Source: Mobula hypostoma (taxonomy: Eukaryota). From it: 64,000 nucleotides of DNA. The stretch is from NCBI RefSeq assembly GCF_963921235.1, contig NC_086108.1, positions 93,498,001 through 93,562,000 of the forward strand, read 5' to 3'. Shown one piece after another: positions 1 through 64,000 of this stretch (position 1 is the first letter of the stretch; every line of letters starts with the position of its first letter). The position numbers were made by a program, and so were the translations under genes. The notes beneath the pieces were generated by a model, which saw nothing but the letters and a program-made list of their open reading frames with translations, was not told the origin of the DNA and searched no databases.

Positions 1-699
1 GAGAGTGAGAGAAAGAATGTGTGTGTAAAAATAAGTAACAGATGGGGTACGAGGGGGAGGTGGGGCCTTAGCGGAAGTCAGAGAAGTCGATGTTCATGCC
101 ATCAGGTTGGAGGCTACCCAGACGGAATATAAGGTGTTGTTCCTCCAACCTGAGTGTGGCTTCATCTTTACAGTAGAGGAGGCCGTGGATAGACATGTCA
201 GAATGGGAATGGGATGTGGAATTAAAATGTGTGGCCACTGGGAGATCCTGCTTTCTCTGGCGGACAGAGCGTAGATGTTCAGCAAAGCGGTCTCCCAGTC
301 TGCGTCGGGTCTCGCCAATATATAAAAGGCCACATCGGGAGCACCGGACGCAGTATATCACCCCAGTCGACTCACAGGTGAAGTGTTGCCTCACCTGGAA
401 GGACTGTTTGGGGCCCTGAATGGTGGTAAGGGAGGAAGTGTAAGGGCATGTGTAGCACTTGTTCCGCTTACACGGATAAGTGCCAGGAGGGAGATCAGTG
501 GGGAGGGATGGGGGGGATGAATGGACAAGGGAGTTGCGTAGGGAGCGATCCATGCAGAATGCAGAGAGAGGGGGGGAGGGAAAGATGTGCTTAGTGGTGG
601 GATCCCGTTGGAGGTGGCGGAAATTACGGAGAATAATATGTTGGACCCGGAGGCTGGTGGGGTAGTAGGTGAGGACCAGGGGAACCCTATTCCTAGTGG
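1..699 (-). mobile_element. Penelope-like retroelement 3' part (Cys-rich linker + GIY-YIG endonuclease), runs off window edge
   Basis: ORF 68-553: CKRNKCYTC, VIYCVRCSRCGLLYIGET..RL..RF.EH, GMN; a Cys-rich linker is typical of the Neptune group. Confidence 0.93.
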
Positions 700-1878
700 A
701 AATTCCTCCGTCTCTGCCGCATCTGCTCTCAGGATGAGGCTTTTCATTCTAGGACGAGGGAGATGTCTTCCTTTTTTAAAGAAAGGGGCTTCCCTTCCTC
801 CACTATCAACTCTGCTCTTAAACACATCTCCCCCATTTCACGTACATCTGCTCTCACTCCATCCTCCCGCCACCCCACTAGGAATAGGGTTCCCCTGGTC
901 CTCACCTACCACCCCACCAGCCTCCGGGTCCAACATATTATTCTCCGTAACTTCCGTCACCTCCAACGGGATCCCACCACTAAGCACATCTTTCCCTCCC
1001 CCTCTCTCTGCATTCCGCAGGGATCGCTCCCTACGCAACTCCCTTGTCCGTTTGTCCCCCCCATCTCTCCCCACTGATCTCCCTCCTGGCACTTATCCGT
1101 GTAAGCGGAACAAGTGCTACACATGCCCTTACACTTCCTCCCTTACTACCATTCGGGGCCCCAAACAGTCCTTCCAGGTGAGGCAACACTTCACCTGTGA
1201 GGTGGCTGGGGTGATATGCTGTGTCCGGTGCTCCCGATGTGGCCTTTTATATATTGGCGAGACCCGACGCAGACTGGGAGACCGCTTTGCTGAACATCTA
1301 TGCTCTGTCCGCCAGAGAAAGCAGGATCTCCCAGTGGCCACACATTTTAATTCCATATCCCATTCCCATTCTGACATGTCTATCCACGGCCTCCTCTACT
1401 GTAAGGATGAAGCCACACTCAGGTTGGAGGAACAACACCTTATATTCCGTCTGGGTAGCCTCCAACCTGATGGCATGAACATCGACTTCTCTAACTTCCG
1501 CTAAGGCCCCACCTCCCCCTCGTACCCCATCCGCTTTTTATTTATATACACACATTCTTTCTCTCTTTCTCCTTTTTCTCCCTCTGTCCCTCTCACTTGG
1601 TTCCCCCCCCCCTTTTCTTTCTCCCCAGGCCTCCTGTCCCATGATCCTCTCGTATCCCCTTTTGCCTATCACCTGTCCAGCTCTTGGCTCTATCCCTCCC
1701 CCTCCTGTCTTCTCCTATCATTTCGGATCTCCCCCCCCCCTCCAACTTTCAAATCCCTTACTCACTCTTCCTTCAGTTAGTCCTGACGAAGGGTCTCGAC
1801 CTGAAACGTCGACTGCGCCTCTTCCTACAGATGCTGCCTGGCCTGCTGCGTTCACCAGCAACTTTGATGTGTGTTGCC
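700..1878 (+). mobile_element. Penelope-like retroelement, 5'-truncated (RT thumb, linker, GIY-YIG, 3' UTR)
   Basis: FLRLCRICS...RGFP...RVPLVLTYHP, frameshift in the C-run near 995-1005, then GIY-YIG to stop at 1504 and a pyrimidine-rich UTR. Confidence 0.93.
1778..1815 (+). ncRNA. Minimal type-I hammerhead ribozyme (PLE-associated)
   Basis: TAGTC-CTGACGA-AGG(GTCTCGA)CCT-GAAA-C-GTC^-GACTG; complete catalytic core, predicted cleavage after 1810. Confidence 0.85.
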
Positions 1879-3619
1879 ATAGTTTGGCCAAATTGTTTTT
1901 GAACTATTTAACTCTGAATGAGTAATTAGACGACATTGCTCACATAATTTGGTTTGAACTGTCACTTTTTGGCTAAATGAAAGGTATACCTGCGAAAGGG
2001 ATATTGCTACCAAAAAAAATCTTTTAACTAATGTAATTTATTCCAACTTGGTGTTGAACAAAACCTTTAAAAGTTAAGCTTTATGGCCTAATCAAGTGCA
2101 GAAAGTTGAAATATAAAATCTAACTTCAGTGATGTTTTTTGAATGTTTACACTCAATTCTTTTTTCCCGAATGTGGACCCAAAACCTGCGTTTTGCCTTG
2201 TCTTGCTGTAATCCCACCTCATTTTTTCCAGTTTCTCACAAAATAGACAGGGCTTGCATTGTGGCAGGACTATATCACCTCAACCAATCACAGTCCAATT
2301 TTTCAGTCACTTGTCCATGCCTGGCTTTCAGCCTGGTGTATGTTGCTTTCTCCTCCTCTCTCCCTTCATAAACCTCAGGTCTTAAATCTTCATAAATTAT
2401 AGGAAGAATAGACCAATGCATAATCTGGCAGAGCTATGAGGAATGACTCAGACAGCAAAGCAAACATAGACTCAATGAACTGAATGGCTTCTTTTGTAAG
2501 CAATTAAATATTCTATACATCTTGCTTTCAAGATTTTCATGAGATTTTTATGATTGTACAATCTGAAAAATATAGGCCCTACTTAGGTTTTCATGCTGAA
2601 CTGAACTATGAAGAGTGTCTAACAATTGAATTATCTTCCTGTTTTAATTTTTTTGGTATGTTCTCACTGAACAATTTTTTGTGTCTTGAATGTGTAGGCA
2701 TTGGGGCACATCTTTTACCTAATCTACTCCCACTTTAGGCAATTTCTCTGTTTTAACCCAGAGGAGAAGTAATGGTGGTTGTATATAATTTTTTTCAAAT
2801 CAGAGTCTGAAGCCATGGATGAGAACCTAGAGATGGGGGCATTCCAATGGACTTCCTTTTCTTGAACTGGATAGTAAATATCACATGTTTGGGAGGTGCT
2901 TCTGAAGCTGTGATGAGTTGCTGCTGTATACTTTACAGATGGCCCATGCCACAGACACGGTGCACCAGAAGAAAATGAATGCTTAAAATAAAAGAAGGGA
3001 TGTCATCAATCAGTTCTGGAATTGCACTCATCAGGCAGATGGAATATTCTATCAAAATTTTAGTTTTTACTTTTACAACTTCAGAATTAATTTGGCCAAT
3101 CAGTTTCTGTCTGGTTTTGTCCAATAGCATTCTGCAGAGATGTGCTACTGAATGTTACAAGGATTGTTTGTACACCTATGCCTCTTGGAAATATCAAACA
3201 AAATCTGTTACTTATCAGCCATAGCTTGAAAGCTGCTTGTAGGCTTAGACTGTCATTTTCTGAGGAATTACAGTTAGAAGGATTATCTAGGTGATGATGG
3301 TAATTGAAGCAGCTGAAGATGGTTGGAACTAGGACATTTTTCTGTACAATATTACAATTTTTTTCATTTGGCTGCGATTGACATCCAAGAAGTAAGAAAC
3401 ACAACTGTCTTTTTGTGTTACATTCAGTGGATGATTTTCCCTTTGATTCGATTGGCTTCAATTTTGCTAAAGGTCCTTGGTGCAAAATTTGGTTAAATGC
3501 TGTCTTTTTCATTCTTCACCCCGGTATTTAAATTTTTTGATTATTTTTACCTCATAAGGCATATCACTGATTTAGGTCATTCTCCCCGTTGTTTCTGCTG
3601 GCTGATCAGGCTGATTCAA

Positions 3620-4427
3620 TCAGGCTGATTTATTTCTCTTTCCCCCCCCCCCACCTCATTTTCCAGTCTTCTCCCTATAACCTTACTATCAACCTCCGCT
3701 TTAAATATGCGCAATGACTCGGCCTCTGCAACTGCCTGTGGGAATTAATTCCTCAACCTCTAGCTAAAGAAATTCCTCATCATCTCTCCATCCTCTGACT
3801 CCAGTAAGTACAGGGCCAGAGCCGTCAAACATTTCTCACATGTTAACATTCTCAACTCAGAATCAATCTTGTAAACCTCATCTGGATCCTCCAGCACATC
3901 GATCCTTAAATATGGGACCTCCTTAGTGCAAAAGGTTTAGGTGGGGCAGAATTTGTTGGGTGTGTCTGGAAAGGATTCCTGATGCAGTATATGGACAAGC
4001 TAACTAAAAGAAAGGCCATACTGGATCTAGTACAAGACAATGAACGTGGTCAGGTGATGGACCTCTCTATGGATGAGCATTTCAGAGCTCCCTAACCTTT
4101 AGCACAGCCATGGACAAAGATAAGAGCAGACAATATGGGAAAGTATCTAATTGGGGGAGGGCTAATTTCAAAGTTATTAGTCAGGAAATTGGGAGAGTAA
4201 ATTCAGTATAAATATTCTCGGGGAAGTGCATAGCAGAAATGTGGTTGGTTTGGAACCACTTGCTTGAGGTTATGTGTAGGTTTATCCCCTGATACAAGGA
4301 AAGGATGGTACGATAAAGGAGTCACAGCTAATGATAAAGGTGGAACGTTTAGTTAAGAGGAAGAAGGACGTATATTTAAGTTTTACAAAGCAAAAATCAA
4401 GCAAGCCTCTTGAGAATTGTAAGGTAT
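3620..4427. mobile_element. Decayed CR1-like LINE fragments (3' piece on -, endonuclease-region piece on +)
   Basis: similar to the CR1 copies at 13.3-15.2 kb and 36.7-39.5 kb. Confidence 0.6.
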
Positions 4428-5026
4428 CAGACATCCTACCCTGCAAAAACTCATTTCAGGGAGGTAGCATCATCAATTTGCGGGAGACTTCCGGGAGAGG
4501 TGGGATGTCTGCAATAGAGTAGCTCCTTAACAGCTAGCCAGCTAGTTTAAATAACGTTAGCTATGCTAATGAACGACTGACACCTGTTAAACTCACCACG
4601 TCTTTTGCAGTCTTAACCCACCATGGGCAATAGAAAAGTCACTGTTGCAAATAGTGCAGCGAGCAACACTGTCATTATTTTTGACCCCTATTAGGCAGGG
4701 GTACACTTTAGTGTAGTCTGGGGTGACGTACGTTTTATATTTTCTTTTGGAACACTCTGCCACTCTGACTTTTTTTGGAACTCTCTCGCTCTTTCTTGCT
4801 CTCACCCTCTCTCGCGCTTGCTTTCATGCGCGCTCTCGCGCTCTCTCTCGTTGCTCTCACTCGCGCTGGCTTTCTTGCCCTTGCTCTCGCTCTCTTGCGC
4901 GCGTTCTCTTATGCTCGCACTCAAAAAAATCAATTTCTGGGATATTGTATATAATTTGCAGGCATCAGGGAGCCACTATTAATTTGTGGGAGACTCCCAG
5001 AACTTCTGGGAGAGGTAGGATATCTG
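4428..5026 (-). mobile_element. Internally deleted hAT-like DNA transposon
   Basis: TIRs CAGACATCCTACC / GGTAGGATATCTG, flanking AGGTAT duplication, remnant ARCTICNSDFSIAHGG (BED-like finger). Confidence 0.75.
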
Positions 5027-5650
5027 AGGTATGCATGAAGGAGGTCACAAAAGAGACTGCATTGTCTATCCTCCTTGTTATTTCCTTAAGGTATTCCAAC
5101 AGCTTTGTCGGGCATGATTTCCCCTAAAAGCTGATTTAGGCCTATTTTAACTTGTGCTTCCAAATACCCTGAAACCTCATCCATAATAATGGACTTTAAA
5201 ATCTTACCAACTACTGAAGACAGGCTAATTAGCCCACGATCTCTTGTTTTTTGCCTCCCTCCCTTATAAGGAGGGAAAGAGAGAGTTTTTTTTCCCAGTT
5301 CTCTGGAACCATTCTGACTCTAGTGATTACTAAATAATCATGATTCTTAAATGATCACTACTGATGCTTCCACAGTCTTTTTAGCTACCAATTTCAGAAC
5401 ACAAGCCCATTTGGTCAGGTAAATTTCAGTTTCCCCAGCACCCTCTTAGTAATAAGAACTATGTTCACCTCTCTCCCTCTCTTCCCCCCCCCCCCCCCAC
5501 AACGCTTAAATTTCTGGCACGTTGACGTCATCTACGGAGAAAACTGATGTAAAATAGTCATTTAGTTCATCCGCCATATCTGCCATTCTCCATTACTACC
5601 TCTCCAGCATCATTTTACACACTCCCATGTCCAGTCTTTCACTTTATATA

Positions 5651-7926
5651 CAGTAGATTCTGGATTAATTGAGCCATTGGTTAATCAGGGCAGCCGCTTA
5701 TTTGGGACAACTCTTAAAGAACAAAAACAATTTGAGAAAATAGCCAGGTTTCACTTCATTTATTTGGGATGCTGCCACTTAATTGGGACAGGAGACTTGC
5801 TGAACAGTTTCTAACTAGAGTCAGTCACTTGCACGTGTTTGTGTTCAAAAAGCAGTGATTTTTGCCACAGCAGACAATTCAGAACTGTTTTGCTCACTAT
5901 GTATTCAAACATTCTAGGTTGCAGATACCAGAAATCGCCGGGAGTGAAAATGAAACTATTTCACTACTTCATCTGGTTAGGAACTATGAAGAATTTGAAA
6001 ATGACAGTCACCTTAAATGTCACAATGAAAATGAAGATTTGGAGGATACAGTTTTCAAAAACATTGCATGAAGGCAGTCCATTATCTGCACTAGGTGTCC
6101 GCGCTGATTTTGTTCACTTAAAGTCTATGAAAAGAACACTGCAGCATACACTGGATGAATTCCTCCGATAACTATTTTTCTAAGCTCCATGTATCTATCC
6201 AGGAGTCTCTTAAAAGACCCTATTGTTATTGTTTCCGCCTCCACCACCCCCGCCGGCAGCCCATTCCACGCATTCACCACTCTCTGCGTTTTTAAAAAAA
6301 CTTACCCTTGACATCTCCTCTGTACCTACTTCCAAGCACCTTAAAAATATGCCCTCTCCTAGCCATTTCAGCCCTGAGAAAACCCTCTGACTATCCACAC
6401 AATCAATGCCTCTCATTATCTTCTACACCTCTATCAGGTCACCTCTCATCCCCTGTCGCTCCAAGGAGAAAGGCTGACTTCACTCAACGTATTCTTATAA
6501 GGTATGCTGCCCAATCCAGGCAACATCCTTGTAAATCTCCTCTGCACCCTTTCTATGGTTTCCATGTCCTTCCTGTAGTGAGCGACCAGAATTGAGCACA
6601 GTACTCCAAGTGGGGTCTGACCAGGGTCCTATATAGCTGCAACATTACCTCTCAGCTCTTAAACTCAATCCCACGGTTGATGAAGGCCAATGCACCTTAT
6701 GCCTTCTTAACCGCAGAGTCAACCTACACCAAAGCTTTCAGTGTCCTATGGACTCGGACCTCAAGATCCTTCTGATCCTCCACACTGCCAAGAGTCTTAC
6801 CATTAATACTATATTCTGCCATCATATTTCCCCTACCAAAATGAACTACCTCACACTTATCTGGGTTGAATTCCATCTGCCACTTCTCAGCCCAGTTTTG
6901 CATCCTATCAATGTCCCACTGTAACCTCTGACAGCCTTCCATACTATCCACAGCACCATCAACCTTTGTGTCATCAGCAAATTTGCTAACCCATCCCTCC
7001 ACTTCCTCATGCAGGTCATTTATAAAAATCACAAAAAGAAGGGGTCCCAGAACAGATTCCTGAGGCACACCACTGGTCACCGACCTCGATACAGAATATG
7101 ACCCATCTACAACTACTCTTTGCCTTCTGTGGGCAAACCAGTTCTGGATCGACAAAGCAATGTCCCCTTGGATCCCATGCCACCTTCCTTTCTCAATAAG
7201 CCTTGCATTGGGTACATTATCAAATGCCTTGCTGAAATCCATATACACTACATCTATGGCTCTACCTTCATCAATGTGTTTAGTCACATCCTCAAAAATT
7301 CCAGTCAGGCTCGTAAGGCATGACCTGCCTTTGACAAAGCCATGCTGACTATTCCTAATCATATTATGCCTCTCCAAATGTTCATAAATCCTGCCTCTCA
7401 GGATTTTCTCCATCAACTTGCCAACTACTGAAGTAAGACTCACTGGCCTACAATTTCCTGGGCTATCTCTACTCTTTCTTGAATGACGGAACAAAATCCG
7501 CAACCCTCCAATCCTCCAGAACCTCTCCCGTCCTCATTGATGATGCACAGATTATCACCAGAGGCTCAGCAGTCTCCTCCCTAGGTTCCCACAGTAGCCT
7601 GGGGTACAACCCGTCTGATCCCGGTGACTTACCCAACTTGATGCTTTCCAAAAGCACCAGCACATTCTCTTCCTTAATATTTACATGCTCAAGCTTTTCA
7701 GTCCACTGCAAGTCATCCATACTATCACCAAGATCCTTTTCTCTAGGGATCTAATTTATTCTCTATTTCATTTAAATACTTAATTTATTACTCAGTTACA
7801 CCGTAGTTTCTCTTTTTTTTAAATACCTTTTAAATTATTTCTGTGGAACTTCGGCTGATTGGGGCAGCCGCTTAATTGGCTGAAATGTATTGGTCCTGAT
7901 GTGTCCCAATTAACTGGTATCCACTA
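5651..7926 (+). mobile_element. Non-autonomous pogo/Tigger-like element, split by a CR1 insertion
   Basis: TA|CAGTAGATTCTGGATTAATTG ... CAATTAACTGGTATCCACT termini, TIQNCF remnant; related copies at 22760 and 35235. Confidence 0.75.
6174..7745 (-). mobile_element. CR1 LINE ORF2 fragment (reverse transcriptase)
   Basis: ORF 6724-7503: RPVSLTSVVGK, QHGF, DFSKAFD, SGVPQESVLGP, FADD. Confidence 0.95.
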
Positions 7927-10039
7927 TGTTCGGAAAAAATTATGGTATCTTCTTGTATTATTCCCTAGCGTACCTTGACATTTCATCTTTTCTCCCCTTG
8001 TGGCTTTTTTAATTGCCTTCTGTTAGTTTTTTAAAAGTTTCCCAATTCTCTTAATTTCCTGCTACTATTTGCAATATTGTATGCCCCCTCCTTTTATGCT
8101 GGCTTTGACTTCCCTTACCACCTTGCCTCATCCTCGTACTCCTTTTAGAATGTGTTGTCGCCTTTGGGATGAAATAATCCTGCATTTCCTGAAGCTCTTG
8201 TTGTTGTACTCTACCATCATCCCTGCCAGGGTCACTTTCCAACCAATTCGGTCATCTCCTTTTCTCATGCCTCTGTAGTTACCTTTTACTCAACTGTAAA
8301 ACCAACGGATTTTTTCTTCCTCCCAAATTGCTGGGTGAATTCTATTATATTGTAATCACGGCCTCCTAAGGGTTCCTTTACCTTAAGTACTCTAATCAAA
8401 TCTGGTTCATTGTTTGAAACCAAATGTAGAATTGCCATTTCCCGAATCTACTGTTCAGAGGCTGCATATAACTCCCATCAGGGTCTTTTTACCTTTGCGG
8501 TTTCTTAACTCTATTCACAAGGATTCTGCACCTTTCTAAGGATTTGATTTTGTGCTTTTAACTAACTGAGCCACCCCACCACCTCTGCCATCTACTTTTT
8601 GATAGGATGTTTAGCTGTGGTCTTTCAGCCATGACTAATGTCCACATCATACTTGCCAATTTCACTGTGTGCATTCAAATATAACAGCTTTCATCCTGTA
8701 GTCACCACTCTTCTTCTCAAGTGTGTCTCCATGTTGTCTGAAGTTAATTTTTTTTCCTAAACTTTGTCTTTTTTAAATTCTGGATACTTCAGTAACTTCC
8801 CCTGCACTACTACTTCCTTTGACTCTATCCATATGTTTACTGTCTGTTGAGCCAATAGCCTCCACGATTTAGTTTACTAAAACCGTATCCAAGGCCCTTG
8901 TTATGTGATTCGCCAGGACCCTTGTCTCAGTATGGTTCAGTTGGACCCCGTCCCATCAGAACAGTTCCCTCCTTCCACAATATTGGTGCCAATGTTCCAC
9001 CTATTTAAGCCAACCTCCTTTACTAATCCTTGAGCCACAAATTTAACCCTCTAATTTTGTTGACCTTTTGCCAATTTGAACATGGCTCTGGAAGCATTAC
9101 AGAGATGATTACATTTTAGGTTCTACTTTTTAATTTAGTTCCTAACTGTTCACATTTCCTCAGCAGAACCTCTTTCCTTATTCATGTTGTTGGGACCCAC
9201 AAGGAGCACAACAACTGAATCTTTCCCATCCTGGTCCAAATTCCTCTGCAGGTCAGACATAGTGTCCCGAACCCAGGCACCAGGCAGGCAATACAGCCTG
9301 TGAGGCTCATGATCCTTGTGACAGAGAATTGTGTCTGTTCCCCTGACTATACTATCGCCAAATACAACTGTCTTTCTTTTCTCTCTCTCTCTCCTCTTTT
9401 CCCCCCGCCCCCCCCCCACCCTTGAATAGCTCCCTGAACCATGGAGTCACACTTGGGTTGCTCATGTTTGCTACAACTCACACTCTCATCTGCACAAGCA
9501 GCAAGAATCTCAGACCTGTTTGACAAGCTCAAGGACTGGGGTTCCTCCGATATTCCCTTACCTGCCTCAAATACTGTTACACTCTCTTATCCCTACCCAC
9601 AAACAGAAGTTGAAGTAGTTAATCCAATGCCTCTTGAATCATAGCAACATTCTCCCACTCCCTGGTCTGTCATAGTGTTTGAATCTTAGATTCCAGGTCA
9701 TCAAGTTTGAACCAGAGTTCCTCAACTAACCAACGCTTGCTGTAGATATATATTAGTGGTTGTAATTTGGTGCTCAACTGCAATGAGCTAAATTATTGTA
9801 GGATTGTGCAAATAGTATATCAGAGGAGATTGCTGATAACACTTGAGTATCACTTTGGTTGTCCGTGAGTTTTGTCCATATCTTCTTTGTAACACAGAAC
9901 GAGGCTACTTGACCCATTGAGTCTATTTTGGCTCATAAAACAATTCCACTCCCCTACTTATATTCTCTATAACCTACTCTTACAACATTCGGTCATTTCC
10001 CTTGGATTCTCCCACTTCCCTGCCCACTGGGAATAAATT

Positions 10040-10175
10040 ACTATAGCCATTAATTGCTAATAACTCAATTTTTCAAATGTGGAGGAAACCTACAAGGAGA
10101 ACATACAAACACAATACAGACAGCACCAGGTCAATATTGACCTCGAGTTTTGGCACTATTAGTTTTGTCACTCTG
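10040..10175 (-). mobile_element. Decayed V-SINE/HE1-like SINE
   Basis: reverse-complement similarity to 42022-42300. Confidence 0.45.
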
Positions 10176-10194
10176 CTGACTGAGATACCACACC

Positions 10195-10860
10195 AGGATT
10201 TTCTTGGGGTGTGCATTGGGCCCAAGCATCTTCAGCTGCTTCATCAATGACCAGCCTTCCATAATAAGGTTAGACCAAAATAGGTACATTATTAATGACT
10301 GTGTAATATTAATTCCCTTAGTAAATGCAAGTAAATGCCCTGTAGCGAGAATTGGACAGAACTTGAGCATCCATAGGTGAATCCAGCAACCGATATTTGG
10401 ATGTTGGAATACATTAACCTCCCCTCATAGCAATGATATTTATATAGCTAGTCAATTGGGCATCTGGTCCCAGGAGTCTAAGCGACTTGCCTTCTGACTT
10501 CTTGAAGCATTTTCACCATCTATAAGGTGGAAGTGAGAAGCATGATTGAATGATCTCTGCTTAGCTGGTAAAGTACAACTCTGCCAACTCAAAGCTCCAC
10601 GCTATCCAGGACAGAAATAAGCTTGATTGATAGCCTGTCCATCACCCTGTACATTTAGTCTCTTCACCACTGGCAGATCATGGATTCTGTTTCTACCAGT
10701 CATAGAATACATGACCAATAGACTGTTCAGTTGCAGCTCTCAGATCTGCAACCTCTACCCCTGAACTTCAGCCACTGCATTGAAATCTTTGATTCCTTCC
10801 CCAGCTGCACTGTGATTGCCTTCACTGGAAGGACAGCAGCATTTCAAGGCAGTTCACCCA
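10195..10860 (+). mobile_element. Highly decayed LINE RT/3' fragment
   Basis: translates to ALGPSIFSCFINDQ, resembling the RT motif upstream of YADD. Confidence 0.5.
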
Positions 10861-11475
10861 TATTTTTTGAGAGGGGTGGAAAATAAATGCAGGTCTTGCA
10901 TTTATGTCCAGATCCTAAATTGAAGTTGACTTTTTTTTCCCAAACAGGAAAAGTTAGGCAACTTTCCAAATTGTTACGATTAAAAACTATAGAAATGCAG
11001 CTCGTTCTGGAACCTTTCAGCATGAGAATCAGAATGTGATTGGGTTTCAGTTTGTATCAGGTGTTCTCAGCCTTCTGGTGCTATCATGTGTTGGTTTAAA
11101 AAAAAATAGGCTAAAGACTGGTTTCTGTGATTAAAAGGACCCACTAGTGGAAGAGACAGTTTTGAATGCCTTTGCCGTTCCACCATTAGAGTTGGGGATA
11201 TTCTTGAAGTTTGCAACGTGCCTTCTCTCCTGTCCTTGACAAACTCTCATATGCCTGAGCAAACAAGTAAGCAAAATAACTACACTGCAAAAGTACTTTT
11301 GGCTGTAATCTTCTTTGTTAAATCCTGTTGTGGTGAAAGGCACTAAATCAGTGCAGATCTCTTTTTCTTCTTTCTCTAACTGCCATTTGCAGGGAAGAGT
11401 GTCACTAATGTGTCATTTGATGGCTTATAGGTGTTTGCAATCTTATAATTGACCCACAAAATATCAATGAAATTA

Positions 11476-12360
11476 GTTGCATGTAACATATCCATCTCGC
11501 TGACAGTCAACACTAGTGCAGCTCAGAGATGCGTGCTTAGCTCCTTGCTCTACTCTCTCTACCATGACTGTGTGTCTAGGACAGCTCCAATGCTATCTAT
11601 AAATTTGCTGACAACAGAACTATTGGCAGAATTTCAGATGATGAATAGAGGAACGAGATATCAGCAAGTTGAGTGGTGTCAGAGCAGCAACCTTGCACTC
11701 GCAAGACCAAAGAACTGATTGTGGACTTTAGTCAGAAAGGGTAAGATGAAGGAACACACACCAGTCCTCATAGAGGGATTAGAAGTGGAAAGAGTGAGCA
11801 ATTTCAAGTTTCTGGATGTCAGTACATCTAAGGATCAATCCTGGGCCCAACATATCAATGCAGTTACAAAGAAGGCATGATAGTAGCTACATTTCATTTG
11901 GGTATGAGGAGATTTGTTACGTCACCAAAGACACTAGCAAATTTCTACAGATGTACAGTGGAGAGCATTTTAACTGACTGCATCACTGTCTGGTATGAAG
12001 GAGGGGGCACTACAGCACAGGATCAAAATAAGTTGCAGAGACTTGTAAACCTAGCTCCATCAGGGGTACTGGCCTCCATAATATCTAGGACATCTTCAAG
12101 GAGCGATGCCTGAAAAAGGCAGCATCCAACATTAAGGATCCCCATCACCCAGGACGCGCCCTCTTCTCATTGCTACCATCAGGGAAGAGGTACAGGAGCC
12201 TGAAGGCTCACACTCGAAAGATTCAGGAACGGTTTCTTCTGCTCTGCCATCAGATTTCTGAATGAATAGTGAACCCATGAACACTATCTCACTACTTTTT
12301 TTTGCACTATTTAATTTAATTATATTTACTGTAATTCACTTTATTTTCTCTCGTATTGCA
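11476..12360 (+). mobile_element. Rex1/Babar-type LINE 3' fragment
   Basis: AQRCVLSSLLYSLY.HDC and FYRCTVESILTDCITVWY motifs. Confidence 0.85.
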
Positions 12361-12532
12361 CACTACAGATATATTGCATATTACAGATCATTTCAACAGT
12401 GCATTGAGGTAAAGCAATAACGAGGGCAAAAATGTGTTACAGTACTGAGTGTATTGCAAGTTGACAATAAGATAAATTGTGAGATCAAAAGTCCTCTTAT
12501 CATGCTGGAGAACCATTCAATAGTCTTGAGTT

Positions 12533-13006
12533 ACAAAATACACGTGGACTAAGATGTTAACTGTCCTGCGCTGTCACCAGTGGGATCATCAGTTGATCTG
12601 CCACCTGTCTTCAGGAGTTTCGGCCTGCTTATGATCAAGACTCCCTCGAGGTGGTGGGCCAGCAGTGCTAAAGCACCATCTCCCACTGGTGAGCTTAAAA
12701 GCTTGGCATCTGCCTCTATCAGAGTTGTTGGTCACTTCCATCCAACAAATAATCTGCTCTTCAGGTGTCTATGCAACTACTGAAGGGTTTGCAAGATATG
12801 TATACACTGTCTGACTATCTGCCCCTCTGGACATACTTGGTCCACACCCATGCTGATCCTTTCTCTGCTGCCTCAGCTACAGCCCTGCTGGTTGACTTGA
12901 TCTCTCTCCTAGTGAAGCCAAGGTCACGCAGCCATTTCTGGAGAGTGAATGCAATAAACAAGTGGCTGCGTGACCTTGACTTCACTAGAAGAGACATCAA
13001 GTCAGC
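12533..13006 (-). mobile_element. 3' end of a restriction-like-endonuclease (Hero/NeSL-type) retroelement with 5' fold-back
   Basis: KWLRDLGFTRREIKSTSRAVAEAAEKGSAWVW resembles Hero-type ORF C-termini (from memory). Confidence 0.55.
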
Positions 13007-13029
13007 TAAAAAGGTTGAGAACCCCTGGT

Positions 13030-13290
13030 GTAGATGGAGTTGGAGCACAATCTGGCCACACGGTTGTGAGTGGAAAGGGAATAGAGTAGTGGGCTGAGGA
13101 TACAGCCTTGTAGGGCACCAGTGATGAGGATAGTTGTGGAAGTTTTGCTGCTATCCTTAGTGATTGCAGTCTGTTGTTTAGAAAGTCAGAGATCCATTTG
13201 CTTAGGGAAGTGTTGAGTCCCATTTTAGAAGTTTGAGATGAGATTGCTTGGATTTATAGTATTGAAAGTGGAGCTGTAGTCAATAAGTAA
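13030..13290 (-). mobile_element. Rex/Babar-type RT fragment
   Basis: GLNTSLSKWISDFLNNRLQSLRI followed by a G.PQG-like region. Confidence 0.7.
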
Positions 13291-13321
13291 TAGTCAATGT
13301 GAAGGCAAATGGGCAAGCATC

Positions 13322-15432
13322 ATAAGACATAGAAGCAGAATTAGGCTATTCCACACATCGAGTCTGCTCTGCCATTCCGTCATGGCTGATCCAGATCCCA
13401 CTCGATCCCATACACCTGCAGTCTCGCTGTAACCTTTGATGCCCTGACCAATCAGGAAACGATCAACTTCCATCATAGATATACTCATGGACTTGGCCTC
13501 CATCACAGTTTGTGGCGGAGCATTCCACAGTGGAACGTTCCACAGATTCACTACTCTCTGGCTAAAAAAAATTCTCCTTGCATCCGTTCTAAAAGGTCGC
13601 CCCTCAGTTTTGAGGCTATGCCCTGCAATTCTGGATACCCCCACCATAGGAAACATCCTCTCCACATCCACCCTATCTAGTCCTTTCAACATTTGGTAGG
13701 TTTCAATGAGATCCCCTTGGATTCTCCTAAATTCCAGGAAGTACTGGCCCAAAGCTGCCAAACGCTCCTCATATATTAATCCCTTCATTCCCAGAATCAT
13801 CCTCTGAACGCTCTCCAATGCCAACACATCCTTTCTGAGATATGGGGCCCAAAACTGTTGACAGTACTCCACATGTGGCTTGACTAGTGTCTTATAAAGG
13901 TTCAGCATTATCTTCTTGCTTTTATATTCTATTCCCTTTGAAATAAATGCCAACATTGCATTTGCCTTCTTTACAACAGGCTCGACCTGTACATTAACCT
14001 TCCAGGAGCCTAGCACAAGGACTCCCAAGTCCTTCTGCACTTCTGACATTTAAACCTTCTCCCATTTAGATAAAAGTCTGCACTATTGTTCCTTTTACTA
14101 AAATGCATTATCATACGTTTCTCAACAATGTATTCCATCTGCCACTTTTTTTGCCCATTCTTCCAATTTGTCTAAGTCCCGCTGCAATTGCATTGCTTCC
14201 TCAGCACTACCTACCCCTCCACCTATCTTTGTATTATCTGCAAGCTTTGCCACAAAGCCATCAATTCCATTATCCAATCTATTGACAGACAATGTGAAAA
14301 GTATCGGTTATAATACTGATGCCTGAGGAACACCACTAGTCACTGGCAGTCAGCCAGAAAAGGCCCCTTTTATTCCTGCTCATTGCCTCCTCCCTGTCAG
14401 CCATTCCTCTGTCCATGCCCGTATCTTTCCTGTAATGCCATAGGATTTTATCTTGTTAAGCAGCCTTGTGTGTGGCACCTTATCAAAATGCCTTCTGAGA
14501 ATCTAAGTGAATGCTATCTACTGCCTCTCCTTTGCCCACCCTGCTTGTTAATTCCTTGAAGAACTCTAACAGATTTGTCAGGCAAGATTTCCCTTTACAG
14601 AAACCATGCTGACTTTAACTTACTTTATCATTAGTCTCCAAGTACCCTGAAACTTCATCCTTAATGATAGATTCCAGCACTTTCCCAACGACTGAGGTTG
14701 GGTTAACCAGCCTATAATTTCCTTTCTTTTACCCTTGCCCCTTCTTAAATTGTGGAGTGACACTTTCAATTTTCCAGACCTCCGGGACCATGCCAAAACC
14801 AAGTGATTCTTGAAAGATCATGACCAATGTATCCATCATCTCTTCAGCAATCTCTTTCAGGACTCTGGGATGTAGTCTGTCTGGTCCAGATGCCTTATCC
14901 ATCTTAAGACCTTTGAGCTTTTTTCTTTAAGACTTTTTCCTTTGCAATAGCAATGGCACTCACTCCTGCTCCATGACACTCATGGACCTCTGGCACACTG
15001 CTATTGTTTTATACAGTGAAGACAGATGCAAAGTACCCATTAAGTTCATCTGCCTTTTCTTTGTTCCACCCATCCCCCTCCCCCCCGTTACTACCTCACC
15101 AGCATTATTTTCCAGTGGCCCAATATCAATTCTCACCTCCCTTTTACTCTTTTTTTTTATATAACTGAAAAAACTTTTGGTATCCTGCTTTATATTATTG
15201 GCTTGTCTGCTTTCATATTTCATCTTTTCCCTTATAACCTGCCCACAAGAATATTGGTCCTCCTCGAATTCAAGTGCAACCATTCCATTTTTTATAGGTC
15301 CCACCTGGCCCAGAAGAGGTCCCAATTATTTAGAAATCTGAATCCTTGCACTCTGCTCCAATTCTTCAGCCATGCATTTATCTCCCACCTCACTCTATTC
15401 CTATCTTCACTGTCATGTGGCACAGGCAGCAA
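13322..15432 (-). mobile_element. CR1 LINE, fragmented ORF2 with 3' tail
   Basis: ORF 13294-14049 LYKTLVKPHVEYC.QFWAPY, IFFSQRVVNLWN; upstream KSFFSYIK, IGPLEN. Confidence 0.92.
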
Positions 15433-17769
15433 TGACAGGCATATATCAGTCAAGATGTATGTAAAAGATGTGGATAATTCAAAGTATTATATGAACTATA
15501 TCCCATACCAAACAAATCCATCACAGAAACTACCTTTGTGCCTGTCATTGTTCTCCTTCATTGGAGAATCTCAGATGAAGGGAAGTAGTTGCAGGATTGG
15601 GGGTTGCAATTTAAAATACGGTTACTATGCAGAGGTGAATTTCTGAGTTCAGGAAGCTGGGTTATTAATAATTTATAGAGAGGGCGGAGACAAAATTTTG
15701 AAGGATCGTGGAATTGAGCACTACGTGGAATTGTTGCAGAAGAGATGTGGATTGGGACAAATGAGCCATGATCATATTGAATGGCAGGGCAGACTTGAGA
15801 GGCTGAGTGCCTATTATTTTCTTGTGTCCTTTCTATTACTGATTAAAATAAACCATATAATGACTATCCCATCCACTTGCCCTGTCGGATCACTTTCATG
15901 TTTTGTGAGCAATGTGTACACAATCATTGTTTTTTGGTTGTTATAGTTTAGTTGCACATTATTATGTGGTCTGAAAACTGTTTAACACCACTGACATGAC
16001 TGTCTTTAAATTGACGTATCAATCTAGTTAAACACACATCATTTAATGTAGAAAAGCAATAAAGTTCCGCAATCAGTGATGTTGAAGTTTTTAAATTAAA
16101 TAGTCTGTGTCTAATTGGAGCAAACTTATAATCTGAATAATTCCGTGAGAGCTCTGTTTATGTATTCTCTCATGAGCAAAACTAAGATTTTAGTGGAAGT
16201 TATGTATATTTCTAAAATTTCAAATTTAGATTCTTAATTATACTTGCCAAAGCTACTGCTGATTCTTGTATGTTCCTTTTGGAATGAAGCTGCTTGTTAA
16301 CTGGTAAGCCATAGGTGATTGACTTGCATCTGTTTGCTGACTACTGGAGACTGATTTGGATGCTACTGTGACTCAATATGCTGCTATTTCACTATTGTAG
16401 GGATTACTACAAAATATCACAAATTGAATTATTATGATATGGTAACATGGGTTTGAAGAAACAACTATCTGTGGTTCTCTTTCATTCTGGAATTCAGAAT
16501 ACATTGACTGTTGAGGAATGGTGCTTTGAGCCCGGAGCAATAGGATAGAATAACATCTTGGCAAACATCAAAATGATTGTTGTAATAAAATTGACTGCAC
16601 CTTAAACCACACACTTGTCCATTCAGTGAATTTTTGTTTCCCATAGCAAGCTCAAATATAATCCAGATTTCTTCTGTTGCTTCTGTGCAGCAGTTGCTCT
16701 ATTTTTTTTCTCCACCTCATTTGTTCTTGCATTAAATTAAAATTAATTGTACAGAAAATCTCATTACATGGCACAGCAACCAGGCATAGTTTACATTTAT
16801 GAGAAGTATTCCAAGAAGCCTCAAATCATAATATAAAATGAATACCAAGCAAAAATTGATATATAAAGGGATAACTCAGCATTTGGTCAGAGTAGGACTT
16901 AATAGCCTCATAAAGAGCAGTGATGAGGTGGAAGAGGTTTAATTGAGGATGATGGCACAGCTTTCAGTAGTGAGGCAAAAGGAGCAGATTGAGTTTGTGT
17001 TGAAGAAACCTCATTGGAAAGGATGTGGAAAAGATTTCTAGGATTGATGGGTGTTAAAAGAAGTGGATTGATAGGTCATGAGTTAATTTAACTAAATGTA
17101 GGCTACATTTTCATAGGGAATAGAGGAATGAGTGAGCATGAAATAATTTGGCCATCTGAGATTTTGATGTGATTAAGATTACAGATAAAGTTCCAAGACA
17201 CACGAGTAATGTATTAGAATCACTGAGTCTAGAGATGGTGCCGGAGTCTTCAGCAGGAATCTGTGCTTCAGGATGGCATCAGAGAGCAGCAACGACTGAT
17301 GGTGACGTCCTGCAGACAGTTTAAGAAACTACCTCTTGTACTTCTACTTTCAAATATGATTCTACTGCTAAGATGCATGTGATTGGAACCTGTGATTTAT
17401 ATCTTGGTGGTATGTTTTAGGGCCAGTTGAGTGATCTGGCACTTCGCTGTCTCCGAGGGAGTTCAGTGAAGTTGGGAGTGGAGGGCTCAGCCTGCAGGCC
17501 TGAACAAAGGGTGCAGTCCCTTGATTGACTCCATTGCTTCTCTCAGATTGAGATGCTGAGCAGAGACAAAAATGGAATGCAGGTGGTTGTTCAACGCTAT
17601 CTGCCTGCTTTGGACCGGTCTTCCTTGCCCTCTCACTAGCTGCTGTTGAAGGCTTGGGTTCCACGTTGCAAGGATTGATCGGCGAGTTTCATGGCTGTTG
17701 ACTTGGGGTGGTGGGGGGGAGGTGCTTTCAGGTTGAGTTTCTGGATTCAGGTTCTTTTTTTTTTGGCTG

Positions 17770-18185
17770 TTCATGAGCGGTTTGATTTCGGGCAAATGGG
17801 GCTCACCCAGGAGAAAGGCGGCAGCCCGCCTAGGAGAAGAAAAACTCTGATTTGTAAACCTCCGCTGCCTTGTGGCCATACCCACCCATGAAAAAGACTT
17901 CAGGAGTAAACCCCGAGGAAGAAATCTGGAGCCGGGGTCCCTAAGACAGTTTGATGTTGTTTACATCTTCACACTGGCAATCTCTGCGACGACATTGGTG
18001 CCAAGCTGTATCGGTGTCTGCCCTTCCCTTGGACCGTATCGGTGATGTGGAGAGGGGGAACCCGCTGCATGGGTAGCAGCCGGTTCTTCAAATCTTCCCA
18101 CCCAGGCTTACACCCTGGAAAGGACACAGTCCACCCAAGGCGCAAACCGGTGATCCCCTGGGATCGACGGCTGCCTACTACTGAT
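17770..18185 (+). mobile_element. RTE-5'-UTR-like short repeat; partial opposite-strand relative at 44830-44918
   Basis: CTAGGAGAAGAAAAACTCTGA motif; shares CCAAGGCGCAAA and CCCTGGAAA blocks with the reverse complement of 44840-44900. Confidence 0.45.
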
Positions 18186-18654
18186 CAGGATGATTGATTC
18201 GGACAGGGTCACTTTGTTGAAGACTTGTTCTGCAGCCTGTAGTCAGCTAGGAGCTCAGAACTAGACTAAACTGAATACTCCTGGACTCCTGGTTTGATAT
18301 ATTGTGTGCTGTTCACTCGCTTTTTGCCATTCGTGCAATTTGTTCTTTTTTGTCCACACTGGGGGTTTGAATTTTCTTTGAACAGGTTCCAGGGTGTTTC
18401 TTTGTTTCATGGCTGCCTGCAGGAGGACAAATCTCAGAACTGCATTCTGAATATATATTTTGATCATAAATGTACTTTAAATTTTTGAATCTTTGTAATT
18501 GCAGTAGAGTATATGTTAGGTTAGGACCACATGAAACTTTGAACTTTGAGATAGAGGACATGCAGGTTTCAAACTTAAATTAGTTAATTGGGTCACAGGT
18601 TGTAAATAACTTTGAAGTAGAACTTGGCCAGGAAATTAAAATGGATACTATCAT

Positions 18655-19465
18655 AAGATTCTGCAGATGCAGGAAATCTTGAGTAACGCATACATTGATA
18701 GAGGAACTCAACAAGTCAGTCAGCATGTAGTGTGGAGAATAAACAGTTAATATTTTTGGTCAAGGCCCTTCATCAGGATTGGAAATGAAAGGAAGGGGAG
18801 AATGGAAGGAGTACAGGCTGGCAGGTGATGAGTGAAATGAGGTGGGAGGGAAGATGGGTTGGTAGTGATGTGGGCATGAAATAAGAAACTGGGAGAGGAT
18901 ATGTAGAAGAGTAATGGACTGAAGTAAAGGGCATCTAATAGGAGAGGACAGGGTACCAAGAGAGAAGGGGAAGGAGGGGAACTAAAGGGAGGTAATGGGC
19001 AGGTGTGGAGAAGAGAAGTGAGAGGGTAAACTGTATGAGGAATAGAAAAAAGCAGGAGGGAGGGGGGAATTATCAGAAGTTAGGGAAATCAGTGTTCACG
19101 CCATCAGGTTGGAATATGCTGTGATGTGTTTCTCCTCCAACCTGTATTTGGCCTCTGTCCCTGGCCTCCTCTACTCCCATATGTCAAAATGGAAAGTCAA
19201 ATTTAAGTGTGTATCTACTGGTAGATCCTGCCTTAGGGATGGGCAGAGCAAAGATGCTAACAAAGTGGTCCCTTAATTAGCTGTGGGTCTCACTAATGTA
19301 GAGGAGGCTACACCGGGAGCACTGGATACAAGAGGATCCCTTCTAAGTGACGTGTTACCTCACCTGAAAGGACTATTTGGACTGTGAATGATGGGTGGTA
19401 AGGGAGATGTAGGGGCAGGTGTAGCACTTGTCACACTTTCAGGGATAAATGCCAGGAGGGGGACG
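18655..19465 (-). mobile_element. Old Penelope-like 3' fragment with decayed hammerhead (18743-18782)
   Basis: colinear with the 700-1878 copy. Confidence 0.8.
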
Positions 19466-19474
19466 ATTGGACAG

Positions 19475-19745
19475 AGATTTACCGGGATGCTGCCTGGGTT
19501 AGAGAACGTCTTATGAGTAAAGGTTGAGCAAGCGAGGGCTTTTTTTTTCTTTTAGAGCGAAAAAGGATGAGAAGTGACTTAAAGGGATGTATACGATGAA
19601 AAGCACAGGCAGAGTGGATAACCAGCACTTTTTTTTTCCTCCGGTGCAGAAATGGCTAATATGTGAGGGCATAATTTTATGGTGGTTGGAGGAAAGTGGG
19701 AATGTCATGTAGGGCCTGTACTGTGCTGTACTGTTCTTTATTCTG
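19475..19745 (+). mobile_element. CR1 3' fragment
   Basis: RFTGMLPG...ERLS.. type sequence ending in a (tgttct)-like tail. Confidence 0.65.
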
Positions 19746-20552
19746 TTATGATTCACCTTCACACAAGCTTTATTTCCCTGATGTTCCTGCATGTTTGATC
19801 ATCTTAATTAAAGACAAAGTTTGGATCAAAAGGTTGGTTTATAATGAGTTACTTACAAAGTCATAACTGCTGGAAGGGATGTATGATGTGTAAATTAATT
19901 TATCATTCCTCTGTCCCTTCCCACCCTGTCACCACTCACTAGACATAGTACAAAAAATGAATTTTACATCATAAAATGTTTTATTTAAAAACAATTGGTA
20001 TCAGCAGCCTCTGTTAAGCACTTTAAGTTTAGCACTTCAAGGGATCTCCTGAAGTGCTAACTGCAGATCTCAAACTGCTTGACCTCTGAACTTGATGCAC
20101 CCAAGGTCAAGGCACATAAGGTCTGATCCAGCTACTAGGAGGTCTAATTACACTATTACCTACCTACCACTCCCATTTTCTCCTATTTTCCATAGTTTTC
20201 CCATATTTATTCCCTTCTCACAGGCCTGCAGAGATGGTATGCAGCTGCAAACCTAGCAGGCAGCTGCGATTTGTGAAATTTAGAGTTTTTCATTATTGTC
20301 CTTAAATGGATTAAACAACGTTTGCCAAATTTTAAACTTCTGGTTGGAACTAATGCAATATGCAGTACAATTCAGTGCACATCTTTGCCAGAAGTTTTTT
20401 TTTTGTTAAAAGGTCACATGAGACAGTTGTGAAGGGTGCATGTTGTACATGGGGTGGTGTGTCATTAATCATTTGAAAGTGACACAGTATATTGAGAGTT
20501 TGCACTTTTGGGATTCCCTTCTTTGTAAAAAAAAAGTTGCATCTTCACTCAA

Positions 20553-21920
20553 TATGCTGGAGGAACTCTGCAGGTCTGACAGTATCTATGGAAAAGAGTA
20601 CATTTGACATTTTGGGCTAAGATCCTTCATCAGGACTGGGGAAAAAATGAGTTAGAGTAGAAAGTGGGGTGAGGGGAGGAAGAACCAGAAGGTGATAGGT
20701 GAAACTGGGAGGGTGAGGAGTGAAGTAAAGAGCTGGAATGTTGACTGGTGAAGGAGATACAGGGCTAGTGAATGGGGAATCTGATAGAGGACAGAAGGCC
20801 ATGGAAGAAAGAAAAAGGGGGTGGGGGAGCACCAGAGGGAGGTGGTAGGCATGTAAAGAGAAGGTCAGAGAGGGAAATGGGACTGGTGAAGGAGCGTGGG
20901 GTGTGGGCAGTACCAGAAGTTTGAGAAGTGTTTGTTCATGCCATCAGGTTGGAGGCTACCCAGACAGAATCTGGGTAGAGGAATCCATTGATTGACATAT
21001 GAGAATGGGAAGTGGAATTAAAATGGGTTGCCACTGGGAGATCCTGCTTTTTCTGGCAGGTACTTGGCGAAATGGTCTCCCAGTCTATGTTGGGTCTCAC
21101 CAATATACAGGAGGCCACACCAGGAGCATCGGATACAATAGATGACCCCAGCACTCACAGGTAAAGTGTCACCTTACCTGGAAGGACTGTTTGGAGTCCT
21201 GAATGGTAGTGAGGAAGGAGGTGTAGGGTAGGTGTAGCACTTGTTCCACTGCAAGGATAAGTGCCAGGAGGGAAATTAGTGGGGAGGGACAAATGGACAA
21301 GGGAATCGCGTAGGGAGCAATACTTGTGGAAAGCAGCAAGTGGGCCACCCATTTTAATCCCACTTCCCATTCTGACATGTCAGTCTATGGCCTCCTCTAC
21401 TGTCAAGATGAGGCCGGAGGAACAGCACCTTGTATTCCGTCTGGGTAGCCTCCAACCTGATGCCGTGAACGTCGACTTCTCAAACTTCAGGTTATGAAAC
21501 AACCCCCCCCCCCCCTTCACCAGTCCCATCTTCTTTTCCCTCTCTCACCTCATCTCCTTGACTGCTTATCCTCTCCCACTAGTGCTCCTCCCCTTTTTCT
21601 TTTTCCCATGGCTGGCTGTCCTCTCCTATCAGATTCCCTCTTCTCTAGCCTGGTATCTCTCACCAATCAACTTCCTAGCTCTTTACTTCATCCCCGCCCA
21701 GTTACACCTGTCACCTTATGTTTCTTCACCTTCTTGCCCCCCCCCCCCCACCCACCTCTAACTTTTACTCCTCATCTTTTTTTTCCTCTAGTCCTGATGA
21801 AGGGTCTCAGCCGGAAACATTGACTTGCTCTTTTCCATTGATGCTGCCTGGCCTGTTGAGTTCCTGTAGTTAGTGTTTTGTGTGTGTTGCTTAGATTTCC
21901 AGCTTCTGCAGATTTTCTGT
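20553..21920. mobile_element. Tail-out inverted pair of Penelope-like 3' fragments
   Basis: minus copy 20553-21338 abuts plus copy 21339-21920; both carry GIY-YIG C-terminal remnants and a hammerhead-type tail. Confidence 0.85.
21789..21826 (+). ncRNA. Partly decayed hammerhead motif
   Basis: TAGTC CTGATGA AGGGTCTCAGCCG GAAA CATT GACT; CGTC changed to CATT (consistent with CpG decay). Confidence 0.6.
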
Positions 21921-22176
21921 AGTTTTTATCTTCATTCTCTGCCCAAGGGACCCCTCACTTCTAATCTGGGTGTATGTAGTTATTTTATCCAGTTATTATT
22001 TTAACATATATTTGATTTTTTTTATTAACTTCAGTGTATTTCATTTTTGAGTTAATTTGTAAAATTGTTGGTAATGAACTTTGAGTGCTGCCAGTAAATG
22101 ATTAAACATTATTTGGGTATACCTTTGCTTTTTTACAGAAAAGTTCTTGTCTGTTAACTTGATATGTTTTTTCCAG

Positions 22177-22317
22177 AAAATAAAAGTTTACGTCAGATGG
22201 CTCATGAACGTCTAGGAGAGCTGTTAAGGGTTTTAAAATTGGTGATCAGCAAACATCAGTCATTAAATTCAGTGGATATTCTAAGTGCGACAGGGACAGT
22301 GATTTCGAAAGTAAAAG
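22177..22317 (+). CDS. ARHGAP29: ARHGAP29 exon (NKSLRQMAHERLGELLRVLK...ISKVK)
   Basis: ttccag acceptor, AAG|gtaaga donor, phase 1-1. Confidence 0.9.
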
Positions 22318-25300
22318 GTAAGAGCAAACAATTCAATTGCATAACAATATGTAAATTTATTTAAAGAAATATTTAATGTGACTGAACTGTATTAAAATAG
22401 AAATATTTAAGTATATTGTATGCAAACAAAAGCTTTATTTCAGAACAATTTGTAGATTTCATATTGCTTGATCTCTTGTGTGCTGGTTTATTTTCTCCCA
22501 CTTCTAAGTAGAATAAGGTGTTGCAATGATTAGGCACATGAATTTGAGACCTATTATTAAACTAAAATTTGTGCTCTTGTGTTTTCATTACAAATCCTAG
22601 TGTTTATATTTGTTTGTTAATTTTACACTTCATTGAATTTTAACTTCAAATTCAAAAAGGTGTTGATGGAAAGAAAAAGTTTGTGCAAGTAAGAAAAGTA
22701 TTCCTCAAACTAGCACCACCTGGTGGATTTGAATCTACACCATGAAATGTGGCTTAATACAGTGGATTCCAGTTAATTGGACTATTGGCTATTTGGGGCA
22801 ACTCTTAAAGAACCAAAACAAATTGAGAAAATAGCCGGGACTCCTTTTGTTTACTTGAGACACTATGCCATCCAAATGGGGCAAGAGACTTGCCAGACAG
22901 GTTTAAGTAGCATCAGTCGCACCTACTTATGTGGCTGTTAAACGCTATGCCATGCTTAGAGTGTTCAAAAAGCAGTGATCTTTGTCACTGATAGTTGGCA
23001 AGAAAATTCAGAACCATTGTGCTCACTGGTGTCAATCGAGCATTGAGATTTGGAGAAGCTAGAAACAGCAGGGAGTGAAAATGAAAGGATTTTACGACTT
23101 CCAAGTTAGGAACTATGAGGAATTTGAGGATTTTGACAATTGAATTGAATGTTACCTTTGATCCCCACCAGACACTCAGCTGTGGCTCCAAGTGGCTGTC
23201 TGTATGTGACAGTGGCCACACCCCATACACCGCTTCAACAGGTGGGCTAAATCAGGTGAGAGTAGCTGGCAGGTCCCTTACCACGATGAGATAGGAACCT
23301 GCCTGTCCTAGCATGCGAAGACAACTCAAGTGGACTGGGCAGATGGGATCTACAGTGAGGTACAGTGGCCAGGAAAGTGGTTCAGCAATAGTATGTGGAG
23401 AGCAAAGGGCATAATGAGGCACAGAAGAAATTGTGGTCACCCCCTGTAACCAGGGAAGACTCTAGTTTTGACATCTACTCGTACCATTGGACCTGGACTT
23501 CTGAAATTGAGAGAGTGGAACACCCCCAGTAAAATGGCTCTTTACACATTTTTAAAAAAAAACTCCTGCACAGGTTTCCTGTCATTGTCACATTCAATGG
23601 ACAATAACCAATACTGGTAGCTTTAATTTGTTCTGTAACTTTACTTTATTATGCCTTAACCACTTTTGATCTTTGTTCCTCCCCCCCCCCCCCACCTTTC
23701 ACAATTTGATCCTGAATAATCTTATTGCATTTCACAAGTGTATCACTGCTCTTAGAACTGGCTAGCAATCAAGTTGTCATCTGCAGGTAGAGCCACGGGA
23801 GATGGGCAAGGTCTTAAATGAATATTTTATCATCTGTTTACTGTGGCAAAGTTCATGAAAGCTAGGAAATTTAGGGAAGAGAATAGCTACATTATGAAAG
23901 AGATGCTGGCATAACCATATCTATGTGGTGAAACTTGAATGCACTGGTACTTATTTTGAGTCAGGCAGCACAGAAAGAAGCCTCTCAGTCCATTATGTCC
24001 ATTCTGGCCAACAATAGCCCCATCTATAGTAATCTCATTGACCAGAACTTACCCACAATCTTCCATTTCGTGGCAATTAAATGTCTTGATTTACTTAAAT
24101 GTTGTGAAAGTACCTGTCTCCATCATCCACTCAGGCAGTATGTTCCAGATTCTAGCTGCCCTTTAGGATAGGCTCAAAACTTTTATCTTGAATGCCAGGG
24201 TGCTACAATATTTTGCAATGGTGGAGATGTCATTCTATGCTCTTGTTTGGTTTAAAACTTTGGTCATTATCTTCCTCCTGATTAAAGAGCTATTTTATTG
24301 ATCTGAGGTAAAGTTTAAGGGATTTGATCAGTTTTTTTGCATCCTGTTCATTTCTCTGTAGTATTTTTATTATATATTTTGAGTTAATCATACTTAATGA
24401 ATTTTATATAGATGATAGCAGACAAGCCTGTTAGTCAATTCGATCAATTGCTCTGCTTTTCTGACAAAGCTTTCCAGATAAAAGTATCTCTCAGTGGGAA
24501 ATCTGAAATTGCATTTTCATGTTCAACACATTCAAATCTTGTGCACTAAGGAAGCACTTAGTAGAAGACATTGTGCATTGTATGTCATCGGAAATCACAT
24601 TTTATTTTAAAAGCCTTTCTCATTTATTTCATTTGTTAGTCTTATATTATTGTGATCCTTTGTTTTGCTTTTCACACCAGAAAACAATAAAAGAGGACAC
24701 AACTAAGAAGCGGGTATACTTGGGGAAAGGTGTTCTTGCAGTTGTTAACTTTAATGTTCTATAAATATATTTTTGTATCCACACCCATTTTTTTATTATG
24801 AAGTTTGCTATAGATAGTCTGCTACTCAGGAAGTTACAGAAAGATTTGGAAAGAGTTACTGGAACTTTTTTAATCTTAGCTTTGTAAGTTATCTAGTTGT
24901 AAAGATGTGGCAAAATATCTACCTCAAATTGTCATTGTCTTTAAAATTCTTGATGGAGTTATTGTTCATACTTACTACTTGTGTTTATGTCTTGGATGTG
25001 AACAAAATCTGCAGGAAGTTTATTTCCTTAAAACTTGATGAGATCAAAAGACTAAAAGCAAAATCTTTTAACAGAAGCTTTCCTGCAACAGGAAAAATGC
25101 CTTCCATTTACATATTTTGCACAGAAAAGCTAGTGGTAGCATCAGTGAAGTGCTAAATTAGGATATTGATAAAGGCTTGTGCAATTCTTCAGGGCAACAT
25201 AATTGTATATAATTTACTGCAAAGTTTGAATATATAAACTGCATTTTCGAGTGTGAATTGGCAATGAAGACAAGTATTTAAATAATTTGTGCCGTATACT

Positions 25301-28300
25301 TAAGAGTTTTATTCCAAACGAGAGCTTACTCTTCGTGGGGGGAAGCAGAGAGGGGAAGGAACTGAAATGTTGGATTATAGTTGCCAACTTCTGGGGGAGT
25401 GAGGAGGTCCTTGCAGAGAAATTTTACGCAGATTTATTGAACCAGAAAATTTTTTTATTATTCGCACTGTATTGCTTTTTCAAAATGATTTGTTCCAAGA
25501 AGGTTGTACTACAGCTTCTTCAAAAGAAGTTAATTAAAGAGTACTTTGTTATGGCTTACTCACAGTACGTTCACCCTGTTAGTGTGCTTAACGGCACAGG
25601 AAACTGATGTCTTGCAAGATTTCAGTCTTATGAGATTTGGAACAGAAGTTCCAAATGGGTCTATGAATTTTGTTTATGCTTGAATGAAGAATGATTTGGT
25701 ACATTTTGCCTGTGAACTTTGTAATAGCTGTGTCGGTAGGTTCCGTTCAGCAGTTACGTCTGTTGTTGGTGTATGCTATTTGAGGTATTTATTATAATTA
25801 TATTAAATCAACTTGGCATATACATATCTATTACTGAAAATCCTTGTGCTTGTTGAATTGGTTTACATTAATTGAGACATATAATTTACTTCATAATGTG
25901 GAGTGAATACCTTGTTGTACTGAAATGTTATTTCCTCTTAGGTGCAAACTACAATGAAGTAGATGAAGAGAAAAGAGAGCATTTCAGTGAAATATTTGTT
26001 TCTATTGACGCACTGGCGTTCACTTTTGGTAATGTGTAAGTAATACAACTTCTAATCTTCTGTTGTTATGGGGATTTTAGCTGGAATATTAATAAAATGA
26101 ATTTGTATTTTAAGAATGCCTTGAAAGATGATTCAACTACAAACATGTAAAGTAATTTGTTTATTCATTAAACTATTAAATTTTAGCTTTTTTTTTCCCT
26201 ACTCCTTCCTATCCCTCAGATCCAACCACACCACTTTTCCAGTTTCTGACTTTTTCTGGAACATGGCTATACTGCATTAATGTCCTTCCCATAGTTTTTC
26301 CGTGTGAGTTTACACACTGAAAGTCAGCAGTGTTTTCAGCAATAGTAGTCAAGCTCAAACCTGTTGTTAGACTACATCTGATATTTGATGACTTTAATGC
26401 TAGTAATTGTTTGGCAGCCAGGGAGGTGAACCCTGACTTTCTTTCTCTCCACCCCCCCCCCACACCACCACCACCCCACCCAGTTTTGTGTCTCACTAGT
26501 TGTAGTGATCAGTTGCTTTTAAAGTTGAAATATAAAACTAAAGGATTGAAAAGTGAACCACAGCCTTATGGACTGAGGCTGAATACTTCTGTCTGTGGCA
26601 ATTGCACCCAAATTTAATGTGCATCTTCGAGTTGTTTGGGTTTAGAAACTGAAACTTAATACCTGATGAAATCTTTGCTTCAGTTTGAAGGGGGGGGGGG
26701 TGTGTGTGCGTGTAAGACTAACATTTTGTTTTCAGAAATGCATGAGTTAAATGAATTAAATGAGAATGATTTGTTTATTTGCTTACAATGACCACAGATT
26801 GCTTGTGTGATAGTAAAGCACATTTAAATTAAAGCATAACAGCTCTTTAATAGTAAAGAAACTTTTTCTCTTTCTGAGAGAATGCTCTCTTCCATTTTGA
26901 TTCCATGTGCCTTGAGTAACTGGGTAATCAAACTATTTCTTCATAATGACCTGTTTATATCCACAAATGTAAAAAATCATTGGGCATTCTGTAACTTCTA
27001 CTGTGGTTAAACTAGGCAGGCCCTTGGCAGTAAACTTTTTAAAATAAATTTCTATTTGTTAATAAAACAACTGTATATTTATAAATATATTTATTTTCTA
27101 ATGTAGTGTTTAGATTGCTATTACTGTCTCTTGGTTTCTCTTCCATATTGGAGCTTTGTTTATTACCTAATATCCTAACTTTAATTCAATACATGAAATG
27201 GAATCTAGTGATGTATCTACCAGCAAAATAACTGTTATGATTGTTGCATCACAGTATTACATTGTTCAGAATGTTTTTGTGACAATCACTAGAGTGACAT
27301 TCTAGAATTAGATTCGTTTTTAATCTTCAATATGGTAGAGGTTTTTTTTATAGGATATGATGAATAAGCAGGAATAGGGTACTTGGATGGCCAAAGATGA
27401 GAGGATAAAATGTAGGTTAGGGTATCTATGTGTGTATGATTGGGTGAAGGAATTTGGATTGTAAGTCTATTGCACACTGCGGAGCAGAAGGTGGCGGTAA
27501 TGCACCAATAAGCTGGGTGCCAACTGCCATAAAACAAGAAGAAAAAAATTTGCTTCAGGCACGTAATGTCCTGCAGGCACTGCAGGAGAAGGACGAGGTG
27601 GACTCAGTGGGGTGGTTCCCTGAGCAGACTGTCCAGTACATCTGGCAAATTGCCTTATCGCTAGACCTCACCAACAGGCACAAAGACCTCGCCTGGCTGG
27701 CGGTGAGAAGGGCCCTCCCAGTCAGATCCCTAGTGTACGCCCGGAACATCGCCTCCACACCCCACTGTCCACGGGAGGACTGCAGTGAGGTGGAGTCAGT
27801 GACTCACCTCTTTGCACACTGTGGGTTCGCGAAGAAGGTGTGGAGGAGGATGGAAGGGGCGGTGTCAAGATTCACGCACAGCAACTGCGTAACCGAGGAC
27901 TCCCTGATCTACGGGCTGTTCCCAGGGACACACACGGAGACAAACATCTGGTGTTGCTGGCAGATCATCAATTCAGCGAAGGACGCTCTTTGGTCTTCCT
28001 TAAACTTGGTGGTCTACCAGCACATGGAGATGTCTATGACTGGATGCTGCCGACTGGCACATTCTCACCTGCAGAAGTACATGCTGAGGGATGCACTCAA
28101 GTTTGGTGCAGCCACCGCAAAGGCCCGGTGGGGAAGGACCACAGTTTAAGGTTCATCACCCGCGGAAGTGGGAGGGGTCGGGTGGGGAGGAGAATACCCC
28201 TCCATCAGCGATGTGGATAGATGAATCAACATGGTGCCCCAGGAGTGGCTGAAATTGTGTAGACGGTTAAAGAAGTTCGGTAAAGGAATTAGAGTCAACG

Positions 28301-31300
28301 CCTGGTTTTTTTAAAATAATTTTTGTTGTAAATAAGTCTTAATTCTTGACTAAGGTTTGAGAGTCAACGAACGATTTATTGTAAACATCTTTCATTTGAA
28401 TATGGACTGAGAGTTAACGCATAATTTTATTGTATGTAACTTTATTTATTGAATAAGGAATCAGGATCAACGAATGTTTTTTTTCTATGTAAATAACTAT
28501 TTTGTAATATTTCTGAATAAAGTATATTTTTGGGGGAAAAATTTGCTTCATTTTCCCCCAACGCCTGCATTGAACCTTCTTAACTTTCTCTAATTTATAC
28601 TTGCGAATATGGGGGTACCTCAGATTGCTGAGTAATGTGGCTGAAATTATAAAACAGGAAGTTACTATATGAATGAAATTTAGAATCTCAACTGTATTTC
28701 TCATGTCAAGAATTTTCAAGGTGGAAAGTAAGGAAAGGGAAATGCAAGTCAACTTGATGAAAATGTAACTAATTTTAAATTGCCAAACATTTGGCTTACA
28801 GCATTTCAGACTTTCTTATGGGAGACGTGGACTGTAGTTCATCTGTGGGACTCCCAATCAGTGGAAGAAGCCGCGTAAGTCCATTGAAAAGTTTGCTAAT
28901 TAAAAGCAGTTAGTAATACAGAATAATATATTTATAATATTCCAGACTCCTACAACAGAAGGAGACTCCTGGCTAATGGTATAGCTTTTTAAAAGTAATC
29001 AACCTAATTTTGCCATCCTTTATGCAGCACAGTCATTGATAGCCTCTGCATATACACAATTATTTTTTTCCCCCATATGTACCTTCTACCTTAAATGTAT
29101 GTACTTCCATTTCCACCCCATCACGGATCTTCATTTTCTCTCCACCTCTTCCTTTTCTCTGTAACTTGAAACTTATTTCATTTCCAGCTTTTCTCAGTTC
29201 TGTTCCAAGTCATCACCTTAAAATATTATTCCCGTCTACCTCGTCACTAAAGATGCCTAACATGCTGAGTATACTTTATCCCACACACTATATTTTTAGA
29301 AATCTCATCTTGCTCTTTTATCTCCATAAACCAGTTACATATCATTAGAAAGAGTTTGGCTTTTTTCTACTCTATCAAAGCCCTTCATTGTTTATTATGC
29401 CATTTCTTAAAACTCCTTTTAATCTTCTAAGGGAAATAGCTCCAGTTTCTATATGCAGCACACTGGTATTGATTGGAACATGCTTAGGAAACAATTTCAA
29501 ATGTTTGTTGCACTGTTCATTCACATACTATTTTGCTTGCTATGAATGCTTTTAGGAGTCTATGTACCATGCATATTAGATTTGTTGAATGTAGAATTGA
29601 TTCATGGGCATTTAAAAAGGTGGGTGCATGCTCTTTTTTTATATAACACTAATTTTTAAATCAAAATTAGATTTGATGATGTTGGTTTGGTTTTCTTGCA
29701 AAATACTTGAAGTATATGTTCCAGCTTTTTGCTGAACAGAAATGACTTAAACGAAAACAAGCTTCAGCAACCTCGTGCTGATTGTTGCTTTCAATTATAT
29801 GGAATTTTGTGATTCAGTAAATATTTTTATTATTTTACTGGCTCTGTGCAATTAATGATTTTTAATTTCTTTTAATTAAGTCCTATGAAAACCTGTCAAT
29901 GGGGTCAGGAGGATCTATTCACGAAAAGAATGACCTGCAAGGTATACTTAAGTTTCTGATATTTTAATGACCTGAGAAATGTCATTGACTGCCAGATTTC
30001 TCACTGTACATCAGTAAATACACGTAGCAAAGTGCTTATTCCAAACAGTTTTTACACAACTATCTAAAGAGTGTCTTTTCTTTTTATTTTATTTCTTGCT
30101 TTTTTCCAGATACATATTCTTGGATAAAGTTACCAATGCTGTTCTTGGTGCCTTAGCTAGATTCCAAAACATTTTCCCTCTTTTTTTCCCCCTCCTACAA
30201 CCTGTACAGGATCTAGTTTAATGAAGATGAGCTTTGTACTGCAGTATCTGTGGTTAGAGAATTGCTGTGTTCGTTTCTTGCAACCCTGCAGTCTCCACTG
30301 CCTGCTTGAGCATTGTCAGAATCAGAACCAGGTTTAATATCACTGGCATATGTTGTGAAATCTGTTGCTTTGCAGCACCAGTACATTGCAATACATAATA
30401 AAACTAAATACACTAAGTGTATGTAAGATAGATATTTTTTAACTTTTTATTTTTAAAATTAAATTAAGTAATAAAGAAAAGAGGGGAAAATACTCAGGTA
30501 GTGTTCATGGATCTATGGCTGTTTATCTTATTCTAAGCAAAGGATGTGATTAGCCCTTGTTGAAGGTATAAGTGACCTGCTAATATCATTTTTTTAAAAG
30601 TTCCATAAGTTCGATCATCTAATGAGATTTCCCACTGCACTGTTGCTGGGTTTCCTTTTATTGTGTTAGGAGACACTAGAAGGACACATACAGGCACTGA
30701 GCTGCTAAGTTCCTCCAGCATTTTCTATGTGTTGCATATACACGTACTCCTAGGTTGTGTAAGAATTCTACTCCTGACAACAGTCTGTTAATCGATTTTT
30801 ATCTTTAAGTTGGAAAATAACAGTTTCTCAGTAAGAGTGAGTGACAGCAATAACATTCATGTGCAGTCATGTGTCACAAATATAGTCATACATTTTTTAA
30901 TCAAGCGGCAAAATAAACACTTGTAGATTTGCCCATACATAGAATCTTCAGTTTTAATTATCCAATGTTATTTTTACATTTGAAGACTGCTAGAACATGG
31001 ATGTTTGTCATACAGTTGACAGGTTATTTTTCTCCGAGACTTTGAAAATTCTCCCATAATGTACAAAGCTGCATTTCTGTGAAGTGTCCTGTAACCTAGG
31101 GATCCCTTGTACTCAGTGCAGGCAGTATACTGCTATCAATGAGTGAATGCTGCTGCAGGGTATGTGGTTTTGGGAGTAGCACATTCCCAGGATTGCAAAG
31201 ACTCAAGAAGAACGGTGTCTTTGGGAGCCAAGTTCCTTACCCAGAAGAATCGCAATGGACCTCCAAGGATATGGCCAGGTGCTTCTAGCAAATGATTGTT

Positions 31301-34300
31301 AGAGAGGTACCAGTAGCACATACGAGCCATGATTTGCTGCAGTTTGCCATATTCAGCAATGGTGCCTGCCTCAGGGGTGGGAGGGGATGAACTTTTCTGT
31401 CCTTGTGTATTGAAACCTGGGTGACAAACAATGAAATGTATCAGCAGTAGCATGGTATCATCCTGGGGCTTGAAGGCCGAGTGCAATGTTGACAATGATG
31501 TTAATTGTGACTATTCACTACCAGCATATATGCAATGCTGAATTTAAAGTGGCAAGAGATTACCTACTCAGCGAGGACTGTCTTGGCTTAGAGATTTTGC
31601 TATGAGTGAGGGTCCCGACACTGAAAAATGTCCTGGATGGAGAGCTCTTCAGAGTTTCCTCCACATGTTTCCTGTGGTTGTCAGTAATATCTTTGACATC
31701 CATGGCCTATTCCCATTTTATCCAACAAGAAGTGTTGTGCGGGTATTTCCATAATAAGTCAGGTTTAGGTGAAGAAAACTGAAGATTCTTTGTATGAATG
31801 AAGTGTAAAGCTGCAAGTTCAAGTTTAATTGTCATTCAAGCATACACATGAATACATCCAACCAAAACAGCTTTCTTGTAGGGGCACTGTGCAAGACAGA
31901 ATATCAACAGTCGCACGCAGTTACAGTACATTTAGCACATGTAATAATGACAGCAATTCACTGGTGGTTAGATCTGCAGTACTTGATGTTATTATCCAGC
32001 AGTCTCTCGAAATCATAAAAAAAGGAATGGATGATAGTTACACATTTGTTTGGACACAGAGGCTGCTGTGATCATACGCGCCACCATCTTACCGATAGAT
32101 TATGCTGTGCTTGGTGTAACTTGGTTAGTATAAAGTTTGAATATGGTCCCTTTAATAAACACGAGAAAGTCTGCAGATGCTGGGGGACTCAGCAGTTCAG
32201 GCAGCATCTATGGAAATGAATAAACAGTCAACTTTTCGGGTTGAGACCCTTCTTCAGTACTGAGAAGGAAGGGGAAGAGGGAAGGAGACTAGCTGGAAGG
32301 TGATAGGTAAAGCCAGGTGGGTGGGAGAGGTCAAGGGCTGGAGAAGAAGAAATCTGATATAAGAGAGTGGACCATAGGAGAAAGGGAAAGAGGAGGGGAC
32401 AGAGGAGGAAGTAAAAGGTCAAAGTGGGGGGAAAAGGAAAGTGGGGTGGAGTTTGTTTACTGGAAGGAGAAACCAATATTCATGCTATCAGGTTGGAGGC
32501 TGCACAGACGGAGTATAAGATGTTGCTCCTCCACCCTGAGAGTGGCTTCGTCTTGGCACAAGAGGAGACTTTAAATGTTCCTTTAAATCAGATGTTCAGG
32601 GTTAATAAAAAACTGACTGTTCAGCAAATAAACAGTTAAGTTGAAATTCATATGGGCGTGGAATTTCGGGCATCATACTGTTGATGACAGTTAGGGAATT
32701 CTTACAATGTAAAGTTCTTTCTAGTATTAAAAATGTCACTTGATTGTTAAATTTCTCTATGGGTTCTGAGACTAGGAAATGGGAATAGAACAAAAACTGA
32801 GCCCTTTTGCATCTCCACTACAAATTTAATCCTTCATAATTCAGAGGAATTTTCATTATTAAAAACATGGTTCCAATGCAAAAGAAAATCACCCAAATGA
32901 AGAAAGAATGGAGCCACACTCAGGTTGGAGGAACAACACCTTATATTCCGTCTGGGTAGCCTCCAACCTGATGGCATGAACATCGACTTCTCTAACTTCC
33001 GCTAAGGCCCCACCTCCCCCTCGTACCCCATCTGTTACTCATTTTTATGCACACATTCTTTCTCTCACTCTCCTTTTTCTCCCTCTGTCCCTCTGAATAT
33101 ACCTCTTGCCCATCCTCTGGGTCCCCCCCCCCTCTTTCTTCCCGGACCTCCTGTCTCATGATCCTCTCGTATCCCCTTTTGCCTATCACCTGTCCAGCTC
33201 TCGGCTCTATCCCTCCCCCTCCTGTCTTCTATCATTTTGCATCTCCCCTTCCCCCTCCAGCTTTCAAATCCCTTACTCACTCTTCCTTCAGTTAGTCCTG
33301 ACGAAGGGTCTCGGCCTGAAACGTCGACTGCACCTCTTCCTATAGATGCTGCTTGGCCTGCTGCGTTCACCAGCAACTTTGATGTATGTTGCTTGAATTT
33401 CCAGCATCTGCAGAATTCCTGTTGTCAGCCCATTTTCAACTGCTTTCCATTCTTTTGCATCATTGTGTGAAAAGTGATGTTTGGAGCAGCATGAACATGC
33501 ATCTTCCCATTTTCTCTTGCTGCCCAGTGCCTGCAGCTCAGAATGTAAATAGAATAGTTCTTTCCATCTACAAAGATTTCACTATTCTCGCTTGTCACCT
33601 GTTATTTTCTAGCTCTGTGAATGGCAGAGAGAATCATTCAATACAGCCTTGTGTGGAAAACCTACAGCAATGTCATCCAAAAGATCTGTGCCACGCTCAA
33701 TGTGGAGTGATCAGATACAGTCCACTTAAGAGCATTCTGCTGATGGTTGAATTGCAAATGTAACAAACAAATAAATACTGCAATGAAGTCATCTTGTCTC
33801 TGCAAAATCAGGAAGTCTTAAGCTTAGATCCCAAGATCATGAGTTAATAAACAGAAGCCCATTCTAGATATGGATTCTTTCCTAATAGGTTCAAGGATTA
33901 ATTTATTTACAAATCATCTAAAAATGTTTTTGCCATTGCATAATTTTTGATGGAAAGCATATAATATGATGAGTTGGTGCAATTTGCATTGTCTACCTAA
34001 ATTGTGAAGACTAATGTCCATTGAAGGTCAAAAGGAATGCGTTGCGTTCTTTTCACCAGTGTAGGGGAATCTACAACTAGGTGAGATACAAGAAGGCATC
34101 ATGTCACTGTGCCCATGAACTGCCTGGCATATAGTAATTGAATCATTGTGGAAAGAACAATTATTTCTTTGTATAAGTAGGCTAAACAATAAAGGAAATA
34201 ATAGATTAAGATGAGTTTTTTGATTGTTACTGAGACTGACTGAGAGTATGTATTGTGCTTTGAGCCAGTGAGAAAAGCATTCCAGCATCAGAAAATTGCT

Positions 34301-37300
34301 TACCTTGTCCGGAGATGAGGTTAGGGTAAATTTGAAATAAATCAGCTTGCCATTTTAAGCCATTAAAGCATGCAAATAGACCAGCAAAGCACAGTTAAGC
34401 TAAATAATGACTAATAATTTCAACTTTTGTATGACTTGGGTAGTTTCAAAAAGTATATCAATATTTCCATGATAGTTGCTGTAATAATTTTCTATGTATG
34501 TGGTCTAAGGTGTACACAGTCTGCATGTTTAGCACGTTTTTCACTTCTTGAAAAAAGACAAAGGAAAATTTCAAGAATGTTGTTTACTTGAATTAAAAAA
34601 GAAAAATCTCTCATTTATAAAGAATTAATAGTGGAAAAATAACCAAAGCTGCCTCAAAATTTACTGATTTTTTTCCTACAGTAGGTTAAAGTTGTCACTT
34701 TAACAGATCAAGACCTAAAATATCAATTAATGATATTTTCTAATTTTGTTTAGCCTGTAGACTGCATCAGTTTGTGGTTGAGATTTGTGTAATTATTTGA
34801 AAATTATCTCCAGATCACTGTAGAATATACCACAAGTAATGTTAGGTAGTGCAAGGTCTAAAATGCAAACTGCATATTTTAACATTAGAGTTTGGTTTAA
34901 AAATTAAATGCCTTTTTGATTGTGTTAGTATACCTTCATGTGTAAATTCAAGCACCACTCCCAAGACTTTGGCATGTTTTCAGTTGTTGCTCTAGTATAC
35001 ATATACAGCTGGTGGTTTTGCTTTTACTCAGAAAATTAAATGGGCAGCCTGCAAGTGTCTTTGAATAGATATTTTTAAAAAATCTTAAGTGCTTGAAGAA
35101 AAATAGAGGAGCCCACTTGGTATCCTGGTTTATCTCTCAGCCAGTGCCATCAAGTTAACCAATTAATTTATTTGATCTTGCAGCATGCAAATTGAATGCA
35201 TCTTTTCCCCAAATAAAGAGGTTTGCAGGGAATACAGTGGATTCTAGTTAATTGGGCTACAGACTAATTGGGACAGCCATTTACTTCGGACAATTCTTAA
35301 AGAATAAAAACTAATTGAGAAAATAGCTGGGATCCCCTTTATTTATTTGGGAGATCGCCACTTAATTGGGATAGAAAATCGATGCAGTACAGTTTCCAAC
35401 TAATACAGTCACTTGCACTGCGTGGTCATTAAGCACTACACCATGTTTTTTGAGTTCATAAAGTACTTTGTGAAATGTTTTGAGAAATGTGGTGCTGTGA
35501 AAGACACCATAAGTTCATGTTTTCTTTTTAAAATGCATACTAAATACAAATGCACCACTGGTGGCAAGGTATGCTGAATGTTGCCTCCCCCATACCACCA
35601 CCAGGTGTCAGCCATTATGCAACTGTTTTTACACTTTTCTAAATATTAACTGAGCTAAAAATAAGGCTGGTTAGATTTACGTGGTTAAGTAAGTAGGTTC
35701 GAATGCCATATCATGAGATCAGTTTATTTTGAGCCCATTAAAAATCAGACTATTTTACTAGAGGATAATGGAATGAAAAGTTCAAATATTTTGCTGTTGG
35801 TGACATGCTAAGAGAATGCTGTTTAAAATACATAACTGTGTTGCAGTCATTAATGAAATGCAGAATTTGTGTACAATTACCTAGCGATTTTATCTCTTGT
35901 AGTTTCAAATTGAACAGTTATTAACTGTAAATAAACTTATTAGACTTGCCAGTGATTTGGAAAGCAACAACTTGCCTACAAATATTTTTTTGTTCTGGCT
36001 CCATAGTCTCGATCACTGTAGTCCTACCATGTAACTTGGCATCAGTCTGCATTAAGCTACATTACAAGGTTACAACTTCTCAGTGCAGCTTTATTGGTTT
36101 CAGTTTGTTGTTTGAACTTAATTTATGTTTCATTTGTATTCTTGTGTCTTCATTTCCTGTTTTCAGGGGCTCTCCGAGCAGAGGAAGTTGATAACATGCT
36201 ACTTAAACATGATAGTGGGATAGAGTCAGCTTTAATATATGCAAAAAATTGGTCAAAATATACTAAAGATATTCTGGCCTGGTTGGAAAAGCGGCTCAAT
36301 CTAGGTGAGTGCTTCAGGCAGTTGTTTTAATAGCCAAAGTAGCTTTAATGAGCTGGCTGAAAGGTGCCGCAGTATCCATGTTCTAATGCGGTTTACAATT
36401 TTCTTTGTATAAGTCAATAAGATTTTGTCTAACTTGTGCCAGCTTACTTGTGTTGCCATTTTAAGAAATTTTGTTTTGTATCTTATTAGTGACTAGTTGT
36501 ATTAACTTTCCATTGAATGTAGAATATTCTGCAGAATGAATCTTGCCCAAGGGTGACCTGAAGGCTAGCGGAGGAAAGGAGCACCTTTCGCCTCCTTTGG
36601 TAGAATTGTATCTCCACCCCACCAACCAAATTGCAGACTAGGCCCATATATATTGCCCATCCCAAACTGTGAAGTTTGTTGCTATTTTAACTGGTGACTA
36701 GAGGGGGATGAGTGGCATTACTAGTCATGGAAAATGTCACAGTAGTGCTCAGTCAGAGTAAACTGGAGAGCTCGACTAGTAAGGCTTTAAGGGTAGAAAC
36801 TGAGGAATAAGGAAGGTATGACCATGTTAATAGGATTTTATTAGAGACCACTCAACAGTCTGCAGGATTTAGAGGAACAAATTCGTAGAGAGATCGCAGA
36901 CTGTTGCAGAAAACAGGGTTGTGATAGGTGATCTTAACTTTAAACATATTGACTGGGACCCTCGTACTGTAAAAGGGCTGGATGGGAATAAGTTTGTCGA
37001 ATGTGTTCAGGAAAGTTATTTATTCAGCACATAGAAATCTCAACTAGAGAGAGTGCAATACTAGGTTTCCTGTTGGGGAATGAGACAGGGCGGGTGACAG
37101 AGTTTTGTGTAGGGGAATACCTTGCATGATCATGATGCCATTAGTTTCAAGGAATTATGAAAAATGATAGGTCTGATCCTTGAGTTGAGGGTTTAAATTG
37201 GAGGAAAAACAATTTTGATGGTATCAGAAAGGACTGGCAAGTGTGGATTGGGACAAGGTATTTTCTGGTAAAGGTGTACTTGGTAAGTATGAGGCCTTCA

Positions 37301-40300
37301 AAAGTGAAATTTTGAGAGTACAAATTTTGTATGTACTTCTCAGAATAAAAGGCAAGGATATCAGGTTTATGGAACCTTGATTTTCAAGAGATTGAGGCCC
37401 TGGTCAAGGAAAAGGAGGTAGTTTATGGCAAGTATAGGCAGGAACAAATGAGGTACTTGAGTAGAAGAAATGCAAGAGAAAGCTTAAAGAAAATCAGACT
37501 TAAAAGAAGACATGAGGTTGCACTAGCAGAAAAGGAGAAGGAGAATCCTAAGGGCTTTTACAGATGTTAAGAACAAAAGGATAGCAATGGACAGAATTGG
37601 TCCTCTTGAAGATTACAGTGGTAAGAAATGGAGATTTTAAATGGATTTTTTTTTTGCATCTGTATTTTCTTGGGAGACAGTGTCTATGGATGTGAGGCAA
37701 TGCTGCAGCAAGGTCATCAAGGATTCAATATACATGTTCTGTTCAGTTCAGTTCAATCTAGTGCTGTGGCGTTCTTTATCTACAGACACCCCAATCAGAA
37801 TTGCCCAAAATAGCAACAGAGAAATGAGCAACCAGAAACACATCATAAGTGAATCATAGAGTCAGATTCACATAACGTGAGCTGCAAAATTCAATAATGG
37901 GCACTATACAGATTAGAGGAGAATGTGTTTGCTGTCTTGAGGCAAATTAGAGTGGATAAATCCCCAGGGCGTGGAAAGGTGTTCTCTTGGACTCTGTTTC
38001 TGCTAGCGCAGAAATTCCAGTGGCCTGTGCAGAGATATTTAAAACATCCTTAACCACAGGTGAGGTGCCGGAGGATTGGAGGATAGCTGATGTTGTTCTA
38101 TGGTTCAAGAAAAGTTCTAAGAATAAGTCAGGAAATTATAGACTGGTGAGTCTGATAGTAGTGGGGAGGTTATTAGAAGGAATTATAACTGACCATTTAT
38201 ATAAGTATTTGGATAAACAGGGACTGATTAGGGATGGTCAAATGACTTTGTGCATGGTAAGTCGTGTCTAATCAATCTTGGAGTTTTTCAAGGAAGTTTC
38301 CAGGAAAGTTGATGAAGGCAAGGCAATGGATGTTATCTACACGGACTTTAGCAAGGATCTTTGACAAGGTCCCACAAGGGAGGTTAGTCAAGAAGGTTCA
38401 GTCACTTGGCATTCGATATGCGGTAGTAAATTGGATTAGACATTGGCTTCATGGAAGAAGCCATAGTGTGGTAGTAGATGGTTGCTTCTCTGACTGAAGG
38501 CCTGTGACAAGTGGTATGCCACAGGGATCAGTGCTAGGTCTGTTGTTGTTTGTCATCATCAATGATCTGAATGACGAATTATGAGTGGTATAGATAGGAT
38601 AAATGTAAGCAGGCTAGGTGAGACCACATCTAGAGGCCATGAGTAAACTGGATTAGCAAATTTTCAGCTGACACCAAGACTGGGGATATAGTGGACAGTG
38701 AGGAAGACCAAAGCTTGCAACATGATCTGGACCAATTGGATAAATAGGCTGAAAAATAGCAGATGAAATTTAGTGCAGGTAAGTGTAAAGTGTTGCCCTT
38801 TGGGAGGACCAACCAGGGTAGGCCTTGGGCAGTGAGAGGTAGAGCATTGAGGAGTGTGGTAGAACAGAGGGATCTGGAATACAGGTCCATAATTCCTTGA
38901 AAGTAGTGTCACAAGTAGAGAGGATCGTAAAGGAAGCATTTGGCACATTGATCTTCATAAATCAATGTATTGAGGACAGGAGTTGGGATGTTATGTTAAA
39001 ATTGTAAAAGATGGTGAGTATTGAGTGCAGTTTTGCTCACCCACCTACAGAAAAGATGTAAATAAAATTGAAAGAATACGGAGAAAATTTACAAGGATAT
39101 TCCCAGGATTTGAGGACTTGAGTTATAAGGAAAGGTTGAATAGATTAGGACTTTATTTGCTGAACATAGAATATTGAGAGAAGATTTGATAGAGGTATGC
39201 AAAATTATGAGGGGTATAGGTAGGATAGATGTAAGCAGGCTGGGTGAGACCACATCTAAAGGTCATGAGTTAAGGATGAAAGGTGAAATGTTTAGGGACA
39301 GCTTAAGGGGAACCCCTTTACTCAGAGGGTGGTGAGAGTGTGGAACGAGCTGACAGTGCAAATGGTGAATATAGAGTCCATTTCAACATTTAAGATAAAT
39401 TTGGATAGGTACATGGATGAGAGGAGTATGGTGGGCTAGGGCCCCAGGTGTAAGTTGATGAGAGCAGGCAGTTTAATAGTTTGGCACAGACTAGATGGAC
39501 TGGAGGGCTTATATGTGCTATAGTGTTCTGAGTCTAGATTTAAACTTAAGGTTTTTCAGTAATTTAGCAACTATACACAAATCCATGTTATTAAGAGGTA
39601 TCCTAGAAGGCTGATATTCATCCCTTTTGGGACCTTGTGGTACACTGATGTCCTTCGTTCCCTTGACCAATCCCTTTAATCTCATGGGTTTAAAGATGCA
39701 CAAGATAGACAAAATTTCAGATTTCTTTTGAGAGTCCATGCACATATAATCTTTCTTTACCAAAGTAATAATAATTTGATTTTTAAAACATCTGATCCTT
39801 TTCACACTTTTCCAAGAACCTATTATGTTTTTCAAGTGCTGGTTAATTTTGTCCTTGATTGCTCTCTGAAAGTTTTGCCCACTGTAAATGTTAGGTTGAC
39901 AGGCCTATATTTATTAGGTTGATTGTAGCTGATTTTTTTTTTAACATTATCCTCTGGTATTGCTTCCACATTTGAGTATTGGACTTGGTATTCCGGTAAA
40001 ATTTTCAGTAATTTCACTCATTTCCCTCTGCAGCTAGTTTGCATCCACATCAAATTAAAGTAATTCTCTACTAATGCTGCCAGCCTTCTCATCAACTTCT
40101 CTACTATCGCTTGTATGGTGGAGATGGGAGCAAAGAAATAGTTTTATTACCACGAATATGTACCCTCTGCTTTGAAATCTCCATTTTAGTCCTTAACTCA
40201 GCAACCCCTACACCTGCTACCCTCATTTCATTATCCTTTTTCCCATCTTTTATAATTTCTAATTTTTTAAACTTCTGCAGATATGGAATATGCAAGAAAT

Positions 40301-41843
40301 TTTTCAAAGTTGGCAGAGTCAGCTAAGACATTTATTGGCCAACAGGTAAATATGTTTGTTATTAAAGGAATGCAAATAACTACAAAGTAGACTGTTTTAG
40401 GAAATCAGTATCTTTTTTGCTTTTCCTGTTGCATGCTGACAAGAATGGGATGGGGCATATATTTAGGACAAGATAAGTTTTTTGTGTGTGTGTGTGTAAA
40501 TCAATTTATACATTCAAATTTACTACATTACGTTTATATTCTTTGAATGGGAAAGCAGCTCTTAAGAAAGAAAGATAATACAATATGTAGAAGATCTATG
40601 TTCTTATTTTAGTTTTTTTTTCCTGAACAGGTACACATGCCATTTCATTCAGTATATATGTCTGCTTTTGAATATGATATGGAGTACTGTCAGGCTATTC
40701 TTCAAACTGGAGCAGGTCTCCAGTTAAATAAATTTATTCAGGTGAGTTATTTGCAATCCTACCGAAGGGGCTCGGCTGAAACTTTTTTTCCATAGATGCT
40801 GCCTGGCCTGCTGTGTGTGTTGCTTGAGTTATCTGCAAGATATTTTTCCCTTTTTTTTTAAACACAAATCATTGTATAGAGAGGTTATTTCATCACTTTA
40901 ACAAATTCAAAAGTTAACCTACAAAATACACTTGTTTTTCAAGACAACAGTTGCCTCACTAAATCACATGTTCTAGTCTATAGATACCAATAATTGAATT
41001 TGTGACTGAGTTCATTTTCCACAAAGTGAATATTTTTTTGGTTGTTCCTTGGCTTATCAAAACATTGCCCATATTTTGTGCTACTAGGAATGTGTGATTC
41101 TCATTTGCTTCAGATATTTCTTCCTCTTATTTTTATTACCCATGCGCTATTCCTGAGGTAGACAGGAGAGAACTCTGAGATGCACGTTTCTGGAACTGAT
41201 CACTATTTACATTCTCCTTGTTCAGCATTTCTATGTAACTTAAATTATGCACAATATCTAGCAGAATTAGATTTTCAAGAATATCTTCCTGTGCAGATTT
41301 ATATATGGATTTATTGCTAAATACCTTATTTGAAATTGCAATTTGACTTACTTAGTTTGATTTGAATCCATGATAAAAGTTAATTTTAGTAGCGAAGTAA
41401 TGGTATAGAATGACATTTTGATTTAAATATTTTACAGCCACTTCTGCTTCGAAGAAATGAGCTAGATAAGCAGCGTAAAGAAATTAAAGAACAGTGGCAA
41501 AGGGAGCAAAGAAAAATGGTACCATTCTGTATACCTTTTAAAATTTTTGCACTTGCTCATTGTATGTGCGTTTAATATAAAACACAATCCATATATGTTA
41601 AGAATCTTTCATATATTTCACAGCATGAAGCAGAAACAACCTACAGGAAGGCAAATCTTTTGTACGTTCAGCGCCAGGAAGAATATGAAAAGGCAAAATG
41701 CTCTACAATTCGAGCTGAGGAAGAGCATCTAACTTCAAGTAGTGGACTGACTGGAAACTACAGCAAGCAACTTGAGAAAAAACGGAAACTGGAAGAAGAT
41801 GCTTTACAAAAAGTAGTTTATTTACATAATTTAAGTGTTTATA

Positions 41844-41876
<33 letters not shown>

Positions 41877-44800
41877 TATATGTATATAGAGAGAGAGAGA
41901 TTGATTCTTGAAGTATTGAAGTGACAATCTCTTTATCAGTGTTGAGTGCTACAACTTTTAACTCATCTTAAAGTCACAAACTAATTTGTACACTTCAGAA
42001 CTTGACTTCTCTGGTACATAGGATGACATGGTAACATAGCAGTTAGTGCGATGCTATTATTGCTCGGGCATCGGATGAGAGTTCAATCCTGGCACCCTCT
42101 GTAAGGAGTCTGTACGTCTTCCCTGTGGAATGTGTGGGTTTCTTCTGGGTGTTCTGGTTTCCTCCCACAGTCCAAAAATGTACTGCTCAGTAGGTTAATT
42201 GGTCATTGTAAATTGTCCCATGGTAGGTTATGGTTAATCGGGTTTGTTAGGCAGTGTGGCCTGAAGGGCTTATTCTGCACTGTATCTCTAAATAAAATAA
42301 AACTATTAGATGCACTTTTTAATAAAAAGTGAATTAATTTTTCCCTCTATTTTTGTAGTTGCCATCTTGATAATTGATTTCTGTGACTTGAATTGCTATC
42401 ATTGCTTGGATATAATTGCGTACATAAAATATTCTCTTGGAAGTGAAAATAGCTATTTGGTTGGTAATAATGGATTGTGTCAATATTTTCTGAATTCAGT
42501 CAAATTTCCTCATTTGAAAGCAATGTAGTACCGCAACTTAAGTTGCCTGTGGGGTGATTTGTGTCTTGTTTGTTTGAGATTACTGAAATTAAAATGAGTT
42601 ATTTAAAATTTTGAAATTTCTCTTTTGTAGGCAGAAGAAGCTGAAGAGAATTTCAAAGCCTCTATATCAGATGCCAATGAAAAAAGAAGCAATATGGAAA
42701 GCATCAAGAGTGATATACTGACACAATTACGTGAACTTGTCTACCAGTGTGATCTCACCTTAAAATCGGTACGTCTGTTTTCTGCAAATCATGCTTCCGT
42801 TGCTAAACCATGTATGGAGTTGTTTCAGCTTAAAGGACTTGAATTGGGCATAGTGGCATGGAGAGTTCGGTTACCCTAGAGCAGGTGTTCTCAACCTGGG
42901 GTCCATTGACCCTTACTTAATGGTATTGGTCCATCGCATAAAAAGGTTGGGAACCCCTCCCTAGAGTATTGGTTATAAGACCATAAGCTATAGGAACAGA
43001 ATTAGTCCATTCGACCCGTTGAGTCAGCTTCGCCATTCAATCGTGGCTATGATGTTTAACATTCTTTTCCCCACAGAATTAATAAGCATTGAACATAAAT
43101 ATCATTTTTTAATGTAATGTATGAAGTCAACTTGCCAAGCCATTGATTTTTTTTTTCCGACATGCATTCCATTGATTCTAACTTAAATTTTTTCAGGTGA
43201 CAGTCAACTTGTTTCAGATGCAGCATGCTCAAGTGGTCTCCCTTCCTGTTAATTACCAATCTCTTTGTGAAAATACCAAGTTATATGAGCCAGGACAACA
43301 GTATTCGGAGTTTGTCAAAAGTTTACCAAAAGAGGAAGTTTCAATGGAATCGTGCCTTACGCCATTTCCAGTTTTGTCCAGTGGAGGGTATGTATTTGAG
43401 TGGTTTTGGCCTTGAATTATTTTGCCTTGTGTCCCTACCTAAAAGGATGCAGGCAGTGACACAATAAGGTAGTGTGAATACCTTGTACATGAATATTCTA
43501 TTTATTGAATTTTGCTGTAACAAGTAACGTTCACTGTCATCGTAGAAGAATAACGATTGATGCATTTTGCCTGCACTTTATCGCAGGTTTTCTTTCTTTA
43601 TCGAAATTTATTTTCTTGGTGGGGAGCATACACAAGGTCTTTGAGGTGCTTAATGTAGACTAATACTTGGGGGTTATTTCCCCACCACTAAATTCCCATT
43701 AACGAGGAGATGTAGCTGTTTTCTAAGAACTTTTCTCTTGTCCACCCCACCTAACACAATAAAGCTCCATTATCTCACTATTGAGGAACTTCAGTGTTTC
43801 GGCTTCTAGCTCACTTGGTAACATTTGTACAAACGTTTGTATTTCTCCATCTACTTTCTGGAGCCCTGGCTTGCCATGCTCCCTTGAAATTTGCTAGGTT
43901 CAATGAAATGTTATGTGTAATTATTCTTTAAATTGAATTTTTTTTAAGTAATTTAATTAAAGTAATTAATATCATAATTGTCCAGAAAATCTGCTAGTCC
44001 AGCAGCACCAAAGTGCCATCATGCTGAATTAATTGAGTTTGTATTGTTAATTTAAAATAAATTCTAGTAAAGCAATTTCCTCCTTCCCCCTACAGGCTTC
44101 CAATTACTAAAAAAACAACAAATAGTCCACATTCATCACAAGGAAATTTGTCACAGACCTCTGGTACCTCAGGTGATATTCCACTTCAGTCACCTGATGT
44201 GGAAAGTCCTTTTCATGTAAAGTCCAATAACTTGGAAGAGAAGCAGTTGAATAGCATTGATCTTCAAGGTATTTACAAGGAATTTTCTTTCTCACAGGCT
44301 CTGTGTTCAACATCTTAAAAGATTGTTATTTAATTACAGTGCATTAGATCTTGCAGATTCTTATAAGCTCTGATGAATAGATTGTTTTTACAATAATTGC
44401 TTTATCTAGTTTTAATAATGTATGATTTCCACATTTCATTACTAAATTGAACACTTGAACATGCAGGAAATAGCTTGAAATGAACTTTCTGCAAGTACAC
44501 ATTATCAAATTAAGTATTGGGTATATGATTATCTGGGCTATTATTACTTAAGGAATTCTCAAGGTGTGGAAGGCTTTTTTTTAAAAAAAAACAACCTGAA
44601 GTTTAAGAGAAGATTGATATCCAAAAGTTCCGAGGCTGTGAATCGTATGTTGCTATTGTGGGTCATTATCAATAATTTAAATCTTTTCATCCTTGCTCTC
44701 TGAAAGATAAAATGATTTGAAAATTTACCACAGAAATAACTGTTTCTAAGAAATGTTTTATCATCATTTTGTATCTTTCACCAGTTCAGACCTACCCTTG

Positions 44801-47800
44801 TTTTTACGTATGTTCCTGCGTTTTATATAATAATAATAATAGTCTCGTGAGACCATGGATTTGCGCCTTGGAAAGTTTCCAGGGTGCAGGCCTGGGCAGT
44901 TACCCATGCTGCAAGTCTCATGCGTTTTATATATGAAACCATATTTGCGCTTTAATTAGCGAATTAACTGGCAAAGTGGTGCTGCTCCAGCAGCCCAGGT
45001 TTGAGCCTGATCTTTGGTACTATACCATACTGAGTGATTCAGAACAGCTGCTTGCCTTCTGTCAAAATTTTGAACAGTCCTTGAATCCATCAACACTGTC
45101 TCATTAATCTTTTTGTAATTTGTACATTTTTGCCTTTGCACTGTACAGCTAGGCGCAACTTTATATTTCATGTTGTATATGAATAATAATAAATCTCATT
45201 CTGATTTCCCCTGTGATTGTTTAGGCTTTGAAAAGCGAGGAAGTTGATTGGCATATGCTAGACTGTGGTTTACAAGGAAAATAAGTGGGGGAGGGGAGTG
45301 CGCAAAATGATATTGAGCACAGACTTCCTGGGCCAAATGACCACTTCCTATGAGGCAAGAGTGGATATCGGACCACTGGAAGATGATGCTGGAGAGACAG
45401 TAATGGGGGGTAACAAAATAGTGGACGAACTGAATAAGTATTTTGTGTCAGTCGTCACTGTGGAATCCAAGTGTCAGGGATCATGAAGTGTATGAAGTTA
45501 CCATAACTGAGTGAAGGAATCTGAAAGGTCTGAAAGTAGGTAAGTCACCTGGACCAGATGGTATACACTCCAGGATTCTGAAAGACATGGCTGAAGAGAT
45601 CGTGGAGGCATTAGTGATGATCTTTCAGAAATCACGAGATTCTGGAATGGTTCTGGAACACTGGAAAATCACAAATGTCACTCCACCGTTCAAGAAGGTA
45701 GAGAGGCAGAAGAAAGGAAACTATAGGCCAGTTAGCCTGACCTCTGGTTAGGAAGATGTTGGGAGTCGATTAAAGATGAGGTCTTGGGGTACTTGGAGGA
45801 GGCACATGATGAAATCGACGATTGTCAGCATGGTTTTTTTCAAGAGAAAATCTTGCCTGACAAATCTGTTGGATTTCTTTGAAGAAATTACTAGCAGAAC
45901 AGACAATGGAGAATCAGTTGATGTTGTGTACTTTGATATTCAGAAGGCCTTTGACAAGGTGCCACACAATGAGCCCATGGTATTACAGGAAAGATCCTAG
46001 CATGGATAGAGCAGTGGCTGATTTGCGGGAGGCAAGGAGCGGGAATAAAGGGAGTCTTTTCTGGTTGGCTGCTGGTGACTAAACGTGTTCCACAGGGGTC
46101 AGTTTGGGACAGATTATTTTTACATTATATATCAATGATTTGGATGATGGAATTGATGGCTTTGTTGCAAAGTTTACAGATGATACGAAGATGGGGGGGC
46201 AGGTATTTTTGAAGAAGTGGAGGGGGCTACAGAAGAACTTAGAATGTGCAAAGAAATGGCAGATGGAATACAAAGTTGGGAAGTGTATGGTCATGCACTT
46301 TCTCAGAAGAAATGAAAGGGTTGATTATTTTCTAAGTGGAGAGAGAAGTTTTAAAAATGAACACAAAGGGACTTGGAATGCTTGTGCAGCCTTTTCCAAC
46401 CTTTTTGCCCTGGAGGAATCCATGAAATAATGTTCAGGTCTCGCAGAACTCCTGTGTAAAAATTATTATATCTACAGCTCATGGTACTTCAGCATGATCA
46501 GTAAATTGTAGATATGATAATCTAAAAATAATTTTCAATGTTCTTTTTACCCAACCTTTTTTGGGGGAAAAAAACAAGTAGTTAAGCTTATCTTACTTTT
46601 CTTGAAATTAATCTTTTTCCCTTCCATAAATTTTAAAAACTCGTAAGACAAACATAATAAATTTCTGTTAAATAACTGGCTTAAGCCAAAATGGCAATTA
46701 ATTTTTCTTAAGGAAGGCTTGGTAAATTTGATTTAAATAAAGGTTGTAAATTGATTTTAATTAGAAGTTGTATTTGGTTTGAGATTCCAACAGCCATTTA
46801 AAATAATCAGCACTTTTACCTATCATAGAGCGGTGATTTGTAGTTGTGTCTTATCGATTTCGCTGGGGCTGTTGCTGCATTTATAAGTTGTTTGCCACAG
46901 ACTTAGCACAATGGAATAGGGGTAAATAAAATATGAAAAAGAATGGGATAATAAATAATAAGAAAACCGCAAAAAATACCAACACTTCACAATACAATTC
47001 ACTTCTAACCTACACAGTCCACTTTTTGCGTAAAAATCTCTTCTTTAGAATGAAAATTTCCTTCCAATTTTCTACTACACTGGTAGAGTTTGGTCACTCC
47101 CTTAAATCAGTTGGCGGTGTGTCAGGGGAAGTCGGAGGTAATTCAGGAAGGAGAGACTTGAGTAATAGCCCAAGTTGGGCAAGTCCATTCAATGCACAGA
47201 AAATGCACTTCACACTCCACATCAGCCTACTGTCCTTCCCTCCATCAATTATAAATCAATCAATTATAAACACTCATCAATTATAAATAGCCTCCCCTAT
47301 CCCACATCAGAAACAGAATAAACACAGTCCTGCGCACTGCTCTAGTGGGCTGAGAGACCTCTAAGAGATTGTGAACAGGGCTGCTCAGTCACTGCCCACT
47401 GCTGCAAGCACTAGCATCGCAAGTTGCATAAAGTTCAAAAGACTATGTTTAATCTTTTCAGTCACTATTTCTGATAGAACCCTAGTGTTCCACAGATCCT
47501 GTTGAGAAACGCTGTCCCCAAAGGATAATTTGCAGGTTGAGTCTGTGGTGAGGAAACCAAATGCAATGTCGGCATTCATTTCAAGAGGGCTAGAATATAA
47601 AAGCAAGGATAGAGTGGTTAGACTTTATAAAGCACTGGTGAGGCCTCAATTTGAGTATTGTGAGCAGTTTTGGGCCCCTTATCTTAGGATGTGCTGACAT
47701 TGGAGAGGGTTCAAAGGAGGTTCACAAAAATGAATCCTGGATTGAATGGTAATAAAGAATGTTTGTTGGCTCTGGGCCTGTTTTCACTAGAATTCAGAAG

Positions 47801-50800
47801 AATGAGATGTGACCTCATTGAACCCTATCAAATGGTGAAAGGCCTTGATAGAGCGAATGTGGAGAGGATGTTTCCTATGATGAGGAGAATCTAGGGCTAG
47901 AGGACACAGCCTCAATAGAGGGGCATCCTTTTAGAGCAGAGATGAGGAATTTCTTTAGCCAGAGAGTAGTGAATTTGAAATTCTTTGCTAGGCAACTGTG
48001 GAGGCCAAGTCTTTACGTATACTTAAGGCAGAGGATGATAGATTCTTTATTGGTCATGCCAAGAAGAGATGCAGGGAGAAGGCAGGAGATTGGGTGCTGA
48101 GTGGAAAATTAGACCAGCCATGATTAAATTGTGGAGAAGACTCAGTGGGCCAAATAGCCCTATTCTGCTCTTATATCTGATGGTATTATGGTCTGTGTTG
48201 AAACTAATAAAATTATTTATGCAGAGAGTCGATATGGATCTTATAGGCTAAATGGGCCACCTTGAGCTATTATTTTAATTCAGTGCTTCATCATTCTATG
48301 ATTTCGTCCTGTCATATGGGCAGGTTGTTGTCAATAGATAAATGTTTCTGTAAATCTTTTTCAGTTTTGTTAGTATGGATTTTTTGTTTTATATCTGTGC
48401 TGCATGGTTTTGCAAGATGATCTATTGGGCTAATAGTTTAAGGCAGAGTTGACATTTTTATAGTCTAAACTGTATCTCTGGTTTCCCTTTTGCAGCAGTC
48501 CAAAGTCATGGGGCATTCAGAGCTTGGCCCTTAGGACCGCAGGGCAGTGGTATGTGCAGTGATTCAGAAAGTGGAGGAGGAAGCAGTGAGTCACAGTCTG
48601 TGGATTCCCCTTCTACTAGCCCAGGTATGGAAACTAAACTTTTAGTAACTATTCCTGATGTCCCAAATCACTATTTTGGTTTATATGGTAGGAACATGAG
48701 CATAAGGTGTTACAAATTCATTTGCTGCACCCTACCACAAGTCTCTGAAGAATGAGAATCAGAATCAGGTTTAATATGACTGGCATATGTCATAAAATTT
48801 GTTTTACAACAGTACATCTCAATGCATAGTAATAAAAACTATACATTACAATAAGTATAGTACTGTGCAAAAGTATTGTACACATGTAAAGGACATGTAA
48901 AAGAAAATCTAAAGCAAAGTTGCTTTTAAAAATGAAAAGTTTCTAAATATCAAAAAAATTACTATAAGGAGCAGTAAATGGTGAAAAAAAAATCAAATCA
49001 ATATTTGGTGTGACTATCCTTTGTCTTTAAAACTGCATCAATTCTCTTAGGCACACTTTTGAGCACTTTTATAAGAAAATCGACTGGTAGGTTGTTCCAA
49101 GCATCTTGGAGAACTTGCCACAGTTCATAGACTTTGGCTATCTCGCATGCCTCTGTCTCTCCAGGTAATCCCAGGCAGCCTTGATGATGTTGGGATCAGG
49201 GCTCTATGGAGGCCATTGTATTTGTTGCAGAACTCCTTGTTCTTTAGACTGCAGATAGTTTTTGGCCTTGTGTTTGGGGTCATTATCCTGCCGCAGAATA
49301 AAGTTGGGACCAGTCAGACGCCTCCTTGGTGGGATTGCGTGATGGATGAGGATCTGCTTGTACTTCTCAGCATTGAGGGTTCCATTAACTGACCAAATCG
49401 CCAACTCCATTTGCAGAACTATAGCCCCAAACCTGCAAGGAGCCACCACCATGCCTCACTGTTGGCTGCTGACACTCATCCATTTAGTACTCTTCTACAG
49501 ATAAATTGTAGCTGGTTTGAGACAAAAATTTGAAATTTTTGTCTCACCAGTCCAGAGCACTTGCTGCCATTGTTCAGCACCCCAGTCCTTGTGTTTTTGT
49601 AGGTAGGTGAATCTCTTGGCTTTGCTTCTACTTTGGAAGAATGACTTTTTGGCAGCAACATGTCCATGAAGACCACTTCTGACAAGACTTCTCCGGATTG
49701 TAGAGGGGTATACTTGGGTTCCAGTAGTTTCTGTGAGTTCAGAGCTGATGGCAGTGCTAGACGTCTTCCAATTTAGAAGGGATGCCAGTTTGATGTATCT
49801 CTCATCTGCTGCGCTCAACTTCCATGGCCGACCACTACTCTTACTACTCTTCTGGTCCTTAATCTTGCCTCTTTCTTCAGAAGAGCTTGAACAGCACATC
49901 TTGAAACACTCATCTCCCTTGAAATTTATGCTTGGGAAAGACATTGCTGATGCAAATGGCTGCCTTGTGCCTTGTTGCTATGCTCACTCTTGCCATGGTG
50001 TAAGAATTAATGATTTAAAGTTTGAATTGTGGCATCTGCCACATCCTCATCTTATAGTTTGGTTGCCCTTCACAGAGTTTGATTTGTTCTACACCTATTT
50101 CTGTTACAGTTAATCAGATTACTTCATTCAAATCATTATGTCATTGATCATTAGCATCCTGTTTGTTATCTTTGCTTTACCATGCACCGCGCTACACATT
50201 ACCTACAAAGTAAGTTTTTATTTGAAAAATGGTCTACTACTTGTATGTTATTTTAACAAAATACAGTTTCTCTAACATATATAATTGTTAGGAAAATGAA
50301 TGTTTGGAAATCTGAAATTTGCTCTTTTCTACTTATACACTCACTGAAACAAAATTGCTATAAAAAATGTTGGGTGCCTAAATTATTTACAGTACTGTGT
50401 GTATGAATATACATAAAATAAAGTAAACGGTGCATAGAGAGAGGGGAAAATATTAAGCAAGTGTTCACGGGTTCATTGTCTGTTCAGAAATCTGATGGTG
50501 GAGGGAAATGAGCTGTTCCTGAAACATTGTGTGTCTTCAGGCTTCTGTTCCTTCTTGAAAGTGGCAATGAGAAGGGTGCATATCCAAGGGGATGGGGGTC
50601 CTTAATAATGGATGCCACATTTTTCAGGCATTGCCTTTTGAAGGTGTTCAAAATGCTGGGGAGTCTAGTGCCCATGAGCAAGCTGGCAGAGTTTACAACT
50701 TGCTGCAGCTTTTTCCAATCCATGCAGTGGCCCCATAAACAGCGATGCAGCCAGTTAGAATGCTCACCGCAGTACAATTGTAGAAATTTGCAAATGTCTT

Positions 50801-53800
50801 TGGTGACATACCAATTCTTCTCAAACTCCTAATGAAATATTGCTGCAGTCATGCTTTCTTTGTAATTGCATCAATATTTTGAGCCCAAGATAGATCCTTA
50901 GAGGTGTTAACATCCAGGAACTTGAAACTGCTCATCCCTTCCACTTCTGATCCCTCAGTGAGGGCTGATGTGTGTTCCCTTGCCTTGTCTTTTGGTGGTT
51001 TTATGTCAGTAGTTGTTGGTAGAAAGGGTGAAAGACTATTAATATTGTAACTGTGAACATGGGTCATTTTTGTGCATATTGGTCTCTAAAGAATTTGAAG
51101 GAGTGATTCCTCAATAATCAGTTACAGTGCACTGTGTAAATGAGGCTGAGTAGAAAGTAGGAAAAATATGGATTTAAGCTCCATTTATGCATGATTATTT
51201 GATCTATCCTGGGCAAAAGGGATACTGGTCTTGGTATCAGTGTCTTTTAGATTGAGAAGATTTACCAGACTGACTCTGTCTTTGTATTAAGCCCATGATT
51301 ACTGTCCTGGAGTTTTGTGAGAATGGGTAGTATTTATTGGAGCTTAGAATATAAGGTGATCTTATTGAAACAAGATACTGTGATAAGTTTTGGGAGATTA
51401 AATGCAATTAGTGAATTAAATCATAAACAAGAGAAAATCTGCAGATGTTGAAAATCCAAGCAACACACACAAAATGCTGGAGGATCTCAGGCCAAGCGGC
51501 ATCTATGGAAAAGAGTACAGTTGATGTTTTGGGCCAAGTCCCTTCACTTTGTATGTGTGTGTTGCTTGGATTTCCAGCATCTGCAGATTTGCTCCAGTTC
51601 ACAGATGTTGCTTTAGTCAATTACATTCATATTATCTTTCCATTTGTCCCTTCCAAGATCATTAAAATTCACAATGTTATTTAGCTCATTTAAGGGAAAG
51701 GTTCTTGAACCCTTTTTTAAAACTATCTTTAGACATTTTGGCTGCATAATCTAAAACTAAATTATCTAAGGTGTGGCAGGAATAGCTTAGAATTTCTGTG
51801 ATATTGTGGTATGGAAGCCAACATTCTCTGAGTGAGGGGATGAAAGTGAGTGGAACCCAAATTTGTATTCAGTTAGCATTCAATCAAAGAAATCTTGAAA
51901 TCCAATCATGTCATTGTGTTAACCTAAATAAGTTTTGTTACCGTAATTGAAGTTATGCATGTTACTTTGTTTGATGCAGGTGATTTTAAAAGAAGGCTGC
52001 CCCGCACACCTTCAACGGGCACCATGTCTTCAGCAGATGACTTGGATGAAAGAGAGCCACCATCTTTGTCAGACAATGGTGTGTATTTAGTTCCCCTGTG
52101 CATTATGTTCGGGTGTGATTGAGGTTATTATTGCAAGTGATACTTTCTAGTTTACTATTACAAACCATATCACTGCAAAGTAAATTAATTTACTTTTAGT
52201 TATATTGTTTCCAGTGAGCACCAGGGGAGGTTGTGTGATAAGATTGTGCTGTTAACATATAATTTGTCTTAAAGAAGCCACTCTAGAAGATTTCTATTGT
52301 GCATTTTCCATTTTTCATAATTAGGCAGCTTCCAAGTACGGTAGCCAGGAAACAAAAAAAGAAGATTCTGGCAACTTGTATGAGATGAGGCTGTTGAACT
52401 TGGTGTAGGAAAGTTAAATTAGGATGCAAACCATTGTGTAAATTGTAGATTCCACACAAGAACTGGCATATTGCTCACTAAAAACCTTCCCTCACTGCTG
52501 CTAAAACGTTCCATACAATCGGCTTTAATTTTCTTGAGGAGCTGCAATGTTAGCTGTCACCTGATCAATTCATTCTGTCCATGTGGCTCTTACCAAATCA
52601 GCTTTCATGAAATTTAAGATCAAAATTTTCCAGATTCATTGGTCAACATCATTCAGAGCAAGCATTATCTAAAAATAGATGTGCACAATTTTTTGAGTTT
52701 GATATTTGCTTGATGTGTGGCAGAAAACTAAGACTGATCTTTCAGAATAAGCTTAATTGTGCTGTACAACTTTCTTATAATGTAGGTCTAAATGAGATTG
52801 TGGTGGAGATGGCAAGTTCTCCAGGGCCCTTCCGCAATACCGTAATGTCAAAGGCATCGCTAACACACAAACTGCGGAAACTGCGAGCTCCATCAAAGTG
52901 CAGAGAATGTGACAGCCTTGTGGTGTTTCATGGTGCTGAATGTGAGGAGGTAAAGTATCTGTAACTGGGTAGTTATTTTCCATGTTAAAATTTTATGTGC
53001 ACAAAGTTCTATTTCTCATGAATTAATGAAAATTAGCCAAGTTTTTGGGCATTACCTTTAATTCAATTTACCTTTTAACATAATTGTATCGGGAAAAGCA
53101 TGCCGAATTACTGATTCCCAGAAGTAGCAATGTCATAAATCTAGTTGATCAGTCAATCAGAATTAAGTATTTTTTTAACAAAATGTGAAAAGCTCTACTT
53201 TTTTTATGCTCTCAGTGATAATAGTTTATAAAAAGTAGTTTGTCCAGGGAGCACTGCAGAGTGGAAATACTGACAGTAATCTCTAATTGTCTGCATTTAT
53301 TTGTGAATGTGAGCATTCCAGACATTGTTGAATACTGAAATTTCATCATCAAATATAAAGGTATAATTGTACATAATTGTGAATTAAAATAAAAACAGGC
53401 ACTTACTGCAAAATGGGTAATTCCATTGGCTGCTTCTTGATTGAGAGCATCAGATGATAAATGTTTGCTGGTATTTGTCATTGCTGACTTAAGAAGTGCA
53501 AGGAACGAAACATAGGTCATTCAAGCTTCTATGTAATTGGAAAAAACGTGGTAGACCTAGCCAGCTGGACCCATTTGTTACTGATTGTATGTAGCTACAG
53601 TGAAAATCCTGTTCAGTCTGAGAGGAACCACAGGTTCAAACATTGACGCATGTGGTTGGCTGTAGAGCCAATGGTATAAAGCTACCATCCACAGGATAAG
53701 AACTAAATACCACTTCTTGTCAAAATCCCACCCAATTTCTTCCCTGCCTGCACAGGCTAATGTGGACGTGTAGGCCAATCTAGCTGACTGTCTTGTTCCA

Positions 53801-56800
53801 GAGAGGTGCTGTGAAGGTTTAGCAATGCATTGACTTATTACTGGAAAATCCCTACTCCTAGATTGCTCTGAACCTTCAATAGGAGGCAAGGGTAGGCTGG
53901 AGATTTGTCACCTGTGAAAACATTGTGTTTCTTTTTGCCATTGTGTCAACAAGGTAGTCTTAATGGTGGGAATCTCAGTAAGACTTGGCTCTACTACTAG
54001 GCAAAATGTGGACTCCCGCAATCAAGCCGAAAGACATTTGTGAGCACATTTGCTGCTCCATATTACTGAGGTATACAGAAAACATGTAGGCATGAGAACA
54101 CCCAGGTGCAACCAACAAAATTTAACACAAGCATAAGCAATTTTGAAGCATAATGTATATTTTATAAACCCAAGATTATGCAGAAGCTGGAAATCCAGTA
54201 TAATACACACAAAATGCTGGAGGAACTTAGCAGGTCAGGCAGCATTTATGAAAATGAATAAACAGTCGATGTTTTGGGCCAAGGCCCTTCACTGGGACTG
54301 GAAAGGAAGGAGGAAGGTGAGAGGAGGGGAAGGAGTACGAGTTAGAAGTTAGTAGGTGAATCAAGGGAGGAAGTAAGAAGCAGGAGATGATGGGTGGAAA
54401 AGGTAAAGAGCTAGAGAAGGAGGGAGCTGATAGGAGAAGAGGATTGGGCTACGGGAGAAAAGAAAGGAGGAGGGGAACCAGGAGGTGGTGATAGATAGCT
54501 GAAGAGAGTGAGAGGGGAGCCAGAATGGGGAATGGAGAAGAGGGAAGGAGAAAAATTACTAGAAGTTAGCGAAATCCATGTTCATATAATCGGGTTGAAG
54601 GCTACCCAGACAGAATATGAGGTGTTGCTTCTTCAGCATGAGAGTGGTCACATTGTGACAGTAGAGGAGGTTATGGGCCAACATAACAGAATGGGAATGA
54701 GGATTAGCATTAAGATGGTTGGCTACCTGCTTTTTGTGGGTGGAATGAAGGCACTTGACAAAGCAATCCCCCAACCTACATAAGGTGCCAAAAGCAATCC
54801 CCAAATCTGTGTTGGGTTAACAAAGTGGTTGACATAGATTGGGGGTCTGCTTTGCTGAGCACCTTTGAATGGAACTTCTCCTATCACCTACTAGCTTGTG
54901 TTTCTTCCCCTCCCTCCATCTCATTCTGGGTCCTTCCCCCCCTTTTGAAAGGTGAAAGGTCTCGGCCCAAACTGTTGTTTATTCATTTCCATAGATGCTG
55001 CCTGACCTGCTGAGTTCATGCAGCAATTTGTACATCTTTTATAGCTCCCTAATCATTTATACTACTTTAGCTTTTTCTGCTGTTATCAGAATAAAGGAAT
55101 AGAAATATATTCTTTGTGTCTTAGTCCTATGATTTGTATTGAACTGAAAGTAACATCGTGAGTTAATACTTGAACTTAATTTCACTTGGCAGTGTAGTTT
55201 GGCATGCCATAAAAAGTGTCTTGAGACTCTAGCTATCCAGTGTGGCCATAAGAAACTTCAGGGTCGATTGCATCTATTTGGAGTGGATTTTATTCAAACT
55301 GCGAAAGATTGTTCTGATGGAATCCCTTTCATTATTAAAAAATGCACTTCAGAGATTGAAAACCGGGCTTTAAGCATAAAGGTAAGATTTGTCTTGTGTT
55401 CTAAAATTGCATACTTTTTCACTGATAGCATTATTGTTTGTGGAAGTAATTCTGCAATAATTGATGTGCCACCAGGTTTAGTTTAGGATTATATTTAGAA
55501 CAAGCTCATGATAGCAATAATCATTCAATCAAATGTCTTCAAAGTAATTTGTAGTATAGTACTTTAAGAATATTAATAATTTCTTAATACCTGCTCTGCA
55601 AGGTCATTACTGTTTACCTACATAAGTAAAACCAGAATTCCAGTTAAAATAATTTTTAAAAAGCCGCCTTTTTGGTTTTTTTGGATATGGCTAACACTGG
55701 TAAGGACACGTTTATTGCTTTGTCCTGTAAAAGTGGTGAATCATTACACAACGAAGTACTATGCTATAAACATTTAACTATCTAATCTAGGTTTAGAGCT
55801 CTGTGATGTTCAGTTCAAGTGGTTCTGCGAGTTAATGTTTGAGTATTCAGCACAAGTTAAATCAGAAAAATTAAATTATTCACCTTAGAATTTAAATAAG
55901 AACTTAAAATTGCCTAAAGGTTTGGCCTCTAAGTCTGCTCTGACAATTTTCTAATAATGCATTGTCATCTTTATCAATGTCCATATTCTATTTGGGTACT
56001 GTAAATTAGTTGTGAATGCTTATTTACTTAGTTTATTCTTTGTTCAAAGGGTATTTATCGAATAAATGGAGCCAAATCTAGAGTTGAAAAGTTGTGCCAA
56101 GCTTTTGAAAATGGAAAGGATTTAGTGGAACTCTCAGATTTATATCCCCATGATATTAGCAATGTGTTAAAACTATTTCTTCGTCAGGTAAGTCCATCTG
56201 ACATATGACACTATACGTCAGTCATTTTAAAAAAAGTTCAAGTTTTTATTGAAGTGACATCATTATTTTCTTTTGAACCATAGCTTCCAGAGCCACTGAT
56301 GTTGTTTCGCCTTTATAATGAATTTATTGGCTTGGCCAAGGAATGCCATAATCTGAGCACTGAAGATGACGAGAAACAAAAGGGTCTGCCAGCACGCAAG
56401 TGGTCTGCAAGTGTAGGAAGAAGAAAAATTCTTTCTAAAGTCAGAGATTTACTCGGGCAGTTGCCACAACCAAATTATAACACTGTGCGGTATCTCATAA
56501 ACCATCTTCGCAGGTGTGTAAAAGTAAACTTTTGGTCACTTCACATTTGAATATATCGAGATTTTTGAGCATTGCTGTTTATCCAAACCTTCATGTGTCA
56601 CATTTCCCCAACCAGCCAAAAGATGTTTGTTTTTACCTCTGATTGAAAGATTGCATCAACATACAGGTTTAATGGCTTGCTTCCACAGTCCCATGCTGCA
56701 AAGAGCTTTGTCAAGTGAACTGAGCCTCTTGCTGAAAGAGACTTAGCATTTAGATACTGAACAGTTTGAGATCCAGAATCGTATTTGTCCCTCAATCCAA

Positions 56801-59800
56801 GTAAAAGTCCATGTTTGAATTAACTTTTGTCAGTTGTTTTCCTGTTCACTCAACATTAGTACCTCAGTGCTCTGCACAGAGGTCACTTAAACAGTGATAC
56901 TGTTTATGATTGCAGAACGCTTTTTTTTTGTGTGCCCTTTCAGTTTTATGATGCATTTTATAGCTATCAGTAATATTTGAAAGCCCATGCATGCAGAGAA
57001 AAAAAATTACAGTATCCCAGCTTCAAAAGTTGACATGTGTTTTTAATTTTATTATGTCTCCGAAAAGGAAATTTCATCCTACTGGTGGTTTTCTGAACAC
57101 TTTTCTTTGAAGCATTCTCCTTCAAAAAGATGTTTTACAGAATAAAATCTGAAGAGCATTTGCCTTTTGTGCCATCGTAAATCCAAATCAGGTTCTATGT
57201 CTTGACTGCATTGTGTTCAATGGCATTAATTTCATGCTTAAATTGCTCTGGTAACTTGACAATGTGGCGTTGACTCCATGTAACTATAAACAGCTTCAAG
57301 TTCCTCGGCATCCATATCACCGAGGACGTCACATGGTCTATACACACCAGCTGTGTAGTGAAAAAGGCACAACAGCGCCTCTTTCACCTCAGACTGTTGA
57401 GGAAGTTTGGTATGCGCCCTCAGATCCTGATAACTTTCTACAGGGGCACAATTGAAAGCATCCTGACCGGCATCACTGCCTGGTATGGGAACTGTACCTC
57501 CCTTAATTGCAGGACTCTGCAGAGAGTGGTACAGACAGCCCAGCACATCTTTAGTTGTGAACTTCCCATGATTCAGGACATTTACAAGGACAGGTGTGTA
57601 AAAAGGGCCCATAGGATCATTGAGGACCCAAGTCATCCCAACCACAAACTGTTCCTGCTGCTACCATCTGGGAAGCGGTACCACAGCATAAAAGCCAGGA
57701 CCAACAGGCTCCGGGACAGCTTCTTCCACCAGGCCATCAGACTGATGAACTCACGCTGACTTGAGTGTACTCTATATTACATTGACTGTTCTATTTATTA
57801 TAAATTACTGTGATTGCACATTTAGGTGGAGCCGTAAAGATTTTTACTCCTCATGTATGTGAAGGATGTAGGGAATAAAGTCGATTCAATTCAATTTACT
57901 TTTATTTTTAAAGCTTTGTTTCCATTTACAGTATGTTTTGTGCATCATTTGTTGAACACAAGAAAGTAGGACTAAGAGTAGGCTAGCTGGCCCTCATACA
58001 TGCCCCATCTTTAAATATGATCATAGCTAATCTGCTTCAGGCCCCAACTCTTATGCCTGTTCCCCATAGTCCTCAATGTTATGATCTTTAAAAACAAAAT
58101 TATCGACCTCCTCTTTAAGCACCTTCCAGTAATGTAGCTTCCATAACCTGCTGAGATAGAGAATTCCAGAAATTCACTGCCTAAGACCTGTCATTTCCAT
58201 TCTTTCAGTATAAGTTGAACTGTATCTTGCATTGTGATGTACTTTACAGTACCTGTAACCTTTATAGTAATTACAACCAATTTTCATAAAGCTTGTTCCC
58301 ACTCATTTATAAGGTTTAACCAGGGGATAAATATTAGCTTGTATACCAGGATAACAGACTTGCTTTTCTACTTTAATATGGTACCTTTGTCTGCCTAATA
58401 GTACAAACAAGCTGAATATTTCAGTTCTCTTGATAGTGTAACATTTTCTCAATTCTGCATTATGATGTTACTTGTTACTTTAATGAACTTTATAATAGTG
58501 TTACCAACTAAAAACATTGACAGATTCACACATTTGCGTTTCCTCAACAGGGTAGCAGAAAAAGAAGAAGAAAATAAAATGTCACCTAGTAACCTTGGGA
58601 TAATATTTGGACCCACTCTCATTCGACCAAAACAAACTGATGCTACTGCTTCATTATCTTCTCTCGTTGACTATCCATATCAGGCTCAAATGGTGGAACT
58701 ACTCATTAATTATTATGAAAAGATATTTGTTTTTTCACTGTCTCCATCATATTCACAAACTGGAAAGACCTTATTTGATGAGAAAGATAAGGTTATTCCT
58801 TTGTCACCTGAGGAAGGTATCCCAAAAAACAAGGGTCATCCAAAAAGTAACAAAGAGGTGAGTGTTGGCTTGACCATTCTGTAGAGCTTCTAGGAGTTTA
58901 GAGTCTTCTCTCCCCCCCCCCCCATTGTTGGAATACTCCAGAAATGCATTTCCAACAAAGATCAAGACAAAATCTCTCTTGCATTAGGATCAACAAAGAT
59001 CCCAATTTAGAAATCAAAAAATAAATTTGTGGTAATACTCAGCAAGCCAAATGTATTTCTGAAAAGAGAAATAGGGTTGATATTTCCATTTGAACACTTT
59101 TTTTTAAATACAGCTTTCAATAATTTGCAAATGTTTTTGGTTGTCAGTTTGGTTATTTTGGCGCACTTACCAGTTTGTATTTCTTATCCATAAAGTTCAT
59201 GATTATTAGCTCTATAATAAAAACAATATATTCCAAGACTCTTGTTTCTGAAGTGTATTCACAAACTTTAATCTAAGTTTAATTTATATAAAATCCATAT
59301 ATGATATCATGTGAGAAAATGAAATAGATTGCAGTTTTGAATTGCTGAAAAAGAGAAAGGAAGAAGAAAATTAACATGCCCATAGGGGATAAGTTGAAGC
59401 TGAATAGGACATGAGGGTAATGTGGAAAGGAAGCTTATGAAAACTTTAAGATTTTGAAAATTGAGAGTTTTTTTTTGCCAATGGGGCATTGCTTTAATGT
59501 TATTTACTTAGGTAGCAGAAATGCTGGCTATATGTGATGAATACATAGTGGGGGGAGAGGTGGATTAAGTAGCATGAAACGTGACTATGGTTTGAAGTGG
59601 TTCATTCTTAATTACATAAGGCTTTGCTTGTAATCAAGTCACAAAACTTGATACTCTTTGTTAGGTGTGAAGGAAATGGGAGTTTTTTTTTCATTTACTT
59701 AAAGGCTTTTAACAAATATGGACATAAAGTTATGTAGTTCATTGGGAATACTCCAGGCAATGATGATGATGCAGTGATTGCATTATTATGCTAGTAACTA

Positions 59801-61615
59801 ACAGTCTAGAGACGTTAGTTCAAACCCAACTAGCTAAGGAATTGTAGTTCAATTCATTGTCTGAAATTAGTTTCAGTAAAGATCACTAAACCATCAGATT
59901 CTTATTGGGTGGGGGGAAATAGCTATCTGATTTACTTAAATCATTCGGGTGGAATTTTTGCCATACTTGACCAACCTTACCTGTTTCAGAATGCTCCATC
60001 TAGTCACAACTCAGACGTCTATACCTGCATGTGACAAGATTTCAATAATGTTCACAGCTGTGATGTATGACAAATAGCATTCATAGTCTGGTAGTGACTC
60101 TTTCCAATAAGAGATTGTCGCCTATCCTTGACATTCTGTGCGATATCATGGGGATTGCCAGTGAGCAGAATCTCAATTAAACCAGCCAGCTGTTAGGACA
60201 GGTAGGGCTAGGCAGTTGATGATGGCCTTGCTATTGATGCTTGCTTCTCAAAATGTAATTAAAAAGATATGCAGTTATATGAAGTAAATATATTTCTGCC
60301 TTTTAAAGCTGGCTTAAGATTAATAAAATGTGTTGTTCTTAATGTATTATTACTGCTTATACATAAATATAACGGGGACATTTTTGATGTTGGCAGGGCT
60401 TTGGGTTGTCCGGACCTGAAAAGGAATCATCACAAAAAGTATCTTCCAGTAAGACTATAAGTGAAGGAAAGGATCTAAAATGGAGCAGAAAGGTCAATGA
60501 ATTAGGTTTGTATCTTGGTGTATATTTATAAAAGAAATCATGTTTTGGGGATATCAGGACTGAATGAAAGCATGTGTTGTACAGGGGACCCAGTGTAGAG
60601 TAACAAGGGGAGTAGTGCTTTGTTTCCGAATGAATGGATCATTAATAATGCATCTTTGAGAAATTGAAGTTTTTCTTGGGATTAACAGTTTAAACCCAGT
60701 TGACACTACTAATGTATGAATTGTACAATATTTTCAGGGCCAGATGTCTCTCTCAACCTGGAAAAATGTGAGATACTGAAACAATTACCAACTACACAAG
60801 CTTCTGAAGAACACAAAGCCAACAAGTCAGCAAGTGAAAAGGCCGGTCATCAGCTTGTTAAAGTTAATATGCGGCCTCCTAGGCCAAAGCCAATTATTCC
60901 AAGACCTGCTAGCCTTCCTGTTCCTGAAATGCTTTCCTTGAATGACAGAAGTGTGAAAGGGTATAGTAAAACAAACAATGAAAGGAATACTATTATTGAA
61001 GAAGTTCCAGAGATGCAAACTCCATCTCGTTCACCTACATGTTGCAGACATTCATACTATGACACCCAGTCTCTGCATCGGACTTGGGACAAGCAGTATA
61101 AGTGTTATGGGATAACTCAAAAGACGGCCATGATTGTGGCAAATGTTGCTCCAGAAAACAAAACTATTGACAATTCTCTCTCTCCACCCTTTGCTCAAGG
61201 TTCTGGCAATAGCTTTACAAGTAGCTTGCTGCCCAATAAACCAAACACAGTGACTGTTAGACAGGTAAAGACCACAAAGGTTGATGGAAACTCATTAGAT
61301 CCTGTACCACCTTATGCATTTCGATCTCCACGAACTTTACAGCCTCCACCTGGCACTTTTTACAAACCTCCCTCTAATGCACTCAAACATGCAGAAGGTT
61401 CTATGCTCAAACCTATTGCAGCATTAACTAATAACTCGGATTCTGTACAAGACAGCAATGGAACAATTAATCCTGAAGATAATGGATCTAAGGAATTGGA
61501 AAGTTCAGCAAGTGCAGCCAAAGAAACCCAAGCAGAACGCAAACTGGCATTTCAAAAACTGCGATCGAAACGACTTCCACCAGACTATGAATACAGAGAA
61601 GCCCATTTTGTTTAA
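22177..61615 (+). CDS. ARHGAP29: Rho GTPase-activating protein 29 (PARG1)-type gene, 21 coding exons, 5' end not found in window
   Basis: Manually spliced exons give one open frame: F-BAR region, SDSESGGGSSES...PRTPSTGTMSSADDLDEREPPS linker, C1 finger, RhoGAP with GIYR arginine finger, and C-terminal ...EAHFV*. Orthologue versus close paralogue is not proven. Confidence 0.9.
22760..23155 (+). mobile_element. pogo/Tigger-like element, left part
   Basis: TA|CAGTGGATTCCAGTTAATTGG, colinear with the 5651 copy. Confidence 0.75.
23160..23610 (+). mobile_element. RTE-like 5' UTR fragment with HDV-like ribozyme relic
   Basis: P2/P3/P4/J4-2-like pairing at 23164-23260. Confidence 0.45.
25942..26035 (+). 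CDS. ARHGAP29: ARHGAP29 exon (ANYNEVDEEK...ALAFTFGN)
   Basis: cttag acceptor, gtaagt donor, LAFTFGN family motif. Confidence 0.92.
27555..28540 (+). mobile_element. Tx1/L1-clade LINE 3' end (zf-RVT domain + 3' UTR)
   Basis: LAWLAVRRALPV...CPREDC..ESVTHLFAHC..AKKVW; stop at 28149, AATAAA near 28516. Confidence 0.85.
28802..28874 (+). CDS. ARHGAP29: ARHGAP29 exon (ISDFLMGDVD...GRSR)
   Basis: ttacag/gtaagt, FLMGDV motif, phase 2-0. Confidence 0.92.
29881..29941 (+). CDS. ARHGAP29: ARHGAP29 exon (SYENLSMGSGG...NDLQ)
   Basis: T-rich tract with aag acceptor, G|gtatac donor, supplies the required 0-to-1 phase change. Confidence 0.82.
32160..32570 (-). mobile_element. Penelope-like 3' fragment with variant hammerhead (32225-32262)
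   Basis: reverse complement reads CTGAAGA-AGGGTCTCAACCC-GAAA-AGTTGACTG. Confidence 0.8.
32910..33425 (+). mobile_element. Young Penelope-like 3' fragment with the longest tail seen here
   Basis: very similar to 1411-1878 (ATLRLEEQHLIFRLGSLQPDGMNIDFSNFR*). Confidence 0.92.
33293..33330 (+). ncRNA. Minimal type-I hammerhead ribozyme (PLE-associated)
   Basis: TAGTC-CTGACGA-AGG(GTCTCGG)CCT-GAAA-C-GTC^-GACTG; predicted cleavage after 33325. Confidence 0.85.
35235..35445 (+). mobile_element. pogo/Tigger-like element, left part
   Basis: TA|CAGTGGATTCTAGTTAATTGG. Confidence 0.7.
36167..36304 (+). CDS. ARHGAP29: ARHGAP29 exon, F-BAR start (EVDNMLLK...YAKNWSKYTKDILAWLEKRLNL)
   Basis: tttcag/gtgagt, conserved F-BAR helix. 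Confidence 0.95.
36690..39525 (+). mobile_element. Decayed CR1 LINE ORF2 (endonuclease to 3' end)
   Basis: VIGDLNF.HIDW, GEVPEDWRIADVV, FDKVPQGRL motifs. Confidence 0.9.
40281..40345 (+). CDS. ARHGAP29: ARHGAP29 exon (MEYARNFSKLAESAKTFIGQQ)
   Basis: ctgcag/gtaaat, phase 1-0. Confidence 0.92.
40631..40741 (+). CDS. ARHGAP29: ARHGAP29 exon (VHMPFHSVY...NKFIQ)
   Basis: aacag/gtgagt, 111 nt. Confidence 0.92.
41438..41518 (+). CDS. ARHGAP29: ARHGAP29 exon (PLLLRRNELDKQRKEIKEQWQREQRKM)
   Basis: ttacag/gtacca, 81 nt. Confidence 0.93.
41624..41812 (+). CDS. ARHGAP29: ARHGAP29 exon (HEAETTYRKA...LEEDALQK)
   Basis: cacag acceptor, weak AAA|gtagtt donor, 189 nt. Confidence 0.92.
41843..41899 (+). 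repeat. Compound microsatellite (TG)n(TA)n(GA)n
   Basis: read directly. Confidence 0.9.
42022..42302 (+). mobile_element. V-SINE/HE1-like tRNA-derived SINE
   Basis: B-box-like GAGTTCAATCC, core GTGGGTTTC...GGTTTCCTCCCACAGTCCAAA, (AAATA)n tail. Confidence 0.75.
42631..42768 (+). CDS. ARHGAP29: ARHGAP29 exon (AEEAEENFK...QCDLTLKS)
   Basis: ttgtag/gtacgt, 138 nt. Confidence 0.93.
42882..42958. mobile_element. 77-bp hAT/Charlie-type MITE
   Basis: TIRs CAGGTGTTCTCAACCT / AGGTTGGGAACCCCT, 8-bp TSD CCCTAGAG at 42874 and 42959. Confidence 0.85.
43197..43387 (+). CDS. ARHGAP29: ARHGAP29 exon (VTVNLFQMQ...LYEPGQQYSEFVK...SSG)
   Basis: tttcag/gtatgt, phase 0-2. Confidence 0.92.
44096..44268 (+). CDS. 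ARHGAP29: ARHGAP29 exon, low-complexity linker (LPITKKTT...SIDLQ)
   Basis: strong pyrimidine tract + tacag, G|gtattt donor, open in the required phase 2-1. Confidence 0.85.
45350..48192 (+). mobile_element. CR1 LINE ORF2 remnant interrupted by a hAT-like element
   Basis: SCLTNLLDFFEE, DIQKAFDKVPH, KFTDDTK, LERVQRRFTKM. Confidence 0.9.
46387..47514. mobile_element. Non-autonomous hAT/Charlie-like element
   Basis: imperfect TIRs CAGCCTTTTCCAAC / GTTGAGAAACGCTG where the CR1 stops and resumes; no clear TSD. Confidence 0.65.
48496..48624 (+). CDS. ARHGAP29: ARHGAP29 exon (VQSHGAFRAWP...SDSESGGGSSES...TSP)
   Basis: tandem CAGCAG acceptor, G|gtatgg donor. Confidence 0.92.
48755..50980 (-). mobile_element. 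Rex/Babar-type LINE 3' part, split by Tc1
   Basis: RT-distal remnants at 50484-50980 and an (AGAATC)n tail at 48755. Confidence 0.75.
48858..50397 (-). mobile_element. Tc1-family transposon with decayed transposase
   Basis: AGTACTGTGCAAAAGT / TTTACAGTACTG termini; SGRPWKLS, VLWTGETK, QDNDPKH, WPP motifs. Confidence 0.9.
51431..51593. mobile_element. Miniature palindromic Penelope-tail element
   Basis: ~45-bp inverted arms around a half hammerhead. Confidence 0.75.
51980..52078 (+). CDS. ARHGAP29: ARHGAP29 exon (DFKRRLPRTPSTGTMSSADDLDEREPPSLSDN)
   Basis: atgcag/gtgtgt, conserved motif. Confidence 0.94.
52786..52949 (+). CDS. ARHGAP29: ARHGAP29 exon, C1 domain first half (THKLRKLRAPSKCRECD...ECEE)
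   Basis: tgtag/gtaaag. Confidence 0.95.
54178..55025. mobile_element. Old tail-out inverted pair of Penelope-like fragments
   Basis: minus copy to ~54815 (HLIFCLGSLQPDYMN), plus-strand tail ~54877-55025. Confidence 0.75.
55193..55381 (+). CDS. ARHGAP29: ARHGAP29 exon, C1 end and RhoGAP start (CSLACHKKC...LFGVDF...EIENRALSIK)
   Basis: ggcag/gtaaga, 189 nt. Confidence 0.95.
56050..56187 (+). CDS. ARHGAP29: ARHGAP29 exon, RhoGAP arginine finger (GIYRINGAK...LKLFLRQ)
   Basis: aag acceptor, gtaagt donor, Arg codon CGA at 56059-56061. Confidence 0.95.
56284..56513 (+). CDS. ARHGAP29: ARHGAP29 exon, RhoGAP (LPEPLMLF...YLINHLR)
   Basis: catag/gtgtgt, phase 0-2. Confidence 0.95.
57270..57895 (+). 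mobile_element. Rex1/Babar-type LINE 3' end
   Basis: KKAQQRLFHLRLLRKF...ESILTGITAWYG...LLPSGKRY...RLRDSFFHQAIRLMN*; (attca)n tail. Confidence 0.92.
57958..58185 (-). mobile_element. Decayed CR1 3' end
   Basis: similar to 13322-13560. Confidence 0.55.
58551..58857 (+). CDS. ARHGAP29: ARHGAP29 exon, RhoGAP end (ENKMSPSNLGIIFGPTL...KSNKE)
   Basis: aacag/gtgagt, phase 2-0. Confidence 0.93.
60397..60505 (+). CDS. ARHGAP29: ARHGAP29 penultimate exon (GFGLSGPEKESSQK...KVNEL)
   Basis: ggcag/gtttgt, 109 nt, the only open 0-to-1 phase exon I found in this interval. Confidence 0.8.
60738..61615 (+). CDS. ARHGAP29: ARHGAP29 last coding exon, ending in PDZ-binding-type EAHFV*
   Basis: tttcag acceptor, long open frame to TAA at 61613-61615. 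Confidence 0.92.
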
Positions 61616-62917
61616 ATGACAATTAAATTAATTCTTAGTGTTAATCTGCCAAGTTACTTTATTAATATTTTAAAATGTTTTATTTTTCCATGTGAGAAGC
61701 CATAACATAATCTAATTGTAAAACTTTCGACAGTGGTGCATCCTTGAAATGATCTTCAATTTTCCACGTTGCTGTGTCAATTGTCGAGTGTTGCAATGTT
61801 CATATTTCCAAAACTTCTCAAGCTTCCTAACAAAAGCTGTAGTTACTATTGATCTTTAAATGAGTTTTAAAATTGTATGGTAGCATACAACTTAATGTAT
61901 CTTTTCCCAGAAAAAGATGAGGTAGTTGCTAAATAAGCAGCACGGCTTAAATTTATTTTGTGGCAGTAGTATTATGTTTATATTCAGTCAGGTTTCCAAA
62001 GTTTTGCAACATTTATATTCTCAACTGCCATTCTTAATTGTGCAATGAAAGTTTACTATGAGTCTTAAAAACTGCACAGTTGTGCCAGAGCCCATGTTCT
62101 TTAATGTGCAAAACCTTCCAATATATTCCTATTAATTGTTTGCATTTGTAAGCCAAGTGATCTTCAAAATGCTTAAATTGTCATTTTATTTTATTGGTGT
62201 ATGTAGTGTGGTCCATGACCAGGATTATGCTCATTAGGGGTTCCGTCTTAAAATGTGAATTACTTTTGTAAATTGTGCATATGTTTATTTATATCATGTT
62301 CATCTTGTTGCATGTATGCTTTGTTTACATTACTTTGTACACAAGACACTAAGCTATGTTTCTTAAAGCAAATATATTAATTCCTATATATAATGTAATG
62401 AATTACAAGAAATGCCTTAACATTTGGGAAATTGCCTTATGTAATTTATTAAAATTTAGGTTTATGTGTATTTTATAAATGTTGAATTTATGTAAACTAA
62501 TTGGGCATCCATCTGCATAAGACCAATTATGATATATTTGTAATGCTTTTAGGTGGATTACATAAGCCTTAGGAAATTTGACTGAGGTGTAAATGAGCAA
62601 TATTTTTCATCACTGTTTTAAATGTTACTTCAAGAATGCCAGAGTTCGTTGTATTTACAGCATTTTTATAAGAACTTTTACCAGTGATGCATTGGTCTTG
62701 GCTGTTCAGGTGGGAGACCCCCAACGAAAGGATGGGACATAATTGCTGAAATTTGAGATGATGTTAAATGTGCCTTGAGTTTACAGTTAAAGATATTTTC
62801 TTTAAATAATGCTGGTAATGTTGCAGAAACAAGTTGTTGTTATTGCGTCCTATCGTTCTGCTATGTTGCTTTATTGGAATTTCTGAACCATTATCTCATT
62901 ATATGGCATTCGATTGT

Positions 62918-62923
62918 AATAAA
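62918..62923 (+). terminator. Probable polyadenylation signal closing a ~1.3 kb AT-rich 3' UTR
   Basis: AATAAA followed by T/GT-rich sequence. Confidence 0.55.
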
Positions 62924-63149
62924 TGTTCCTGTTTTTCTAAATTGATTATTGGTGGAAAAAAGTTTGATTAGAATTCCATATATTTAATCACTTTGACATA
63001 ACCTTTATCAGCTTGACACAATCTTTATCCACTATATCTATTAGGAAGGTCAAATTTGGAAGTGTGGAGAGCAGGGAGGAAGACGTCGTTATTTGGATGT
63101 TTGCGTACACCAGTTGTTCTTGGTTTGGTATCATAAAGTGTTGAAGAAA

Positions 63150-63330
63150 ATTTTCAGCAGTTTGGGTAGAAAACTAGTTGACATTTTGGGTCAAGACATT
63201 TCATATGGACTGAAGGAGTAGAGGGGAGATCGCCAGTGTCAGGAGGTGAGGGGAAGGATTGACACAAGCACAGCTGAGAAACAGTAAGTGGATCAAAATG
63301 AGGTGATGGAGAAGACTGGGGTTGGGGGTG
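63150..63330 (-). mobile_element. Very decayed Penelope-like tail
   Basis: 63176-63212 matches the reverse-complement hammerhead scaffold. Confidence 0.5.
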
Positions 63331-64000
63331 TGTGTTGAACTGTGTAGATCAAGAGTAGATTCTTCTGTCTCTATTTTTCTAACTATTCTGTTCTTCCCAC
63401 TTTAGCCTTGACATGTGTAGTGTAAATTCTATATTATGAGGACATTAATGAGTGTGCAACCAACTCCTGTCAAAAATGCACAAAGCTAGCAGAATTTATC
63501 ATTTTGATTTGTTGTCAATAATATTTTGAAGTTCAAGTTCTTCCTAAACAGCAATGGCTCTGGAGCACTAAAAACGGTTTTAAAGTATGTGCAGATTAAT
63601 TGCTGGCTTGTTTCTGCAGGCTGTGAAATTGTGTAAATGTGTGGTTCTTTAAGGCCATACAGTGTGCTCTAGCAGACTGCAGACAGACTAGATTCCACCT
63701 CCACAAACTAGTTGGTCTCAGGATTTTCCCTTGGAATATAGCCTAAAAGAGAATGAGCAGAAGTTGGACTATTGATATTGGTGCTGGATGGTGCCTGGTG
63801 AGAAAGTAATGCTTTATTCATGGAAAGGGTTCTTAGATGGAGAATCTATTTACTCGGTAGGCACAAAAAAAGAAACTTGGCTCTGAAAATCTGTGCTTTC
63901 AAAAGGTCTTCTGCAGTCAGAATGCAAAGACTGTACCATCGTAGACCAAGAATAATTATGCATGTCTTTTATCTTGACTGTGAGGTTATGTACACTTCTA

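Follow-up and report, generated by a model that had tools for sequence, protein, structure and literature searches.

A minimal hammerhead ribozyme motif in a truncated Penelope-like element of the ray Mobula hypostoma

Introduction

When a broken copy of a mobile element still carries a complete hammerhead ribozyme motif, should we expect that motif to cut RNA, or is it just being carried along? Positions 1778-1815 (+ strand) of a 64,000-nucleotide stretch of the genome of the ray Mobula hypostoma, which we call the window, raise this question. A sequence-only reading had proposed here an intact minimal type-I hammerhead in the 3′ UTR of a Penelope-like element (PLE), catalytically competent and serving to process element RNA out of longer transcripts.

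The class, the placement, and the architecture of this motif have been published since 2014. What the locus adds is one copy of that class from rays, a group absent from the alignment in PMC4209133, whose 56 motifs, in the text available, include no cartilaginous fish. In the literature on the hammerheads of shark and ray PLEs, we found only one chondrichthyan, in the preprint 10.64898/2026.07.22.740005 (supplements aside).

We conclude, with a probability of about 0.85, that 1778-1815 is a complete PLE minimal hammerhead (min-HHR) in a truncated and frameshifted copy, where it is likely just carried along, with little or no cutting.

A complete core without a stem III hairpin

All core positions of the published PLE min-HHR consensus (PMC4209133 Fig. 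S3) are present at 1778-1815. Read 5′ to 3′ on the + strand, the motif starts with the 5′ strand of stem I (1778-1782), whose partner is 1811-1815 (in a dimer model, that strand of the partner RNA). The region 1783-1790 follows, with the core C3-A9, CUGACGA, at 1783-1789, and an extra A at 1790 between positions 9 and 10.1. Stem II with its 4-nt loop takes up 1791-1802. The last segment before the 3′ strand of stem I, 1803-1810, reads GAAA (1803-1806), C1807, and GUC (1808-1810), and includes positions G12-A14, the palindrome ACGU (1806-1809) that replaces stem III, and C17 at 1810. The cut is predicted to fall after C17, between 1810 and 1811. Stem I, UAGUC/GACUG, has five pairs (four Watson-Crick and a terminal U·G), in the range of 2-6 pairs for PLE min-HHRs, and closes the motif in the type I topology. 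The sequence-only reading had named the core, the GAAA, the C-GUC, stem I, and the palindrome, and all of them are there. The palindrome has no loop, and the stem III hairpin of a canonical type-I hammerhead is absent from the sequence 1778-1815.

Could such a short motif be a chance lookalike? The bare core pattern is common (9 matches in the window vs. 4.1 expected, an insignificant excess), and Rfam reports no hammerhead family, either over the whole window at the gathering score or over 1500-2100 at E ≤ 10; a search with Rfam Hammerhead_1 was the check that had been put forward earlier. This miss is likely explained by the absent stem III hairpin, which the Rfam models presumably want. A descriptor of the full motif, which also requires the two stems and the palindrome, speaks against chance. 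It finds two loci in the 64-kb window, at 1783 and 33298, whereas dinucleotide shuffles give one locus in 3/300 cases and two loci in 0/300, and one locus with a stem II of at least 4 pairs and a stem I of at least 5 pairs in 0/300. The motif also sits in a pseudo-LTR and fits the published consensus. On the shuffles and on the family alignment described below, we rule out a chance resemblance, to which we would assign a practically negligible probability.

The register of stem II

Where the sequence-only reading misread the structure is stem II. It had proposed three pairs, starting at A1790-U1802 and closing a 7-nt loop, a register that we dismiss on predicted probability and on the alignment. 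In the favored register A1790 is unpaired, and the stem has four pairs (1791-1794/1799-1802), namely G1791·U1802, two G-C pairs, and U1794-A1799, around the loop CUCG. For the bare 38-mer, ViennaRNA gives the pairs of the 4-pair stem probabilities of 0.80-0.94 vs. 0.04 for those of the 3-pair register; for A1790-U1802 the contrast is 0.04 against 0.93. We aligned 11 motifs, 9 from the window and 2 from another family, leaving out 2 window fragments that match only downstream of the motif. The first pair of the 4-pair register forms in 8/11 motifs (6 G-C and 2 G·U), vs. 2/11 for the first pair of the 3-pair register. The fourth pair varies across the motifs (C-G, U-A, U·G). Changes on both sides are observed in 4/9 pairs, a weak covariation whose score is reached by 13/500 shuffles, in an alignment whose rows are related.

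The two motifs from another family come from metagenome scans, in which a close hammerhead pattern found 0 loci, and a looser pattern found two, L001:1155-1182 (+) and L002:1501-1528 (-). Their similarity to the window is limited to the motif. Both share the core and the register, have a G-C pair at 10.1-11.1, and differ in their stems. They lie on contigs of another organism, and their fetched flanks showed no ORF similarity.

At 10.1-11.1 the 1778 copy has a paired G·U, departing from the G-C of the published consensus (CUGANGAH-G..C-GAAAN-NU-H, with G10.1-C11.1 in >80%; PMC4209133). Counting by eye in Fig. S3 of that paper, G·U at this position occurs in 8/56 motifs, and the same four letters after GAAA in 13/56. 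Since it is a natural variant, this G·U does not appear disabling on its face. We found no literature with measured rates for G10.1·U11.1 hammerheads.

The motif shares with the min-HHRs of Cervera & De la Pena 2014 (PMC4209133) the core, the extra nucleotide after A9, G10.1, the short stem I, the palindromic 15.2-16.2 without a loop 3, and the location in the pseudo-LTR (pLTR). It differs from their consensus by the U for C at 11.1, and its stem II is shorter than in their fish Poseidon and Xena examples. Like the motif at 1778, theirs are mostly single motifs in truncated copies, with some opposite-strand pairs.

The host element

The element that carries the motif spans 700-1877 on the + strand. 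In its first part (700-1504) only the last stretch of a PLE ORF is left, 5′-truncated and frameshifted, which holds the end of the RT thumb region, a CX4CxxC linker, and a GIY-YIG endonuclease (EN) with CCHH residues. This copy has no RT core, its frame shifts near 1000, and it has a Cys at the position of the GIY tyrosine. Its Pfam GIY-YIG score is 16.1 bits, below the curated cut-off, and the frame of an inverted twin (1-699, - strand) gives a hit at that cut-off, with 22.9 bits. Of 13 longer relatives, the closest, with 94% identity, is an RT-EN protein from Mobula hypostoma. These longer relatives carry RT plus EN, and when the RT core is judged from them, we recognize the organization of an EN+ PLE, that is, a C-terminal GIY-YIG with CCHH and an RT upstream. 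By the definitions of PMC8557442, the CX4CxxC linker and the CCHH residues point to a Neptune-type PLE.

Like the Neptune EN+ PLEs of Craig et al. 2021 (PMC8557442), the ray element has a C-terminal GIY-YIG, CCHH, a linker of the form CX2-5CxxC, an inverted 5′-truncated partner, and a tail confined to one end (30-40 bp in that paper). Unlike intact Neptune elements, 700-1877 is a broken fragment.

The second part of the element (1505-1877) is the pseudo-LTR, the region that in PLEs comes after the ORF and both drives and heads the next tandem unit (PMC2377424, PMC6765202). The motif lies 279 nt past the GIY-YIG stop at 1504 and 62 nt short of the element 3′ end. Thus, a placement in the 3′ UTR holds in the literal sense, but the region is a pseudo-LTR; and the identification as a PLE minimal type-I hammerhead stands, since no core position is missing and the surrounding terminal repeat belongs to a GIY-YIG PLE. 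The copy ends at 1877 without a tail. In public sequencing runs, loose contig ends cluster at 1875-1877, continuing into tail or AT-rich DNA, and we therefore take this position to be a regular 3′ end of the family, recurrent and tail-less. It agrees with what was shown for the Anolis element, in which reverse transcription has two starts (PMC11167929).

As in that element, the Poseidon PAc of Frangieh et al. 2024 (PMC11167929), the hammerhead is just upstream of the 3′ ends, with an optional tail and AT-rich flanks. Unlike the Anolis Poseidon, the ray element is Neptune-type by its linker, and we did not find at 1778-1815 an ORF start inside the ribozyme such as PAc has. No downstream tandem unit is present after 1877. 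The non-LTR retrozymes of Li et al. 2026 (10.64898/2026.07.22.740005), the set with the one chondrichthyan reported, also have the type-I hammerhead of a PLE pLTR. They are defined by at least two tandem hammerhead units and no coding sequence, unlike the 1778 locus, which has no tandem array and retains endonuclease coding sequence.

A pyrimidine tract and an AG occur before and inside stem I (1760-1780), and another tract and AG at 1820-1830, before an ATG at 1831. The first resembles the situation in the Penelope element of D. virilis, where an intron ends at helix I. We saw no spliced joint at the AG before or inside stem I in the contigs of the runs examined; in one run (X8), 12 contigs come loose ahead of 1780, and their consensus there is mixed. 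Separately, ray and skate database proteins named as host genes (P0005, P0010, P0015) are wholly or partly the ORF of this PLE, by either mis-annotation or exonisation.

Other copies and the host gene

The 9 aligned motif copies in the 64 kb include two that are intact, at 1778 and at 33293. The inverted twin (1-699, -) is 96% identical to 875-1571 and runs off the left edge of the window, and its own hammerhead would fall ~210-245 nt beyond that edge. The second intact-core motif (33293-33330, +) has one difference in 38 positions, and is hosted by a shorter copy (32904-33426) that retains a ~34-nt tail. It is the nearest intact same-strand motif to the 1778 copy, 31.5 kb and four exons away. 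The window also has an older inverted pair of the same family (~20555-21925) in which both hammerheads have decayed (20638, -; 21789, +), and fragments of other mobile elements at 6724-7533 (-), 27448-28149 (+), 49495-49977 (-), and 57274-57759 (+), with profile matches among them to RVT_1 (RT), zf-RVT, a Tc1-like transposase, and ALKBH8_N.

The coding exons of an ARHGAP29-like gene extend over 22176-61612 (+), in 19 aligned coding segments that correspond to residues 88-1319 of the Hypanus protein. Because residues 1-87 were not found within the window, the region 1-22175 is likely an intron of this ARHGAP29-like (RhoGAP) gene, which would put the 1778 motif in sense orientation in the pre-mRNA. 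The second intact motif, four exons downstream, is likewise sense to the gene.

With both intact copies in sense, and with the published examples of intronic hammerheads domesticated in amniotes, one may ask whether the host has co-opted these copies in order to regulate the ARHGAP29-like pre-mRNA. We give this proposal hardly any credence. The 1778 copy is young and has ordinary private changes, the 11 family fragments in the window are oriented 5 sense and 6 antisense, and a slow intronic hammerhead cut need not block splicing (work cited in PMC2995048). A more general proposal, which we regard as a long shot, is that ray genomes contain a huge pool of intact-core PLE hammerheads, many of them in sense introns, and that these, each depending on a partner or on the protein of the element, form a latent genome-wide system for cutting pre-mRNAs that expression of the PLE protein would switch on. 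This pre-mRNA would have two such copies (1778 and 33293), and the U11.1 of the young subfamily would allow stem II to alternate between the register with the extra A and one with a canonical core. The locus would matter if intronic copies proved to cut host pre-mRNA.

Folding and competence of the 1778 copy

Is the 1778 copy catalytically competent, as the sequence-only reading had it? Structure prediction argues otherwise. According to ViennaRNA, the bare 38-mer preferentially forms a helix between CGUC and the GACG of the core, in which the cut site is hidden. Once native flanks are added, the left core is captured by the pyrimidine tract that precedes it, and 1808-1812 becomes the partner of 1796-1800. 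The ensemble of open hammerheads lies above the full ensemble by 4.6 kcal/mol for the bare 38-mer, and by 6.4-9.2 kcal/mol with native flanks; the penalty for the 33293 copy is much alike. Dimers fare no better, with a double hammerhead at -10.9 vs. a cofold minimum of -31.5 for the homodimer, and at -11.2 vs. -30.9 for the mixed pair of 1778 and 33293. In a + strand transcript, the arms 1-699 and 875-1571 form a long duplex, which would cover the 1778 motif if the left arm, beyond the edge of the window, reaches its pseudo-LTR end.

Nearest-neighbor energies take no account of tertiary contacts in the core, of Mg2+, or of protein. The predicted misfolding lowers the odds of activity, but it is no proof of inactivity, since mispairing of the core with GUC would affect many published motifs too.

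The published activities are themselves low. For the Schistosoma PLE hammerhead, the monomer gave no cleavage and dimers gave low cleavage. Lunse et al. 2017 reportedly describe dimer cleavage for such variants, which may have a bearing on the rate to be expected. The Anolis PLE hammerhead cuts only with the protein of the element, its catalytic mutants insert normally, and RNA-seq showed no ends at the cut site (PMC11167929). For Xenopus, 1/9 tandem dimers was active (preprint 10.64898/2026.07.22.740005). Given the predicted misfold, the lack of a same-strand tandem partner within 31.5 kb, and this weak published activity, we think that the 1778 copy is likely close to inactive.

Family variation in public runs

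We compared the region 1742-1930 to 4 of the 23 listed public runs, none of which is recorded as RNA. All of them consist of contigs, so that ends, strand, and level are unreadable; runs X8 and X18 are RNA by guess, and the others are DNA-like. One run (X1) has 57,044 contigs on a 189-base stretch, a depth that is not a copy number, and what we claim from it is just that this PLE family is very abundant. The contigs of the four runs leave the unique flank 1889-1930 uncovered, which says nothing about expression. The flank of the insertion locus, though not its junction with the element, is seen in organism B.

In stem II, A1799 is a rare letter of the 1778 copy, with G in 95-99.7% by summed depth. 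T1802 (U1802 in the RNA) is the majority letter of close relatives, with 69-84% of the depth vs. 16-31% for C. Because T1802 is so frequent while the mirror CpG change, G1803>A, has only 1-5% of the depth, we consider U11.1 likely to be a subfamily trait, inherited from the master of a young subfamily, although reference bias may inflate T. These numbers, together with the presence of U11.1 in the second copy, lead us to reject a reading of it as CpG decay that is private to the 1778 copy and inactivated it.

No variant reaches 3% at 1742-1794 in any run, a span that includes the left core plus 36 upstream positions outside the ribozyme. Changes in the right core reach 1-8% and are of the CpG type; in the DNA-like runs, CpG changes are at 3-8% in the right core and at 10-12% in loop II. 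As a test of excess core conservation across genomic copies, which the sequence-only reading had put forward, this has low power: selection plays no part in the decay of dead copies, and rare variants are lost from contigs.

The two organisms of the guessed-RNA runs also have DNA-like runs. Just downstream of the motif, A>G at 1827 occurs at 14-16% in the former vs. 2-2.5% in the latter, and A>G at 1831 at 3-6% vs. 1-2%. This fits A-to-I editing of double-stranded family RNA and hints at it; the same pattern could come from alleles, or from a bias in expression toward one subfamily.

What the motif may do

At the level of the family, we propose the following mechanism, inferred from published PLEs. 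Where one transcript spans tandem elements, two of its motifs would pair via their ACGU palindromes, which would build the missing stem III. The paired motifs would swap stem I strands, and each core would cut its partner after C17. The RT-endonuclease protein of the element probably assists this hammerhead dimer, and slow cutting would trim multimeric PLE RNA. The processing of element RNA that had been claimed for this locus is plausible for the family, but not for the 1778 copy, which is truncated, frameshifted, and has no tandem partner nearby. This copy would have inherited the motif, likely without using it. It would be transcribed as part of the ARHGAP29-like pre-mRNA of the host, in which misfolding is predicted. 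We expect it not to cut because the RT and any upstream pseudo-LTR are lost, because its twin is on the opposite strand, and because 31.5 kb and four exons separate it from the nearest intact motif on its own strand. As a counterpoint, family RNA appears abundant in the two guessed-RNA runs, so partners in trans may exist.

That counterpoint bears on the possibility that the 1778 copy is competent after all, and cuts element RNA from longer transcripts with the help of a trans partner or of the 33293 copy. Every core position is present, the second intact motif is on the same strand of what would be the same pre-mRNA, and family sequence is found in the guessed-RNA runs. We consider it improbable all the same. 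One cut cannot free a unit, the element is truncated and frameshifted, the hammerhead fold of the heterodimer (-11.2) lies well above its cofold minimum (-30.9), and in published cases activity is low and depends on protein.

A question at the family level is whether obligatory cleavage is not the main reason for which the motif is retained, and whether it serves instead as an RNA fold or signal near the tail and the start of reverse transcription, as a 3′ splice site that overlaps stem I, or is a ribozyme that is hitch-hiking. The catalytic mutants of Anolis have no effect on insertion (PMC11167929), Naiads have spread without canonical hammerheads (PMC8557442), the dominant young subfamily carries the weaker G·U at 10.1-11.1, and the pyrimidine tract and AG ahead of stem I (1760-1780) recall the D. 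virilis intron end. On the other hand, the subfamilies and an unrelated family all retain the catalytic core together with the two stems, both-side changes occur in 4/9 pairs (with the weak signal already described), and no spliced joint is seen in the contigs. On balance, we find a mainly non-cleavage role rather unlikely. If the G·U subfamily has spread while catalytically dead, this would speak for PLEs being able to move without cleavage. As for the role of PLE hammerheads in vivo, the 1778 copy makes that question no more testable than an intact young element would.

Some contigs have junctions at the motif itself. In run X8, one contig exits the element exactly at 1810, into unrelated sequence; such an exit would be expected from cutting and religation, but a single contig proves nothing. 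Contigs of runs X1 and X5 jump back from 1815 to 1779, 1817 to 1780, 1810 to 1766, and 1877 to 1776. They hint at head-to-tail duplications barely larger than the hammerhead, which would provide a dimer partner in cis, and such hammerhead-only duplications resemble short retrozyme units.
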